This document shows positions 1-64,000 of a DNA stretch of 64,000 nt, one piece after another. The number at the start of each line of letters is the position of its first letter. Position 1 is the stretch's first letter. The position numbers were made by a program, and so were the translations under genes. Source of the stretch: Desulfomonilia bacterium (lineage in GTDB: Bacteria; Desulfobacterota; Desulfomonilia; UBA1062); the NCBI GenBank assembly GCA_963664325.2, contig CAXXDQ010000003.1:704001-768000 (forward strand), in the 5' to 3' direction. The notes below the pieces were generated by a model. It saw nothing but the letters and a program-made list of their open reading frames with translations. It was not told the origin of the DNA and did no database searches.

Positions 1-37
1 TAGGCCTAATTGTTTATCAGGTTTACTTTGAATTTAA

Positions 38-223
38 TTATAACTGCTCCTGGCTGCACAGCTTATCCAGTAAATATTCATCACCATAATCCTCAAGGGA
101 TTCTACAAACATGGTTATCATATCAGCGATAACCTCTGATAACTTGCTCTCGTCCGGCAATATTTCTCTGAAAAATTCATATTGCTCTTTATTTAATGAA
201 ATGGTGATCCGTATACAAGCCAT
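38..223 (-). CDS. Small ribbon-helix-helix (CopG/Arc-like) DNA-binding protein, putative
   Basis: 61 aa; alternating beta-strand pattern (IRITISL) then two amphipathic helices (KEQYEFFREIL, LSEVIADMITMFVE); AT-rich DNA downstream of the tRNA 3' end. Confidence 0.45.
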   Translation of the reverse strand: MACIRITISLNKEQYEFFREILPDESKLSEVIADMITMFVESLEDYGDEYLLDKLCSQEQL

Positions 224-254
224 AAGAGAGGTTATCGGTAATTGAGAGGGAAAA

Positions 255-355
255 TAAAAAATACTGGGTTCAATAGATAATTGGCACCGCTTGGCCGGTG
301 AAGACCTGTCTTAATTATTTGCCGTGTAAAAAAATACTGGGGCAGCGCTGGGGCA
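255..355. repeat. Short direct repeats beside the tRNA 3' end (AAAAAATACTGGG x2; CTGGGGCA x2 with 11-bp period)
   Basis: TAAAAAATACTGGG at 255-268 and again near 327-341; CTGGGGCA at 337-344 and 348-355. Confidence 0.55.
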
Positions 356-427
356 AATGGAGAAAAAACAAGATTAAGGGTTAAAGATGGAATGCTATTA
401 TAACCTATATAATAGCGATTTAACAAG

Positions 428-512
428 TGCCCGGGGCGGGGGTCGAACCCGCACGGCCTCAGAGGCCGAGGGATTTTAAGTCCCTTGTGTCTGCCGATTC
501 CACCACCCGGGC
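428..512 (-). tRNA. tRNA-Leu (anticodon TAA)
   Basis: Reverse complement GCCCGGG TGGTGGAATCGGCAGACAC AAGGGA CTTAAAA TCCCT CGGCCTCTGAGGCCG TGCGGGTTCGACCCCCGC CCCGGGC A: acceptor stem, D-loop GG, TAA anticodon, long variable arm, GTTCGA T-loop; CCA not encoded. Confidence 0.97.
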
Positions 513-648
513 ATGACGTTTTTTGCAAACTAATATTAAGTGTTTAAACATGTCAAGCTATACATATAAAGGTAATGACAAATAAACTCTCGATATGTGT
601 TCTGGTTTTCTTCAGACAACATAACACAGATAGTCTACGCAAGATTCA

Positions 649-1782
649 TTAAAAAACATACCGCCCGCCCACGCCTGCATTCAGTCCGTAATAATTATTT
701 TTCTGATCTGGATGGTTAATGTTTTTATCGTCAATAAGGTTAAAAATCCCGGCTGATATGTTCCATTTGAAATTGTCAGAATGTTTCATTTCAATTCCCC
801 CTGACAGTTCAAGCTTTGTCCTTGAACCTATATAATATGGAGAATCTTCCGAATACGCGTTGGGGCCGAGATACATGAAAGCCAGACCGCCTATAAGCGA
901 TGTTTTCGTATTAAGAAAGTATTTATATAAGCCGCTTGCATCATATTCCTGGCCATGACTGTTTCTGGGTTCGGGAGCAAAACCTTCTTCGCCCATAAAT
1001 TCACTTTTCGCACGGACTACCATGCTGAGATCAAGGTCGACTTCATATGAAGGTTTCGAATAGACGCCGTTGACGGAAACAGCGAACATGTTCCCTTCTT
1101 TGTAGTACTCGTTGCCGTCCTGCTTGTCTTTGCCGTATATGGCATATTCAAGGAACAGGTTGGCCTGCCAGTCATCGCTAATCAGGTATCCGCCTTTTGC
1201 AGTAAACGTAACAATATCGCCCGGGTCATACTTCTGAAGCTGGTCGCTGAAATCATATTCGCCCTGCCAGAGGAAACCTGCGCCCAGGCCCGCGATCCAT
1301 CTATCCCACTCCTTTGATACCGCCAGATAAGGATTGACGTTAAAACCTTCTCCGTATGTCGTGATAGGCATAAGGTCGGGTATTGTCAGCAACACCATAT
1401 CCGATTGAGGCAGGTTTGTTTTGCCGGTGGGGATGTTGAGTCCAAGTCCGAAAAGCATATCAACAGGCAGTTTGTCTTCAATCTTGTATGTTCCGTTCAG
1501 TTTGGTATCGAGAAAGTGAGTCAGAGTCGCACTGTCTGCGCCGGACTGTTCTACATGCGTATAGACCAGCGCATTGAGTAGTGAAAATTCAAAATCCTTG
1601 AAGACTGCTTCCAGCGTAACAGGTATAAATGTCTGAATGCCGGTATCGGAATGATTGTCCCGCCATGCATTGAGCATAAGGCCGGATTCCGCTGAATAAT
1701 TCTGTGCGTTTAAGGGGAACACAAAAAAAGAAGACAGACATGAAATCATGAATATCCGCATCAGATAATAAGGCTTTCTCAT
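649..1782 (-). CDS. Outer-membrane beta-barrel protein of unknown specificity
   Basis: Signal peptide (…PLNA|Q), amphipathic beta-strands rich in Y/F/G, LNIPTG motif, C-terminal beta-signal (GGRYVF); SD GAGGGG upstream. Confidence 0.75.
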   Translation of the reverse strand: MRKPYYLMRIFMISCLSSFFVFPLNAQNYSAESGLMLNAWRDNHSDTGIQTFIPVTLEAVFKDFEFSLLNALVYTHVEQSGADSATLTHFLDTKLNGTYKIEDKLPVDMLFGLGLNIPTGKTNLPQSDMVLLTIPDLMPITTYGEGFNVNPYLAVSKEWDRWIAGLGAGFLWQGEYDFSDQLQKYDPGDIVTFTAKGGYLISDDWQANLFLEYAIYGKDKQDGNEYYKEGNMFAVSVNGVYSKPSYEVDLDLSMVVRAKSEFMGEEGFAPEPRNSHGQEYDASGLYKYFLNTKTSLIGGLAFMYLGPNAYSEDSPYYIGSRTKLELSGGIEMKHSDNFKWNISAGIFNLIDDKNINHPDQKNNYYGLNAGVGGRYVF

Positions 1783-1810
1783 TTACAACCCCTCTTTATT
1801 CTCGATAATA

Positions 1811-4699
1811 TCACGGCCACAATCTAACCAGTGAGAAATCTATGGCATCGTTCACCACCAGACCGACTCCCCCGGCTGCGACAATTTTTCCGTCCGGCTG
1901 CATGGACATGGCGAAAGCCCCTGTATCAACGTCCATTTTAATTATCAGGTATCCCGTGCCGCTTGCAAATGTTGAATCCAGAGATCCGTCGGCAGTTAGC
2001 CTTGCCACTATCATTGAGTGCTCCTGGTCTGTGTTTCTGACCCATCCGGCAAGGTATATTTTGCCGTCCGACGGATTTACATCGATTGCATAACAGGATG
2101 CGGCTTCATATCCGGGAATCTCTATCGTCTTAATGCCGCTGGCATTATCTCCAAAGTCCGGATCAAGGGCCCCTGTCGCAAGATTATATTTGGCGACTGC
2201 GATCTTATACATTTCAGTATACTCAATGCCTGTATTGCCGGCTGCAATGATGCTGTCCTGTGTTATTGCAATTGCATTAATTTCGGAATGCACTTCGTCT
2301 CCTATCTGGGTCAGCACATATCCATCCGGAGAGCCGAAAGAAGTGTCAAGGCCTGTGCCGTCGGCATTGAATTTTGCGACCAGGAACACCCATCTTGAGG
2401 TATTTGAGAGATATAACATACCTGCTGCTATAATCTTGCCGTCTGCAGGGACTATCGCCGCAGCGTTTGCAGTCACAGAAGTAAAGGGTTCAATTTGCAG
2501 CATTGAATAGCCATTGGAGCCGAATGATGTATCGAGAACGCCGGATTCGAGATACCTGATGAGCATGAAGTCATCTGAATTCTGGGTGGTGCTGTAGGCG
2601 TCTCCAACTGCGATAATGCCCCCTGACTGGTTCTGGTAGGCCATTGACCTGAATTTCGCATGCGAATAATTCGGAGGATTGGGGACGATAAGCATATCGG
2701 TGTCTTCGTTTATTGAGCCGTCCGGGCCGTATTCGGCAAAAAGGAAATACTCTTCCATATTATCTTCTGTGAAATAATATCCCCCTGTTATTATCTTTCC
2801 ATCGGGCATCAGCACTGCAGAATATGCCGAGTATGCCTTATAGTATATATTGGGTACCGGGGTTATGACAGTTCCGCTGTTTCCGAAAGATGAATCCGGT
2901 GAGCCGTCAGTATTGTATCTGGCCAAGGCTATTCCCGGTCCCGAACCGTTTGTTGTAAAACCCGCTGCAACAAGTTTTCCATCAGGCTGTATAATAAGAG
3001 ATTTCACCTCGGCATCCGCATATCCCATAGGAGTTCGGGCGCTCCCGTTATTGCCGAAGCCTGTGTCGACTGAACCGGCAGGGGTAAATTTCGAAACAAG
3101 AGACATATGTCTGTTGAAAGCCGATGATGTGGCACAAACACCTATAGCGACTATACTACCGTCGCCGAGCACTTGTGATGATATTGCACGATGAACGAAC
3201 CCATCCTCAAGAATGGTGATGCCATTAATACCAAAGCTCTCATCCTGGGTCATGTCTGCATTTTTCTTTACTATTGTCGCTTGAGGTGTAAATTCACCGC
3301 CGGAAAAACCTGTGCAGATTATTTTGTTGTCAGGCAGGATATTTATGCTCCTGATTTCTGAATAGCCTTTATCATCCAGCATCGTTCCTGAAATCTCGGC
3401 AGCTCCGCCAGATGTATTGTATGTCGCAAACGCCATTATATTATTGACGCCTGTTGATACAAATCCTCCTGCAACTATTCGACCTGAATTGTCTATGGCC
3501 AGTGATTGAATGACAGACCTATACAAGCCGATATCGGTAGCCACAACGCCTGTGATGCCTATGTTCGAAGCGAACGAGGAATCGATGTCACCGTTTGATG
3601 AAAATCTAGCTACAGTAAATACATTGTGGAGAAATGAAGAATTACCAAATGAATACCCGCCTGCGACGATTCTTCCGGAAGGGTCAAGGGCTATTGAATT
3701 GATGCAGGCGTCACTTGTCCCGACCGGGAAGGCTACATAGCCGTTTGGCGCCCCGAAGTCTGTATTGTCAAGCGAGCCGTCCGGGTTATATCTTACCAGA
3801 GTGAAGACGCTGATATTTGAAGACATTAAATGGATGCAGCCGCCGGCGAGGATTTTCCCGTCATTCTGTACAGCCAGAGAATATATGGCCCCGTCGTCGC
3901 CCAATATGGATGTAATGACAATTCCTGTTTTATTGGACCCGAAACCGGCATCAAGTGTCCCGTCAGGATTATACCTTGCAATAGCCCATTTGAATTTCCC
4001 GGCGGAGTTGTCCCAGAAACTGCCTCCTGCAATTATTTTTCCGTCCTTTTGTATTGCAAGCGAGTTGATTCCGGCCAAGTTAAGATCGGTCATGACGATG
4101 CCTTTCTCCCCGAATGCCTGATCCAGTGACCCGTCGGTATTATACCGGGCAAGAGCGAATAATTTCTTTTGACCTTTTAAACACGTCCCTCCTGCGACGA
4201 TTTTTCCGTCGCTTTGAATCGCTGAGGCGTTCATTTCCGCGTTGGCGAATCCCATGGAAGTCCTGACTTTGCCTCCATCCCCGAAACTGACATCGAGATC
4301 CCCTGTTTTCGGCGGACTGACTATGAGTACGCCGGCGTCATTTGTCACGCCCCCTTCAATCTTTATGCCTGTTTTTTCTACCGTATAGAGTATCTTGCCC
4401 GAAGCGTTTTTCATGTAGATGACAAGGGTGTAGTTCTCTCCGACGGGTATGTTTTCAAGAGAACCTGAACGGGCGCTGCACGCCCATGGGCCGCCTGTTG
4501 CAAGTGTTGCGCCTGAGGCGTCCTTTATCTCGGCGGTAACGTTGTCTATGCCGTAGAGAGTACAGTCAAAAGACTCTCCGGTCGATACGGCCTGACCGTG
4601 CATTTTAACGGAGAAACTGAGCGCTCCCGAATCGCCGCCGTCTGAACCGCAGGCCTGGAGAAGCAAAAGCAATGATATGATGAAAATCGCCTGGGTCAT
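1811..4699 (-). CDS. Delta-60 repeat (beta-propeller) lipoprotein with N-terminal Ig-like domain
   Basis: Lipobox LQAC after a hydrophobic stretch beginning at Met 4699 (ORF track starts at 4822; start uncertain); about 14 repeats of GxLDxSFGxxG…QxDGKI(V)xxG…LARY. Confidence 0.85.
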   Translation of the reverse strand: MTQAIFIISLLLLLQACGSDGGDSGALSFSVKMHGQAVSTGESFDCTLYGIDNVTAEIKDASGATLATGGPWACSARSGSLENIPVGENYTLVIYMKNASGKILYTVEKTGIKIEGGVTNDAGVLIVSPPKTGDLDVSFGDGGKVRTSMGFANAEMNASAIQSDGKIVAGGTCLKGQKKLFALARYNTDGSLDQAFGEKGIVMTDLNLAGINSLAIQKDGKIIAGGSFWDNSAGKFKWAIARYNPDGTLDAGFGSNKTGIVITSILGDDGAIYSLAVQNDGKILAGGCIHLMSSNISVFTLVRYNPDGSLDNTDFGAPNGYVAFPVGTSDACINSIALDPSGRIVAGGYSFGNSSFLHNVFTVARFSSNGDIDSSFASNIGITGVVATDIGLYRSVIQSLAIDNSGRIVAGGFVSTGVNNIMAFATYNTSGGAAEISGTMLDDKGYSEIRSINILPDNKIICTGFSGGEFTPQATIVKKNADMTQDESFGINGITILEDGFVHRAISSQVLGDGSIVAIGVCATSSAFNRHMSLVSKFTPAGSVDTGFGNNGSARTPMGYADAEVKSLIIQPDGKLVAAGFTTNGSGPGIALARYNTDGSPDSSFGNSGTVITPVPNIYYKAYSAYSAVLMPDGKIITGGYYFTEDNMEEYFLFAEYGPDGSINEDTDMLIVPNPPNYSHAKFRSMAYQNQSGGIIAVGDAYSTTQNSDDFMLIRYLESGVLDTSFGSNGYSMLQIEPFTSVTANAAAIVPADGKIIAAGMLYLSNTSRWVFLVAKFNADGTGLDTSFGSPDGYVLTQIGDEVHSEINAIAITQDSIIAAGNTGIEYTEMYKIAVAKYNLATGALDPDFGDNASGIKTIEIPGYEAASCYAIDVNPSDGKIYLAGWVRNTDQEHSMIVARLTADGSLDSTFASGTGYLIIKMDVDTGAFAMSMQPDGKIVAAGGVGLVVNDAIDFSLVRLWP

Positions 4700-4815
4700 G
4701 TTCAAAACACCCCGGTCGGCAATTGACCGATGGGATGTGATTAAAGATCTATTTACGGGTATGAAGCCCTCATTTGACATTGACAGTAATCCTTCGTTTG
4801 TTATTTTCATAGGTT

Positions 4816-5742
4816 TCACCATGTGAAGTTGATTTTTCCGGTTTTTGATTCTTTTTCTATATCATTCGGGTTGGATTTTCTGAAAGTTGCCGTATTCATG
4901 CTTATACTGGCTGTTGTGGAATTCTGGTTTTCCATTTCCTTGATTGTGGTATCCGTCCTGACATTCTTGGGTGCAAGCTTCATGTTCTGAAGCTGCCTTG
5001 ATGCATCGGCAGCGGGTTTCAGGCCGGGATCGGCAATTCTCGCCTTTTTGTAATAGACGGCAGCCTGTCTGTAATTTCCCCTGTCGCTGCTGTCCAGGCC
5101 CAAAGAAAAATAATACAGCGCCTTATAACTCGTTGTGAACGGTTTCTTCAGCCTTTCCATCTGTTCCTTGCTTAAAGATATGTTCAATTGGTCACAGATT
5201 GCGAACAAAAGCTGCTTTTCGATGTCGAATATGTTGTCCAGCTCTCCATGAGCCGAAGGCTTTCCGAGTATCTCTTTAGTCCTCACTCCAAGCAGGTAGG
5301 ATGAAGCCTCGATACCCGTAGCTCCAGAGCTTGAAATATCTCCGCCAATAATATAGTTGGCCCTTAGAAGCTTCCCGATTCTCGGGGCGGCCTGAACATC
5401 CACAATCCCCGAGGCGCCCATTTTAAGCTCTTCCACAAGGGCCTGAAGTTTTACCCTTTCCAGGAGGTTTATGCCGGGGACTTCGGCCAGATCGGTCATA
5501 AGCATGAATGCAAAACCCTTCTGCAAAGGGTTAAGATCGGCCTTCCCCGATTTGTTGTTAAAATAAAGTACAGCCAGATTATTGCCTGAGGGAGAGGCAT
5601 CAAGGTTTTTCTCCTGCCTTATCGCCTCCTTCGCCCAGTCAAGCTCGTTTTGCGTAATCACATCTCCTGCAGAAGCCGCCGTGTTTGAAGCCAGGAGCAG
5701 AACAGCAACTAAAACAGACTTAAAGCCTTTTATCGGACTCAT
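4816..5742 (-). CDS. CsgG/HfaB/FlgO-like domain protein with TPR motif
   Basis: Signal peptide (ASA|GD); LAVLYFNN…MLMTDL…LLERVKLQALVEEL…RIGKLLRANYIIGG pattern; TPR-like KALYYFSLGL…GNYRQAAVYYKKA…DP; SD GGAGG places the start at ATG 5742. Confidence 0.75.
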   Translation of the reverse strand: MSPIKGFKSVLVAVLLLASNTAASAGDVITQNELDWAKEAIRQEKNLDASPSGNNLAVLYFNNKSGKADLNPLQKGFAFMLMTDLAEVPGINLLERVKLQALVEELKMGASGIVDVQAAPRIGKLLRANYIIGGDISSSGATGIEASSYLLGVRTKEILGKPSAHGELDNIFDIEKQLLFAICDQLNISLSKEQMERLKKPFTTSYKALYYFSLGLDSSDRGNYRQAAVYYKKARIADPGLKPAADASRQLQNMKLAPKNVRTDTTIKEMENQNSTTASISMNTATFRKSNPNDIEKESKTGKINFTW

Positions 5743-6359
5743 ATAAAGTACCTCCATAATGGCCAGATCCGGAAAACGGCGGATCCGTGAACAAATGAAT
5801 TTTTAACGTTGCTGTTGTTGACAAGGTCTGACTAGGAATTCTATGTTGTCCCGCTTTATCCTCACCTGAAACATAGCAGTCAGAGGCCGGCAGGAGGAGT
5901 AGTGTATCATTAAATGACATGCACATTGGGACACTTCCGATTGCAGGATTTGTTGAACTTCTATCTTTCATAATAACCATCCTGGAAATTTATTAAGAAA
6001 GAAAAGCCGTGATGCGTTAAAGTAATAATTCACATAAATATTTTAAAAGTCAAACCCTGCTTTGCGATCGACACGTATAATTTTTTGTTTTGACATGCTC
6101 CAACTCGACAAATCATGAATGAAAAACTTCTGATTGCATGGCTTTTGCGGTAAGCAGATTATTTGATTGGCCGATTATTCTGGGAACTGTGTTTGATCTG
6201 TTTGAAGCCGGAGATGACCTCTTTCGCGAATTTCATGCAACCTGAAAACATCTGCATTGAAGTTGTTCCGAATGATAAGGAAAAGCTCCCATGTGGCGCT
6301 TGTCCTTTTGGCAGGCCTGTGTTAGGGAATTTTTTGGATGAATCACTGGAGGTGCTCTC

Positions 6360-7559
6360 TTGAATTACAGGTTTAAAACTCACGATTATATCATCTTTGC
6401 TCTCAGTTATGTTTTCTTTGCCCTTTATGCAGTTGACATGACGGGCCAGGCTGTACTTCCAGTCGACCTGCCGGCTTGGGTTTATCTCATTGTGGCAGTC
6501 CTTCTTAATGTCTGGGTATTACCATTGCCAGGCATTCATCCAAGGCTTCCAAAACCGGAAGTATCCCTGCCCGAATTGCCGCCGTCAGAAGAGATAAAGG
6601 TTATCCCGAAAGAAAAGCCTGTTCCGGAAAAAGAGGCTGTATCAGCACAGAAAAAACTCGAAAAGGGACTCTCAAAAACCCACAAAGGTTTCATAGACAG
6701 GATAGCTTCGGTATTCAGCAGGCATGAAAAGATTGACGCCGCTGTTTTAAATGATCTGGAAGAAACGCTTGTCGGTACGGACATAGGGATCAAGACGGCG
6801 TACAAGATATTCGAAGACATTAAGAAAGAAATTGTATCAGTGGACAGTGCAGATGCTGCAATGAACATGGTTCGTGCGGAAATCAGCCGTATTCTGGCAC
6901 AGAGGGAAAGGCATCTCGATATCACAAATGGCGTAAAGCCGTATGTTATAATGGTAAGCGGGGTCAACGGTTCGGGAAAGACCACGACCATCGCCAAGAT
7001 AGCATGGCTCCTCAAGAACCAGGGCAAGAGCGTTATTATCGCAGCAGCGGACACATTCAGGGCGGCTGCAATAGAACAGCTCGAGCATTGGGCGAACAAG
7101 TCCGGTGCCGATTTTATAAAATCCCAGGAAGGGGCGGACCCTTCCTCGGTTGCCTATGACGGCCTGGAGGCTGCAATTAAGAGGGGGCATGACGTGCTCA
7201 TAATCGATACCGCCGGACGCCTCCATACCCGTGAAAACCTGATGGAGGAGCTGAAAAAGACAAAGCGGGTTCTGGATAAGAAGATGCCAGGCGCGCCGAA
7301 CGAGGTGCTGCTTGTCCTTGATGCGACAATAGGCCAGAACGCCATCGAGCAGACACGGCAGTTCAACAATGCGATTGATGTGACCGGGATCGTACTGACA
7401 AAAATGGACGGGTCGTCAAAGGGCGGGGTCATAGTCGGTATAGCAGATGAATTTGATATACCTATACGTTTCGTGGGTGTCGGAGAGGCCATGGATGACC
7501 TTCAGGAATTTAACGCGGGTCATTTCGTGGAAGCCCTTTTCAAGAATAATGCCGAATGA
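6360..7559 (+). CDS. ftsY: Signal recognition particle receptor FtsY with N-terminal membrane anchor
   Basis: GVNGSGKTTTIAK, DTFRAAAIEQL, DTAGRL, TKMDGSSKGG, GVGE motifs; TTG start. Confidence 0.97.
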   Translation: MNYRFKTHDYIIFALSYVFFALYAVDMTGQAVLPVDLPAWVYLIVAVLLNVWVLPLPGIHPRLPKPEVSLPELPPSEEIKVIPKEKPVPEKEAVSAQKKLEKGLSKTHKGFIDRIASVFSRHEKIDAAVLNDLEETLVGTDIGIKTAYKIFEDIKKEIVSVDSADAAMNMVRAEISRILAQRERHLDITNGVKPYVIMVSGVNGSGKTTTIAKIAWLLKNQGKSVIIAAADTFRAAAIEQLEHWANKSGADFIKSQEGADPSSVAYDGLEAAIKRGHDVLIIDTAGRLHTRENLMEELKKTKRVLDKKMPGAPNEVLLVLDATIGQNAIEQTRQFNNAIDVTGIVLTKMDGSSKGGVIVGIADEFDIPIRFVGVGEAMDDLQEFNAGHFVEALFKNNAE

Positions 7560-7566
7560 GGGAAAG

Positions 7567-8565
7567 ATGATTAAAATTTCTCCGGAAAGGCTTACCGTTA
7601 TATTTGATGCAATGTCCCAAAAAAACATTCTCATTATAGGCGACATCATGCTGGATGAGTATATCTGGGGTACGGTCGAACGCATATCCCCCGAAGCCCC
7701 GGTGCCTGTTGTGAACGTCAGGGAAGAGACATTCAGGCTGGGCGGGGCCGGAAATGTCGTCAGGAACCTGAGAAGTCTTAATGCCGGCGTCAAGATGTTT
7801 TCCGTAATAGGCAGCGACAGACAGGGAGAAACGATATTTGACCTTCTCATGGACGAAGGGGTCGATGCCGGTGGCCTCATAAAAGATGATTTGCGCAGGA
7901 CGATAGTCAAGACACGGATAATCGCGCATACCCAGCAGGTTGTCCGGATCGACAAGGAAGACAGGGAACACATCTCCCCCGACAACACGCAGAAACTCTT
8001 ATCGGCAGTAAAACAGAATATGACAGGCGCTGATGCAGTCATTCTTTCAGATTACGGGAAAGGCCTGCTTAACACAGGGCTTATTGCGGATATAATTGCC
8101 GAAGCAGGTAAATACGGTCTGCTCGTGAGTGTTGATCCGAAAGAGAGGAATTTTCCTCATTATAAGAATGCCGGCATAATTACGCCGAACAAGAAGGAGC
8201 TTGCCTTCGGGGCTGGCATGTCGATTTCCTCTGAAAAGGATATGGCTGAGGCGGCGGGCCGTATATTTGACATGCTCGGATGCAGAATGATTCTTGCTAC
8301 GCGCGGGGCCGAGGGCATGAGCCTTTTCGAAAGCAGGGACGATGTGACCCATATCCCGACCGCAGCGAAAATGGTATTTGATGTGACAGGTGCGGGAGAC
8401 ACCGTCATATCTGTATTTACACTGGCTAGCGCGTCAGGTGCAACGCCTGTCGAGGCGGCGGCAATCTCGAATATTGCGGCGGGTATCGTTGTAGGCGAAG
8501 TCGGTGCGGCGACAGTCGGTTTCGAAGTATTGAAACACGCATGCATGGAGGAACTGGGTGGGTAG
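7567..8565 (+). CDS. rfaE1: D-glycero-beta-D-manno-heptose-7-phosphate kinase (RfaE domain I / HldA)
   Basis: GDIMLDEY, RISPEAPVPV, GGAGNV, SDYGKG, DVTGAGDTV; start set at ATG 7567 behind GAGGGAAAG. Confidence 0.93.
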   Translation: MIKISPERLTVIFDAMSQKNILIIGDIMLDEYIWGTVERISPEAPVPVVNVREETFRLGGAGNVVRNLRSLNAGVKMFSVIGSDRQGETIFDLLMDEGVDAGGLIKDDLRRTIVKTRIIAHTQQVVRIDKEDREHISPDNTQKLLSAVKQNMTGADAVILSDYGKGLLNTGLIADIIAEAGKYGLLVSVDPKERNFPHYKNAGIITPNKKELAFGAGMSISSEKDMAEAAGRIFDMLGCRMILATRGAEGMSLFESRDDVTHIPTAAKMVFDVTGAGDTVISVFTLASASGATPVEAAAISNIAAGIVVGEVGAATVGFEVLKHACMEELGG

Positions 8566-9085
8566 CATACATCTTCCCAGGGATGTGATGCTTTTCGCAA
8601 GCATCATTTACCGGAAAAACCCGGACGATGCACTCGTGCTGCTTGAAAAGGAATTTGGAAACGTTGTTTATCAAAGCATTGAACTGCCGTTTGATTATAC
8701 AGATTATTATGAAACCGAGATGGGTACAGAGCTTAAAAGAATGATAGTCGCCTTCGAGCGGCTCGTCCCTAGAGATTTCATGCCCGAGGCTAAAATAAAG
8801 TCAAACGGGATTGAAGATGTTTTTTTAAAAGATGGGAAAAGGTGTATAAACATCGACCCCGGTATATTGTCTCTTGAAAATGTATGTCTGGCAACGACGA
8901 AGCCCTACAGTCACCGAATATACCTGTCCCAGGGCATATGGGCGGAAGTTACATTGATTTACAAAGGCGATACATATTCGGGTCTTGAATGGACGTACCC
9001 GGATTATGCTTCGGAAGAACTTAGAAAAGTCTTTAAGGAAATCAGAAATATATACAAAGGAGGGCTGAAATGCCAGGCAGCATGA
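8558..9085 (+). CDS. DUF4416-family protein
   Basis: FDYTDYYETEMG, NIDPG, LATTKPYSHRIYL, WTYPDY motifs; position upstream of yicC. Confidence 0.8.
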   Translation: MGSIHLPRDVMLFASIIYRKNPDDALVLLEKEFGNVVYQSIELPFDYTDYYETEMGTELKRMIVAFERLVPRDFMPEAKIKSNGIEDVFLKDGKRCINIDPGILSLENVCLATTKPYSHRIYLSQGIWAEVTLIYKGDTYSGLEWTYPDYASEELRKVFKEIRNIYKGGLKCQAA

Positions 9086-9927
9086 CAGGGTATGGCCATG
9101 CGGAAGAGGGTGGATATCTTGTTGAAATAAAGGGTTTGAATCACAGGTACAAGGACATTCGCGTAAAGCTGCCGCGCGATCTTAACCAGATTGAGATGCA
9201 GGTCCGTTCCTCTGTTTCCGACTCGATTCAGAGGGGAAAAGTGGATGTCATAATAACAAGGAATATTGCCGAGGCGGAAAAGCAGGGACTTAAAATAAAC
9301 TGGGATTATGCAAAAGCGGTTTACACCGATTTGAAGACAATGGCCGGGCATTTCGGAGGCGAGGCCTCTTTCAGGGACGTTATTTCAATTCCAGGTGTTG
9401 TAGGAGAAGAAGAAAAGCTGATCGAGGAGCAGTGGGGATTGATCAGCATGCCGCTTGAAAGGGCTTTAAAGGCTTTTCTTGATTCAAGATTGGAGGAAGG
9501 GGAAAAGCTGGGCAGGGATATGGCTGAAAGGATACAGGTGCTTGAAAGCATACGTTTATCGATAGAATCATCTTCTGCGGCAATGCCGAAGATATTTGCC
9601 GAGCGGCTCAATACAAATATAAACAGTCTGCTGCAGGGTAAGATCCAGGTTGATGAAGTAAGGCTTGCACAGGAGATTGCCATAATGGCTGAACGGTGCG
9701 ATATAACTGAAGAGGTGGTAAGGCTTAAAAGTCATTTTGATGTTTTCGGGCAGGCTTTAAAATCGGCAAGTGCTGCAGGCAGGAGGCTGGAATTCATACT
9801 CCAGGAGATAAACAGGGAATTCAATACGATAGGGTCCAAGTCTCAGGATGCTTCTATCAGCATCTTTGTCATAGATGCCAAAACAGAGATTGAGAAGATA
9901 AGGGAACAGTTGCAGAATATAGAATGA
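9070..9927 (+). CDS. yicC: YicC/YloC-family endoribonuclease
   Basis: SMTGYG, NHRY, DITEEVVRLKSH, GRRLEFILQEINREFNTIGSK, IREQLQNIE. Confidence 0.95.
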   Translation: MPGSMTGYGHAEEGGYLVEIKGLNHRYKDIRVKLPRDLNQIEMQVRSSVSDSIQRGKVDVIITRNIAEAEKQGLKINWDYAKAVYTDLKTMAGHFGGEASFRDVISIPGVVGEEEKLIEEQWGLISMPLERALKAFLDSRLEEGEKLGRDMAERIQVLESIRLSIESSSAAMPKIFAERLNTNINSLLQGKIQVDEVRLAQEIAIMAERCDITEEVVRLKSHFDVFGQALKSASAAGRRLEFILQEINREFNTIGSKSQDASISIFVIDAKTEIEKIREQLQNIE

Positions 9928-9942
9928 ATAAGAGGGGTGTTT

Positions 9943-10233
9943 ATGGCAAGGAATGAGAGCAAACTTTTAAACATTGGCTTTAACAACGGTGTGGTATCTA
10001 ACAGGATCATCGCTATTGTAAATCCCGCTTCATCCCCCATGAAAAGGATGCGCGAGGATGCAAAGGACAGAGGGCAGCTCATTGATGCGACACAGGGAAG
10101 AAAGACGCGTTCAATAATAATAACTGACAGCTCGCACGTCATCCTCAGCGCAATCCAGGCAGAGACGATTGCAAACAGGCTTAATGAAGGAGCGCTCAGG
10201 GAAGAAGACAGGTCGGTAAGGGAACAGGATTGA
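9943..10233 (+). CDS. remA: RemA/DUF370-family regulator
   Basis: LLNIGFNN…RIIAIV…[24 protein letters not shown]; between yicC and gmk. Confidence 0.92.
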
Positions 10234-10826
10234 GGATATTCATATCAGGACCCTCAGGGGTCGGCAAATCTACAATAATACGGGAACTGCTTAATAGTGA
10301 TCCCGGAATACTTCTGTCAATATCATACACGACCAGAAGTCCAAGGCCGTCCGAAATCAACGGGAGGGAGTACTTTTTTATCGGGACTACCGAATTTGAA
10401 AAAATGATTTCGGAATCGGGCTTCCTTGAATGGGCGCATGTGCATAAAGACTATTACGGGACATCTCTGAAATGGGTGGATGAAAAGGAGAAACAGGGGA
10501 AAAACATACTGTTTGATATTGATGTCCAGGGTGTAAGACAGGCCAGGGCGAAAGGCTCTGAAGGCTCGTATATAATGATTATCCCGCCCGATATGGCCGA
10601 GCTTGAAAAACGGCTTGTCGGGAGAGGAACCGAGAGCAGGGAGTCGCTGGAAATAAGGCTTGAAAATGCGATAAAGGAGCTTTCCTGCTGGGAGATGTAT
10701 GACTATATAGTCGTTAATGATTCCCTTGAAAGGGCGGTGGAGGATATTCAGACGATTATCAGGGCTTATGGCCTGACGGGAAAACAGGTGGCCGGGAGGA
10801 CCGCATGGCTGCAAAAGATAAAATAA
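10230..10826 (+). CDS. gmk: Guanylate kinase
   Basis: [31 protein letters not shown]. Confidence 0.97.
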
Positions 10827-11524
10827 TTTTTGCTCTCGATGTTGCAAACAAAGATGAGGCCTCGAAATGGATATCGGTCCTGAAAGGCAGGGTCGGTTTT
10901 TTTAAAATCGGTCTTGAGCTTTTCACAGCGGCTGGCCCCGATATTGTCAGTCAGGTCAAGGCAGCCGGTATTAGGGTTTTTCTCGATTTGAAATTCCATG
11001 ACATACCCAATACAGTGGCCGGTGCCGTCAGGTCGGCGGTAAGACTCGGTGTCGACATGATGACCCTTCACCTTTCCGGAGGCAGTGCAATGATTGCAGC
11101 GGGAGTTGATGCGGCCCGTGAAGAATCATCCAATCTGGGTCTGAAGAAGCCGAGGATTATCGGTGTCAGCGTCCTGACATCCCTTGGAGATTCCGATATG
11201 AAAGAACTCGGGTTCAGATCGAACGCCGTGGAACAGGTCATGACCCTTTTATCCGTTGCATTGAAATCGGGTGCTGACGGCATGGTATGTTCACCCGCCG
11301 ATCTTGACCGTGTAAGCCCGCTTGCACCAAAAGGTTTCACAATTATCACTCCGGGCGTGAGACCTGCCGGGACTGATAAGGGTGACCAGTCACGGGTTGC
11401 CACCCCGGCATCTGCGATTAAGGCCGGTTCGAGCCTGCTTGTAATAGGCAGGCCGATAAGTGCAGCGATAGACCCGGTCAAAGCAGTCGAACTCATCGTA
11501 TCGGAAATGGAAGCTGCCGGCTGA
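10805..11524 (+). CDS. pyrF: Orotidine-5'-phosphate decarboxylase
   Basis: ALD, FLDLKFHDIPNTV, TPGVR, VIGRPI. Confidence 0.97.
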   Translation: MAAKDKIIFALDVANKDEASKWISVLKGRVGFFKIGLELFTAAGPDIVSQVKAAGIRVFLDLKFHDIPNTVAGAVRSAVRLGVDMMTLHLSGGSAMIAAGVDAAREESSNLGLKKPRIIGVSVLTSLGDSDMKELGFRSNAVEQVMTLLSVALKSGADGMVCSPADLDRVSPLAPKGFTIITPGVRPAGTDKGDQSRVATPASAIKAGSSLLVIGRPISAAIDPVKAVELIVSEMEAAG

Positions 11525-11551
11525 GAAGAGGCCGGGCCCGGGTCACGGTGA

Positions 11552-12346
11552 ATGATGTACAAGAATTTATTTGCTGCATGCCTGGTAATATCAATTGGAT
11601 TTCATATAATTCTTGCAGTCTTTATAATCAGTCATAAGCCCGTCTCAGAAAACATACCAGTTGTATCTGTTCAACAGGTAAGCCTTGTCGGAAATATTAA
11701 GTCCGGTTTAAAGTCTATCGTGATTGCCGAGACAAACAAACCCATTCGGGATATTCCAAGTCCGATGCTGGAAAAAATATCATCCGGATTGGAGAAAATA
11801 CGACCCGGAACCAATTCTTCTGATATGTCCAGACCGCTTGATGCGAAAACAGAAAACTCCTCTGCAGGCTCCGGACTTGGAAACGCATCAAAACCGGTGA
11901 ATGAAGAAAAAGAGGAAAAGGGCAGCCCGGCATCCGGGTTGTCAGGTACGGAAACGGTCAGAGGAAATGGGGGAGATAATCATGTTCCTGTCAGCCGGAC
12001 CTTGAACGGTGCCCAATACGGCATCACAAAAGCGCACCTTATTAATCAGCCGGATATCCGCTATGATGAAATGTCAAGGAGGCGCGGGGAGGAGGGCAAT
12101 GTGGGCGTAGCCCTTGAGATTGACAGGTCGGGCAATCCCAGAAAGGTAAGGCTTACGGAGTCTTCGGGTTATCCGAGGCTGGACAGGGTTGCTTTAAACG
12201 GGATTCGTTCCTCACGTTTTTCACCGACCATGAAAAGCGGAAGGCCGGTTGAGTCCGAAGTCGAATATACAATTATTTTCAGGCTGAAGGATGAGAAATC
12301 CGGCATGATGATTGAAGAAGACAGAAATGTCAGGATTCTGGAGTAA
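11552..12346 (+). CDS. tonB: TonB-family energy transducer
   Basis: N-terminal TM with SxxxH (SIGFH), disordered linker, C-terminal TonB domain (SRRRGEEGNV…SSGYPRLDRVAL…FSP…GRPV). Confidence 0.8.
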   Translation: MMYKNLFAACLVISIGFHIILAVFIISHKPVSENIPVVSVQQVSLVGNIKSGLKSIVIAETNKPIRDIPSPMLEKISSGLEKIRPGTNSSDMSRPLDAKTENSSAGSGLGNASKPVNEEKEEKGSPASGLSGTETVRGNGGDNHVPVSRTLNGAQYGITKAHLINQPDIRYDEMSRRRGEEGNVGVALEIDRSGNPRKVRLTESSGYPRLDRVALNGIRSSRFSPTMKSGRPVESEVEYTIIFRLKDEKSGMMIEEDRNVRILE

Positions 12347-12352
12347 TAATAA

Positions 12353-13420
12353 TCAGGGTCTCTCTGCTTGATCCTTTACCTCTATGTCGGACGAAGTTGC
12401 ATATATATCCCATGCTGTTATGAACAGGGAAGCAATGATCGGACCTATGATAAAGCCGAGTATTCCAAAGAGGGTCAATCCACCGAGGGTGCTGAAGAGG
12501 ATCATTAATTCATGCATCTCGGTATCCCGGCCGACAAGCCAGGGCCGCATCAGGTTGTCAATGCTGCCGACAACAATGCTGCAAAAAACAAGGAGAATGA
12601 CAGCCTTTATCATGTGACCGGTCAAGGCCAGCATTATCACGGCGGGAAACCAGACAATAGCTGTGCCGATAATCGGGATTATTGAGGCAAATGTCATGAT
12701 CGTGCCCCAGAAGATGGCGCTTTCGATTCCGAGGACCCAGAAGGCCATTCCCTGAAGCGTGCCCTGTACAATGCCTATTACGAGAGTCCCTTTTATTGCC
12801 GCGCGCGATACTGATCTGAATTTTTCAAGAATGCCTATAGCTGTGTCTTTCGGCAACGGTAGATAATAAACGAATTTAGAGAGTATTTCAGTGCCCTGTT
12901 TAAGGAAAAAGAACATCGAGTAAAGGAATATGAAGAACTGAAATACAAAATTTACAGTCCAGAGAGTCAGGAAAGAAGCCCCTGAAACAATCAGATTGCT
13001 TATTTTCCCCACACTTTCACCGGTTTTTTGAACAATCAGGTCTTGATAGCCTGCAAGGGCTTTTAACTGGGGAATATATTGTGTGAGTTTTTCAAAGGGG
13101 TTTGGTTTGTTTATCCATTCATCCATCCAGGGCCTGATTGCCGTGCTGATTTTGACAGCCTCATTGGCAACAAGTACAAGTAATATTGCCAAAGGGATGA
13201 AGAAAAGAAGGAATATGATGGCTATGGTTATGAAGGATGCGAGATTCTTTCTGCCGTGAACCCATTGATCGATGCGTATATATAAAGGTCGGGCCAGAGA
13301 GGAAAATATTGCGGAGAGCAATATGGCCATCAGGAAATCACGTATCATGTAAAGAAAGACGGCTGTTATTGCCAGCACTACAACAAGAATCATAATCCTG
13401 TTAGTTGTCGGACGTTCCAT
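12353..13420 (-). CDS. AI-2E family transporter
   Basis: Multiple TM helices; IPIIGTAIVWFP, IDNLMRP, GGLTLFGILGFIIGP. Confidence 0.9.
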   Translation of the reverse strand: MERPTTNRIMILVVVLAITAVFLYMIRDFLMAILLSAIFSSLARPLYIRIDQWVHGRKNLASFITIAIIFLLFFIPLAILLVLVANEAVKISTAIRPWMDEWINKPNPFEKLTQYIPQLKALAGYQDLIVQKTGESVGKISNLIVSGASFLTLWTVNFVFQFFIFLYSMFFFLKQGTEILSKFVYYLPLPKDTAIGILEKFRSVSRAAIKGTLVIGIVQGTLQGMAFWVLGIESAIFWGTIMTFASIIPIIGTAIVWFPAVIMLALTGHMIKAVILLVFCSIVVGSIDNLMRPWLVGRDTEMHELMILFSTLGGLTLFGILGFIIGPIIASLFITAWDIYATSSDIEVKDQAERP

Positions 13421-13442
13421 CAGCCACCTTTATTGGAAGAAA

Positions 13443-13468
13443 GGGTCATCCCAAGCTTGGGATGACCC
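13443..13468 (-). terminator. Perfect 26-bp palindrome; probable intrinsic terminator of the FadL operon
   Basis: GGGTCATCCCAAGCTTGGGATGACCC, 17 nt after the stop of the second FadL gene; TTTCTT follows on the minus strand. Confidence 0.75.
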
Positions 13469-13485
13469 ATGTATAATTTTTTTTG

Positions 13486-14892
13486 TTACCACGCTATGTT
13501 AAGGTTCAGTCCTGCAGCAAAGGAATTTCCCTTTACCTCATAACTGACCTGGTTAAGCCAGCTCTGACCGCCGGTAACACCATCCTTAATGACTGTTATA
13601 CCCTTGAGCTGCTGATATTGAAGTACTCCTTCAACCTTAAGCGGCTGTTTGAATATATTCCATGGGAATATGAACTGATACCCGGCCCCGAGCGAGAAAA
13701 TATTTTTGTCAAGGTCGATATAGTTGGATATTTTGCCGGACTGGTCAGGTACAGGAGAAGGCTGATATACGTAACCTGCATTGATGTTCAGGTTCTTGAT
13801 GCCCTTGTATGATACGCCTATGCGGTAATTGGTCGTGTCGCTGAAGTCCGGGTCTGGATATCCGTTGACACTGTCTGTAGTGGATAACCCATACTTGCTC
13901 CATTTCTGGAGGTTGGCCTCTATCGAGACAAGTACCGGTTCGGTGTCGATTGCCAGGCCCAGTGAATATTCTTCTGGCGTGAAATAGCAGTTCATGTCCA
14001 GCATCATAGGCATGGTATAAGTAATTCCGCCAATCTCCAGTTCTGTTGTAACCGGAATAGGCCCCAGCTTGAGTTCCTGCTCGCCTCGCCAGGAGAATCC
14101 GAGTTTGATTTTTGCCTTTGTCTTTTCTTCAAGCACAGGGGAAGCGAGCAATATGCCAGCCGTAGGTACATATTCAAATACTGCTCCGAATTCGGATTCG
14201 GCCTCGACATCCTGGTATGAATTATAAGGACTATCGCTGCTGCTTCCGCTGAACAGGCCGTTCACATAGAATTTACCGGGGCCGTGCAGCATGGCCTGTA
14301 TTCCCCCGCCAATATATGCAATATCCTTGTAAGCCTCAATCCCAAGTCCTGCTGCAAGAGTAATACGGTTGATGTCATCTCCGTAACGGATAAAATGAGG
14401 CTGGTCAGGCGGATAGTCATGAAGCCTGTACGATACATCACCCTGTTCGGGAATGCCGGCGGCGATTCCCAGTTGCGCATGAATGGGCATTTTGACGATC
14501 TTGTTAATATCGATCATCAGGCCCAGAACAGGTATTCCCAGATTAAGCCCGTTTGCAGCAGTCGCCTCGGTCGGATCGTTTCTGACGCCTGAATCGATAT
14601 TATTGGGGTTGTTGTATATTTTGAGCGAACCGCCGCTGAGCTTATCAACCTTTATACTGGGAGATGTGTACAGGTATTCAAGCGAAAGCCCGAGGCCCTT
14701 GCTTTGGGCAAGACCGGCCGGATTGTAATATGCGGCGGAGAAGTCGTCCGCAACAGCAGTGAATGCCCCGCCTAATGAAATGGCCCTGTTGCCGATGCCG
14801 TACGTATCGGTATAGCCGGAAGCAAAAGCCGGCGAACTGCACATAGCGACTGCAAGAATTATCGATATATAAAGGATTGTTTTGTTTTTCAT
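13486..14892 (-). CDS. FadL/OmpP1/TodX-family outer-membrane channel (copy 2)
   Basis: Signal peptide (SPAFA|SG), GNRAISLGGAFTAVADDFSAAYYNPAGL, C-terminal W; start ATG 14892 behind AAGAAGGA. Confidence 0.9.
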   Translation of the reverse strand: MKNKTILYISIILAVAMCSSPAFASGYTDTYGIGNRAISLGGAFTAVADDFSAAYYNPAGLAQSKGLGLSLEYLYTSPSIKVDKLSGGSLKIYNNPNNIDSGVRNDPTEATAANGLNLGIPVLGLMIDINKIVKMPIHAQLGIAAGIPEQGDVSYRLHDYPPDQPHFIRYGDDINRITLAAGLGIEAYKDIAYIGGGIQAMLHGPGKFYVNGLFSGSSSDSPYNSYQDVEAESEFGAVFEYVPTAGILLASPVLEEKTKAKIKLGFSWRGEQELKLGPIPVTTELEIGGITYTMPMMLDMNCYFTPEEYSLGLAIDTEPVLVSIEANLQKWSKYGLSTTDSVNGYPDPDFSDTTNYRIGVSYKGIKNLNINAGYVYQPSPVPDQSGKISNYIDLDKNIFSLGAGYQFIFPWNIFKQPLKVEGVLQYQQLKGITVIKDGVTGGQSWLNQVSYEVKGNSFAAGLNLNIAW

Positions 14893-14914
14893 AGTCTTAT
14901 CCTTCTTCATTGTA

Positions 14915-16276
14915 TTACCAGCTAAAGCTGAGATTGATTCCGCCGGCAAGGGCGTTGCCCTTGACTGTGTAGCTCACCTGATCCACCCAGGTTGCCCCTT
15001 TTACGCCATCCTTGTTCACATTCAACGTTTGAAGAAGCTGGTATGAAAGCATTGCCCCCACGGTCATCGGTTTATTGAGTGCAAAGGGGACATTGAAAGT
15101 ATACCTTCCCCCGAGGGAAAATATGTCCTTGTCCATATCGATATAATTGGATATCACGCCTGACTGGTCGGGCACAGGCGTCGGCTGATGGCAGTAGCCA
15201 AAAGTGGCGTTGGCATTTTTATTGATTTTCCATTCAACTCCAAGACGGTAATTGATGGTGTCCTTGAAATCAGGCATGCCTGCAAATCCTGCTTGTGTGA
15301 GTTCATTTACCTTTTCTTCAGGCATTATATCGTAATCGCTCCATTTCTGCAGGTTGGCCTCAGCTGAAACCATCAGGAAATCAAAATCATAAGAGGCGCC
15401 GAGGGAATATTCTCTCGGCGTATAGAATGCCCAGAGTCCCATGACGATACCGATATTTCCCTGAAATGGCGAACCTATTGCAGTAATCAGTGTGGGAAGA
15501 GGGTCTACTTCAACCTGCTCCTTGTCTCTGAACGAAAAACCGATCTTAAGTTTCTTGTCCAGAGGCGTTACCATTATGCCGAAAAGGGGATCCATCTTTA
15601 AGAGATTGGACTGCTTTACCTCTGCGACGGCTTCCCCGTTCGAAGATGTCATATTCAGCCCGTCGACATATATCATCCCGTCGCCGTAAAGCATTGTCTG
15701 TGCGCCGATGCCGACATAGACGAGGTCTTTCCAGCACTCGACGCCAATGCCTATCGCTGCATGTATACGGTCGATATTATCGCCGTATCTTATGAAATGA
15801 GGCTGATCGACAGGGTAGGAATATATCCTGTACATGGTGTCACTGTGTTCCGGCATGGAGATTGCCATACCGAACTGGACATTTATGGGCATGTTAACAA
15901 TGTCGTTTACATCTATTCCCAACCCGATGAGCGGTATTGAAAGATCAAGTCCCCTTGAACTTCCCCTGTATTCAGTTGGGTTCGTCTTGACACTTCCGTT
16001 GGGCGTTGTGACAACCAGGTCGTTTCCCGCATCGTCTTCAACTTTTATCTTGGGTGACGTGTACATATAATCCAGGGTGACATAATTCCTGCTGCTTTGC
16101 GCAAGCCCGGCCGGATTGTAATAGGCGGCTGAATAGTCATCTGCAACAGCGGTAAAAGCGCCTCCCAGCGAAACGGCCCTTGATCCGAATCCCCAGGTGT
16201 CGGCAAAACCGGCGGCATGGGCGCTAAGGCCTGAACAGAGAAATACCGATAAAAAAAGAAGCAGTTTCTTGCCCAT
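14915..16276 (-). CDS. FadL/OmpP1/TodX-family outer-membrane channel (copy 1)
   Basis: Signal peptide (SAHA|AG), GSRAVSLGGAFTAVADDYSAAYYNPAGL, C-terminal SFSW. Confidence 0.9.
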   Translation of the reverse strand: MGKKLLLFLSVFLCSGLSAHAAGFADTWGFGSRAVSLGGAFTAVADDYSAAYYNPAGLAQSSRNYVTLDYMYTSPKIKVEDDAGNDLVVTTPNGSVKTNPTEYRGSSRGLDLSIPLIGLGIDVNDIVNMPINVQFGMAISMPEHSDTMYRIYSYPVDQPHFIRYGDNIDRIHAAIGIGVECWKDLVYVGIGAQTMLYGDGMIYVDGLNMTSSNGEAVAEVKQSNLLKMDPLFGIMVTPLDKKLKIGFSFRDKEQVEVDPLPTLITAIGSPFQGNIGIVMGLWAFYTPREYSLGASYDFDFLMVSAEANLQKWSDYDIMPEEKVNELTQAGFAGMPDFKDTINYRLGVEWKINKNANATFGYCHQPTPVPDQSGVISNYIDMDKDIFSLGGRYTFNVPFALNKPMTVGAMLSYQLLQTLNVNKDGVKGATWVDQVSYTVKGNALAGGINLSFSW

Positions 16277-16307
16277 TTGTAACCCCTTTCAATGAAATAG
16301 TTTAAAG

Positions 16308-16331
16308 GGGGATGATTCTTTCATCATCCCC
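16308..16331 (-). terminator. Intercistronic stem-loop (partial terminator or stabiliser)
   Basis: GGGGATGAT-TCTTTC-ATCATCCCC with only a short T run on the minus strand, between the lipoprotein and FadL copy 1. Confidence 0.55.
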
Positions 16332-16376
16332 GGGAAAATCATAGAAGAAAAATTCGTGCTGATTTAGTCTGTTTGT

Positions 16377-19300
16377 TTACTTGACAGAAATATTATTTAG
16401 CAGATTTTCAAAAGTCAGTATCAGGTTGTCGTTTTTCTCAGTGCCCGGTTTGAAAAGTGAAACGCCATTACCTTGTGTTTCCTCGTAAAGCTCCACAAGG
16501 ATTCTCTGCATGAATTCGCTGTCTTCGTTTACTCTGTTCAAGTTGATAAGTTTAATAATATTGTAAGCCACGGAATCTTCTTTAACCCCGTCTCCGTCAT
16601 TGTCCACAGCAGTGAAGAGAGCCTTTATGAACCTGGCTTCTATGCTGATATCGTAGTAGTTTGCTCCCGCTTCTTCTCCACCCATTATCATACTCATCAT
16701 TCCTCCACTGTTTAACATAGGCCTAATAACATCAGGAGAAGCGGTCAGTTCCAAAAGGAAGTCTTTTAAAGGCGTCAAGTCGTACAGGCCTGGATCTTCC
16801 GAACTGCCGGTAACTAATTGAGCCACCTTTTCAGTAAGCGTAACAGGCTCGGCCGGCCCGGTTAAATGTGTAAGCAGGCTGCTGGGTCCTGTAATGGGGG
16901 TTGTCCCCGTAAGGAGACCAGCCGGGTTGTAAGTGGCGTCCTGGATGTCCATCATCCTGAAGAGCAGGGTTTTGCCGTTTGATACAAATGGGTTTTCCTC
17001 ATCGTCGATATTGGCTTCGAGATAATCCATCAGTTGTGTCATGGTGGAGGCATCTGAACTGTCTGTGGATGTGGTTATCAAATCCGAAAGGATCGGGCTT
17101 ATCATGTCGTAATCTTCAACAACAAACTGATTTGAATGATCAACAAGCGCATCAAATAACCCGCTGTCTTTAAGTGATTTGCCCATTACACTTGCGAATC
17201 TGACTATAGTGTCGCGGTTATCCGCATTCAGCAGGGCGGCCGCATTTGTAATGAAAGTCCTGTTCTCTTTGTCTTTGTTGACAAAAAGTTTTCTTATTAG
17301 ATTGTCCTGGTCATCGTTATCCATTTCCTGCATGTTGAGGTCATTGATGACTGCATCGAGCAGGGATGTTTCATTCAAACCCGTTAAAAACGGAGGTGAA
17401 GCGGCATCCAGTTTTTCAACTGCCCTCAGGGCCAGGTCGAGAACCGGTGCAATTATTCCTGTGGTGTCGCCTGCACGGTTGTTAAACGCAGGCTTTAGGG
17501 CTGTTTCCAGCTCTTTGAAGACCGTTCCCTGGTTATCCTGTCTGAATGTCGCGCTGCTGCCGTTCTTAAGCGGTACATATGTGTCATAATTGATTTCATT
17601 GAGCTGTGTCATCATATTTACCATATCGCCCTGTGTGTTTGTATCCCAGTAATGCGCCATCATCGGGGCAAAGAGAGAGAACAGTTTGTGACGGACAGCC
17701 GTCTCTCCTTCTGAGGGTTTGGTCTTCCAGCTATCTGAATTGGGGTTGCTGTAATTGCCTGCAAGCTCGACAAACGCCGGGAAAGGATCAAGGATGCCGT
17801 CCGCGCTTTTTGCCCCCGGGTATAACGATTTAAGTAAATTGAATATACTGTTATCTTTTCTGAAAATGTCCATCATCGAATCTTGCATCATGTCAGCCAT
17901 ACCATCATAGGTCTTGGCTGTAAAAATTGTGAGGCTGCCTATCTTCAATGCAAGGAGCTGATATTTCTTTACATAGAGCACCCAGTTAAGAGTTTGTGCA
18001 GGTGTTTTCTTGGCTGTTCCACGTGCGTCATCGGTCCAGTATTTCAATGCAGAAGCCACTTCACCTACTGTCCATTCAGCCATGTTGAGTGTTCTTTCCT
18101 TTGAGACTGGAAGACCTAGGCTTACATCATCCGGCGAAGACATCAGGTTTATGATCTTCATCCTGTTGAGGATGTTGTCCGTATCGCCCGCTTCCTGCAT
18201 CATGTACATTAGCGTCCTGAGCTCGCTTATCTTAACATCAGAAGAATCCTTGCTCAGACCATACATATTACCCTCAAGTGCAGCATTCAATCCTGCTGCA
18301 ATTCCGGGAATATCAGCCTTGTCGATTCTGGCAAGTCTGGGTGCTAGTCCTTTAAGTACATCAGGGTTGGTTGTGGGTGCGATGCCGTCCAGGGCTTTGT
18401 CAACATAAGCCTGCAATGTTGCTTGATTTATTGAAAGGACATCCGACAATCCCTGGAGTGTGTCTGCCATGTCCGTGCTTGTCAGAAACAGATTAAGAGA
18501 GTTTGACAGGTTGCGGGTGTCATTCTGAATATCAACACTCCAAGTCTGTCGCAGGGCTTTCATTACGCCCTTTTCAGTGCCCCAGATAAGTTTTTTCTGG
18601 TCATCGTTATAAGGGCCAACTACCGCAGGTTCCTCATCGGGGGTATTTGTTGGGGTATAAGGACCGGTCAATGTACTTAATGAATCAAAAAGGTCCCTGA
18701 TATCATCAATGGTAACGGAATTCTGTTCGGTCTTTAATAAATAATCGAGCATCCTGATGCTGTTATGGATATCCTTATACTTGCCGTCCTGATCAATTAG
18801 GCCGTTTGCAACCCTCATCAGGTTATCTAAGTTGTCGCCTTCCCTGAGCGTGTCAAGAGATATTCCGCCGCTGCCGCTGAGCGCGTTTTTGAGGATTTCA
18901 TCATCAGCACCCATGGCATAAGAGATCATAGGATAGATATTCTGGGTAAGGCAGTCCGAACCGGCCTGCTTGAGAACCTGATTGAGCAGCAGACCGACTT
19001 TTGCTTTAACCGCCATATCTAAAAGGTCTGACATGGTATTGGGATGGTCCAGATCATACAGATCGGGATCGGCCCCATACTTTGTCTCATACTCTGCCTT
19101 CTCATCCAGCAGATACTGATGGACGTTTTTAAGGATATTGAGAAGTGTCTGGTAATCCTCTTTTGTCGTATATCCCTGTTCAGCAAGGGTATTGAGCGTC
19201 TTCAGGCTGTTGCCTAAAAGATCAAGGACCTGTCCGAATGTAAGATGTCCGACAAGTTCATTCAGATTGTCCTCTCCGGCAAGGAGTTCTTCTGTATTTA

Positions 19301-19418
19301 TCCCATCGAAGGAAAGACTGTCTCTCGTTACGTCCGAGCGCTTGTCACATGCCGTGATCGACATGCCGAGAAGAACCAGGACCGCTATGATAAAATTGCT
19401 GGAATTTTTCATACTCAT
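16377..19418 (-). CDS. Large (~1013 aa) lipoprotein of unknown family, predicted mostly alpha-helical
   Basis: Start ATG 19418 behind GGAGG (ORF-track start at 19694 is spurious); MSMKNSSNFIIAVLVLLGMSITAC lipobox; L/D/N-rich amphipathic helices; DNDGDG motif near the C-terminus. Confidence 0.85.
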   Translation of the reverse strand: MSMKNSSNFIIAVLVLLGMSITACDKRSDVTRDSLSFDGINTEELLAGEDNLNELVGHLTFGQVLDLLGNSLKTLNTLAEQGYTTKEDYQTLLNILKNVHQYLLDEKAEYETKYGADPDLYDLDHPNTMSDLLDMAVKAKVGLLLNQVLKQAGSDCLTQNIYPMISYAMGADDEILKNALSGSGGISLDTLREGDNLDNLMRVANGLIDQDGKYKDIHNSIRMLDYLLKTEQNSVTIDDIRDLFDSLSTLTGPYTPTNTPDEEPAVVGPYNDDQKKLIWGTEKGVMKALRQTWSVDIQNDTRNLSNSLNLFLTSTDMADTLQGLSDVLSINQATLQAYVDKALDGIAPTTNPDVLKGLAPRLARIDKADIPGIAAGLNAALEGNMYGLSKDSSDVKISELRTLMYMMQEAGDTDNILNRMKIINLMSSPDDVSLGLPVSKERTLNMAEWTVGEVASALKYWTDDARGTAKKTPAQTLNWVLYVKKYQLLALKIGSLTIFTAKTYDGMADMMQDSMMDIFRKDNSIFNLLKSLYPGAKSADGILDPFPAFVELAGNYSNPNSDSWKTKPSEGETAVRHKLFSLFAPMMAHYWDTNTQGDMVNMMTQLNEINYDTYVPLKNGSSATFRQDNQGTVFKELETALKPAFNNRAGDTTGIIAPVLDLALRAVEKLDAASPPFLTGLNETSLLDAVINDLNMQEMDNDDQDNLIRKLFVNKDKENRTFITNAAALLNADNRDTIVRFASVMGKSLKDSGLFDALVDHSNQFVVEDYDMISPILSDLITTSTDSSDASTMTQLMDYLEANIDDEENPFVSNGKTLLFRMMDIQDATYNPAGLLTGTTPITGPSSLLTHLTGPAEPVTLTEKVAQLVTGSSEDPGLYDLTPLKDFLLELTASPDVIRPMLNSGGMMSMIMGGEEAGANYYDISIEARFIKALFTAVDNDGDGVKEDSVAYNIIKLINLNRVNEDSEFMQRILVELYEETQGNGVSLFKPGTEKNDNLILTFENLLNNISVK

Positions 19419-19529
19419 AAATTCCTCCTGCATCTGTATTATGCAAACGATATGCCGGAATAAGATAATCAATGAAATATTTTTCCCTCCGCATAGTGCA
19501 AACCGCATAATATCTTTAAATTTCTTTCT

Positions 19530-19558
19530 ATTATGGATAAGGTTGATTTTGTTGTCAA
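19530..19558 (-). promoter_or_regulatory. Sigma70-type promoter of the lipoprotein-FadL operon
   Basis: Minus strand TTGACA-17 nt-CATAAT, about 110 nt upstream of ATG 19418. Confidence 0.75.
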
Positions 19559-19692
19559 GATATAATGCTTGGATACGGTTTAACCGAAAATTAGTGTGCG
19601 AAAAATAAAGGAATATTTTGGAAATAAATTTCACACAAACGGTAGGTTTAGTGCTTGACCATTTATCATAAGGTGTCATAACTCGAAATGTC

Positions 19693-20217
19693 ATGTCAGT
19701 AAGAATTTGTGCAGGGGTTTATAAATCAAGAAGGATAGCTTGTCCCGATGATATCAGACCCACTTCCGACAGAGTCAAAGAGGCATTGTTTTCCGCGCTT
19801 CTCATTGATTATAAAGGTCTTGATGTCCTTGATATTTTTGCAGGCAGCGGATCGCTTGGTATTGAGGCGCTCAGCAGAGGGGTTAAAACGGCAACCTTTG
19901 TGGATAATTCAGCCTCAAGCATCAATTTTATTAATAAAAATACTGAGCAATTAGGGATCTCGGAACAGTGCGTCATCATTAAATCCGATGCCTTGGCGTA
20001 CATCAAAAAATGCGGACAGCTTTTCGATCTTGTTTTTATGGATCCCCCGTACAATAAAGGTCTTGCTTCGCAGGTTGGACCTGAGCTATATTTTCTGATT
20101 AAGCCGGGCGGGGTAATGATAATAGAACACTCCCCGAAGGAATTAATATATATGAGTTCATACAAGCGTAAGTCCTATGGAGATACGATGCTGACGTTTA
20201 TAAGAAGGGAGCCGTAA
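19693..20217 (+). CDS. rsmD: 16S rRNA m2G966 methyltransferase RsmD
   Basis: RPTSDRVKEALF, LDIFAGSGSLGIEALSRG, DPPY, YG; upstream of coaD. Confidence 0.95.
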   Translation: MSVRICAGVYKSRRIACPDDIRPTSDRVKEALFSALLIDYKGLDVLDIFAGSGSLGIEALSRGVKTATFVDNSASSINFINKNTEQLGISEQCVIIKSDALAYIKKCGQLFDLVFMDPPYNKGLASQVGPELYFLIKPGGVMIIEHSPKELIYMSSYKRKSYGDTMLTFIRREP

Positions 20218-20715
20218 ATGAGCGGAAAAATTGCTGTTTGTCCCGGTTCATTTGATCCGATAACGAACGGTCACATTGATATTATCAGGAGGGGGCTGGG
20301 TGTTTTTGACAAGGTTGTAATTGCTGTTGGCCATAATGCCTTGAAACAAGACCTCTTTACTACTGATGAAAAAGTGGAGATGATCAAGAAATGTGTCAAA
20401 TCCATTGACAGGATCAGTGTTGATGTATTCGAAGGCCTGCTTGTCGATTATGTTAAAAAAATTGGCGCGTGTGCAATTCTGAGAGGCCTGAGGGTTGTGT
20501 CAGATTTTGAATGGGAAATGCAGCTTTCGCTTATGAACAGAAAACTCTACGGCGATGTGGATACTTATTTTTTAATGACCGATTTCAGGAACCTGTTTGT
20601 CAGCTCGACCATAATAAAGGCTACAGTCTCAGCAGGAGGCTCTGTCAGAGGACTTGTGCCTGATCCCGTCCTAATAAAGCTTAAGGAAAAATTCCCTTTA
20701 ATGAGCACTGAGTGA
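20218..20715 (+). CDS. coaD: Phosphopantetheine adenylyltransferase
   Basis: PGSFDPITNGHIDII, RGLR..SDFE.E, VSST. Confidence 0.97.
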   Translation: MSGKIAVCPGSFDPITNGHIDIIRRGLGVFDKVVIAVGHNALKQDLFTTDEKVEMIKKCVKSIDRISVDVFEGLLVDYVKKIGACAILRGLRVVSDFEWEMQLSLMNRKLYGDVDTYFLMTDFRNLFVSSTIIKATVSAGGSVRGLVPDPVLIKLKEKFPLMSTE

Positions 20716-20749
20716 ACCGGAACAAACCTAATCTGATGGAGGAAATATA

Positions 20750-21913
20750 ATGAAGATCTCGAAACTTGTATCAAGCATTCAGGAATCTGCAACCCTTGCC
20801 GTCACTGCAAAGGCAAACGCACTAAAGGCCGAGGGCAAGGATGTCATCGGATTTGCCGCCGGTGAGCCGGACTTTGATACACCTGATGATATCAAGGAAG
20901 CCGCGATAAAAGCAATCAGGGATGGCAAGACAAAATATACCCCTGTTGCCGGAATACCTGAACTCAGAAAGGCTGTGGCCGATGTAGTAAATGAAGAATA
21001 TGGTACAAAGATGACCACGGCGAATGTACTGGTTTCATGCGGTGCTAAACATAGCCTGTATAACCTTTTTGTAACAATATTCGATGCCGGGGATGAGGTT
21101 ATATGCCCTTCACCTTACTGGGTTTCCTATTCGGCCATGATCGAAATTGCGGGCGCCAGACCCATTCTTATCGACACGAGGGATACCGGCCTCAAACTTA
21201 AGGCTGAGCAGGTAAAAAAGGCGATTACTCCGAAAACACGTGGAATAATAATCAACTCTCCGTCTAATCCGACCGGCATGATATTCGAAAAGAAGGAGCT
21301 CGAAAAAATTGCCGAGCTTTGCATCAAACACGACATAGTCATAATTGCCGACGATATCTATCATAAACTTGTATTTTCAGGGAATACGTTTACGAGTATT
21401 GCTTCACTCGGACCCGAGGTTGCCGCCAGGTCGTTCATCGTTATCGGTGCTTCAAAGACTTTTTCAATGACAGGGTGGAGAATCGGCTACTGCATCGGCG
21501 ACAAGGACGTGATCGCAGCTATGGGAAGACTTCAGAGTCAGAGCACATCCAACCCGACATCATTTGCCCAGTATGGGGCTTATCAGTCGCTGACAGGTGA
21601 TCAGAGCATCGTGGCGGAACGTACAAAAATATTTGAAAAACGCCGTGATCTGATGGTTTCTAAAATCAGAGAGATTCCGGGTATGGATATTATCAAACCT
21701 GAAGGTGCATTTTATTGTTTCCCTTCAATGAAAGGCCTTATCGGGAGGTTCAAAGGTTCAACAGATCTTGCAAATTTCCTGCTTGACAGGGCGCTTGTAG
21801 CTATAGTCCCGGGAATCGAATTCGGAAGCGATGAACATTTCAGGCTTTCATATGCAACCTCAGATAAAAACATAATCGAAGGGCTTGAGAGGATTAAAAA
21901 AGCGCTTGCCTGA
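20750..21913 (+). CDS. aspC: Class I PLP-dependent (aspartate) aminotransferase
   Basis: GEPDFDTP, PYWVSY, NSPSNPTG, SKTFSMTGWRIGY, RLSYA. Confidence 0.9.
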   Translation: MKISKLVSSIQESATLAVTAKANALKAEGKDVIGFAAGEPDFDTPDDIKEAAIKAIRDGKTKYTPVAGIPELRKAVADVVNEEYGTKMTTANVLVSCGAKHSLYNLFVTIFDAGDEVICPSPYWVSYSAMIEIAGARPILIDTRDTGLKLKAEQVKKAITPKTRGIIINSPSNPTGMIFEKKELEKIAELCIKHDIVIIADDIYHKLVFSGNTFTSIASLGPEVAARSFIVIGASKTFSMTGWRIGYCIGDKDVIAAMGRLQSQSTSNPTSFAQYGAYQSLTGDQSIVAERTKIFEKRRDLMVSKIREIPGMDIIKPEGAFYCFPSMKGLIGRFKGSTDLANFLLDRALVAIVPGIEFGSDEHFRLSYATSDKNIIEGLERIKKALA

Positions 21914-21930
21914 AAAATATCCATAAAAAC

Positions 21931-21954
21931 GTGGTGCAGAAAATACTGCACCGC
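21931..21954. terminator. Terminator hairpin between convergent aspC and glycerate kinase
   Basis: GTGGTGCAG-AAAATA-CTGCACCGC preceded by an A run. Confidence 0.6.
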
Positions 21955-21957
21955 GCA

Positions 21958-23298
21958 TCAATTATCAACAAGCAAAATTCTCACATCCATCACGTTTGTA
22001 CGGGTTGGACCCGTTATCAGTAAGTCTCCGGTCTGCTTCAGATAGTTATAGGAATCATTTGAATCAAGGTACATGTCGATATTCAGCCCTTTTTCTTTTC
22101 CACGCGCAACTGTTTCCGTGTCGACAATACCTCCTGCCGCATCTGTAGGCCCGTCTGTGCCGTCGGTGCCGCCGCTGAGCACAACTATATTCTTATCCAT
22201 ACCGCAGATTTCTTTTGCTGCCGCAAGGGCGAATTCCTGGTTGCGGCCTCCTGTGCCTGAGCCTTTTACAATCACTGTTGTTTCGCCGCCGCTTATTATG
22301 CATGCAGGCGGTTTTGCCGGATTGCCAGAAAGCAGTATGTCACGGGCTGTTGCTACATGTGCTTTTGCAACCTCTGTCGTATCGCCTTCACTCATGGAGG
22401 AAACGATAACCGAGTTGTAACCGGCCGATGAAGCTTCTTCCCGGGCTGCCCTGCAGGCAAGGATGTTGCTTCCGATAGTTTTGTTCATAACCCGTTCGAA
22501 GATGGGGTCTCCCGATTTGGGTGTTTCAGGGATGCTGCCCCCGGCACCTTCGGAGAGTCTTGACATGACGGTTGCCGGCATTTTATGCCGCATGCCGTAT
22601 TTGTCGATGATATTTATGGAGTCTGTGTAAGTTGAACTGTCAGGCACAAAAGGGCCGGATGCAATTACATCCATGTCATCGCCGATAACATCGGAAAGCA
22701 TAAGGTTTATAACAGTTGCCGGATATGCCGTTTTGGCAAGTCCTCCTCCCTTGGAGACGGAAAGATGTTTTCTGACTGTATTCAACTCATGGATGTCTGC
22801 CCCGCATTTCAGCAGTCCGTCGGTCGCTCTTTTCTTGTCCTCCAGGGATATGCCCCGAGCGGGTAAAGGCAGAAGGGCCGATCCCCCGCCTGATATCAAA
22901 GAGATAACAAGGTCTTTTTCAGTGCAGGCTGCAAGAAGTCCGGCAATCCTTTTAGCCCCGGCAAGTCCGTTATCATCCGGCACAGGATGTCCTGCCTCAA
23001 TAAGATCGATCCTATTCAGTGGCAGGCCGTGGCCGTATTTTACAACAATGATTCCCTTGTTTATCCTGTCTCCCAATATGGTCTCAACGGCCTTTGCCAT
23101 CGGAGCGGATGCCTTGCCTGCCCCGACAACAAAAATCCTTGAAAACATGTTCAAGTCATAGGTTTTCCCGCCGGCGTTCAGATTGTCGCCATTACGCGAA
23201 AGAAATGAACCCACCGCATTCTCCGGGTCGACTGCAGCTATTGCCGATCTGAATATTTTAACCGCATCTTTTCTCATGCCGGCTATTTTATCTGCCAT
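21958..23298 (-). CDS. gckA: Glycerate 2-kinase (GckA/TtuD, MOFRL family)
   Basis: GAGKA, EAGHPVPD, ISGGGSAL, SDVIGD, GGETTV, GGRNQE, GTDGTDGPT, TGPTRTNVMD; start at ATG 23298 or 23301 behind GGAGG. Confidence 0.92.
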   Translation of the reverse strand: MADKIAGMRKDAVKIFRSAIAAVDPENAVGSFLSRNGDNLNAGGKTYDLNMFSRIFVVGAGKASAPMAKAVETILGDRINKGIIVVKYGHGLPLNRIDLIEAGHPVPDDNGLAGAKRIAGLLAACTEKDLVISLISGGGSALLPLPARGISLEDKKRATDGLLKCGADIHELNTVRKHLSVSKGGGLAKTAYPATVINLMLSDVIGDDMDVIASGPFVPDSSTYTDSINIIDKYGMRHKMPATVMSRLSEGAGGSIPETPKSGDPIFERVMNKTIGSNILACRAAREEASSAGYNSVIVSSMSEGDTTEVAKAHVATARDILLSGNPAKPPACIISGGETTVIVKGSGTGGRNQEFALAAAKEICGMDKNIVVLSGGTDGTDGPTDAAGGIVDTETVARGKEKGLNIDMYLDSNDSYNYLKQTGDLLITGPTRTNVMDVRILLVDN

Positions 23299-23412
23299 CA
23301 TACACCTCCGGGAACCTGACTGATAAGGAATGTTATCATGAGTATTATGTTCCGGCCATAGATATGTATGGGCTCGTTGACATGTGAATGTAATTTCCTT
23401 AAGGTGCAAAAC

Positions 23413-24009
23413 ATGCAGATAATTCTGGCATCAGCTTCGCCCAGGAGAAAGGAGTTGCTTAAATATCTGGGAATCGAATTTGATATCATCATCCCGGACA
23501 TACACGAGCATGCCCGCGATGGTGAGAACCCCGAGGACTTTTGCGCGCGTATCAGCAGGGAAAAGGCCCTTTCAGTAAAAAAGGGGTTTCAGGATTCCCT
23601 TATAATAGCAGCCGATACAATAGTTGTTATTGACGGTGAGATTCTGGGCAAGCCGAAAAATAGAGATGAGGCCTGCTCATATCTCAGGCTTTTATGCGGG
23701 CGGCAGCACACTGTCTTTACAGCCTTCACAATATTATTCCCCGATGGAAGTAATGGAATAACCAGGATTGAGCGTTCAACAGTCCACTTTGCCGATATGA
23801 GCGAGGATGATATTATATGGTATGTTTCTACAGGCGAACCCATGGATAAGGCCGGTGCATACGGCCTTCAAGGGATAGGTGCAGCTTTTGTGGACAAAAT
23901 TGAAGGTTCGTTCACAAATGTTATCGGCCTTCCTCTTTCTGAAGTATATAAATGCATTAAGCCATACATAATTTTCAAGAAAGATATTTCAGGAGGTATT
24001 CATGCGTAA
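23413..24009 (+). CDS. maf: Maf-family nucleoside triphosphate pyrophosphatase
   Basis: ILASASPRRKELL, AADTIV, DKAGAYGLQG, NVIGLPL; start ATG 23413. Confidence 0.95.
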   Translation: MQIILASASPRRKELLKYLGIEFDIIIPDIHEHARDGENPEDFCARISREKALSVKKGFQDSLIIAADTIVVIDGEILGKPKNRDEACSYLRLLCGRQHTVFTAFTILFPDGSNGITRIERSTVHFADMSEDDIIWYVSTGEPMDKAGAYGLQGIGAAFVDKIEGSFTNVIGLPLSEVYKCIKPYIIFKKDISGGIHA

Positions 24010-25489
24010 GTTCATCATGGCTATTGACCAGGGAACAACAGGCACGAGGGTGATGATTGTCGATAAGAAGGGCGCGATCGCGGCTAGTGCCTATACCGAA
24101 TTTCCTCAGATTTATCCGAAGCCCGGATGGGTGGAGCACAATGCAGAAATAATCTGGGATTCGACAGTACAGGTAATGGGCCAGGCTTTTAAAGATGCGG
24201 ATATAACAGCAGCGAATATTCAGGGAATAGGAATTACCAACCAGAGAGAGACTTCTGTTATCTGGGACAGGAAGACTTTAAAGCCTGTACATAACGCCAT
24301 TGTCTGGCAGTGCAGGAGGAGTTCGGTCATTTGTGATGAAATGAAGGAAAAGGGTCTTGAACCGGTCTTCCAGAAGAAAACTGGGCTTGTCCTGGATGCG
24401 TATTTTTCAGGTACAAAGGTTAAGTGGATATTGGACGAATATCCTGAAATCAGAAACAGGGCCGAAGCCGGTGAACTCGCTTTCGGAACCATAGATACCT
24501 GGATTATTGCAAAGCTTACCGGCGGAAGGATTCATGTGACGGATTACACTAACGCTTCCCGTACCCTCATGTACAATATTCATGAAAAAAAGTGGGATGA
24601 TGAACTGCTCAAATATCTAAATATTCCAGCGTCGCTGTTGCCGAAGGTCGTCTCCTCGTCGGAGATTGTAGGGGAAAGCGATCCTCATGTGGCGGGTGCT
24701 GCGATACCGATAGCAGGGATTGCCGGCGACCAGCAGGCGGCACTTTTCGGCCAGGGTTGTTTTTCAGAGGGGCAGGCGAAAAACACTTACGGAACCGGCT
24801 GCTTCATGCTTTTAAATGTCGGCAATAAAGAGGTGGAACCAAAAAACGGGCTTATCCTGACGCTCGCATGCAACGGTGAAGGACAACCCTGTTACGCAAT
24901 GGAGGGGTCCATCTTTATCGGCGGGGCGGTAATGCAGTGGTTGAGGGACGGTCTCGGGCTGGTATCATCTGCCGCGGAATCACAGGCTATTGCAGAAAGC
25001 GTAAAAGACACGAACGGGGTATATCTGGTACCTGCTTTTGCGGGCCTGGGGGCGCCGTACTGGGATATGTATGCAAGGGGAGGGATTCTTGGTATCACAA
25101 GGGGGACAACGCGTGCCCACATTATCAGAGCGGCGCTTGAAGGAATAGCTTTCCAGGTCAAGGATCTGATAGGCGCATTTGAAAGTGTATCAGGAGAAAA
25201 ATTCTCAGAACTGAGGGTTGACGGCGGGGCATGTAAAAATAATTTTCTCATGCAGTTCCAGGCCGACACGCTCGGGTTTCCGATAGACCGTTCTTCATAT
25301 ATCGAATCAACAGGAATGGGGGCAGCATTCCTTGCAGGATTGTCAACTGGTTTCTGGCCGTCGAGTGGAGATATAAAAAATCTGAGAAAATCGGAAAAGG
25401 TTTTTTATCCGAAAATTAATGAAGAATTACGGGCAGGGATGTATAACGGCTGGATTGACGCTGTCAGCAGGGTGAAAAGCAGGGTTTGA
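24002..25489 (+). CDS. glpK: Glycerol kinase
   Basis: IDQGTTGTR, GITNQRET, IVWQCRR, GDQQAALFGQ, KNTYGTGCF, GLGAPYWD, RVDGG. Confidence 0.97.
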   Translation: MRKFIMAIDQGTTGTRVMIVDKKGAIAASAYTEFPQIYPKPGWVEHNAEIIWDSTVQVMGQAFKDADITAANIQGIGITNQRETSVIWDRKTLKPVHNAIVWQCRRSSVICDEMKEKGLEPVFQKKTGLVLDAYFSGTKVKWILDEYPEIRNRAEAGELAFGTIDTWIIAKLTGGRIHVTDYTNASRTLMYNIHEKKWDDELLKYLNIPASLLPKVVSSSEIVGESDPHVAGAAIPIAGIAGDQQAALFGQGCFSEGQAKNTYGTGCFMLLNVGNKEVEPKNGLILTLACNGEGQPCYAMEGSIFIGGAVMQWLRDGLGLVSSAAESQAIAESVKDTNGVYLVPAFAGLGAPYWDMYARGGILGITRGTTRAHIIRAALEGIAFQVKDLIGAFESVSGEKFSELRVDGGACKNNFLMQFQADTLGFPIDRSSYIESTGMGAAFLAGLSTGFWPSSGDIKNLRKSEKVFYPKINEELRAGMYNGWIDAVSRVKSRV

Positions 25490-26256
25490 TGAAGATTTTT
25501 GAATATCTGGGACGCACTGTAATATCTTTTATTGAGCAGGTAGGTGAGATAGGCATCTTCCTGTCAAGTATAGTTAAATGGCTTTTCAGGAAGCCGTTTT
25601 TCTACCATCAGCTTTTCAAACAGATGGAATTCATCGGTGTAAAATCAAGCACGGTTATCCTACTGACAGGTATTTTTACCGGTATGGTTACAGCGCTTCA
25701 GATGCACTATGGATTCAAACAGTTCGGTGCCGAGGCGCTTGTCGGCTCAACAGCCACTCTCAGTATAACACGAGAACTGGGTCCGGTACTGGCTGCGCTT
25801 ATGGTTACGGCCAGAGCAGGCTCGGCAATGACCGCCGAAATCGGTTCCATGAGAGTCACAGAGCAGATCGATGCGCTTACGGTAATGGGGGTCAACCCGT
25901 TTCAGTATCTTGTTATCCCCAGGATAATTGCAGCCCTACTTGTCATGCCCATGCTGACGATTATTTATGATGCGGTAGGCATGGTAGGGTCATGGATTGT
26001 CGGTGTGAAGATACTTGGTATCAATGAGAGCATGTTCTGGTTTCGTATATCTGAATATGTTGATTACAAGGATATATTTACCGGGTTGTTCAAAGCCGCG
26101 TTTTTCGGATTGATAATAGCAATCGTCGGCAGCTATAAAGGTTATACGACCACAGGAGGTGCAGAGGGCGTGGGCCAGGCAACGACATATTCGGTTGTCA
26201 TTTCTTCAGTAAGTATCCTGATTGCAGACTATATCCTTACGGCGTTTATGTACTGA
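25486..26256 (+). CDS. mlaE: MlaE-family lipid-asymmetry ABC permease
   Basis: RELGPVLAALMVTARAGSAMTAEIGSMRVTEQIDAL, GAEGVGQATT. Confidence 0.93.
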   Translation: MMKIFEYLGRTVISFIEQVGEIGIFLSSIVKWLFRKPFFYHQLFKQMEFIGVKSSTVILLTGIFTGMVTALQMHYGFKQFGAEALVGSTATLSITRELGPVLAALMVTARAGSAMTAEIGSMRVTEQIDALTVMGVNPFQYLVIPRIIAALLVMPMLTIIYDAVGMVGSWIVGVKILGINESMFWFRISEYVDYKDIFTGLFKAAFFGLIIAIVGSYKGYTTTGGAEGVGQATTYSVVISSVSILIADYILTAFMY

Positions 26257-26270
26257 TCAAAGAATTGATC

Positions 26271-26900
26271 TCAGATTCGGAAAGTACCGCTCAAAAGGAA
26301 ATTCTTAACAAGGATTGCGGTCTTTTTGTTCCTGTGGACAGCCTGATGAGGCCAGAAATTTCTAAGAATAAAATCATGCATGCCGTTAAATCTCATTTCA
26401 GATACGGCAATCAGATCATCATTATCACCCGGTATGAATGGATTGAATCCGAATCGCATTCCTGTTCCTGCTGCAATGACTCCGATTTTCTTTCCAACAG
26501 GAATATTTTCTGAAGGCGCAGATAAATCAGCAAGGGTTTTAGAAAAACAATCGGCATAGGGTAGGCTTGATAAATGTTTTGCCATAACCGAACCGTTTAC
26601 AGGTGATGAGATAAGAACAATATTTCCAATTCCGGAAATGTCATATCTTGTCAGGATGTCCAGAATAATCCTTCCCCCGGAACTGTGGCCAACCAGATGA
26701 AGTATCTTCCATGAATGTTCCGACAAGATATCATAAAGGAGATCGCTGCATTTCCCTATTCCGGCCGTAGTGACAGGCAGAGTCGGAACAATAGTGTTAA
26801 AGCCGTTTTTTATGAAAAATCTTTTCAGATAATTCATATCCCGGGCGGTTCTGAGATAGCCATGCAGGAGTAAAACAGTCGGGACTTCTGAGGTATTCAT
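26271..26900 (-). CDS. Alpha/beta-hydrolase (small lipase/esterase family)
   Basis: LLHG oxyanion motif, GHSSGG nucleophile elbow, SPVNGS, DND acid residue, C-terminal His. Confidence 0.85.
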   Translation of the reverse strand: MNTSEVPTVLLLHGYLRTARDMNYLKRFFIKNGFNTIVPTLPVTTAGIGKCSDLLYDILSEHSWKILHLVGHSSGGRIILDILTRYDISGIGNIVLISSPVNGSVMAKHLSSLPYADCFSKTLADLSAPSENIPVGKKIGVIAAGTGMRFGFNPFIPGDNDDLIAVSEMRFNGMHDFILRNFWPHQAVHRNKKTAILVKNFLLSGTFRI

Positions 26901-26930
26901 CTGAAAAGTATATGGTTTATTTAAATAACA

Positions 26931-26974
26931 AAAGGGAATGGCCTACTGTTCTGATAAAGCAAACCATTCCCTTT
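26931..26974 (-). terminator. Stem-loop after the PEP-CTERM gene
   Basis: AAAGGGAATGG…CCATTCCCTTT, 11-bp stem with 22-nt loop. Confidence 0.55.
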
Positions 26975-26993
26975 AAAGGCTTTAAAGTCTATT

Positions 26994-27380
26994 TTATTTA
27001 TGTGGTTTGGTCCTCTTCCTGGCAAAAAAACCGACCGAAAGCATGCCGAGACCGACAAGTACCATTGATGCAGGCTCAGGAACAGGCGCTGGAGAATCAT
27101 GGCGGCCTGTGTGTGATGAACAGTCAAAATTATAATCTCCACCTAGAGATGCCAGCGTAACTGTCAGAATTCCGTTTTGGAAGCTGACATTGTAATTATA
27201 TGTCCCTGTACCAATTTCTCCGACAGCCCATTCATCTGTATTTGTCCAGACATCAACACAACTTTGGCCGTCAGAATAGCCGTTGAAGGTGTATACATTA
27301 TTTAATGATATCGGGGCTGCAAGAGAAGTTCCTGCAAAGAGAAAGATAAATAATGCTGAGATTATCAGAAGTTTCCTCAT
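26994..27380 (-). CDS. PEP-CTERM (exosortase-sorted) surface protein
   Basis: Signal peptide (TSLA|AP); C-terminal PVPEPASMVLVGLGMLSVGFFARKR = PEP motif + TM + basic tail; SD GGAGG. Confidence 0.92.
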   Translation of the reverse strand: MRKLLIISALFIFLFAGTSLAAPISLNNVYTFNGYSDGQSCVDVWTNTDEWAVGEIGTGTYNYNVSFQNGILTVTLASLGGDYNFDCSSHTGRHDSPAPVPEPASMVLVGLGMLSVGFFARKRTKPHK

Positions 27381-27512
27381 ATTGTATCCTCCGTCAAAAT
27401 TTAAAGTGCTTTAAATCCCTCATCTAAATTTGTAATAATTCATAATATCAGACTATTAAATATAATTTGTTCATGCGCATTGTCAATAATTAAAATAACT
27501 TTTTGACAGTGT

Positions 27513-28526
27513 TTAACATATTCTCGGAACAAGCTCTCCTGTTGGCAGGTCTATTTCACGGAAGCCGCCGATAGCTGTTTTAAGAATGAGTTTCCCCCGG
27601 CCAGATGATTCGGCAACATTGCCGACTAAAACCGCATCCCTGCCGAATTGATTTGCTCTCATGATTTCAAGGATCATTCCGGCTGATTGTTCCGGACAGA
27701 ATACGGCGAATTTACCTTCATTCGCAAGATAGAGCACATCCAGACCGAGAATTTCACAGGCGCCCCTGACCTGTTCTTTAACAGGGAGCAGGGCTTCGTC
27801 AATTGTTATTGCAAGTCCTGACTGCTTGGCAATCTCGGCCAGAATGGCGCCCAGGCCGCCGCGTGTTGCGTCGCGCATGCAATGAACATCGGGGCATACA
27901 TTAAGTATTTCTTCGACAATGCCATTCAGCGGCGCAGAATCAGATAGGGTGCCTTCTTCAATACCCATTCCTTCACGTACGCTAAGTATTGCCGTTCCAT
28001 GATCGCCTATGGTGCCGTTTATGATAATACAATCTCCCGGCCTTATGCTGCTGACCCCGATCGGATTTTTATATGTGATTATTCCGATACCGGAAGTATT
28101 GATGAATATGCCGTCTGCAGCGCCTTTAGCAACAACCTTGGTATCACCGGTTACGATCTTAACTCCGGCCACCTCAGCAGCTTCGGCCATTGAGGAAATT
28201 ATTTTTTCCAGTTGATCCATCGGGAAGCCTTCTTCGATTATGAATCCTGTGCTAAGAAACAGCGGTTTTCCTCCGCACATTGCAATGTCGTTCACTGTTC
28301 CATGCACTGCCAGTGAGCCTATATTGCCTCCGGGAAAGAATATTGGCTGAACAACATACGAATCTGTGGAAAAGCAGAGTTTTGTTTTCATTATATCGAA
28401 AACCGCCCCGTCCTCCAGCCTTTCAAGGTAAACATTTCGGAACAGGGGGAGAAATCCTTCGCTTATAAGCTCATTGGATAAAAGACCGCCGCCGCCATGT
28501 TCCAGAAGTATTTTCTCATATTTCAT
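27513..28526 (-). CDS. hypE: Hydrogenase maturation protein HypE
   Basis: HGGGG, TDSYVV.P.FFPGG.IG, MRDATRGG, ANEGK, C-terminal PRIC. Confidence 0.97.
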   Translation of the reverse strand: MKYEKILLEHGGGGLLSNELISEGFLPLFRNVYLERLEDGAVFDIMKTKLCFSTDSYVVQPIFFPGGNIGSLAVHGTVNDIAMCGGKPLFLSTGFIIEEGFPMDQLEKIISSMAEAAEVAGVKIVTGDTKVVAKGAADGIFINTSGIGIITYKNPIGVSSIRPGDCIIINGTIGDHGTAILSVREGMGIEEGTLSDSAPLNGIVEEILNVCPDVHCMRDATRGGLGAILAEIAKQSGLAITIDEALLPVKEQVRGACEILGLDVLYLANEGKFAVFCPEQSAGMILEIMRANQFGRDAVLVGNVAESSGRGKLILKTAIGGFREIDLPTGELVPRIC

Positions 28527-28537
28527 TGTTATAACCT

Positions 28538-30841
28538 CTAACTCTTGATTAATTCCCTTTCAGCAGCATAAACCGCCTGTCCAAGCGCAATTCCACCGTC
28601 ATTAGTCGGGACAAGCCTGTGATGGCATACATCAAAACCGTTTTTCCTTAAATTATTTATAACACCTTCAAGTAATAATTTATTCTGAAAACATCCTCCG
28701 CTCAAGACTGTCCTGTTTAGACCATGTTCATCTCTTATTCTGACTGCGATTTCGGATACGGCATCTGCAAGTGCCAGATGGAAACCCATGCCAATGTCTG
28801 CTGCACTGACACCGGAAATAACGTCCTCAACTATTTTCCTGATAAGCTTTCTTATGTCAAATATGAAACCGTTATCATTCTTGACAATTTCATACCCATA
28901 AGGTTTTCCTTTGCCACCATTGGATACGGCCTCCAGCTCCATTGCCGCCTGGCCTTCGAAACTGACAGTCCTTCTTATGCCGGCAAGCGCTGAGACACCG
29001 TCAAAAAGCCTTCCCATGCTGGATGTAACAGGGCTGTTTATCCCTGTTGACATTATCTTATCAAGAACTCCTGCATTAATACCCTGTTGAACAAGTTTCA
29101 ATTTTTCAGAATAACCAATCCAGTCATCTCCGAAAGACTCTTTTAATAAACTTGCCGCAACCCTCCAGGGTTCATTAATCGCCTTTTCACCACCGGGCAG
29201 AACAAATGTTCCCAAATGACCGGCACGTAAAAAATCTTGTTCATCGGCAATAAGAAATTCTCCGCCCCAGACCGTGCCGTCTGTTCCATAACCTGTGCCG
29301 TCAAGGGCAATCCCGAGTACTTTACCTGATATGCTGTTTTCCGCCATGCAGCTGACAATATGCGCATGATGGTGCTGAATCCTGTAAACCGGCCTGTTCA
29401 TTGATTCGGCAATCTTTGTTGAGTAATATGCCGGGTGCATATCACAGGCAACAACATCGGGCCTGCATTCTGTCATCTCCTGCATTAGCTTGAGGTTTTC
29501 ATGATAAAAATCCCTTGCCTGAGGGGTTTCCATATCCCCAATATGAGGGCTTAGGTAGGCGGCATTGCCCTTAAGAACACAAATGGTTGATTTCATCTGA
29601 GGTCCCATTCCAAGAACTTTGGGATAGTCTTTTTTAAGCAGCACGGGCCTTGGCGCATAGCCCCTAGAGCGTCGCATAATGCGGGGAGAACCGGCTGCCA
29701 TGAATGAAATAGAGTCATCGCAGCGCACAAGTATATCGCGGTTGTGAACGAGAAAGTAATCGGCTATCCCTTTCAGACGTTCAAGAGCCTCCCTGTTTCC
29801 AGTACAGATTGGCTCATCTGTCTGGTTAGCGCTGGTCATAACCAGCGCCTCAAAACCTTCTTCGAATAGAAGGTAATGAAGCGGTGCATAAGGAAGCATG
29901 ACACCGAGGCGTGAAAGGCCTGGCGCAACCAGTGAAGAGAGGCCGGATGGTTTTTTCTCAAGAAGCACGATCGGTCTCTGATGAGACTTGAGCAGCAATT
30001 CTTCTTCACCGTTTATGTCTGCATAAATTCCGGCCAAGTCGATGTTCTTCACCATTATTGCAAGAGGCTTTTCCTCACGGTATTTGCGGCCCCTGAGCCT
30101 TGCAACTGCATCATCGTTCTTTGCATCAACGCACAGATGGAATCCGCCTATGCCCTTAACGGCTATTATCTGGCCCGCTTTCAACAGCTCGGCGGTTTTA
30201 CTGACAGGGTCCCCTTTTATTTCAGTACCGTCCGGCTGAAGCAGCTTTAGCCTGGGCCCGCAGACTTTGCATGCATTCGGTTCCGCATGGAATCTCCGGT
30301 TCATCGGGTCTTCGTATTCAGCCCTGCAATCGGGACAAAGCTCAAAACACGACATTGAAGTGTTTTTTCTGTCATATGGTATGTCCCTGATGATTGTAAG
30401 CCTCGGCCCGCAATCTGTGCAGTTGATAAACGGGTAGTGGAACCTTCTGTCATCTGTGTCAAAGAGTTCCTTGAGGCATTCCCTGCATGTGGCAATATCA
30501 GGAGTGATATGCACATTCGTTTCGCCTGAGGCATCGCTGGCTATAATCGTGAAATATTCTCCGCCGGCGGGAGTTATTTCAGTTTCTTCAAGAGAAGTTA
30601 TATCCGCAAGAGGCGGAAGCTCATGCCTTATTGAATCAAGGAAAGAAACAATTGAGGTATGGTCCCCTTCGACTTCGGCGATTACACCGTCGGTCCGGTT
30701 CTGCACATAACCGGTAAGGCTGTTACGGACGGCAAGCCTGTAAATGAACGGCCTGAATCCCACTCCCTGAACAATTCCTGAAAAATGGAATCTGACCCTT
30801 CTGATTTTATGTATTTTTCCTGTATGACTCAATCTGCTCAC
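28538..30841 (-). CDS. hypF: Carbamoyltransferase HypF
   Basis: GIVQGVGFRPF acylphosphatase domain, CxxC zinc fingers, KGIGGFHL, QHHHAH, DGTGYG, NDGGIALGQ. Confidence 0.97.
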   Translation of the reverse strand: MSRLSHTGKIHKIRRVRFHFSGIVQGVGFRPFIYRLAVRNSLTGYVQNRTDGVIAEVEGDHTSIVSFLDSIRHELPPLADITSLEETEITPAGGEYFTIIASDASGETNVHITPDIATCRECLKELFDTDDRRFHYPFINCTDCGPRLTIIRDIPYDRKNTSMSCFELCPDCRAEYEDPMNRRFHAEPNACKVCGPRLKLLQPDGTEIKGDPVSKTAELLKAGQIIAVKGIGGFHLCVDAKNDDAVARLRGRKYREEKPLAIMVKNIDLAGIYADINGEEELLLKSHQRPIVLLEKKPSGLSSLVAPGLSRLGVMLPYAPLHYLLFEEGFEALVMTSANQTDEPICTGNREALERLKGIADYFLVHNRDILVRCDDSISFMAAGSPRIMRRSRGYAPRPVLLKKDYPKVLGMGPQMKSTICVLKGNAAYLSPHIGDMETPQARDFYHENLKLMQEMTECRPDVVACDMHPAYYSTKIAESMNRPVYRIQHHHAHIVSCMAENSISGKVLGIALDGTGYGTDGTVWGGEFLIADEQDFLRAGHLGTFVLPGGEKAINEPWRVAASLLKESFGDDWIGYSEKLKLVQQGINAGVLDKIMSTGINSPVTSSMGRLFDGVSALAGIRRTVSFEGQAAMELEAVSNGGKGKPYGYEIVKNDNGFIFDIRKLIRKIVEDVISGVSAADIGMGFHLALADAVSEIAVRIRDEHGLNRTVLSGGCFQNKLLLEGVINNLRKNGFDVCHHRLVPTNDGGIALGQAVYAAERELIKS

Positions 30842-31469
30842 TCAGCCAGGCAAACCATGCCTGCAGGCCATCTCCTGTTTTACACGAGACTTCGAAGATC
30901 ACAAGGTCCTGGTTCAAACCCAGGGCATCCCGTTTTGCCTTTTCGAGATCGAAGCTGACATAGGGCATGAGATCCATTTTATTGATTATCAGTACTCTGG
31001 ATTCCTTAAACATAAGGGGGTACTTTGCAGGTTTGTCCGCTCCCTCCGGAGTGCTCAGAACCATTGCCTTGAAATTTTCTCCGACCTTGAATTCCGCAGG
31101 GCATACCAGGTTGCCGACGTTTTCCACGATCAGAAGGTCTATCTTGTCAAAGTTAAGGCCCGGGAATGCATCCCTTATCATGTTTCCGTCCAGATGGCAG
31201 GCACTGCCAGTATTTATCTGTACCGCCGGAATGCCAAGCGCGGCAACCCTGTCTGCATCGTACGTATCCTGAATATCGCCTTCTATGACAGCAATTCTAT
31301 ATTTATCCCTGAGTGCCAGAATTGTTTTTTCAACAAGGCTTGTCTTGCCCGCACCGGGGCCGCTCATGAGGTTGATAACGAATATCTTCTTTCCATCGAA
31401 CATTGTCCTGTTTTCCAGGGCGATTCGTTCATTGGCATCGAGGACGTTTCTTACTACCGATACTTTCAT
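30807..31469 (-). CDS. hypB: Hydrogenase nickel-incorporation GTPase HypB
   Basis: GPGAGKT, CHLD, ENVGNLVCPAEF, KYP, NKMDL. Confidence 0.97.
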   Translation of the reverse strand: MKVSVVRNVLDANERIALENRTMFDGKKIFVINLMSGPGAGKTSLVEKTILALRDKYRIAVIEGDIQDTYDADRVAALGIPAVQINTGSACHLDGNMIRDAFPGLNFDKIDLLIVENVGNLVCPAEFKVGENFKAMVLSTPEGADKPAKYPLMFKESRVLIINKMDLMPYVSFDLEKAKRDALGLNQDLVIFEVSCKTGDGLQAWFAWLSEQIESYRKNT

Positions 31470-31593
31470 TCTATTCCTCCAGTTATCTTTTTAAAAACCA
31501 GCTTTTAAACTGTTAAGTAAAACAGTGACTATATTTCTAGACCTTGGTCGGTATTGCCTTTCAGCTCATCAGCCTTACAATCTATCATCTGTT

Positions 31594-32682
31594 TTACCTG
31601 TACTTATAATAAGAGGCGCACGTTCCTTCTGCAGATACCATGCAGGGCCCAACAGGATTGACCGGCGTACATGCCTTGCCGAATAAAGGGCATTCAAGGG
31701 GTGTTTTTATCCCTTTCAGCATGTCTCCGCATGCGCAGCCTTTGACCTCCAGTGATTTGATTCGAGGTATATCGAAGCGTCTTAGCGTGTCAAATGAGCG
31801 GAAATCATCCCTGATAAAAAGTCCGCTTGCCGCAATATTTCCAAGCCCCCGCCATTCTGAATCGCCGATTTCAAAGACGGTATCAATGGCTTCCCTCGCT
31901 TTAGGATTGCCTTCCCAAACCACACCCCTTTTATATTGTATCGCCACATCCGGCCTGTTTTCCGCAATCTGTTCAAGGATCAGTAAAACGCCTTCAAGGA
32001 CGTCAACCGGCTCAAAACCGGTTATAACAGCAGGCCTTCCTGCTTCTGCTATAAATCTGTATGCCTCTGCGCCAAGCACAATGCTTACGTGGCCCGGGCA
32101 CATGAAACCGTCGATATTAAGACAGGGATCCGATGCGAGGGCCTTCATTGCCGGCGGGATTATCTTGTGAACCGACAGTACGCTTAGGTTTTCAATTGCT
32201 TTTTCTTTTGCCCGCATGATCATTGCCGCAATTGTCGGAGAGGTTGTTTCGAATCCTATTCCCATGAATACGACTTCTTTTTCCGGATTTGCCCCGGCAA
32301 TCCTCAGACAGTCAATCGTTGATGAAACAATGCGTATATCCGAGCCTTCAGCGCGCAGCTTCTGCAGGCTTGCGCCTGCCGTACCCGGTACCCTCATCAT
32401 GTCGCCGAATGTTGTGAAAATTACATCCTTTTGAGAAGCAAGCCAGATTGCCCTGTCAACATCCGAAATAGCCGTGACGCATACCGGGCAGCCAGGGCCC
32501 GATATCAGCCTGATATTCTCCGGCATCAGTTTTCTTATTCCATAGCGTCCGATTGCCTGTGTATGACTTCCGCAGACCTCCATGACAGTCACTGTTTTGT
32601 TTATACCTGCGGCAAGGACAGTTATCTTTTCCAAAATGGCCTTTGCCAGTTTCGGGTCGCGGTATTCGTCAATATATCTCAT
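31594..32682 (-). CDS. hypD: Hydrogenase formation protein HypD
   Basis: MEVCGSHT, GPGCPVC, GFETT, PGHVS, GPCMVSAEGTC. Confidence 0.97.
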   Translation of the reverse strand: MRYIDEYRDPKLAKAILEKITVLAAGINKTVTVMEVCGSHTQAIGRYGIRKLMPENIRLISGPGCPVCVTAISDVDRAIWLASQKDVIFTTFGDMMRVPGTAGASLQKLRAEGSDIRIVSSTIDCLRIAGANPEKEVVFMGIGFETTSPTIAAMIMRAKEKAIENLSVLSVHKIIPPAMKALASDPCLNIDGFMCPGHVSIVLGAEAYRFIAEAGRPAVITGFEPVDVLEGVLLILEQIAENRPDVAIQYKRGVVWEGNPKAREAIDTVFEIGDSEWRGLGNIAASGLFIRDDFRSFDTLRRFDIPRIKSLEVKGCACGDMLKGIKTPLECPLFGKACTPVNPVGPCMVSAEGTCASYYKYR

Positions 32683-32899
32683 TTTCGATAATCTCTTTTA
32701 AGGCCTCCAGGCTTTCCAGTGCAGACTCCTCATCCACCTTGTGCATGGCATATCCTGCGTGGGAAATCACATAATCCCCTAAGGCGACTTCTTCATCCAT
32801 AAGGTCGAGGCTGACCTCCCGTTTTGTACCGCCGATGTCTATAACGGCGAAGTTGTCTTCATCAATTGAAATGATTTTTCCCGGAAATGCGATGCACAT
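32669..32899 (-). CDS. hypC: Hydrogenase chaperone HypC
   Basis: N-terminal MCIAFPG, GDYVISHAGYA. Confidence 0.96.
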   Translation of the reverse strand: MCIAFPGKIISIDEDNFAVIDIGGTKREVSLDLMDEEVALGDYVISHAGYAMHKVDEESALESLEALKEIIENEIY

Positions 32900-32911
32900 A
32901 ATTAATATCTC

Positions 32912-33256
32912 CTATTCAACTTCCATCTCTATCAATTTTAGTTCTTCCGTTCCGCCTGAAAGCATGACCTCATTGCCTTTGCAAACCGGACAGACGGCCT
33001 CATAAGATTCTACCATAAAATCTTTTGTACAGCTCAGGCAATATATAAGCACAGGTTTTATGTCAAACTTAAGTTCGGCACCATGTGCCGGTGTGCCTTC
33101 AGACAGGACTTCGAAGGCAAAGGTGAGTGCAGATGGAACAACTGTGGAGGCCTTTCCGAAAGAGAGAGTTATACTTTTAACCTCACTGAAATTCTGCCTT
33201 GCAGCGTATTCTTCAACAATATCCAGGATTGACCGCACCAGTGACATCTCATGCAT
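32912..33256 (-). CDS. hypA: Hydrogenase nickel chaperone HypA
   Basis: MHEMSL N-terminus, two CxxC motifs. Confidence 0.96.
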   Translation of the reverse strand: MHEMSLVRSILDIVEEYAARQNFSEVKSITLSFGKASTVVPSALTFAFEVLSEGTPAHGAELKFDIKPVLIYCLSCTKDFMVESYEAVCPVCKGNEVMLSGGTEELKLIEMEVE

Positions 33257-33746
33257 TTTTTACCTCAGGCTTGATTCCGAGAGATTCTAGCTCCTTTATA
33301 AACAGGCTTTCCATGGCAGGCAAACGTTTCTTCAAATCAAGCGTCATTTCAAGGTTCATGTCCTTGAATTCCTTAGGTACAATACAAAGGAAAACCATCT
33401 CCGGAAGCTCTCCCATCATTTCAGCCTTGATCAGGACATCAGAAAACTTGACTTCATGCGCCGATGTAGGAGGCGGTACCATCGTCAGGAATTCCTCATG
33501 TGTAAACCTGTAGATCGAGCCTGGAGAATCATCGATTTTTATACAGTCGATTACAATCATTATGTCGCTTCGGTCGAATATATCAAGCAGGATATACCCC
33601 ATTACACCGCCGTCAATCAATTCGATGTTTTCAGGAAAAGAATATTTGTTCTCGACATATCTTACAAAATGGACGCCGAACCCTTCATCGGCAAGAAGAA
33701 TATTTCCAAGCCCTAGAATTGTAATCCTTTTCTTCTGCATTTTCAT
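33249..33746 (-). CDS. Hydrogenase maturation endopeptidase (HyaD/HybD/HupD family)
   Basis: GLGNILLADEGFG, IDGG, SAHE. Confidence 0.93.
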   Translation of the reverse strand: MKMQKKRITILGLGNILLADEGFGVHFVRYVENKYSFPENIELIDGGVMGYILLDIFDRSDIMIVIDCIKIDDSPGSIYRFTHEEFLTMVPPPTSAHEVKFSDVLIKAEMMGELPEMVFLCIVPKEFKDMNLEMTLDLKKRLPAMESLFIKELESLGIKPEVKNA

Positions 33747-33757
33747 CCAAATAGAAA

Positions 33758-33783
33758 GAAAGGAGGGAATTACCCCTCCTTTC
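33758..33783 (-). terminator. Intrinsic terminator between hydrogenase structural and maturation genes
   Basis: GAAAGGAGGG-AATTAC-CCCTCCTTTC with a T-rich tail on the minus strand. Confidence 0.7.
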
Positions 33784-33812
33784 CTGTGTATAAATCAAAG
33801 ACCTGGTTTAAA

Positions 33813-34469
33813 CTAGTGGTCGTTTTTCTTGAAAAGCCTTCCGCCCACCATTGATGACAGTGTGCCTTCCTTAATCACTGCATCATACCAGAAAGCCATA
33901 TAAATATGCACCGGTATGAAAAGGATGAACAGCCATGTGAAGATATGGTGCACATACCTGACGGTTGCCAGACCGCCCATCCATCCTGCCAGCGGCTTGA
34001 ATATTGAGGTGAAGCCTACGGAATAATTGTTCCCCATGAGAGCCAGGCCTGTAATAACAATTATAAGCCACATGACAATAAGCCCGCCGTATGCGAGTGA
34101 CTGGAGTGGTCCGTAAAGGTACTTGTGACCCGGTTTTTCTTCAGAGATAAATGCATAAAACTTTATCTGCTTCCAGAAATTAGGCCAGTCGGTCCAGGCA
34201 AGAAAGTCTTTCCAGTCCGCATGAAAGCGCGAGAAAAACATCATGTACACCCTCCACACTAGCAGGAATACAAGTACAATCCCGAAGAAGATGTGGATAT
34301 AACGGATGTTGCCCATCAGAAACTTGCTTATTGTTTCACCTTCTCCCACAGAAAACGGTTCTGCAATATAAAACCCTGTCGGGATAAGTATAAAGATGGA
34401 CAGCGCCATTAACCAGTGGTTAACCCTCATCGAGAGCGACCATTCTTTAACTGCTACTCTCGTATCCAT
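33813..34469 (-). CDS. [NiFe]-hydrogenase b-type cytochrome subunit
   Basis: RVNHW, RYIH, YGPLQSLAY, RYVHH…PVHIY heme-ligating His in four TM helices. Confidence 0.93.
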   Translation of the reverse strand: MDTRVAVKEWSLSMRVNHWLMALSIFILIPTGFYIAEPFSVGEGETISKFLMGNIRYIHIFFGIVLVFLLVWRVYMMFFSRFHADWKDFLAWTDWPNFWKQIKFYAFISEEKPGHKYLYGPLQSLAYGGLIVMWLIIVITGLALMGNNYSVGFTSIFKPLAGWMGGLATVRYVHHIFTWLFILFIPVHIYMAFWYDAVIKEGTLSSMVGGRLFKKNDH

Positions 34470-34480
34470 GTCTTTCTCCC

Positions 34481-36142
34481 TTATGCTACCTTGAATACTT
34501 TTACTTCATTAGTATCAGTGTCGATCAGGTGAACGGCGCACGCCATGCACGGGTCGAATGAATGTATCGTCCTGAGGATTTCGAGCGGCTGCTCGATGTT
34601 GGCAAGCTTGGTTCCGATGAGGGCTTCCTCGTAAGGACCTCTTTTGCCGTCCTTGTCTCTCGGAGAGCAGTTCCATGTTGACGGTACGATTGCCTGGTAG
34701 TTCTTTATCACCTGGTTTTCAATCTTTATCCAGTGGCCAAGCGCTCCGCGCGGCGGTTCTGTAAGGCCGCGGCCTTCACCTTCATCCGGCACATCGCAGC
34801 GTGTCCATGTCCTGGTGTCTCCTGAAGCCAGGCTTGCAATGAGTTCATTCACCCAGCCGTCTATTTTGTCGCCGACATATACGGTTTCAATACCCCTTGC
34901 AGCTGTTCTGCCAAGCGTTGAGAACAGTGCCGTTACAGGGATACCAGCAGTTTTCAGGGTATTGTCTATAAGCGGTTTGATCTCTTCGTGGTTTTGTGCG
35001 TATGCAACGACCATTCTTGCAAGCGGGCCGACTTCGTAGGGAGTATTGTCGAATCTCGGCGCCTTGCACCATGAGTATTTGCCTTCGCCATCGAGATTAC
35101 CGTTCTTATACCCGGTATAATCAGGATCAGTAGTTCCATTATATGGATGAGCGGCTTCGCCCTTATACCATGAGTGAATGACTTCCTCTGTAATCTTGCT
35201 TTCGTCGAGTACTATCGGGTTGGCTATATCAGCGGCCTTCACGAGACCCCTCGGGAAGAGAAGCTTGTTCTCTCCGTCATCAAGAGGGAACCCTCCATAT
35301 GCAAGATAATTTTTCACGCCTGCGCCGATGCCTGCGGCACCTTCATCCTTGTAATACGTGGCTGCAAGAAGGAGGTCGGGTATATAAGCGGTTTTCACGA
35401 AATTGTTGAGTTCATAAAGCCTGTATCTGTATGCGCCGATACGGTTTGCATCGAGGTCTGCACCGCAGGTTACGCCCCCTACTACGAGGGTCTGCGGGTG
35501 GGGGTTCTTGCCGCCGAATATCGCCATCATCTGCGCCCCGAGCTTTGAAACCTGGAGTGCATCAAGGTAATGCGATGTGATGACAAGGTTTGCCTCCGGC
35601 GGAAGTTTGTATGACGGGTTGCCCCAGTAAGCGTTTGCAAAAGGCCCGAGCCTGCCTGATTCAACAAACTTCTTCAGTCTCTTCTGGACAGCTTCATAAT
35701 GCGTGACAGAACAATTGTAAGGGTCGTCACTGTACGCACGCGCCATTTCAACCGCCTTCTTCGGATCCGCGGACAGGCATTTCGTAATATCAACCCAGTC
35801 AAGCCCGTGGAGGTGGTAGAAATGCATTACATGGTCATAAAGGTACTGAGCGCCGTGTATCAGGTTTCTTATGATTCTTGCATTTTTGGGCGGCTTTACC
35901 TTGAATGCGTCTTCGCATGCCTTGATGCTTGCCTCGTAATGGACATATGTACAAACTCCGCAGAAACGCTGAACTATCAGGCCGGCATCCCTCGGGTCAC
36001 GGCCCTTTAATATCTGCTCAATTCCGCGCCACAGCGTGATGCTGCTCCATGCGTCTTTAATGACATTATTTTCAACCTCGCACTCTATGCGAAGGTGGCC
36101 TTCAATCCTTGTAATCGGGTCAACGATTATTCTACTTCCCAT
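34481..36142 (-). CDS. Group 1 (1b-like) [NiFe]-hydrogenase large subunit
   Basis: DPITRIEGHL, QRFCGVCTYVH (L1), SFDPCMACAVH (L2, Cys not Sec) with cleavable C-terminal tail. Confidence 0.97.
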   Translation of the reverse strand: MGSRIIVDPITRIEGHLRIECEVENNVIKDAWSSITLWRGIEQILKGRDPRDAGLIVQRFCGVCTYVHYEASIKACEDAFKVKPPKNARIIRNLIHGAQYLYDHVMHFYHLHGLDWVDITKCLSADPKKAVEMARAYSDDPYNCSVTHYEAVQKRLKKFVESGRLGPFANAYWGNPSYKLPPEANLVITSHYLDALQVSKLGAQMMAIFGGKNPHPQTLVVGGVTCGADLDANRIGAYRYRLYELNNFVKTAYIPDLLLAATYYKDEGAAGIGAGVKNYLAYGGFPLDDGENKLLFPRGLVKAADIANPIVLDESKITEEVIHSWYKGEAAHPYNGTTDPDYTGYKNGNLDGEGKYSWCKAPRFDNTPYEVGPLARMVVAYAQNHEEIKPLIDNTLKTAGIPVTALFSTLGRTAARGIETVYVGDKIDGWVNELIASLASGDTRTWTRCDVPDEGEGRGLTEPPRGALGHWIKIENQVIKNYQAIVPSTWNCSPRDKDGKRGPYEEALIGTKLANIEQPLEILRTIHSFDPCMACAVHLIDTDTNEVKVFKVA

Positions 36143-36169
36143 AATTTATCCTCCAATGCCTTTTATCCG

Positions 36170-37387
36170 TTATTGAGCGCCATGCTCGTCTTTCTTGTCT
36201 TCAGCAACATTCTTGGGCTGACCATGTTTTTTTGCCAGTGTAATCCCTGCATGTGCGGCAACACCGACAACCGTTGCGCCTAGAAGACCCGCGCCGATAA
36301 GGTCGACCGGTGCCTCTACGCCGCCCAGACCGATTGGTTTATCATCGATGGGTTTTTCGAAAGGCGCCATTCTGTCCCAGAAAGCCGGCTCAGTGCAGCC
36401 GATGCAGCCATGCCCCGCCATTATCGGCCATGAGATGCCGTCATTGAAACGTGCTTTTGCGCAATTTGCATATGTGTACGGGCCCTTGCATCCGACTTTA
36501 TATAAGCACCAGCCTTTTAACTGGCCCTGATCGCCCCATTCCTCGACATACTCTCCTGCATCGTAATGAGGTCTTCTCTCACAGTAGTCATGTATGCGTT
36601 TCCCGTATCCGAACAGCGGCCGGCCTAAAGCATCACATGGAGGCAATCCCTTGAACAGCAGGAAATGAAGCAATGTGCCTACAAAATTAACCGGGTTCGG
36701 CGGGCAGCCTGCAATATTAACAGTGGATATGCCGATAACATCACTGATCTTCTTGGCATCGGTCGGATTTGGCTTTGCGGCCGGAATGCCGCCGGTTGAA
36801 GAACAGCTTCCTATGCAGATTGTAGCCATAGCGCTTCCGCAAACTTCCTTGGCAATTTCTGCGCCTGTTTTGCCTTTCGGTCCCAGCCTCATGAAGTCGC
36901 CGTTATGGCCGACAGGGATCGCACCTTCAACAACGCAAACATACTGCCCCTTGAAATTCTTTACGCAGTCTTCAAGGCATTTCTCAGCCTGATCCCCTGC
37001 TGCCGCCATTAGCGTTTCATGATACTGCAGGTCAATCGTGTCGAGTAAGATTGAATCAACATTCGGATAAGATGTTCTCAGGAAAGATTCGGAGCAGCCG
37101 GTGCATTCTGCGAAGTGAAGCCAGACTACCGGAAGTCTTCCAAGGTTTTCCGCAGCTTTTGCCACCATCGGTTTGAACATGGGTGGCAGCATAAGCGCTG
37201 CTGTCATTGCCGATGTCCATTTGAGGAAGTCCCTTCTGGATACGCCCCTTTCCTTCAGCTCTTCAGCCAGATTAAATCTTGCAGGCGGCAGGGAGGCGTC
37301 CATTTCCTCCATGTGCACACTGCACTGCTCCATGAGCTTTTCGTACTGCTCTTTTGCGTTACTGTTACAACCCTTTTTCCCTGCCAT
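36170..37387 (-). CDS. [NiFe]-hydrogenase small subunit, Tat-exported and membrane-anchored
   Basis: SRRDFLK Tat motif, ECTGCSES, GCPP, HDYC…CLYKVGCKGP…C…GHGCIGC, C-terminal TM containing His. Confidence 0.97.
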   Translation of the reverse strand: MAGKKGCNSNAKEQYEKLMEQCSVHMEEMDASLPPARFNLAEELKERGVSRRDFLKWTSAMTAALMLPPMFKPMVAKAAENLGRLPVVWLHFAECTGCSESFLRTSYPNVDSILLDTIDLQYHETLMAAAGDQAEKCLEDCVKNFKGQYVCVVEGAIPVGHNGDFMRLGPKGKTGAEIAKEVCGSAMATICIGSCSSTGGIPAAKPNPTDAKKISDVIGISTVNIAGCPPNPVNFVGTLLHFLLFKGLPPCDALGRPLFGYGKRIHDYCERRPHYDAGEYVEEWGDQGQLKGWCLYKVGCKGPYTYANCAKARFNDGISWPIMAGHGCIGCTEPAFWDRMAPFEKPIDDKPIGLGGVEAPVDLIGAGLLGATVVGVAAHAGITLAKKHGQPKNVAEDKKDEHGAQ

Positions 37388-37655
37388 ACCTTAACCCCCT
37401 CTTAGTTATTAGGTATCTTTATAATGAATTATAAAAAAGACATAAGCAGGGTTTTAAATCAAGAAAAATATTGAATCAGTATTTCTTATGGAATATCAAC
37501 TAGATAATTATATATGATTGTATCAGATTAAATAACAATGAAGATAGCGTTTGAACGTGGTGTTTTCTGTTATCTGAAAACAAATCATACAATTCTTGTT
37601 AAAAAGTGGAGGCTCATTGAAGCTTGACTTGGTTGTTCAAGTACCATAGGGTTTG

Positions 37656-38369
37656 ATGGTGGACTGGGATATTATTTTAGAAACTTATCCGGATGACAGG
37701 GAAGGAATTCTCTCGGCAAAAACACTTTATGAAAACATAAATTATGTCTGTAAAAATTTCGAACTCCCGGCAATTAATATTGTAAGGATTTCTGAAGGTG
37801 ATTTCCAGCAGCTCGTGCCTGTTCTGGCCGAGATCTGCAAGACTACATGGAAGACTCACTTTAATACAATGCCTGCTTTTGACATGGTATCCGCCTCTGA
37901 CGCATTTATCTGGGGAGGGAGCATCAATGTGCCTGAAGCGGATGCTCCGGTAATCGATATCCTTCTCAATAATGCGCTGAGAGCAGTTTTGAGAAAGCTA
38001 AGAGGTTCTTTTTCTGAGACTAAAAAACCGGAAACAGATACAGGCAGATGCGCATTCTGCGGTACACATGCCCGCATTGCCTTTGATGAAGAATCTCAGA
38101 GAGTTCTGCACTGCCCGCTTTGCGGATTTTCATGGAGATTCCCGAGGTTTAGATGCACTTATTGCGGAAACTCCGAACACGAGAAACTTGGCTTTTTCGA
38201 AGCCGATGATATTGATGGCGTAAGGGTGTATTTCTGCAGGGAATGCGGCCATTATATCAAGGCCGTTGATGCGAAGGATAAAATTTCACCGGATGCTGAA
38301 ACAATGGATGCCCTGACGCTGGAATTTGATGAGCTTGCAAAGGAAGAGGGTTTTACCCAGGTTCCTTGA
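37656..38369 (+). CDS. fdhE: FdhE-like accessory protein
   Basis: Four CxxC motifs (CAFC, CPLC, CTYC, CREC), R.L.C..C…W, YIK. Confidence 0.8.
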   Translation: MVDWDIILETYPDDREGILSAKTLYENINYVCKNFELPAINIVRISEGDFQQLVPVLAEICKTTWKTHFNTMPAFDMVSASDAFIWGGSINVPEADAPVIDILLNNALRAVLRKLRGSFSETKKPETDTGRCAFCGTHARIAFDEESQRVLHCPLCGFSWRFPRFRCTYCGNSEHEKLGFFEADDIDGVRVYFCRECGHYIKAVDAKDKISPDAETMDALTLEFDELAKEEGFTQVP

Positions 38370-38456
38370 TCGAATGCATCTTGTCGGCGCACTAAGCAAA
38401 TTTTTAAAATATAAAATCTTCACAAGATATGATGAAACTTTAATTTAGGGGCCGTC

Positions 38457-39362
38457 ATGATATTTAGCACTCCCGGAAAAGTAACCGACCGAATAACACT
38501 TTTAGGCCGCAGGGAATCATGCGTCTATCTTCTTGACGGTAGGACGGAGTATGCGATTCTCGGCGGAGGAATGACTTATATCGTTCCTGACGTTCAAAGC
38601 CAGATTGCTAATACAGGTACTTACGAAAAGTCGATAAGCCGTCTGGTGATCCATCACTCGCACTTCGATCATGTAGGCATTGTTCCGTATTTTAAAAAGC
38701 GATGGCCGTGGGTTAGTATAACGGCTTCAGCCAGAGGAGCCGTTCAGCTTGCCAAGCCTGCTGTTATAGATGCGATAAAAGGTATTAATCGTATGGTGCT
38801 TTCGAACAACGGTCTGGCAGATAGGGCAGATGAACTGGGATTGGATTTCGATACAATACCTGTTGATGACATGCCGGACGAGGGTGAAACCAGAAGAATC
38901 GGAGACCTGACACTTGAATTCATGATGGTGCCCGGCCACAGCACATGCTCGATGGCTGTTTATGTCCCCGAGTTAAAAGCCCTCTTTGCCTCTGATGCAG
39001 GCGGCATTCCTTTCGGGGGACTGGTTTTTGCAGCTGCAAACTCGAACTTTGATCTGTATCAGGCAAGCCTTGTTAAAATGGCTGGATACGATGTGGATTT
39101 TCATGGTGCAGAACATTACGGGGCTTTTACAGGCGAGGATGCGAGGTCATTTATCCCCAAATCGATTGAGGCGGCATTTGAGACCCGGAAGATGATAGAA
39201 GATTCATTGAAAAAAACAAACAGCGCGTCAGTGACTTCCAATGAAATAACCGACTGGATCGCGGCAAATGCAGGAAAATATTTCCTGCCGAGGGATGTTC
39301 TGAAAATGGTTGTTGACCAGATGACAGGCTGGCTTGCCAGGAGCATGAACATACAATCATAA
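38457..39362 (+). CDS. MBL-fold metallo-hydrolase
   Basis: HSHFDH, PGHS, SDA and downstream H ligands. Confidence 0.88.
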   Translation: MIFSTPGKVTDRITLLGRRESCVYLLDGRTEYAILGGGMTYIVPDVQSQIANTGTYEKSISRLVIHHSHFDHVGIVPYFKKRWPWVSITASARGAVQLAKPAVIDAIKGINRMVLSNNGLADRADELGLDFDTIPVDDMPDEGETRRIGDLTLEFMMVPGHSTCSMAVYVPELKALFASDAGGIPFGGLVFAAANSNFDLYQASLVKMAGYDVDFHGAEHYGAFTGEDARSFIPKSIEAAFETRKMIEDSLKKTNSASVTSNEITDWIAANAGKYFLPRDVLKMVVDQMTGWLARSMNIQS

Positions 39363-39376
39363 GTGGAGGCTGATCA

Positions 39377-40396
39377 ATGAAAGACATCCTGATGACTATT
39401 GAAAGGCATATAATAGAAGAGCAGAGGCTTTACGGAGGAACAGGGGATTTCAGTTCGGTGTTGACCCAGATAGTCCTGGCTGCCAAGGTGGTTTCCGCAC
39501 AGGTTTCGCAGGCGGGGCTTGCAGAAAATATTCTTGGTTCTGCTGGAGCGAAGAATATAACTGGCGACGAACAGCAGAAGCTCGATGTATTTGCCGACAG
39601 GGCTTTTATAAATGCCCTCAGTTATATAGGCAAGGTTTGCGTCATGGCGTCAGAGGAAGATGATGATGTGGTGCTTATTCCTGACGGTTATCCCAAAGGT
39701 GAATATGTGGTGATGTTCGACCCCCTTGACGGATCATCAAATATCGACGTGAATGTTTCTATCGGGACCATTTTTTCGATCTATAAAAGGATTACGGATG
39801 GAGGCGACGGAACGCTCGAGGATTGCCTGCAGCCTGGATACAGGCAGTTTGGTGCAGGCTACGTGGTTTATTCAAGCTCAACGGTGATGGTCTATTCGAC
39901 TGGCAACGGGGTGAACGGCTTTACACTTGATCCTAGCGTCGGTGAATTCATTCTCTCGCATCCCGATATCAAGATTCCCGACCGGGGCAAGATATACAGC
40001 GTAAATGAGTCCTATTACAATTACTGGAAAAAAGGCACGAAGGCATATATCGACCATGTCAAAACGGATAAAACTCATATAAAAAAGCCATACTCAGCAA
40101 GATATATAGGATCTCTTGTTGCGGACTTTCACAGGAATCTTCTGAAGGGCGGCATATTCCTTTATCCGGAGGACAGTCTTGATCCGAAAAAACCAAGCGG
40201 TAAACTCAGGCTTCTTTATGAGGCAAACCCTCTGGCATTTATAGCCGAGCAGGCAGGCGGCTATGCAAGCACAGGATATGAGCGTATCCTTGATATCATA
40301 CCGGCAGAAATTCATCAGAGAGTGCCGCTGATTATAGGTTCAAAAGAAGATGTTAAGGAATACGAAGAATTTGCAAAACAAAACAGTATGGGGTAA
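39377..40396 (+). CDS. fbp: Fructose-1,6-bisphosphatase class I
   Basis: QQKLDV, SEE, FDPLDGSSNIDVN, RYIGSLVADFHRNL, GKLRLLYEANP. Confidence 0.97.
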   Translation: MKDILMTIERHIIEEQRLYGGTGDFSSVLTQIVLAAKVVSAQVSQAGLAENILGSAGAKNITGDEQQKLDVFADRAFINALSYIGKVCVMASEEDDDVVLIPDGYPKGEYVVMFDPLDGSSNIDVNVSIGTIFSIYKRITDGGDGTLEDCLQPGYRQFGAGYVVYSSSTVMVYSTGNGVNGFTLDPSVGEFILSHPDIKIPDRGKIYSVNESYYNYWKKGTKAYIDHVKTDKTHIKKPYSARYIGSLVADFHRNLLKGGIFLYPEDSLDPKKPSGKLRLLYEANPLAFIAEQAGGYASTGYERILDIIPAEIHQRVPLIIGSKEDVKEYEEFAKQNSMG

Positions 40397-40428
40397 TCGC
40401 AGAAAATCATAAAAAATGGAGGATCAAA

Positions 40429-41697
40429 ATGAGCTATAAATCTGATTATGTAAAAGCTCTTAAGATCGGCAGACCGCCGAATGTCACAAAACTTTTTCCG
40501 TATTCGAAGGCTCTTCTCGTGAGCGGCAAGGTAATCGACCGCGCGATGAGGGCGAAAGGCCATGCAATGACGATTGCAGCCAATGGCAGAAGCACGATGG
40601 TCATACGCGGAACACTCAAGGCGGCCCAGAAAGCCAATGCAGCCGTCATAATCGAGATAGCGAAATCAGAAAGCAATTACTGCCATGTCGGGCTGTGGAA
40701 TATCGCCAGGTATGTGGATTCCTTCTGCAACGAACTTGGAATAACAGTCCCGGTTGCCGTACATGCAGATCACTTTGGGATTACGAGCGCTGCCGAGCTT
40801 GAAAAGGCGAAGACCGATATACCGTCCATATTCGATGAGGGCATTACATCGATTGCAATCGACGCCTCGCACATGCCTGAAGATGAAAACCTTCTTGCAA
40901 ACATCGAAATCAGCAAATACATACCGTCGTGGGCCGGATATGAGACCGAGGTCGGCGAAATCAAGGGCGCATCAGGACTTTCAACACCGGAAGAGGCCCT
41001 GTTCCTGATTCAGGGATTGAATGCCCATAAAATTTATCCAGATTGGATTGCCTTGAACAACGGCACAACACACGGGATTGAGGAAAGCGATGCGGGAATA
41101 CAGGTCGAACTGACCGCCAAGATTCACAAGGCGCTTGAAAAATACGGTGTATCCGGGGCGCAGCACGGCACATCGGGCAACAGCAACGTCAGGCTAAAGA
41201 AGATTGCCGCTGAAACTCATACTACAAAGGCGAATGTGGCAACCGCCCTGCAGATGCTTTCCTGGGGTGTAAAGGTGAATGAATTCGGTAATGCCATTCT
41301 GGATGCCGAAAAGAACCTGCTCAAGGTCGAATGCACAGGCATGGATGACAAGCTGTGGGCTGAAATGGTTGCATACGCAAAAGACAAAGGCCTCAAGGCC
41401 GATGGTTTTAAAAAGCTCAATCTCCCGTTTGAAAACAAGATACTTGCACAGACCTCAGAAGTCAGGGAACGCATGGAAAAGGCTGTGGAAGACTTTGTTT
41501 ATGAGCTGCTTACCAGCGTCTTTAATGCAAAAGACACTGCACCCCTTGCAGTTGATGCAATTCTCAAGGCGGGTTCTTATGACCTGGGCCCCAAAGGGAC
41601 TCCTGTCGATAAAGCCTCAGATTGGACGGTAGAAAAGATCAGGGCGAAAGCGAAAGAAAAAACAGACGATGGCCCGGCGGGGAAATACGACGACTGA
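40429..41697 (+). CDS. fba: Class II fructose-bisphosphate aldolase
   Basis: VHADH, IDASH, ETEVGEI, GTTHG, QHGTSG, KANVAT; follows fbp. Confidence 0.88.
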   Translation: MSYKSDYVKALKIGRPPNVTKLFPYSKALLVSGKVIDRAMRAKGHAMTIAANGRSTMVIRGTLKAAQKANAAVIIEIAKSESNYCHVGLWNIARYVDSFCNELGITVPVAVHADHFGITSAAELEKAKTDIPSIFDEGITSIAIDASHMPEDENLLANIEISKYIPSWAGYETEVGEIKGASGLSTPEEALFLIQGLNAHKIYPDWIALNNGTTHGIEESDAGIQVELTAKIHKALEKYGVSGAQHGTSGNSNVRLKKIAAETHTTKANVATALQMLSWGVKVNEFGNAILDAEKNLLKVECTGMDDKLWAEMVAYAKDKGLKADGFKKLNLPFENKILAQTSEVRERMEKAVEDFVYELLTSVFNAKDTAPLAVDAILKAGSYDLGPKGTPVDKASDWTVEKIRAKAKEKTDDGPAGKYDD

Positions 41698-41729
41698 CGG
41701 CTGCCAGAGTAAATCAGATGAATAAAAGC

Positions 41730-41754
41730 AAGGCCATGATCAGCTCATGGCCTT
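41730..41754. terminator. Bidirectional intrinsic terminator
   Basis: AAGGCCATGA-TCAGC-TCATGGCCTT followed by T residues, between convergent fba and GH31 genes. Confidence 0.8.
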
Positions 41755-41756
41755 TT

Positions 41757-44027
41757 TCATGAAATCGTAATTGATGCTGAAGAAGCGGAATTAAGCTCTG
41801 CAGTTATTGATAGAGTGCTTGCAATATCATCATAAAAAACTTTTTGAATAGTGCATCCATCAGCTTCGACCCTGCAGGAAGAAGCGTCATAACAGTGAAA
41901 AACGAAGGTGATATTTCTTTTCAGGGGCTGAGCGGAGAAAGTCCCTGTGGACGGGTCAACAGCAACAGACACACCTGAACCGGTTCCATTTCTGATTGAA
42001 ATTTTCTGCTTGGACGATTCACCCCTCTGATAGGCAAGGGTCGAACAGTCGTCTTCATATAAAACAGCATCACCATCAAAGGGTGGGAAGGTATGTATTT
42101 CAATCTCATCAAACCTGTGGCCATCCGGTATGAATTGAAGCAACTTGCCCATGATTACAGGTTTGCCTCCCCGGCTGAACAGCGGCAGGTGTCCGTCATC
42201 CACGGGCACATCAAGCCATCCCGGTCCTTCAAACCTTTTGCCGTCCCAGAATGAATACCACAGACCTTTAGGAAAATAGGCCTTGATTGAATTCACACCG
42301 GATTCCAGAACTGGAGCCATCATAAGGGAATCTCCGATCATGAGCTGCTGCCATATTGGTCTTGTATGCGGATCATCAGGGAATTCCAGATAAAGCGGCC
42401 TTATAATCGGGATGCCGGTATCGTGGGCCTCTCGGGCAAGTTTGTAGTAATAAGGCAGCAGGCGCATTTTCAAATCCATATGCCTCCTGAAGTTTTCTTC
42501 GCACGCTTTATCTATTCCCCAGGGATTCCTGTTCGGGTCGTGGGGGCAGGAAAAATATCTCGACAACGGGCTGAAAATTGTGAATTGGGAATACCTGCGG
42601 TGAAGCTCGGCTGACGGCGATTTGTATAGGGAAAGAACATCCGCGCCCCAGTAGGCATATCCCAGAAGGCTCATGTTGAGGCCGCATCTCATTGTTGCGG
42701 CAATATGTTTGAATTCCGGTGTCTGGTCGCCCAGGAATATTCCGGGAAAGCGCTGTGTACCGGCCCAGTTTGTCCTTGAAAAGACCAGAGCCCTTCTGTC
42801 GCCATGGTATTCCTGGCACCTCTCGAAAAGCGCCTTTGTATAATAGAAACAGTAAATATTGTGATATTCCTCGTCATCAAGCCCGATTGAGGATTTCGAA
42901 CCCTTCGGGAGATATTCCGCACCGTCGTTCTTGAAGAAATAGACACCCTGATCAAGCAGGGGTTTCTGCTGGTCAAACCACCAGTCGCAGGCCTCGTCGT
43001 TTGTGAAATCAACGGCGCCGCCCCTGCCCAGCCACCAGGTCACATTGTCATGCGCAAAATAGCCTTTCTTAAGGCCAGCATTGTAATTATCTGTTGCATA
43101 GTCCTTTGACAGCAATGGGACACCGTCAGGGGCGTTTTTGACATAAATCCTTACCAGCAGCTTATATAATGGGTATGAATCCCTGTTTATGTAAGGGGTG
43201 TAGATAAGACCGGTCTTTATTCCTTCTTCTTTCATCAGGCCAAGCATCTTCTCAGGTTCAGGGAAAATGGACTTACGCCATTTGAAATCGGAAAAGGCCT
43301 CCTGCCAATGGTAGTCAAAGATAACAGCATCGAGCGGAATTTGCTTTTTTCTGTGCTCGCGTATGCGGGTGAGGGTTTCCTTCTGGTTTTCAACAGGGTA
43401 GGCGGTATTCCACAGTCCGAAGGCCCAGAGAGGCAAAAGCGGCGGTCTGCCTGTCAGTGCAGTATAGCTCGTAATTATCTCCTTGAAATCTGAGCCTGTT
43501 ATGACAAAAAAATCCAGCTTGCCGCCCGAAAACCTGGCTGAAAGTCTTCCATCGGGCTTGTTGATTTTCACCTTTGACTTATGGGCGTTTAAAATGAATA
43601 TCATATAGCCGCGGTCGCTTAAAAAACACGGGAATGCGGAATAGGTCTGTTTGTGCTGAAGGAAAGCCGGCGATTCGAGGTTGTGAATGGTGAGTTCGCC
43701 GCTTGTCCTTCTGAATCCGTTAAACCATTCTCCGAAACCGTAAAATCCCTCATCTTCACATGTACTGATATTAAAAGAAAGCATGGCCGGGTCTGTAAGG
43801 ATTTCAAGGATTTTATTTTTAAAACTTAATTTCAGCTGTCCTTTATTTCTGTCATATGAAATTCCTGAAAAGAATGTCGATGAGATGTCTTCGTGATAAT
43901 CATTAGGCAAAAGCACATCCTTGACAAAAGGTGCTTCACTGAAATCATTGTCATTCGAAACAGTGATCCGGGCGATATTCTTCCCGATAAAATGAAACTT
44001 TGATCCGGAAGGTGCGTTTTCAGACAT
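41757..44027 (-). CDS. Glycoside hydrolase family 31 (alpha-glycosidase), no signal peptide
   Basis: YGFGE, LTGRPPLLPLWAFG, IPLDAVIFD.W, FKNDGAE nucleophile, GDQ acid/base, LLPYYY, PIIRPL; start ATG 44027 behind GGGAG. Confidence 0.92.
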   Translation of the reverse strand: MSENAPSGSKFHFIGKNIARITVSNDNDFSEAPFVKDVLLPNDYHEDISSTFFSGISYDRNKGQLKLSFKNKILEILTDPAMLSFNISTCEDEGFYGFGEWFNGFRRTSGELTIHNLESPAFLQHKQTYSAFPCFLSDRGYMIFILNAHKSKVKINKPDGRLSARFSGGKLDFFVITGSDFKEIITSYTALTGRPPLLPLWAFGLWNTAYPVENQKETLTRIREHRKKQIPLDAVIFDYHWQEAFSDFKWRKSIFPEPEKMLGLMKEEGIKTGLIYTPYINRDSYPLYKLLVRIYVKNAPDGVPLLSKDYATDNYNAGLKKGYFAHDNVTWWLGRGGAVDFTNDEACDWWFDQQKPLLDQGVYFFKNDGAEYLPKGSKSSIGLDDEEYHNIYCFYYTKALFERCQEYHGDRRALVFSRTNWAGTQRFPGIFLGDQTPEFKHIAATMRCGLNMSLLGYAYWGADVLSLYKSPSAELHRRYSQFTIFSPLSRYFSCPHDPNRNPWGIDKACEENFRRHMDLKMRLLPYYYKLAREAHDTGIPIIRPLYLEFPDDPHTRPIWQQLMIGDSLMMAPVLESGVNSIKAYFPKGLWYSFWDGKRFEGPGWLDVPVDDGHLPLFSRGGKPVIMGKLLQFIPDGHRFDEIEIHTFPPFDGDAVLYEDDCSTLAYQRGESSKQKISIRNGTGSGVSVAVDPSTGTFSAQPLKRNITFVFHCYDASSCRVEADGCTIQKVFYDDIASTLSITAELNSASSASITIS

Positions 44028-44067
44028 CTCTAAACTCCCTTTATATATCGGTCGGCAGAAAAGCTTG

Positions 44068-45711
44068 TTATTCAAGAACAGCACCCATTGCCGCGGAACC
44101 TACCAATTTTACATATCTCTGCATATAGCCTTTCGGGATATGTTTTGTTGCGGGTATAAAACCGGCAAGCCTTGACGCCAGTTCCTTTTCCGTAAGATTT
44201 ACGGACAGCTTCCTGTTCGGAATGTCAATTATAATTTCATCTCCATTTCTAACTGCGGCAATAGGGCCGCCGGAAATTGCTTCAGGAGATACATGGCCTA
44301 TGCACGGGCCTGATGTCGCACCGGAAAACCGGCCGTCGGTGATCAGCCCAACGCGTTTGAAACCCGCCAGATCCAGCCCCATTGTCACTGCGAGCGTTTC
44401 AGGCATTCCGGGGCCGCCTTTCGGCCCTTCATACCTGATAAGGACAACCTCGCCCTCCCTGATATTTTTTTCCCGGATTGCCTTGAGGGCATCGGCTTCC
44501 GAATCAAAGACATGGGCAGGTCCGGTAAAGACAAGCATGTCCTTCGAAACCGCAGACTGCTTAACTATTGCCCCTTCAGGTGCGAGATTGCCGAACAGGG
44601 CGACGGTCCCGCCTTCATCAAGATAAGGAGACTCTTTGCTTCTTATTACAGAAGGGTTTTTGATTTCCGCGAAGGCGGTAATATCTCCTACTTTAAATCC
44701 TGCTGCTGTCATGCAGTCCAGATGCAGGTCATTAACAAGAGCTTTCATTACCCCGGGGATTCCGCCCGCGATAAACAGATCGATAATCCCATGCGGACCG
44801 TTAGGCGAAATGCTCAATAAGGTGGGAATTTTTTTGTTGAATTCATTGAACTTTGAAATCGGGAACTCTATTCCCAGTTCATTTGCAATTGCCGGAAGGT
44901 GAAGGGCCGAATTGGTTGAACCGCCTATGGCTAGATCAACCATGAGGGCATTTTCAATGGATTTTTCCGTTAGTATTTTTCCTGCAGACAAACCTTCATC
45001 AACCATTGCCACTATTCGCTTCCCTGAATTCCTTGCAGCAAGAAGCTTTCCCGAATGCCAGGCCGGTATGCTCGCAGTACCGGGCAGGCAAAGCCCAAAG
45101 GCTTCGATGAGAGACTGCATCGTGTTTGCTGTGCCCATCAGTTCGCAAGAACCGCATGTTGATGCGGTTGCACAGGAAAGCTTGTCAAGTAGGTCATCAT
45201 ATGACTTGTGGTCTATGCTGCCCCTGTTCGTATGCTTGAACCTTATTTCCCATGCATTCGGCCCTCCCGTTACAAATATTGATGGCACATCAAGCCTGGC
45301 GGCGGCCATTATCATACCGGGGATTATTTTATCGCAGCTTGCAATGAAAACTATCCCGTCATAACGCATGCTCCTGACATGGGTTTCTATGATGTCGGCA
45401 ATCAGGTCACGCTGGGCCAGGACGAATCTCATACCCTCATGGCCTTCGGTAATGCCGTCACATGGAGCCGGGACGTTGAATTCAAAAGGAATGCCTCCGG
45501 CTGCATGTACCCCTTCCTTCGCCCTTTGTGCCAGCAGGGATAAATGCATATGCCCTGGATTAATATCTGTTGCTGATGATGCTATTGCAATTACAGGTTT
45601 GTCTTTAAGCTCATCCATGTCACAGCCCGTACCCTGAAAGATGGATTTGCGGACCACGCTGATAGGAAAATCCATATCATCGAAAATCGGCGTGCTTTGC
45701 GGCTTTTTCAT
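44068..45711 (-). CDS. IlvD/Edd-family dehydratase (dihydroxy-acid or sugar-acid)
   Basis: PGHMHL, CDGI..GH.GM, CDKIIPG, GSC..MGTAN, GGSTN, YEGPKGGPGMPE, TDGRFSG, GHVSPEA; start ATG 45711 behind GGAGG. Confidence 0.92.
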   Translation of the reverse strand: MKKPQSTPIFDDMDFPISVVRKSIFQGTGCDMDELKDKPVIAIASSATDINPGHMHLSLLAQRAKEGVHAAGGIPFEFNVPAPCDGITEGHEGMRFVLAQRDLIADIIETHVRSMRYDGIVFIASCDKIIPGMIMAAARLDVPSIFVTGGPNAWEIRFKHTNRGSIDHKSYDDLLDKLSCATASTCGSCELMGTANTMQSLIEAFGLCLPGTASIPAWHSGKLLAARNSGKRIVAMVDEGLSAGKILTEKSIENALMVDLAIGGSTNSALHLPAIANELGIEFPISKFNEFNKKIPTLLSISPNGPHGIIDLFIAGGIPGVMKALVNDLHLDCMTAAGFKVGDITAFAEIKNPSVIRSKESPYLDEGGTVALFGNLAPEGAIVKQSAVSKDMLVFTGPAHVFDSEADALKAIREKNIREGEVVLIRYEGPKGGPGMPETLAVTMGLDLAGFKRVGLITDGRFSGATSGPCIGHVSPEAISGGPIAAVRNGDEIIIDIPNRKLSVNLTEKELASRLAGFIPATKHIPKGYMQRYVKLVGSAAMGAVLE

Positions 45712-46003
45712 CGGTTCCTCCAAAAGCGGAATAAATTATTTATGTTTAAGCAATATTCCCTGCCCTTATTTTGTCAAGGCATTCCAAAAAAATATTTTTA
45801 TAATTCTCTCAAGGTTCATAAATGAATTCTTTGATTTTCTAGGAGTAAAAAAGATCAGGAATAAGAATTGTGAAGATTTGTTTCCAGGGAGACAAACAGC
45901 AGTAATAATTGATTATGCCGCTTGCCGTTAATACGCGAGTATTGACGTATCCATAATATTATGGCATGAGGCTATCACTTCTTAAAACCAAAGGAATAAA
46001 ACC

Positions 46004-46198
46004 ATGGCAAGAGTAACGGTAGAAGATTGTCTAGAGAAATTAAACGACCGCTTTTCACTTGCAATAGCGGCTTCCAAACGAACAAAGCAGTTGATTAAAG
46101 GTGCAGAACCGCTGTGCAACAGGAAAGAGAACAGACAGGTAGTAACTTCTCTCAGGGAGATAGCTGAGGGGAGAATAGGTATTGTAAGGAAAGGATGA
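46004..46198 (+). CDS. rpoZ: RNA polymerase omega subunit
   Basis: [10 protein letters not shown]…RF.L…ASKR..QL…SLREIAEG. Confidence 0.96.
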
Positions 46199-47301
46199 CA
46201 AAAAGGGATTACTACGAAATTCTCGGCGTTTCCAGATCTGCTTCCTCCGATGAAATAAAAAAGGTATACCGGCAGTCGGCCTTAAAATACCACCCGGACA
46301 GGAATCCCGGGGACAAGGATGCAGAAGAACGCTTCAAGGAGGCCGCCGAGGCCTACGAGGTTCTTCACGATCCTGAAAAGAGGCGCATCTATGACCAGTA
46401 TGGCCATGATGGCTTGACCGGGGCCGGTTTCCGCGGGTTCAACAATTTCGAAGAGATATTCGGAAGCTTCTCTGACCTGTTCGGTGAGATGTTCGGTTTC
46501 GGGTCATCGAGAAGGGGTGGCGGAAGAAGACCTGCAAGGGGTTCTGACTTAAAGAAACAGGTCTTAATATCGCTAAATGAAGCAGCCAAAGGGACCGAAC
46601 TTGAACTTGAGATTCCCAAGAATGAACCATGCGATGTCTGTGAAGGAAGCGGTGCGGAACCAGGAAGCAAGGCGCAGACCTGTACCGCATGCCATGGTAA
46701 AGGCCAAATCTACCGCTCGCAGGGTTTCTTTACCATAAGTTCCACATGCCCAAAATGCAGGGGTGAAGGTAAAATCATATCCAAGCCTTGCAAACCATGC
46801 AGGGGCACAGGAATCATTTCAAGGGCAAAAAAGCTTAAGGTCAAGATCCCTGCAGGTGTAGACAATGGCTCGACAATGCGTGTATCCGGTGAAGGGGATA
46901 TCGGTGAATACGGGGGTCCCCCGGGTGATCTTTATGTGGTTATCGAAGTAAAGACTCATGAACTTTTTGCCAGGCAGGGTGACGACCTTTATTTCGAACT
47001 GCCAGTTTCATTTACACATGCCGCACTTGGCTCCACAATGAAAGTCCCTACGCTCGATGGCGAACATGAAATAGAGATCAAGGCCGGAACACAGCCCGGA
47101 GACATATTAACCATAAGGGGAAAAGGCATAAAACATCTGCGGGGTTCCGGGTCGGGTGATCTTAAAATAATATTCAGAGTCATTATCCCTCAGAAGTTGA
47201 CGAAAGAACAGGCGGAACTTCTCAGACAGTTTGCAGGGACAATGCATGATGATACCGGCGAACTGGGCAAAGGCAAGAAAAAGTTCGGTCTGTTTGCTTG
47301 A
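46195..47301 (+). CDS. dnaJ: Chaperone DnaJ
   Basis: [11 protein letters not shown] motif, G/F region, four CxxCxGxG repeats. Confidence 0.97.
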
Positions 47302-47323
47302 CAGCCTGTTGAAAATATCCGTA

Positions 47324-47352
47324 TTGACTGATCATACTAGGAAACCTAAAGT
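47324..47352 (+). promoter_or_regulatory. Sigma70 promoter, probably producing a leaderless acyltransferase mRNA
   Basis: TTGACT-17 nt-TAAAGT; ATG 47359 starts 7 nt after the -10 box; no SD. Confidence 0.65.
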
Positions 47353-47358
47353 CTAAAC

Positions 47359-48285
47359 ATGGTGCACCTGATATTATTTATCGTAAGGATTGTTCCAAGG
47401 CCTGTCGGTATTTCATTTTTCAGGACTCTTGGTCTTATCCTGTATTATCTGATGCCGGAACGCAGAAGGATCGCATTGACAAATCTTGATATCTGTCTTG
47501 GCAATGCCACGAATAAAAATGAACGAAAACTGATAGCCAGGGAAAGTTTTAAAAATTCAATAAGCATAGCATTTGATTTTCTGAAGATAATGCAAATGCC
47601 GCCGGATAAGCAGTCTGAGCTGGTGAAAATAACAGGTGAAGAGAACATATCAGAGGCCCTTAAGGTTAAAAAAGGCGTTTTTGCGGTGAGCGCTCATCTG
47701 GGAAATTTCCCGCTCATGCTAGCCTTCATGTCAGGCAGAGGCTATCGCGTCAATGTTGTAACAAGGCAAATTAAGGCAAAATGGGCTGACAGGCTATATA
47801 CCGGTATGCTCAAGCGTTTCGGGACCGGCACTATTACAAAGGAGAGAGTTGCGCTCGGCATTATGAGGGCCTTGAAAAACGAAGAGATAGTCGGTTATGT
47901 TCTGGATCAGAACATGCAAAGGGAAACCGGGATATTTGTAGATTTTTTCGGCAGAAAAGCCTCAACCATAAGAGGGCTTGCCACTTTTTCAAACAGGTAC
48001 GGCAGCCCGATCCTTCCAGCCTATATTGTAAGTACGCCTAAGGGACATAAGATTTTTGTCGACAAACCCTATATTTATGATTCTTCAAACGAAGATGAAT
48101 TGCAGCTTACCCAGCGCTTTACTTCAATGATTGAAGAATGGGTAACAAAATATCCTGAACAATGGCTCTGGTATCACAGGAGGTTCAAAACAAGACCTGC
48201 CGGAGAAGACCGTATTTATCCGAGAAAACCAAGTCTGACAAAACGCTACAGAAGATGGAAACGGCAGAGGCTTGCCAATGGCTGA
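47359..48285 (+). CDS. lpxL: Lipid A late acyltransferase (LpxL/HtrB family)
   Basis: SAHLGNF, LDQN…FVDFFG, YPEQWLWYHRRFK. Confidence 0.85.
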   Translation: MVHLILFIVRIVPRPVGISFFRTLGLILYYLMPERRRIALTNLDICLGNATNKNERKLIARESFKNSISIAFDFLKIMQMPPDKQSELVKITGEENISEALKVKKGVFAVSAHLGNFPLMLAFMSGRGYRVNVVTRQIKAKWADRLYTGMLKRFGTGTITKERVALGIMRALKNEEIVGYVLDQNMQRETGIFVDFFGRKASTIRGLATFSNRYGSPILPAYIVSTPKGHKIFVDKPYIYDSSNEDELQLTQRFTSMIEEWVTKYPEQWLWYHRRFKTRPAGEDRIYPRKPSLTKRYRRWKRQRLANG

Positions 48286-49711
48286 CGGTGCGTCATTACC
48301 AGGGGCATTTGGAAGAGAACTTGAGTCACGGTTCGAAGGGTATTCATGGGACAGGGTTAAATCCTCTTCTAAACGCAGCGTTTATCACCTGACAAAACAG
48401 GGGAATCCGGGCGTATATTTAAAAATTTATCATCCGCAGGATTTGTTCCAGAGGATCAGAAACCTTGTCTTGCCGAGGACACAGAAAGAAGCCGGCATGC
48501 TAAAAGAACTTGCCCGTTCGGGCATTCCTGCTGCGGAGGTGCTGGCTCATTTCTGCCATGGCACAGGTTCGGCTCTTGCTGTCAGGGAGGTGGAGAAAAG
48601 CCGGCTCCTGATTCATTTTGAGAAAGATTTCCAGGAAAAAATGCTTTTTTCTATTGCAGGTGATATCCTTGAACATGGTTTTGTCCATGACGATCTGCAT
48701 CCCGGCAACGTATTGATTGACAGCAGGAATAATTACATACTGATTGATTGCTATGAGGTGAAAAAAAAGAACGGCGACAGGCCCTCTGACAGGATCAGGT
48801 CATATGCTTCGATAGCGTCTGTGTTCGGGACGACCCTGCCTGAATTGAAAAGGCTTCTTCCGGCAGAGAATGAAGGAACAATCGATTCTATTGCCTTGAT
48901 GGCTCAAGATATCCGTCGCAAAAGGGTTAAAAGGTGGATCAGAAGATCTCTCTCTGATGGGAGCTTCAGCAAAACAGAAAAGAACAGGGATTATCATGCG
49001 ATAATTAAAAGGGATGAAACCATTGACCTGAAGGACATGATAAATATCCACAGAAATAATCTCAAGACCGGCTCCAATCTTCTCAAGGTCCAGGACAAAA
49101 CCCAGATATCAATTGCGGGCGATTATTGTGTGAAGACCTATAAAAAGCCTTTGATTTTAAATGAACCCTACGCACTCAGGTCTTGGAAGGGTTCGCTTAT
49201 TCTAATGCTCAACGGATTCAGGGTGGCCGAACCTGTTGCATGCATAGTGTTCAATGACGGGTCAAGCATGCTCATAAGCAGGAAACTCGGGTTTACCCAA
49301 ATGGACAGGCTGCTGCACAGCGGGAGACTAAATGCTCAGGAAATCAGTACCATGGCCATGTCATTAGGCCGGACAATAGGCAGAATGCATATGCTCGGCA
49401 TCTTTCATGCGGATTTGAAGGCATGCAATATATTTATTGATACTGCTGTGAATGAGGCCATCTTCATTGACACTGACAGGGTCGTTCAGAAAAAAGAGAT
49501 TTTAAGGGAAAAGAGATTGAGAAACCTTATGCAGATAGGACTCAGCCTGCCTAGTGCCGCATCAGTATCAGGAGGCAGGTCCATGATTGATGCATATACA
49601 TCTCAGACCGGAGACAATGCGGAATATTTAATCAGTGAATTGAAAAGAAAAATGGAAGGGGAAAAAATAGTTTTCACTACAGAGAACGGAGACGTGTTCG
49701 AAGTTTTTTAG
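48272..49711 (+). CDS. Lipopolysaccharide kinase (Kdo/WaaP/InaA family) with two tandem kinase domains
   Basis: Domain 1: YLK…EA…HDDLHPGNVL…LID; domain 2: VK…HADLKACNIF…FID. Confidence 0.8.
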   Translation: MPMADGASLPGAFGRELESRFEGYSWDRVKSSSKRSVYHLTKQGNPGVYLKIYHPQDLFQRIRNLVLPRTQKEAGMLKELARSGIPAAEVLAHFCHGTGSALAVREVEKSRLLIHFEKDFQEKMLFSIAGDILEHGFVHDDLHPGNVLIDSRNNYILIDCYEVKKKNGDRPSDRIRSYASIASVFGTTLPELKRLLPAENEGTIDSIALMAQDIRRKRVKRWIRRSLSDGSFSKTEKNRDYHAIIKRDETIDLKDMINIHRNNLKTGSNLLKVQDKTQISIAGDYCVKTYKKPLILNEPYALRSWKGSLILMLNGFRVAEPVACIVFNDGSSMLISRKLGFTQMDRLLHSGRLNAQEISTMAMSLGRTIGRMHMLGIFHADLKACNIFIDTAVNEAIFIDTDRVVQKKEILREKRLRNLMQIGLSLPSAASVSGGRSMIDAYTSQTGDNAEYLISELKRKMEGEKIVFTTENGDVFEVF

Positions 49712-50046
49712 CTGTCTTTCAGTACGCTTCCAGGGTCAGTTCTGACTTTTTCAAGCTTCGCTTTGAAATCATCTGTAGGTTCAACTCCGGCCTTCTTCAG
49801 CATGCGCTCCGCTTCCAGTCCTATGTTGCGGGAATCGCTGAAAAAGCTGTCGGATTTCCTTGAATCCGGATTGTATGATGCAAGCCTGTCGGTTTGAGAG
49901 CCGTGATAATTGACCCTGGAGATTATCTTGGTCATCCCGTCTGAACCGCATGATTCGCATTTCAGATTTTCAGGGTCAGAGAATCCCTGGACAAGAAAGC
50001 CCGTAATGTGAGAGCAAGATGAGCATTTGTATTCGTAAATTGGCAT
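49708..50046 (-). CDS. FmdB-family zinc-ribbon protein
   Basis: MPIYEYKCSSC…CESCGS…KIIS. Confidence 0.88.
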   Translation of the reverse strand: MPIYEYKCSSCSHITGFLVQGFSDPENLKCESCGSDGMTKIISRVNYHGSQTDRLASYNPDSRKSDSFFSDSRNIGLEAERMLKKAGVEPTDDFKAKLEKVRTDPGSVLKDS

Positions 50047-50059
50047 GGGTTATATAAAG

Positions 50060-50087
50060 AAAAGGCAGGGCATTACCCCTGCCTTTT
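50060..50087 (-). terminator. Intrinsic terminator after dnaK
   Basis: AAAAGGCAGGG-CATTAC-CCCTGCCTTTT. Confidence 0.8.
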
Positions 50088-50098
50088 AGTGTTAAAAT

Positions 50099-52012
50099 TT
50101 ATTTTTGATCTCCCTTTACCTCTTCAAATTCCGCATCCACAACATCGTCAGGTTTTCCGCCGCCTGCTCCTCCGTCTCCGGCGCTGCCTGTCTGACCGGA
50201 ACCTTGTGCAGCAGAGGCATACATCATTTCAGCCAGTTTGTGGGAAGCCTGTACAAGGACGTCCATTCTCTGGTTGATCAGATCGGCATTGTCTCCCTTG
50301 ATTGCATCCTTAAGATCAACAATGGCATTCTCAATCTTGTTTCTCGTCATGCCGTCAACCTTGTCTCCATGCTCCTTCATGGTTTTTTCAGTTGTATAGA
50401 TAAGACTGTCGGCCTTATTTTTTGCCTCTGCCAGCGCCTGGCGGTTCTTGTCATCCTGGGCATGATCCTCAGCTTCATGGATCATGCGGTTTATGTCTTC
50501 TTCAGTAAGGCCGGAAGAGCTCGTAATCCTGATGGACTGTTCCTTGTTCGTAGCTTTGTCCTTGGCTGATACATGCAATATCCCGTTGGCGTCTATGTCG
50601 AAGGATACCTCAATCTGAGGGATTCCTCTAGGAGCAGGCGGTATACCCACAAGGTCGAACTGGCCAAGCAGCTTGTTATCTGTTGCCATCGGTCGTTCTC
50701 CCTGGAAGACCCTTATTGTAACTGCATTCTGGCTGTCTTCTGCGGTAGAGAACACCTGGGATTTATTTGTAGGTATTGTGGTGTTCCTTTCGATAACTTT
50801 TGTGAACACGCCTCCAAGCGTCTCGATGCCTAGTGAAAGAGGTGTGACGTCAAGAAGAAGGACATCTTTTACATCTCCGCCCAGAACACCGCCCTGAATG
50901 GCTGCACCTATAGCGACAACCTCGTCGGGATTGACTCCGCGGTGGGGTTCTTTGCCGAAAATCTCCTTAACCTTTTCAATGACTTTGGGCATTCTGGTCT
51001 GTCCGCCGACAAGGATAACTTCGTCTATCTGTGAGGCTGAAAGACCTGAATCGGCCAGGGCCTTGCGGCATGGACTTTCCAGCTTCTGGATTATATCATC
51101 AACCAGGGCTTCAAGCTTAGCCCTTGTCAACCGCATGTTTAGATGCTTGGGTCCGTTCTGGTCGGCGGTTATGAACGGCAGGTTGATTTCCGTTTCCATC
51201 ATTGAAGAAAGTTCATGTTTTGCCCGCTCCGCTGCTTCCTTGAGCCTCTGAAGCGCCATCCGGTCCTTGCTCAGATCAACACCTGATTCCTTCTTAAACT
51301 CACTTACGAGGTAATCGATTACATGATTGTCAATATCTTCGCCTCCGAGATGCGTGTCTCCGTTTGTTGCTTTAACCTCGAAAACTCCGTCACCTATTTC
51401 GAGAATCGAGATATCAAATGTCCCTCCGCCAAGGTCGAAGACCGCCACTTTCTCTTCTTTCTTTCTGTCGAGGCCATATGCAAGTGCAGCCGCAGTAGGC
51501 TCGTTGATTATGCGTTTGACATTGAATCCGGCAATTTTCCCGGCATCCTTCGTCGCCTGGCGCTGGCTGTCATTAAAATAGGCAGGTACGGTAATAACCA
51601 CATCTTCAATTTTTTCTCCGAGGTATGCTTCAGCATCTGTTTTGAGTTTCTGGAGAACCATGGCTGATATTTCGGGCGATGAATATATCCTGCCGTCGAC
51701 ATCGATTGCCGCATCGCCGTTGGTGGTATCAACTATCTTATAGGGCATTATCTTGATATCGCGCTGAACTTCGTTATCCGTGAACTTTCTTCCGATAAGC
51801 CTTTTAATTGCATAAAGAGTGCGTTCTGAATTTGTAACAGCCTGGCGTCTTGCAACCTGGCCCACCAGCCTTTCGCCGCTTCCGGTGAAAGCTACAACGG
51901 ATGGTGTCGTACGGGACCCTTCGGCATTCGGTATGACTTTGGGGTCGCCGCCTTCCATGATGGCCATGCAAGAATTTGTCGTTCCTAGATCAATTCCCAG
52001 GATTTTTCCCAT
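50099..52012 (-). CDS. dnaK: Chaperone DnaK
   Basis: [46 protein letters not shown]. Confidence 0.99.
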
Positions 52013-52026
52013 AACTACATTCCTCC

Positions 52027-52605
52027 TTAGTTAGTATCTTTTGTCTTCTCAATCGATACGGAAACCTTTGCCGGCCTCAGTACCCTGTCGTAAAGCATGA
52101 ACCCCTTTTCAAACTCATCAACCACTATGTCCGGCATCGTAATATCGTCATCCACCCTCTGCAGCATAGCCTCATGATAGTTTGGATTAAAGGGGGCGCC
52201 TTTCTTTGCATCTATAGGTTCTACATGATGGCGTTTCAAGGTTTCGACAAAAAGTTTTTCGACCATTTCAAGCCCGCCGATAAAATTCGTGTCTTCGGGA
52301 TGAAGGTCTTTTGCCACCTGCACGGACTTGTCGATAGAATCATAAACCCTAAGCATATCACTTAAGAGACTTTCATTGCCGTATTTATGAATGTTTTCCC
52401 TGTCCCGCTGAAATCTTTTTTTCATGTTTTCAATCTCGGCCAGGGACCTTAAATACTTGTCTTTCATTTCATCAAGCTGCCCGATAAGTGTCTGTATCTC
52501 GTTGTCGAGATCTTCTGATGCCTGGTTCTCAACCGGCTTTTCTTCCGGTGCTTCTAGATAGCCGGTCATTTCTTCTTTTAAATCTTTTTGCTTTCCGCTG
52601 CTCAT
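52027..52605 (-). CDS. grpE: Nucleotide exchange factor GrpE
   Basis: [36 protein letters not shown]. Confidence 0.95.
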
Positions 52606-52606
52606 T

Positions 52607-53641
52607 TCATATCTCCTCAATCATGGAACTCAGAAGCTTTGCCATATATTCGACCAGGGGTATAACCCTTTTATAGTTCATCCTCATGGGGCCTATGACC
52701 CCAAGGGAACCTGCTGGTGTATCTCCGTAAAAATAACCGCTTGCCACCATGGAGAAATCGTTTATCCCGATGTTTCCAATTTCCTCTCCGATGAATATCT
52801 TTACTCCCGTTCCTTCGAATACCTGGTTTAGGATTCTCAGCATCCGTCCCTTGTCTTCAAATGCCTTTACTATTTCCCTGAGCTTTTCTATGTCTGACAG
52901 CTCAGGGCAGTTAAAGACAATGTCCTTACCTTCTATAACTACATCCTGGGCGTCTTCTACATTATCAAGTGCCATCATTCCCATTTGAACGGCCTTTTTT
53001 ATCAGGTTGTCAAATCGTGCTTTTTCGCTTTTCATTTCTTTGGAGAGCGATTCTCTCATCTTCTCGATACTGAGACCGGAATATTTTTCATTCAGGAAGT
53101 TGCTGTATTTTGTAAGATCATTCTGTTTTATATCCTCACTCTGTACTACATGATTGTAAACCAGGCCTGATTTGCTGATAAGTATTGCAAGGATCCTGTT
53201 CGTTCCGATTTTTACGAATTCTATTCTTTTAAATGTGAAGGTGCTGATTTTGGGAAGGATAACTATAGAAGCATTGCCGGATATCTCCGATAAAAGAAGG
53301 CTTGCTTCATGCAGCGTCTCTTTCAGGCTCCCTGTGCTTTTGAACATCTGCTTCGAAATGATTGATTTTTCTTGCTTTGGCAGCGCCTTCATCTTGATTA
53401 TTTCGTTCAAGTAGTAATGAATACCCTCTTTCGTTGGAATTCTGCCTGCGCTTACATGAGGCTGCAGAAGAAATCCCAGTTCTTCGAGCTCCGACATTAT
53501 ATTTCTTATCGTTGCAGGGGACAGGTCAAGGTCATATCCGCAGGAAACCGCACGAGAACCAACCGGTTCGCCGGTGCTGATGAATTCCTGCATGATAAAT
53601 CCAAAAACCTGTTTGTCTCGCTTATTTATCGTTATTCCCAT
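52607..53641 (-). CDS. hrcA: Heat-inducible transcription repressor HrcA
   Basis: GEPVGSR, SPATIRN.MSELE..G.L.QPHVSAGRIPT, GVIGPMRMNY. Confidence 0.97.
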   Translation of the reverse strand: MGITINKRDKQVFGFIMQEFISTGEPVGSRAVSCGYDLDLSPATIRNIMSELEELGFLLQPHVSAGRIPTKEGIHYYLNEIIKMKALPKQEKSIISKQMFKSTGSLKETLHEASLLLSEISGNASIVILPKISTFTFKRIEFVKIGTNRILAILISKSGLVYNHVVQSEDIKQNDLTKYSNFLNEKYSGLSIEKMRESLSKEMKSEKARFDNLIKKAVQMGMMALDNVEDAQDVVIEGKDIVFNCPELSDIEKLREIVKAFEDKGRMLRILNQVFEGTGVKIFIGEEIGNIGINDFSMVASGYFYGDTPAGSLGVIGPMRMNYKRVIPLVEYMAKLLSSMIEEI

Positions 53642-53645
53642 ATTT

Positions 53646-53672
53646 TTAGCACTCTTTTATGCTGTCTGCTAA
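53646..53672. promoter_or_regulatory. CIRCE operator (HrcA binding site)
   Basis: TTAGCACTC-N9-GTCTGCTAA, two mismatches to TTAGCACTC-N9-GAGTGCTAA; 4 nt from the hrcA ATG. Confidence 0.93.
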
Positions 53673-53679
53673 CAATCCT

Positions 53680-53708
53680 TCTATAGAAACTCATGGTCTT
53701 GATGTCAA
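53680..53708 (-). promoter_or_regulatory. Sigma70 promoter of hrcA-grpE-dnaK
   Basis: Minus strand TTGACA-17 nt-TATAGA immediately upstream of CIRCE. Confidence 0.7.
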
Positions 53709-53858
53709 TACCCTGGGATTTCAAGCATTATATCTTCAACTATTCGGCATCTCACTTATCAATAGTAAATTTTTTTAAAGACTCCTATTAAATGTGGACA
53801 AAAGCCTCCGATATGTTATTGATTCTCTAATCATAATGAGCATGTAAAAGGAACCCTG

Positions 53859-55520
53859 ATGAAGGATAAGGTAGAGGCCGTACTGAACGAAGTGCTGAAT
53901 AAAATCTTAGCTGATGGTAACATAACAATTCCGGAAAATTTCAAACCCGGTATCAACCTGCCGGCTGAAAAACAATTTGGTGACTATGCCACCAATGCGG
54001 CCTTGATGCTGGCGAAACCCTCAAAGAAAAATCCACGCGAGTTAGCCACATTAATCTCAGAGAAGATTCAGGACAGCTCGGATCTTTTTACAAAAGTTGA
54101 AGTGGCCGGTCCAGGATTCATAAATTTTTTTGTAAAGGCTGATGCCTGGGCCGGAATTCTTGAAGAAGTGAATAAAGAGAAGGGCCATTTCGGAAGGAGC
54201 GGTTTCGGGGCGGGTAAAAAGGTCCAGATCGAGTTTGTCAGCGCAAATCCGACAGGCCCCCTGCATGTGGGGCACGGAAGGGGGGCTGCCGTAGGGGATA
54301 CTCTGGCAAGGATTCTTGAAGCGGCAGGATTCGATGTGCAGCGGGAATACTATGTCAACGACACAGGCAACCAGATGAATATGCTCGGCTTGTCTGTCCT
54401 TTCACGTTACAGGGAACTGCTGGGCCAAACGTCGGTATTTCCTGAAAATGGATACAAGGGAGATTATATAAAAGGAACGGCGGAGGAAATTCACAGGATT
54501 TACGGGGAAAGCCTGCTGGATATGCCCGAGGCCGAAGCTGTTTCCGTATGCCGGGATTATGCCGGTAAGAATATTCTTGAAGGTATTGATAATGACCTCA
54601 GGGAATTCAATGTGAATTTCGATATGTGGTTCAGCGAGTCGGTTTTATATAAAGACGATATGGTTGGGAAAACCCTTGAGACCATGAAAGATAAAGGGCT
54701 CACATTTGAAGATGACGGCGCCCTGTGGTTTAAGAGTACTGCATACGGGGACGAAAAGGACAGGGTATTGAGGAAATCGGACGGAGCCCTTACATATTTT
54801 GCACCTGACATCGCTTACCATAAAAACAAGCTTGAGCGCGGTTTTAAAAAAATTATTGACATATGGGGTGCCGACCATCACGGTTATGTACCCAGAATGT
54901 CGGCTGCCATGAGAGCACTTGGTGCGGATAATGACTGTTTCCATGCCCTGCTTATACAGCTTGTTTCGCTGGTAAGGGCAGGAGAGCCTGTTCAGATGTC
55001 AACGCGCTCCGGAGAATTTATAACATTGAAAGAGGTTGTTGATGAGGTAGGCAAGGACGCCGCAAGATTCTTTTTTATGATGAGGCGATGTGACAGCCAT
55101 CTCGTGTTTGACCTTGAACTGGCAAAGAAAAGGGGTGAGGAAAATCCGGTTTTCTATGTGCAGTATGCCCATGCAAGGATATGTTCGATAGTAAAAAAAG
55201 CCGCATTGTCAGATCAAAAATCGGAAACCGGACTGAAATATCTAAAGAAACTTTTAACGGATGACGAGATAGATCTCATGAAGATGATTGCACAGTATCC
55301 GGATACAGTGGTATCTGCCGCCTCTGATCTTGAACCGCACAGGATAGCCTATTATGTCCTTGACCTTGCAACCGTCTTTCACCGTTTTTACAACAAGAAC
55401 AAGGTCATTGGAGAAGATTATGAGCTCTCAGCTGCCAGACTGCTTCTTGTTGATTGTGTGAGACAGGTTATTGCCAACTGTCTGTTGATGATGGGTGTTG
55501 ATGCACCCGAATCGATGTAG
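53859..55520 (+). CDS. argS: Arginine--tRNA ligase
   Basis: GDYATN, GPGFINF, EFVSANPTGPLHVGHGRGA, WGADHHGY, MSTRSG, YVQYAHAR. Confidence 0.98.
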   Translation: MKDKVEAVLNEVLNKILADGNITIPENFKPGINLPAEKQFGDYATNAALMLAKPSKKNPRELATLISEKIQDSSDLFTKVEVAGPGFINFFVKADAWAGILEEVNKEKGHFGRSGFGAGKKVQIEFVSANPTGPLHVGHGRGAAVGDTLARILEAAGFDVQREYYVNDTGNQMNMLGLSVLSRYRELLGQTSVFPENGYKGDYIKGTAEEIHRIYGESLLDMPEAEAVSVCRDYAGKNILEGIDNDLREFNVNFDMWFSESVLYKDDMVGKTLETMKDKGLTFEDDGALWFKSTAYGDEKDRVLRKSDGALTYFAPDIAYHKNKLERGFKKIIDIWGADHHGYVPRMSAAMRALGADNDCFHALLIQLVSLVRAGEPVQMSTRSGEFITLKEVVDEVGKDAARFFFMMRRCDSHLVFDLELAKKRGEENPVFYVQYAHARICSIVKKAALSDQKSETGLKYLKKLLTDDEIDLMKMIAQYPDTVVSAASDLEPHRIAYYVLDLATVFHRFYNKNKVIGEDYELSAARLLLVDCVRQVIANCLLMMGVDAPESM

Positions 55521-55526
55521 TCTGAA

Positions 55527-56087
55527 ATGGGAAGAAGAATAAAAGCTGCCAAACATACAAGGACTCTCAAAAAAAATATTTTTCTTTTTCTGCTCTCGAT
55601 TTCAATTCTTGCCGGGGCCACATGGCTTTTCCTTAATATTATCGAACTGCCGGGTCTGCCTTTTAAAATTGATCAAATAAAACCCAAGCAAGTCATTTCA
55701 GCAATCAAGGCCAGGTTTGGAAAAAACGAGGTCGAGGACAGACATATAGCTGAAAACGGAAAAAGCAAGAAAAAGAAAGTCGAGGCATCAGCCGCTGTTG
55801 AAGAAGATTATAAATATTCCTTCTATGATATCCTTTATCATCAGAAACAGTCCAGATCTCCTGACAATCATTTTTCAGTCCAGATAGCCGCGTTCAAATC
55901 AAAAAAATCTGCCCAGGACCTGGTAAAAGAGCTTGAAAACAGCAGAAGGTTGACCTGCAGAATTGTAAAAAAAGGAAGCCAGTATTCAGTTCTCTGGGGC
56001 GGTTTCCCATCAAGGAACGACGCCGAGCGTTATAACAGGCAACTTTCAGGAATGCTGGAAAAGGAGTGCATAGTCGTCGAGATGTAA
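55527..56087 (+). CDS. SPOR-domain membrane protein (FtsN-like position after argS)
   Basis: Basic N-terminus, single TM, YSFYDIL, C-terminal SVQIAAF…V..G.F SPOR pattern. Confidence 0.8.
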   Translation: MGRRIKAAKHTRTLKKNIFLFLLSISILAGATWLFLNIIELPGLPFKIDQIKPKQVISAIKARFGKNEVEDRHIAENGKSKKKKVEASAAVEEDYKYSFYDILYHQKQSRSPDNHFSVQIAAFKSKKSAQDLVKELENSRRLTCRIVKKGSQYSVLWGGFPSRNDAERYNRQLSGMLEKECIVVEM

Positions 56088-56136
56088 GCATGAATCATCT
56101 GTTTGGTAAAGACATTTTGAAAACAGTCAGCAAATT

Positions 56137-57747
56137 CTATTTCAGTTTCCCCTCCGAATACATTTTCCTGAGTTCCTTTTTATTGAACTTCCCCACGCTT
56201 GTCTTCGGGATCATTGACATGAAAACGAATTTTTCCGGTATCCACCAGTCCGCCACCTTGCCTTTGAGAAAATCTTTTAGTTCTTCTTCGGATATGGTTT
56301 CGCCTGGTACAGGAACAACACATCCCATGGGCCTTTCCTGCCATTTCTGATGTGGCACTCCGATGACGGTTGCCTCAAGGATCTTCGGATGCGACATGAT
56401 CACATTTTCCAGATCGACTGAGGATATCCATTCACCGCCGCTCTTTATCAGGTCTCCTTTGCGGTCCACAAGCCTTACATAACCTTCGTCGTCCATCGTG
56501 GCAATATCTCCGGTTTTAAGCCAGCCGTCGGCGAAGAGCCTGGTTGATGATGCCTCGTCCCTGTAATAATCCTTTGCAATCCAGGGGCCGCGGAACCATA
56601 TTTCCCCCCATTCTTTGCCGTCCATTCTGATGTCTTCGCCGTTATCATTAACTATACGCATCTCAACTCCGGGCGCAGGTATACCGGCACTTGCCCTGAT
56701 GTCATAGATTTTATCCATCGGCCAATCAGCCATATAGCTTTTCGGAAGGGCTGCAGTAGCCATCGGGTAGGTTTCAGTCATTCCGTAAGCCTGCCGGACA
56801 GGGAATCCGTATTTTTCATTCAGGCTCTTCATTAAAGATATGGGGCAGGCCGAGCCTCCGCTGAATATGCCTTTCATTAAAGAAAAATCATGCCATCCGC
56901 CCTTTTCAAGATAATCGTGCAGCATCATCCATATTGTCGGGACACCGGCTGTAAACGTCACCTTTTCATCAGCGATCACGCGGCACAGCTTTTCCATGTT
57001 AAGGACTTCTCTGCCCGGCAGAACCTGTTTGCAGCCCAGAGCCAGGGCTCCGAAAGGAGCTCCCCATGCGTTTGCATGGAACATCGGGACGATATGGATG
57101 ACACAATCACTTTCACTTACACCGAGAGTTACACCAACGCCGTATGTATGAAGCATTATACCTCTATGGGTGTAAACCACCCCTTTGGGTGTTCCTGTTG
57201 TTGCCGATGTATAGCAAATCAGCGCAGGGTCGAACTCGCTCAAATCGATCGGCCAATCATAGCTTTCGGGAAATTCTTTAATAAGCTCATCATAAAGGCT
57301 GGCATTCGGAAGTGTTGTTTGAGGCATTTTGCCGGATTGAGAGAGTATTACATAATGTTCGACGGTCTTCAACTGGTCTGCGACCGGCTCGATAAGAAAA
57401 ACGAGGTCTTCTTCAACAAAAAGTACCTTGTCAGCGGCGTGGTTGATTATATAAACAAGATGTTCATGCGGCAGCCGGATATTGACTGTGTGCAGTACAC
57501 CTCCCATACACGGCACACCAAAGTACAGCTCAAGATGGCGCTGATTGTTCAACGCAAAGCTTGCGACCCTGTCTCCGCGCTTCACACCGAGTTTGTTCAG
57601 GGCATGTGCAAGCTGGCATGTTCGCCTGTAATAATCCGCATAGGTATAACGGTGAATCTCATTGGGATATACTGAAACTATTTCTTTCTTGGGAAAAAAT
57701 TTTGCGGTCCTGATAAGGAAAGTCCTTAGAAGAAGCTGGTAATCCAT
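56137..57747 (-). CDS. Fatty-acid--CoA ligase (AlkK/DmdB-like adenylate-forming family)
   Basis: YTSATTGTPKGV, PMFHANAWG, AYGMTET, TGD, IKSGGEWISSVDLE, PKTSVGKF. Confidence 0.92.
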   Translation of the reverse strand: MDYQLLLRTFLIRTAKFFPKKEIVSVYPNEIHRYTYADYYRRTCQLAHALNKLGVKRGDRVASFALNNQRHLELYFGVPCMGGVLHTVNIRLPHEHLVYIINHAADKVLFVEEDLVFLIEPVADQLKTVEHYVILSQSGKMPQTTLPNASLYDELIKEFPESYDWPIDLSEFDPALICYTSATTGTPKGVVYTHRGIMLHTYGVGVTLGVSESDCVIHIVPMFHANAWGAPFGALALGCKQVLPGREVLNMEKLCRVIADEKVTFTAGVPTIWMMLHDYLEKGGWHDFSLMKGIFSGGSACPISLMKSLNEKYGFPVRQAYGMTETYPMATAALPKSYMADWPMDKIYDIRASAGIPAPGVEMRIVNDNGEDIRMDGKEWGEIWFRGPWIAKDYYRDEASSTRLFADGWLKTGDIATMDDEGYVRLVDRKGDLIKSGGEWISSVDLENVIMSHPKILEATVIGVPHQKWQERPMGCVVPVPGETISEEELKDFLKGKVADWWIPEKFVFMSMIPKTSVGKFNKKELRKMYSEGKLK

Positions 57748-58052
57748 CCTTTACCTCCAAAGATATGTAATATTATATGACAATCTTACTTAAAAACCAT
57801 AATAACTATTTTGAATAAGTCAATAACGGGTTTTAATTAGAGAGCGTTCATTGCGCGCTAACAGCTTATAAATGCTGTAAAAAATAAAAGAAAAAAATAA
57901 TTTCAAGTCTTGATTAAAGATTAATCACGGGTATTATTTATAAATCATATTTTAATGCCAAGGATCACATCAATTGTTACGCTCGAAGGCTAATCAGGTG
58001 TTATTTTATTAATGCACCTATAACGGCGGAGCTTTAAATATAAGGAGAATAT

Positions 58053-59192
58053 ATGCAGTTTATTGACCTTAAAAAACAGCAGGAAAGAATAAGGGAAAAA
58101 ATAGAATCCGGAATAAAAAAGGTTCTGGATAACGGCCAATATATTATGGGACCTGAAATAAAGGAACTTGAAAATAAACTGGCTGAATATGTCGGCATCA
58201 AACATGCAATAGGATGTGCCTCGGGAACCGATGCTTTGCTGATGGCGCTTATGGCTTACGAGGTCGGGCCGGGGGATGCGGTTTTCACAACACCTTTTAC
58301 TTTTGTCGCGACAGCCGAAGTTATCTCGCTTCTTGGCGCCACGCCGGTTTTTGTAGATATCGAACCTGATACCTTCAATATCGACCCTGTAAAGCTTGAA
58401 AAAACTATTATTGCCGTTGAGCGGGGTGGTAGTCAGGAATATCCCCTTCCCATCGGGGTGGAAGGTCTTGTCCCCAGAGGGATAATACCAGTTGATCTTT
58501 TTGGGCAGGCGGCAAATTATGAAATAATTAATGGGATAGCCGAAAAGCATGGTCTATTTGTAATCGAGGATGCCTGCCAATCTTTCGGCGCAGAATACAA
58601 AAGTAAAAAAGCTTGTTCGCTGGCTGATATTGCCTGTACATCTTTCTTTCCGGCAAAACCTCTCGGCTGTTATGGAGATGGAGGGATGGTCTTTACGGAT
58701 AACGATGAGCTTAAAGAAAAAATGATTTCAATAAGGGTTCACGGTTCAGGGTCAGACAAATATGATAATGTCCGGCTTGGCATCAACGGCAGGCTTGATA
58801 CTTTGCAGGCAAGTGTATTGCTGACCAAATTTGAAATATTTCCGGAAGAAATGGATTTGAGACAAACCGTTGCAAAGAGGTATGCAGATTTTTTAATAAA
58901 AAGCGTAAGTGTCCCTTTTGTTGCGGAAGGGTGCAGAAGTGCATGGGCACAGTATTCTGTTCTTTGCAATAACCGTAATGAACTGATCGACAAGCTTAAG
59001 ACAGCCGGTATCCCTGTAGCCATATATTATCCCATCCCGCTTCATCTTCAGGGTGCCTACAGGTATCTGGGTTACCAAAAAGATTCTTTCCCCGTTTCCG
59101 AAAAAACTGCAGGACGAATATTCAGCATCCCCATGCATCCATATCTGACTGAACAGGAACAGATGACAATCGCTTCGGTAATAACAGGATAG
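58053..59192 (+). CDS. wbpE: DegT/DnrJ/EryC1 sugar aminotransferase (WbpE-like)
   Basis: SGTDAL, IEDACQSFGA, SFFPAKPLGCYGDGG, NGRLDTLQA, YYPIPLHLQ. Confidence 0.88.
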   Translation: MQFIDLKKQQERIREKIESGIKKVLDNGQYIMGPEIKELENKLAEYVGIKHAIGCASGTDALLMALMAYEVGPGDAVFTTPFTFVATAEVISLLGATPVFVDIEPDTFNIDPVKLEKTIIAVERGGSQEYPLPIGVEGLVPRGIIPVDLFGQAANYEIINGIAEKHGLFVIEDACQSFGAEYKSKKACSLADIACTSFFPAKPLGCYGDGGMVFTDNDELKEKMISIRVHGSGSDKYDNVRLGINGRLDTLQASVLLTKFEIFPEEMDLRQTVAKRYADFLIKSVSVPFVAEGCRSAWAQYSVLCNNRNELIDKLKTAGIPVAIYYPIPLHLQGAYRYLGYQKDSFPVSEKTAGRIFSIPMHPYLTEQEQMTIASVITG

Positions 59193-59239
59193 AGAGGCGT
59201 ATCCTTTCCAGGGAATGAAAAAAATCTGACCTTTAATAT

Positions 59240-60811
59240 ATGGAGAACACAATGATAGCAATTATTGGCGCAGGATACTGGGGTAAAAATCTTGTAAGGA
59301 ATTATAAGGAACTTGGTGTGTTAAAAACTGTATGTGATGCCAGCATGAAGTCGCTCACTGAACTGGAAAATCAATATTCGGGTGTCGGGTTCACAACCAG
59401 TTTTAATGAGGTTCTTGATGATAATGATATAAAAGGTGTTGTAATCGCCGCGCCCGCTGCCATGCACTTCTCCCTGACCAGGGAAGCTCTTCTTTCAGGA
59501 AAAGATGCATATGTTGAAAAGCCGCTGGCGCTTGACCTGAAAGAAGCCGAGGAGCTTCGCGATATAGCTGACAAAAGTTCAAAAATACTTATGGTAGGCC
59601 ATCTTCTGCAGTATCACCCCTGCTTTATTAAATTGAAGGAACTTATCAGACAAGGCCAGCTTGGAAGGATTGATTACATCTATTCAACCAGACTCAATTT
59701 TGGGAAAATAAGAAGGGAAGAAGACATTTTATGGAGCTTCGCCCCGCATGATATTTCCATGATACTCTCATTGGCTAATGAAACTCCTGAATCTGTAATT
59801 GCTGCAGGAGGTTATTACCTTCACAAAAAGATAGCTGATGTAACTACGACACATCTCGAGTTCGCATCAGGGCTCAGGGCGCATGTTTTTGTGTCATGGC
59901 TGCATCCCTTCAAAGAGCAGAAACTAGTGGTTGTCGGTGAAAAGGGCATGGCGGTCTTCAATGATACGTTGCCATGGGGGGATAAACTTGAATTGTATCC
60001 TCACAACGTCAAATGGGAAAACGGCATACCTGTGCCTGATAAAAAAGAGGCAGTAAAAATTGAAGTGGAAAATGCTGAACCGCTTAAAAAAGAGTGCGAA
60101 CATTTTATTTCTTGCATCGGAACCAGGCAAAAGCCTTTAACTGACAGCAATGAAGGTATCGAGGTTCTGCGAATTCTTAAAGCTGGTCAGCTCTCGCTTG
60201 ATAATTCAAGCATGAAAGTTTTTATTGCTGAGCTTTATCCGAAAGATAAGGGGTATTTTGCACACAACTCCAGTTATATCGATGATGGAGTCGAAATAGG
60301 CGAGGGTACAAAAATCTGGCATTTCAGCCACATTTTAAAGGGAACCAGGATCGGCAGAAAATGTAACATAGGCCAGAATGTGGTAATCGGACCCGATGTG
60401 AAAATCGGAAGCGGCTGCAAGATACAGAATAATGTATCCGTGTATAAAGGGGTGACGCTGGAAGATGATGTCTTCTGCGGGCCTTCCATGGTGTTTACAA
60501 ATGTGTACAACCCAAGGGCTCATATTGCAAAAATGGACGAAATGAGGCCGACGCTTGTTAAAAAAGGTGTGACAATCGGTGCAAATGCAACGATCGTCTG
60601 CGGGTATACCATAGGCGAATATGCATTCATCGGCGCGGGAGCAGTCGTTACAAGAGGAGCCCTGGCGCATGCCCTCATGGTGGGCAATCCTGCTAAACAG
60701 ATCGGCTGGATGTGTGAATGCGGGGAGAGGCTCGATGACAGATTGTCCTGCTCACATTGCGGGAAATCATTTGTATATACAAATAGTGAAGGCCTTAACC
60801 TTTCAAGATAA
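59240..60811 (+). CDS. Fused Gfo/Idh/MocA oxidoreductase + hexapeptide N-acetyltransferase (WbpB-WbpD-like)
   Basis: GAGYWG, VEKP, HD motifs in the N-terminal ~330 aa; [12 protein letters not shown]…KIQNNVSVY…[15 protein letters not shown]…[14 protein letters not shown] in the C-terminal part. Confidence 0.88.
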
Positions 60812-60963
60812 TATTTCAGAGAAAATTCTTCCTATGAAAATGGTAGGAAAGATTGAGATTGAATATTAGAGTCTGTTATGTTTAAAAATGCATAAGTGAA
60901 TATTTGAATTGAGTGTAATTTAAACAAATTTATCTGGATTTGTTTTGATAAAAGGAGAGAACC

Positions 60964-61140
60964 ATGGATTGGCTTTTCACTATTGATCTTGATGAGAAAG
61001 TTGTTGAAAAGATAGACAATACAGCAAAGAGGTTAGGAAAAACCAGGATAGAAGTGGCCAATATAATAATCAGCCATATACTTGAAAATCTAATGGCTGA
61101 AAAACAGAATGATGAATATGACATGGAAATGAACTTTTGA
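60964..61140 (+). CDS. 58-aa ribbon-helix-helix (CopG-like) protein, absent from the ORF track
   Basis: Manual translation MDWLFTIDLDEKVVEKIDNTAKRLGKTRIEVANIIISHILENLMAEKQNDEYDMEMNF*; SD AAGGAGA upstream. Confidence 0.7.
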   Translation: MDWLFTIDLDEKVVEKIDNTAKRLGKTRIEVANIIISHILENLMAEKQNDEYDMEMNF

Positions 61141-61489
61141 TGCAATGAAAAAAGGTTCTTCAAATTAGCAAAAATTCTTTTAATACGATTCATGATGTTT
61201 AAAGCGTGATAAATTGAAAATGACAATTGAAAAATGTGAATATTTCATAAATGAATGAAAGATCAGCTCTGGAAAAAAACCTAATTCAATCGTTGCACAA
61301 TGCAAGTACATGCTATGAATTATTAACTCATATTTCCGGAGATAATCTTTTCAAGGATTGCAGTTTTATCCTGTCTGAAGTACTCAGATTAAATCAAGGC
61401 TCACAAGAGATTTTAATTGCGGTATGATTTCCCTTACATGAACCCAGGATAGGATCATAATATAATAAAAAACATGCACAATAAAAGAT

Positions 61490-62929
61490 ATGGAGGATGA
61501 AATGGAGTCCATGAAAGAAACTAACGATGCGCAAGAAAGATTCGACGAAAGAGAAATTGATTTTATGAAAATTTTTTTGATAATTAAAAGGCATAAATTG
61601 CTCATCATGTCTATTATTGCTGTATGCGTTTTAATCGGCTGTATTTATATCTTGAAACATACAAATAGCGTCTCCGGGTGCAAGGTCGCCCTGACCTTTA
61701 ACGGTATTGACAAACATGAATATCCTGATGGTGACAAGTTTGAAATGAACGACTTGATATCATCAGATGCAATTACTGAAGTAGCGAAGATCATTGAAGA
61801 CCCTAATAAAAGGAAAATGTTCGAAAAGAATCCAAGGGCATTTCTTTTTGTAGACCCATTTATCCCAATAGAGGTTCAGGATAAAGCAAGCCGTATGGAG
61901 AAGTTGGAAAGAAAGACTCTGGTTTACCTGCCGAACCAGTATTATATAAGATTTATACAAAAGCTTGGCGGCTCTTTTGATGGAAGAGAAAGAACACGAA
62001 TTCTCTATGGTCTTATACAATCATTCGAACACAAGTTCTCTGATGATTTTATTAACAGGCCGTTTCTGACTGTTCAATTATCCCAGGATCAAAGCAAAAA
62101 CAGCGATTATATAGACACTTTTGAAGTATTAAACAATGTTGCAAATAATTACATGGGATTTCTCAATAAAAAGATGGAGGAAGCCGGGTACTTCAGATCA
62201 GCAAAGACAGGGAAATCATTTATTGACCTGCAAACGGAACTGAAAAACATGATGGATATCGACCTGCTTGGTGTTGATTCTCTTATATACTATTATCGAC
62301 TTTCAAAATATAAAAATTTCCTTTTGACAAAAACACAATACAAGGTCAGGCAAATGGAAAAGGAAAGAGAAAAAAAGATGATGGAATCCGAAATGGCTAA
62401 TAACTTGCTCAAACAGGTTCTTGAAAAGGACAAGGGGCGTTCAAATACCGCAATGTCAGTAGGAACACCCAATTCACAAATCGTTGTCGATGCAGATACA
62501 ATTGAAAAACTAAACCAGAAAGAATATCTAAACTTGTTGATCAAAAGATCTCTTGAGTCCGGAGTTGAATCACAAAATCTGGAAGTCGATAAAAAGTATC
62601 TGCAGGAATATATAGACCTTCTGCAAAAGACACAGGGAAAGGAAATAGATGTGGTTTCCGCCAAGGCTTTTGTAGAAGAAAGGCTTGAAATAATCAGACT
62701 TGAATTAGCGCGTATTGCAAAGGCAGCCAACGAACTGAATCAGGAATATATGTTATCCAGGTATTCAAATGTTATTAAGATAACTGAGGAGCCTCATAAC
62801 TATAAACAATATGACATGAGTCCGATCATGGTGATAGCGATCTCAATTTTTGTCGGATTAGTCATATCACTTGGCCTGGTATTCATCTTCTATTTTATAA
62901 ATGCGGGACCTAAAAAAGAAAGTTTGTAG
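61490..62929 (+). CDS. Wzz-like polysaccharide co-polymerase (chain-length determinant)
   Basis: EIDF..IF…I motif plus N-terminal TM, long coiled-coil periplasmic region, Pro then C-terminal TM. Confidence 0.7.
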   Translation: MEDEMESMKETNDAQERFDEREIDFMKIFLIIKRHKLLIMSIIAVCVLIGCIYILKHTNSVSGCKVALTFNGIDKHEYPDGDKFEMNDLISSDAITEVAKIIEDPNKRKMFEKNPRAFLFVDPFIPIEVQDKASRMEKLERKTLVYLPNQYYIRFIQKLGGSFDGRERTRILYGLIQSFEHKFSDDFINRPFLTVQLSQDQSKNSDYIDTFEVLNNVANNYMGFLNKKMEEAGYFRSAKTGKSFIDLQTELKNMMDIDLLGVDSLIYYYRLSKYKNFLLTKTQYKVRQMEKEREKKMMESEMANNLLKQVLEKDKGRSNTAMSVGTPNSQIVVDADTIEKLNQKEYLNLLIKRSLESGVESQNLEVDKKYLQEYIDLLQKTQGKEIDVVSAKAFVEERLEIIRLELARIAKAANELNQEYMLSRYSNVIKITEEPHNYKQYDMSPIMVIAISIFVGLVISLGLVFIFYFINAGPKKESL

Positions 62930-62938
62930 GATCGATCT

Positions 62939-64000
62939 ATAAAAAAATTCAGATTCCTTATTTTATCAATCGTATTGTTGATTAGGGGGGATCTTTACGC
63001 CGCAGTTGAGGTTGCCAACAACAACGAATGGTTATCACCGACCGGTGTGATATCAGATATTGAAATGTTATCCCCAAGATATCGAAACAGCATTTATCTG
63101 TCTCAACGGCCAAAGCAAATCCGTGCTCGCTTTACATGCAATTTTGATGAATCAAAAAGAAAAAGTATATTTTATGCATTTGCAACGGATGACGATATAC
63201 CCACCCAATGGCAACAGATTCAAAATGAAAACATTATAGAATCTGCTATCAATGAGACAATTTACAAGAAAAAAAAACTTACCTTGAAGGTTTACTTCAA
63301 GGGAATACCTGGCATTGATAAACTGTCTACGACATTGAAAGTTATTCCTCCAGCAACAGACAGCAGGGAAATTATTATTGGCGACAATAATGAGACGCTT
63401 ATTGATGGTAAACCTTTTTTCCCTGCAGGTTTTTACAGCATGGCAGAGGGTGATAAGAACGAACCGGTTGCAAAGGCCAAGTATAATGTTGTGATAGGTG
63501 TAAAAACTTCTTCAAGTAAAGCATGGCTTGACAGTTGTAAGCAGCTTGGTTTGCTTGGTATGGCGACAATATCGCGAAAGAGTATTTCCGATTTTGATGG
63601 ATCGGCTATCCGTAATTATGTTCGTGATATAAAAAATCATCCCGCCCTTTTAGGATACTATCTTTTCGATGAACCTCATCCGGAAAATACCGGCCAGACT
63701 CCTGAAGAAATAAAGCATGTTTATGATGTCATTGCTGACGAAGACCCTTATCACCCTGTAGCTATATGCATAAATCATTTAGATCTTATCAAACAGTATA
63801 TAGACTGTTATGACATATTGATGCCAGATTTCTATCCAATTCAACAAAACATACTGCCTTTGAAATCCTTATATGCTGTGATTGAGAAATCTATTAGGTA
63901 TGTCGATAAAAGAAAGCCTGTCTGGCCAGTTCTTCAATCATTTGGACAGGATGTGACTGAGGATATGGGAGAAAAAAGTCATTATATAACACCGACACCG
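62939..64000 (+). CDS. Secreted glycoside-hydrolase-like TIM-barrel protein (partial, runs off the window; apparent ATA start)
   Basis: Manually read frame with no stop to 64000: IKKFRFLILSIVLLIRGDLYA|AVE…IDGKPFFPAGFY…HPALLGYYLFDEP…DPYHP…DILMPDFYPI…KPVWPVLQSFG. Confidence 0.75.
   Translation, partial: MKKFRFLILSIVLLIRGDLYAAVEVANNNEWLSPTGVISDIEMLSPRYRNSIYLSQRPKQIRARFTCNFDESKRKSIFYAFATDDDIPTQWQQIQNENIIESAINETIYKKKKLTLKVYFKGIPGIDKLSTTLKVIPPATDSREIIIGDNNETLIDGKPFFPAGFYSMAEGDKNEPVAKAKYNVVIGVKTSSSKAWLDSCKQLGLLGMATISRKSISDFDGSAIRNYVRDIKNHPALLGYYLFDEPHPENTGQTPEEIKHVYDVIADEDPYHPVAICINHLDLIKQYIDCYDILMPDFYPIQQNILPLKSLYAVIEKSIRYVDKRKPVWPVLQSFGQDVTEDMGEKSHYITPTP

Follow-up and report, generated by a model that had tools for sequence, protein, structure and literature searches.

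What do three exported proteins, encoded side by side on one strand, do together at the outer membrane? The genes are called A, B and C here in their order on the minus strand, and they lie in a 64-kb window, by which we mean the whole stretch of DNA that was analysed. The preliminary description saw in A and the C barrel a dedicated translocon or anchor of the CsgG or Slam kind, with B as its variable cargo. We argue for a different arrangement. The locus would be a stand-alone, duplicated outer-membrane end of a module, with A and C as its core and B as an exchangeable head that is coupled to the core when the tail of A pairs with a dock domain in B. We put the chance that this is right at about even.

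The three genes are indeed co-oriented and exported as first described, and the likely start of A coincides with the gene end that was proposed (Table 1). They are probably read as one transcription unit. The B stop and the C start are 28 nt apart, and 117 nt separate the A stop from the likely B start. The operon holds A, B and C only, between flanks of tRNA-Leu, ftsY and housekeeping genes, and the absence of curli subunits stands. Over positions 300-6500 Rfam matches the tRNA and nothing else, which leaves the long leader without a riboswitch.

Table 1. Positions of genes, domains and signals of the A-B-C locus in the window.
Feature	Position	Strand	Remarks
Promoter candidate upstream of A	6025..6053	-	sigma-70-like, TTGACT-17-AATTAT; weak, from a consensus scan only
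Gene A ribosome-binding site	5754-5750	-	GGAGG, ahead of ATG 5742
Gene A	4816..5742	-	ORF opening at 5757; likely start ATG 5742; 308 aa
A signal peptide	5668..5742	-	Sec/SPase I type, no Cys; cleavage before conserved mature G-[DQ]-V-[IV]-T
A alpha/beta domain	5188..5580	-	ORF residues 60-190; TolB-N/LpoB/CsgG-N-like fold
A TPR-like helical hairpins	4984..5169	-	residues 197-258; helices in the AF2 model
A C-terminal linker and tail	4819..4917	-	residues 281-313; low confidence, pLDDT under 50
A terminal strand	4839-4819	-	G-K-I-N-F-T-W, last seven residues; beta-signal-like
Gene B	1811..4699	-	ORF opening at 4822; likely start ATG 4699; 962 aa
B signal peptide	4649..4699	-	lipobox L-Q-A-C, Cys codon 4651-4649; short G/S/D tether follows
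B dock domain	4313..4627	-	N-terminal, ORF residues ~66-170; two invariant Cys, G-G-P-W motif
B payload	1814..4300	-	~13-14 delta-60 (DUF5122) repeats
Gene C	649..1782	-	377 aa; signal peptide; C-terminal ...G-G-R-Y-V-F
C conserved long loop	1342..1431	-	residues 118-147, between strands 5 and 6; short helix; porin-L3-like position

A translocon of the CsgG kind requires looking closely at A. Pfam CsgG matches A with 29.1 bits (cut-off 20.8), where residues 62-143 align to profile positions 13-100 of 210. In the 37-member alignment of the A family the N-terminal part of CsgG is found in 37/37 proteins and LpoB in 15/37. The AF2 model of A (pLDDT 82.9) and its fold matches put residues ~60-190 in the TolB-N/LpoB/CsgG-N-like superfamily. 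The Foldseek matches are the TolB N-domain (2hqs, E 2.1e-6), LpoB, GNA1162, the periplasmic part of CsgG, PelC (structures 5t0z and 9h80) and FlgT. Past this domain the model continues as helices, and it has no hairpins of the CsgG type there. The TPR matches of A itself fall below the cut-off; TPR_2 is matched in 26 of the 37 family members. The family shares a signal peptide followed by mature G-[QED]-V-[VI]-T, with a cleavage site that has no Cys, and A30/G31 are invariant in 15/15 type-1 homologues (type 1 refers to the dock domains discussed below). A CsgG/HfaB-type channel is ruled out, since A has neither the transmembrane hairpins nor a lipobox or lipid anchor. Judged by its model, A is a periplasmic adaptor or scaffold and not a channel. 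What survives of the "CsgG/FlgO-like with a TPR" assignment is a shared periplasmic alpha/beta domain; the channel part of CsgG is absent and the TPR is sub-threshold.

The membrane element is C, and here AF2 bears out the outer-membrane barrel first described (mean pLDDT 93.8). C is a confidently predicted barrel of ~16 strands that belongs to an unnamed family. It matches no family profile, none of its 80 homologues is named, and ESM Atlas yields unnamed clusters only. Foldseek returns generic barrels (TM 0.4-0.5). The best VIA-align matches are all 16-stranded, namely CdiB (Z 19.0), OprB (18.4), FhaC (17.7), PorB (17.7) and the PelB barrel (16.8), a broad tie that does not single out a specific family. 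The translocon can claim CdiB and FhaC, which are polypeptide-transporting TpsB barrels (Z 17.7-19.0), but ordinary porins tie with them. It can also claim TPR_Slam matches in 7/37 A proteins, but these are weak (best E 2.5e-4) and no better than generic TPR matches. No Slam structure is among the structural matches listed for C, which by itself says little, and DUF560 (PF04575), the Slam barrel domain, matches 0/37 C-family barrels at E<=0.01. C has no fused TPR either; its signal peptide leads directly into the first strand. The invariant residues are N116, P118, G120, G144, G146, N148, N150 and P151. Most of them are carried by the long loop, which may act as a constriction or plug.

These folds also allow for a polymer export gate of the PelBC kind, where A would form rings under the 16-strand barrel and export a polysaccharide or other polymer, with B as an accessory. 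The parts do correspond to the TolB-N-like ring of PelC, the TPR of PelB and its 16-strand barrel, and both PelC and the PelB barrel are among the structural matches above. However, A is not lipidated, and the barrel match ties with porins. In the window the locus is flanked by ftsY, a tRNA and housekeeping genes, and no glycosyltransferase or polymerase was identified among the gene clusters that occur in at least 5 of 80 loci with a C relative. We regard a polymer gate as very improbable.

B is the beta-propeller lipoprotein of ~960 aa that had been claimed, with a lipobox and 13 stretches matching the TIGR02608 delta-60 repeat (426.5 bits against a cut-off of 76.5), which places it in that class. 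DUF5122 is matched over 9 stretches (252.9 bits, E 1.4e-76). The repeats run to the C-terminal end of the protein and are probably split into two beta-propellers. The part of B that matters most for our argument lies ahead of them. The genome has a second, paralogous trio, in which A' and C' are 57% and 46% identical to A and C, and its lipoprotein B' shares nothing with B except the dock domain. The identity of 39% is confined to residues 65-170 (tblastn). No Pfam family covers this domain. It is found in 1396 representative clusters, and in 149 of the best 150 it is N-terminal. Two subtypes, type 1 and type 2, are homologous (hhalign 94.7% probability, E 5.9e-8). The homologous lipoproteins carry lipoboxes too.

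How constant is the arrangement? Relatives of C were found with an alignment-based scan, which gave 80 loci; a single C sequence as query found none. In 70/80 loci C is preceded by A on the same strand. Among the other ten, a contig end within ~1.4 kb upstream of C truncates eight, and two (L058 and L077) are truly without A. Of the 301 genomes sampled, 11 have strong A matches, and C matches are confined to these same 11. Judged by these neighbourhoods, A and C are a conserved pair that travels together. The preliminary description had asked whether the two are linked with differing lipoproteins between them, and the linkage is tight. A lipoprotein stands between A and C in 26/70 loci and the lipoproteins differ, which is what a translocon with variable cargo would lead one to expect, as would the export and probable co-transcription of all three proteins. 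But in 42/70 loci the space between A and C holds no lipoprotein, even if 2 of the 42 carry one directly behind C, so the A-C core has to serve some purpose for which the lipoprotein is not needed. The three-gene arrangement is far above chance. It recurs in the same-genome paralogous trio and in dozens of other genomes. A-B-C appears to be an undescribed envelope module of Thermodesulfobacteriota, Nitrospirota and their relatives. The parts of the literature at hand on delta-60 repeats, on CsgG-like, TPR, lipoprotein and beta-barrel proteins, and on type VI secretion with PEGA, FHA and PP2C hold no description of it.

The proposed coupling centres on the C-terminal tail of A. We define the tail as a C-terminal G-x-hydrophobic-x-hydrophobic-x-W or its variant I-x-F-P. 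Thirteen of 67 A proteins end in hydrophobic-x-hydrophobic-x-W. Each of them comes with a type-1 dock lipoprotein, which lies between A and C in 12 cases and after C in one. Another 12/67 end in I-x-F-P and come with a type-2 lipoprotein, in 11 cases between the two core genes and in the last (L082) just behind C. The remaining 42/67 lack the tail and 40 of these lack the lipoprotein, the two exceptions being a frameshifted A and a near-terminal V-N-I-E-W. In a set of 65 rows the presence of the tail agrees with that of the dock lipoprotein in 65/65, counting L082. The tail goes so strictly with a single beta-rich domain that strand addition in trans suggests itself. The barrels tell a different story. 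No barrel indel or motif tracks the presence of a lipoprotein, and a comparison of barrels that have such a partner with those that do not shows a difference at one alignment column alone, which does not favour a barrel that recognizes B as cargo.

Tails and dock domains also meet without A. At distant loci that have no canonical A, 5/6 assessable ones have another secreted protein with such an end just upstream of the dock lipoprotein (...V-N-V-S-W, ...T-V-T-W, ...V-T-I-Q-W, ...T-V-R-W and ...I-G-V-S-W). No barrel was found near the distant pairs in four of these five loci, where up to 19 kb were read, and at the fifth (L098) the 3.4 kb covered held no C match. The distant dock gene G043 is an exception and has no tail-bearing neighbour. 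Extra dock genes without a tail donor of their own also exist, after C in L009, L010, L012, L013, L021 and L032 and upstream in L008, L011 and G209. The tail of A tracks the lipoprotein, and tail/dock pairs occur with no barrel nearby. Together these point to docking on an adaptor, and away from B as the cargo of a barrel translocon. With A not a channel, DUF560 absent from the C family and most loci without an intervening lipoprotein, we consider the dedicated CsgG- or Slam-like translocon of the preliminary description improbable.

One can imagine that A retains its terminal Trp merely because the Trp codon overlaps the start codon of B. This was rejected. The residues before the Trp are conserved, and in L088 the overlap is with GTG and not ATG. 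In L026 the tail is kept although the lipoprotein gene is not adjacent to A, so overlap with the next start codon cannot explain the tail.

It must be noted how far the pairing can be pressed. The association of tail and lipoprotein is phylogenetically clustered, and type 1 is essentially one clade. There are 2 independent contrasts on well-supported branches and 6 on all branches; every one goes in the same direction, and the sign test is not significant. Complex prediction for A (30-313) with the B dock region (18-135), from separate alignments, gave a median score of 0.49, and one unrelated control gave 0.59, a result that bears on binding in neither direction. As background, 5 of 2944 ORFs in the genome (those of at least 200 aa) end in the motif, of which two are A and A' and two are outer-membrane proteins (OMPs). 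Two OMPs in the same window end alike, with ...G-I-N-L-S-F-S-W and ...G-L-N-L-N-I-A-W. The tail thus resembles an ordinary OMP beta-signal, and it might address BAM or the barrel instead of the dock domain.

The wider neighbourhoods add a context that the preliminary description did not foresee. Of the related loci, 60 extend for at least 7 kb downstream of C, and 40 of these carry genes of a Hanks kinase/PP2C/FHA module, sometimes with T6SS sheath genes; the module kinase carries a PEGA domain. Of the gene clusters that recur in 5 or more of the 80 loci, the annotated ones encode a protease, kinase, phosphatase, FHA protein, sheath protein, AMP-ligase, urocanase and TPR protein. The paralogue, on contig C7, adjoins a kinase, a protease, PP2C and FHA and has no adjacent sheath gene; the canonical T6SS of the genome is ~117 kb from it. 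The 64-kb window has no kinase, phosphatase, FHA or T6SS genes, and its A-B-C copy stands alone. A direct T6SS linkage is rejected for the window copy because TssC and TssF are on another contig.

Where, then, does the head of B reside? The payloads of dock lipoproteins include He_PIG/cadherin/PKD arrays, beta-helices, MopE motifs, fn3, CARDB and delta-60 repeats, and reach the size of a 1704-aa lipoprotein in which 13 PKD domains are combined with an RCC1 propeller. What these lipoproteins have in common is one N-terminal dock domain. MopE-motif payloads are found on dock lipoproteins in L018 and L070, and fused to A itself in L039 (10 copies) and L034. The delta-60 protein is therefore rightly called variable, as payloads differ in the 26/70 loci with an intervening lipoprotein, but the idea that it is cargo of a barrel translocon does not follow. 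The types and sizes of the payloads weakly suggest that B is surface exposed.

The alternative is a scaffold that is wholly periplasmic. B would sit on the inner leaflet of the outer membrane and lend A a lipid anchor through the tail and dock, and the whole would be a platform or a sensor input with no export. BamB, LpoB, PelC and TagQ all face the periplasm from that leaflet, and BamB shows that a beta-propeller lipoprotein can do so. The fold family of A consists mostly of outer-membrane lipoproteins or of ring and scaffold proteins associated with that membrane (LpoB, PelC, CsgG, GNA1162, FlgT). The tether from the lipidated Cys to the dock domain is ~8-15 residues, so a periplasmic tail could reach the dock without crossing the membrane. 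The tail/dock pairs without a nearby barrel and the kinase-module genes, with their PEGA-domain kinase, are also in line with it. On the other hand, 13 PKD domains with an RCC1 propeller, Pmp-like beta-helices or cadherin/He_PIG arrays are what one typically meets in extracellular proteins, and the length of some payloads would exceed the width of the periplasm. Nor does a periplasmic scaffold explain why a constant, dedicated 16-strand barrel accompanies A. We consider it possible but somewhat unlikely.

We therefore return to the coupled core and head. The conserved core would be A, non-lipidated and made of a TolB-N/LpoB-like domain, TPR-like helices and a flexible C-terminal linker, together with C as a porin-like barrel of ~16 strands. 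B would be the exchangeable head, consisting of a lipid anchor, a short tether, the family-specific dock domain and then a payload that depends on the lineage. The G-K-I-N-F-T-W strand of A would pair with the dock domain, most likely as an added beta-strand; in other lineages the payload is instead fused straight to the C-terminus of A. With less confidence, the head may be a ligand-binding or adhesin part that is displayed at the outer membrane or outside it, and C may be the membrane element that holds or passes the linker of A. In the kinase-linked copies the assembly would report to the PEGA-domain Hanks kinase. The data show the gene structure, the folds, the linkage of A with C, the diversity of payloads, the dock domain common to them and the joint occurrence of tail and dock. 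From these we infer physical binding of tail to dock and of A to C, and with them the topology and the biological role. One can go further and propose a general "tail-and-socket" system of the diderm envelope, in which tails on various secreted proteins complete or add to dock domains of outer-membrane lipoproteins. In it the linker of A would be threaded through the barrel, so that the periplasmic TolB-N-like/TPR body is held non-covalently, across the outer membrane, to an exchangeable surface head. This would give an envelope-spanning receptor, mostly feeding a Hanks kinase and sometimes T6SS. This extension is doubtful.

To our knowledge the attachment of lipoproteins or adhesin heads at the outer membrane, or their passage across it, is known in few systems, such as Slam, BAM-assisted RcsF and the Bacteroidota export signal. 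The module is a genetically simple three-gene case of lipoprotein attachment there, with two copies in one genome. Our prediction is that an adaptor strand of 7-10 residues binds a dock domain of ~110 residues that is N-terminal in more than 1000 protein clusters. If true, it supplies a new tag, for sorting or for coupling, by which many lipoproteins now labelled "hypothetical" in sulfate reducers, Nitrospirota and their relatives could be annotated, and a handle on outer-membrane sensing by the kinase-linked and T6SS-linked versions. Even if the prediction fails, the locus is still a well-delimited conserved module.

Parts of the locus resemble known systems and depart from them. The C-terminal beta-signal of OMPs and donor-strand complementation are general principles, and the tail of A looks like the terminal strands of the two OMPs in the window, but A is a soluble-type periplasmic protein with no barrel. 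CsgG is the curli secretion channel and HfaB the holdfast anchor. A shares their periplasmic alpha/beta domain (PF03783, over the profile positions given above), whereas it lacks the lipobox and the transmembrane hairpin region, and the membrane element is a separate barrel. The operon has no CsgE/F/A/B-type or hfaA/D partners, and the annotated conserved neighbours in the 80 loci are kinase-module genes. Slam, or type 11 secretion, combines a TPR domain with a DUF560 barrel and surface-exposes lipoproteins such as TbpB. The likeness is a TPR element, an outer-membrane barrel and a variable lipoprotein often encoded beside its own partner. Here, in contrast, the TPR is on a separate protein with a TolB-N-like domain, the ~16-strand barrel is not DUF560, and most loci have no lipoprotein. 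The element shared by the lipoproteins is N-terminal here, while Slam recognizes its cargo through a C-terminal beta-barrel domain.

In PelBC a dodecamer of the lipoprotein PelC lies under the TPR/16-strand barrel protein PelB (PMC12141448). A TolB-N-like domain, a TPR and a 16-strand barrel are all present here as well, but they are divided differently among polypeptides, with TPR and barrel on different proteins, A is not lipidated and no polymer or polysaccharide genes were identified nearby. The last comparison is with TagQ/TagR(/TagST)-PpkA-PppA-Fha1, the threonine phosphorylation pathway of the P. aeruginosa H1-T6SS (PMC13713981, PMC5995506). Our module differs in having a barrel and a PEGA domain on the kinase, and the window copy has no kinase, phosphatase or T6SS genes nearby. 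The likeness is one of gene content: the related loci and the paralogue bring together an outer-membrane lipoprotein, periplasmic proteins, a membrane-bound Hanks kinase, PP2C, FHA and sometimes a T6SS sheath.

The three co-oriented genes read in the order A (adaptor), B (delta-60 lipoprotein), C (barrel). The preliminary description had placed three ORFs here. All three are confirmed on the minus strand, and A's likely start is the end coordinate given there. A has a Sec-type signal without a Cys. It matches Pfam CsgG at 29.1 bits (cut-off 20.8), only over residues 62-143, which are profile positions 13-100 of 210, and its TPR matches fall under the Pfam cut-off. B scores 426.5 bits against the delta-60 repeat model in 13 stretches and also matches DUF5122, and at 962 aa with a lipobox it is the ~960-aa beta-propeller lipoprotein described earlier. 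C matches no curated family. Its model is a barrel of ~16 strands with mean pLDDT 93.8, so that claim too is borne out. A tRNA-Leu(taa) gene lies downstream of C and ftsY is divergent upstream of A. The gap between A and ftsY holds a promoter-like site, and an Rfam search of the A leader in this gap gave no match. A consensus scan finds a terminator-like hairpin in the 117-nt spacer from A's stop to B's likely start, which could tune the A:B/C ratio.

Coordinates of the features discussed (window positions unless a contig, locus or protein is named)
Feature	Position	Strand	Remarks
Gene A	ORF 5757..4816	-	likely start second ATG, 5742
GGAGG ahead of A	5754-5750
Gene B	ORF 4822..1811	-	plausible start ATG 4699, then lipobox L-Q-A-C
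Gene C	1782..649	-	377 aa, signal peptide, C-terminal end ...RYVF
A/ftsY gap	5743-6360		~600 nt
Promoter-like site	6053-6025		leader would be ~280 nt
Terminator-like hairpin	4712-4730	-	6-bp stem, then G-G-T-G-T-T-T-T-G-A
Tandem FadL/AupA-like OMPs and adjoining 1105-aa ORF	13489-16276, 16380-19694	-, -	OMPs of 487 and 453 aa
A, N-terminal helix
A, alpha/beta domain	residues 60-190
A, TPR-like helices	residues 197-258
A, conserved helix	residues 266-280
A, disordered tail	residues 281-313
Paralogous trio and convergent set	G000 C7:801518-812563		L006 + start of L087
Canonical TssC, TssF	C7:923-929 kb		~117 kb further along C7
Fused sheath gene, L062	7995-9560

In the protein collection the barrel family is represented by 80 homologues, all unnamed. 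Loci were scanned with the barrel alignment, one genome per species, and the best 80 of 86 relatives were kept. Most come from Thermodesulfobacteriota or 'delta' MAGs and from Nitrospirota. Upstream of C, 70 of these best 80 loci have an A homologue in the same orientation, so the neighbourhood survey proposed in the preliminary description does find the two linked. Eight of the 10 loci without A reach a contig end within ~1.4 kb upstream of C. In some of these eight a middle gene is present in truncated form or a Cys-rich fragment is seen. A is missing in L058 and L077 despite 9 kb of sequence upstream of C. In a separate phylum sample C is found in 11/301 genomes. Those 11 and no others have strong matches to A (E<=1e-100); five more genomes have only weaker A-like matches. 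Since the two genes are linked and occur in the same genomes, the A-C pair is the conserved core of the module.

The lipoprotein is the exchangeable part. It lies between A and C in 26/70 loci (228-1704 aa, from simple longest-ORF calls with uncertain start codons) and after C in 2 further loci, L026 and L082. This agrees with the variable lipoprotein proposed earlier. All module lipoproteins have a lipobox (judged by eye and by pattern), a short G/S tether and then one of two related N-terminal domains, which we call the dock. Type 1 (alignment A3) includes B and type 2 is alignment A5; they match profile to profile with 94.7% probability and E 5.9e-8, to which the aligned signal peptides contribute part. 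The remainder, or payload, ranges widely: He_PIG/Big_9/cadherin/PKD arrays, 13 PKD plus an RCC1 propeller, beta-helix/DUF1565/NosD, MopE motifs, fn3, CARDB, Big_5 and CarboxypepD_reg. With a threshold of E<=1e-3 the dock profile matches 1396 representative clusters, and in 149 of the best 150 matches the dock is N-terminal (proteins of 137-1287 aa). The adaptor-barrel pair is thus conserved, and the head is exchanged on a shared dock.

No gene separates A from C in 42/70 loci, and at several of them the space is taken up by a C-terminal extension of A itself. One clade without the lipoprotein (L038, L042, L045, L048, L049, L059, L064) has long Cys-rich or TSP_3-like extensions of A and a second CsgG-N-like gene of ~240 aa directly upstream of A. 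The MopE Cys-rich motif is fused to A's C-terminus in L039 (10 copies) and L034, and it also occurs on the dock lipoproteins of L018 and L070. This suggests that A's C-terminus is where payloads attach, covalently or through its terminal strand. In L058 the motif stands alone upstream of C.

That strand, the tail, is G-x-hydrophobic-x-hydrophobic-x-W or an I-x-F-P variant. It was scored on 67 extracted A proteins after the classes (type 1, type 2, none) had been set from tblastn and clustering by the same analyst. The hydrophobic-x-hydrophobic-x-W end occurs in 13/67, and all 13 have a type-1 lipoprotein. The I-x-F-P end occurs in 12/67. Each of these has a type-2 lipoprotein, which follows C in one case and lies between the two genes in the other 11. 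Among the remaining 42 there is no lipoprotein in 40; the other two are L011, where A is frameshifted, and L037, where A has V-N-I-E-W seven residues from its end. A's C-terminal strand therefore comes and goes together with the lipoprotein head. On a tree of the A core, tail excluded, type 1 forms a single clade apart from one long branch. Type 2 occurs at scattered places, with sister pairs that differ, for example L051 (tail and lipoprotein) and L065 (neither). The three states need 6 changes. Counting well-supported branches gives 2 independent contrasts and counting every branch gives 6; all run in the same direction but are too few for significance, so the search was widened beyond the A clade.

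The dock profile hits 10/301 genomes at E<=1e-6 and 10/401 at E<=1e-10 in the phylum samples. Seven dock genomes have no canonical A-C, and one of them ends at a contig end, which leaves six. In 5/6 the gene directly upstream of the dock lipoprotein encodes some other secreted protein that ends in this tail. Three are Gly-rich ORFs of 98, 100 and 112 aa (...S-V-N-V-S-W, ...S-T-V-T-W, ...D-V-T-I-Q-W), one is a 292-aa CsgG-N-like plus PEGA protein (...A-T-V-R-W) and one a 426-aa TPR/CsgG-N/TPR lipoprotein (...S-I-G-V-S-W). The dock lipoprotein of G043 has no tail-bearing neighbour. No C-type barrel was found in four of the five donor loci, with up to 19 kb read, nor in the 3.4 kb seen of the fifth, L098. 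As background, the motif ends 5/2944 ORFs (>=200 aa) of this genome: A, its paralogue A', two FadL-like OMPs of the window and one other. The tail thus looks like an OMP beta-signal and accompanies the dock whatever the donor body.

Both FadL/AupA-like OMPs end G-x-N-L-x-[FI]-x-W, and a 1105-aa ORF with no NCBIfam family match adjoins the pair. The dock genes of L088 (G029:C36), L092 (G212:C320) and L093 (G133:C119), with PD40 or fn3 payloads and ~100-aa Gly-rich donors, belong to another conserved cluster, which also encodes a caspase-domain (Peptidase_C14) lipoprotein, a DUF4384 protein, Trypsin_2, an LPP20-like protein and a TPR/M48 protein. Fused VipA/VipB-like sheath proteins encoded beside the kinase module (L057, L062, L068, L072, L076, L081) end ...V-E-L-E-L-N-W. 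This fits the pattern but the family is unrelated and cytoplasmic, so it is probably coincidence.

It is worth considering what the assembly might do. The alpha/beta domain of A (model pLDDT 82.9) matches the folds of the TolB N-domain, GNA1162, LpoB, the CsgG periplasmic part, PelC and FlgT. Neither its sequence nor its model has the hairpin region or a lipid anchor, and this rules out a CsgG-type channel. Foldseek finds only generic barrels for C, and VIA-align leaves 16-stranded barrels in a broad tie with no single leader (Z: CdiB 19.0, OprB 18.4, FhaC 17.7, PorB 17.7, PelB 16.8, PgaA 16.4, TamA 16.1). The long loop between strands 5 and 6 is highly conserved and holds most invariant residues of the family. 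Comparing barrels from loci that have a lipoprotein with barrels from loci that lack one reveals no insertion or deletion specific to either class, and one alignment column alone discriminates them, so the barrel does not track the lipoprotein. The earlier translocon model is weakened, since A has no channel features, the barrel is the same whether or not a lipoprotein accompanies it, apart from that column, and tail/dock pairs occur without barrels. We argue instead that A's strand would bind the dock and that A and C may form a complex. Given the payload types and sizes, the head most likely sits on the cell surface. The main rival keeps the whole assembly under the outer membrane, with B supplying the lipid anchor that A does not have.

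A second trio, paralogous to this one, lies on contig C7 of the same genome (A' 57% and C' 46% identical). The lipoprotein there is an Ig-like protein of 466 aa that has only the dock in common with B. In many loci a CsgG-N-like lipoprotein of ~165-185 aa and a ~650-aa protein with AhpC/TSA, TPR, CsgG-N and FlgT_C are convergent to C. Of the best 80 of 86 relatives, 30 loci have a PEGA-domain Hanks kinase, 31 have a Trypsin_2 protease, 26 have PP2C, 16 have an FHA protein and 8 have a fused VipA/VipB-like sheath gene. Where at least 7 kb is available downstream of C, 40/60 loci carry kinase-module genes and 20/60 none. On C7 the convergent set is a 181-aa CsgG/FlgO-like lipoprotein, a 661-aa AhpC/TSA-TPR-CsgG-N-FlgT_C protein, the PEGA-domain Hanks kinase, Trypsin_2 protease and PP2C, then a divergent FHA gene; no sheath or other T6SS gene is adjacent. 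In kinase-linked copies the assembly could be an envelope input. The window's copy has no kinase-module or T6SS gene in 64 kb, and housekeeping, hydrogenase and chaperone genes are found instead.

A limited search of open-access text found no description of the module, and prior publication is possible. The module does not show the testable defining features of Slam, PelBC, CsgG or the TagQR-PpkA pathway. The likeness to CsgG is one domain only. The likeness to the TagQR-PpkA pathway lies in the genomic context of the module's relatives, not of the window's copy. Slam has TPR, barrel and lipoprotein in common with it, and PelBC (PMC12141448) has a TolB-N-like protein, TPR and a 16-strand barrel, as the module does.
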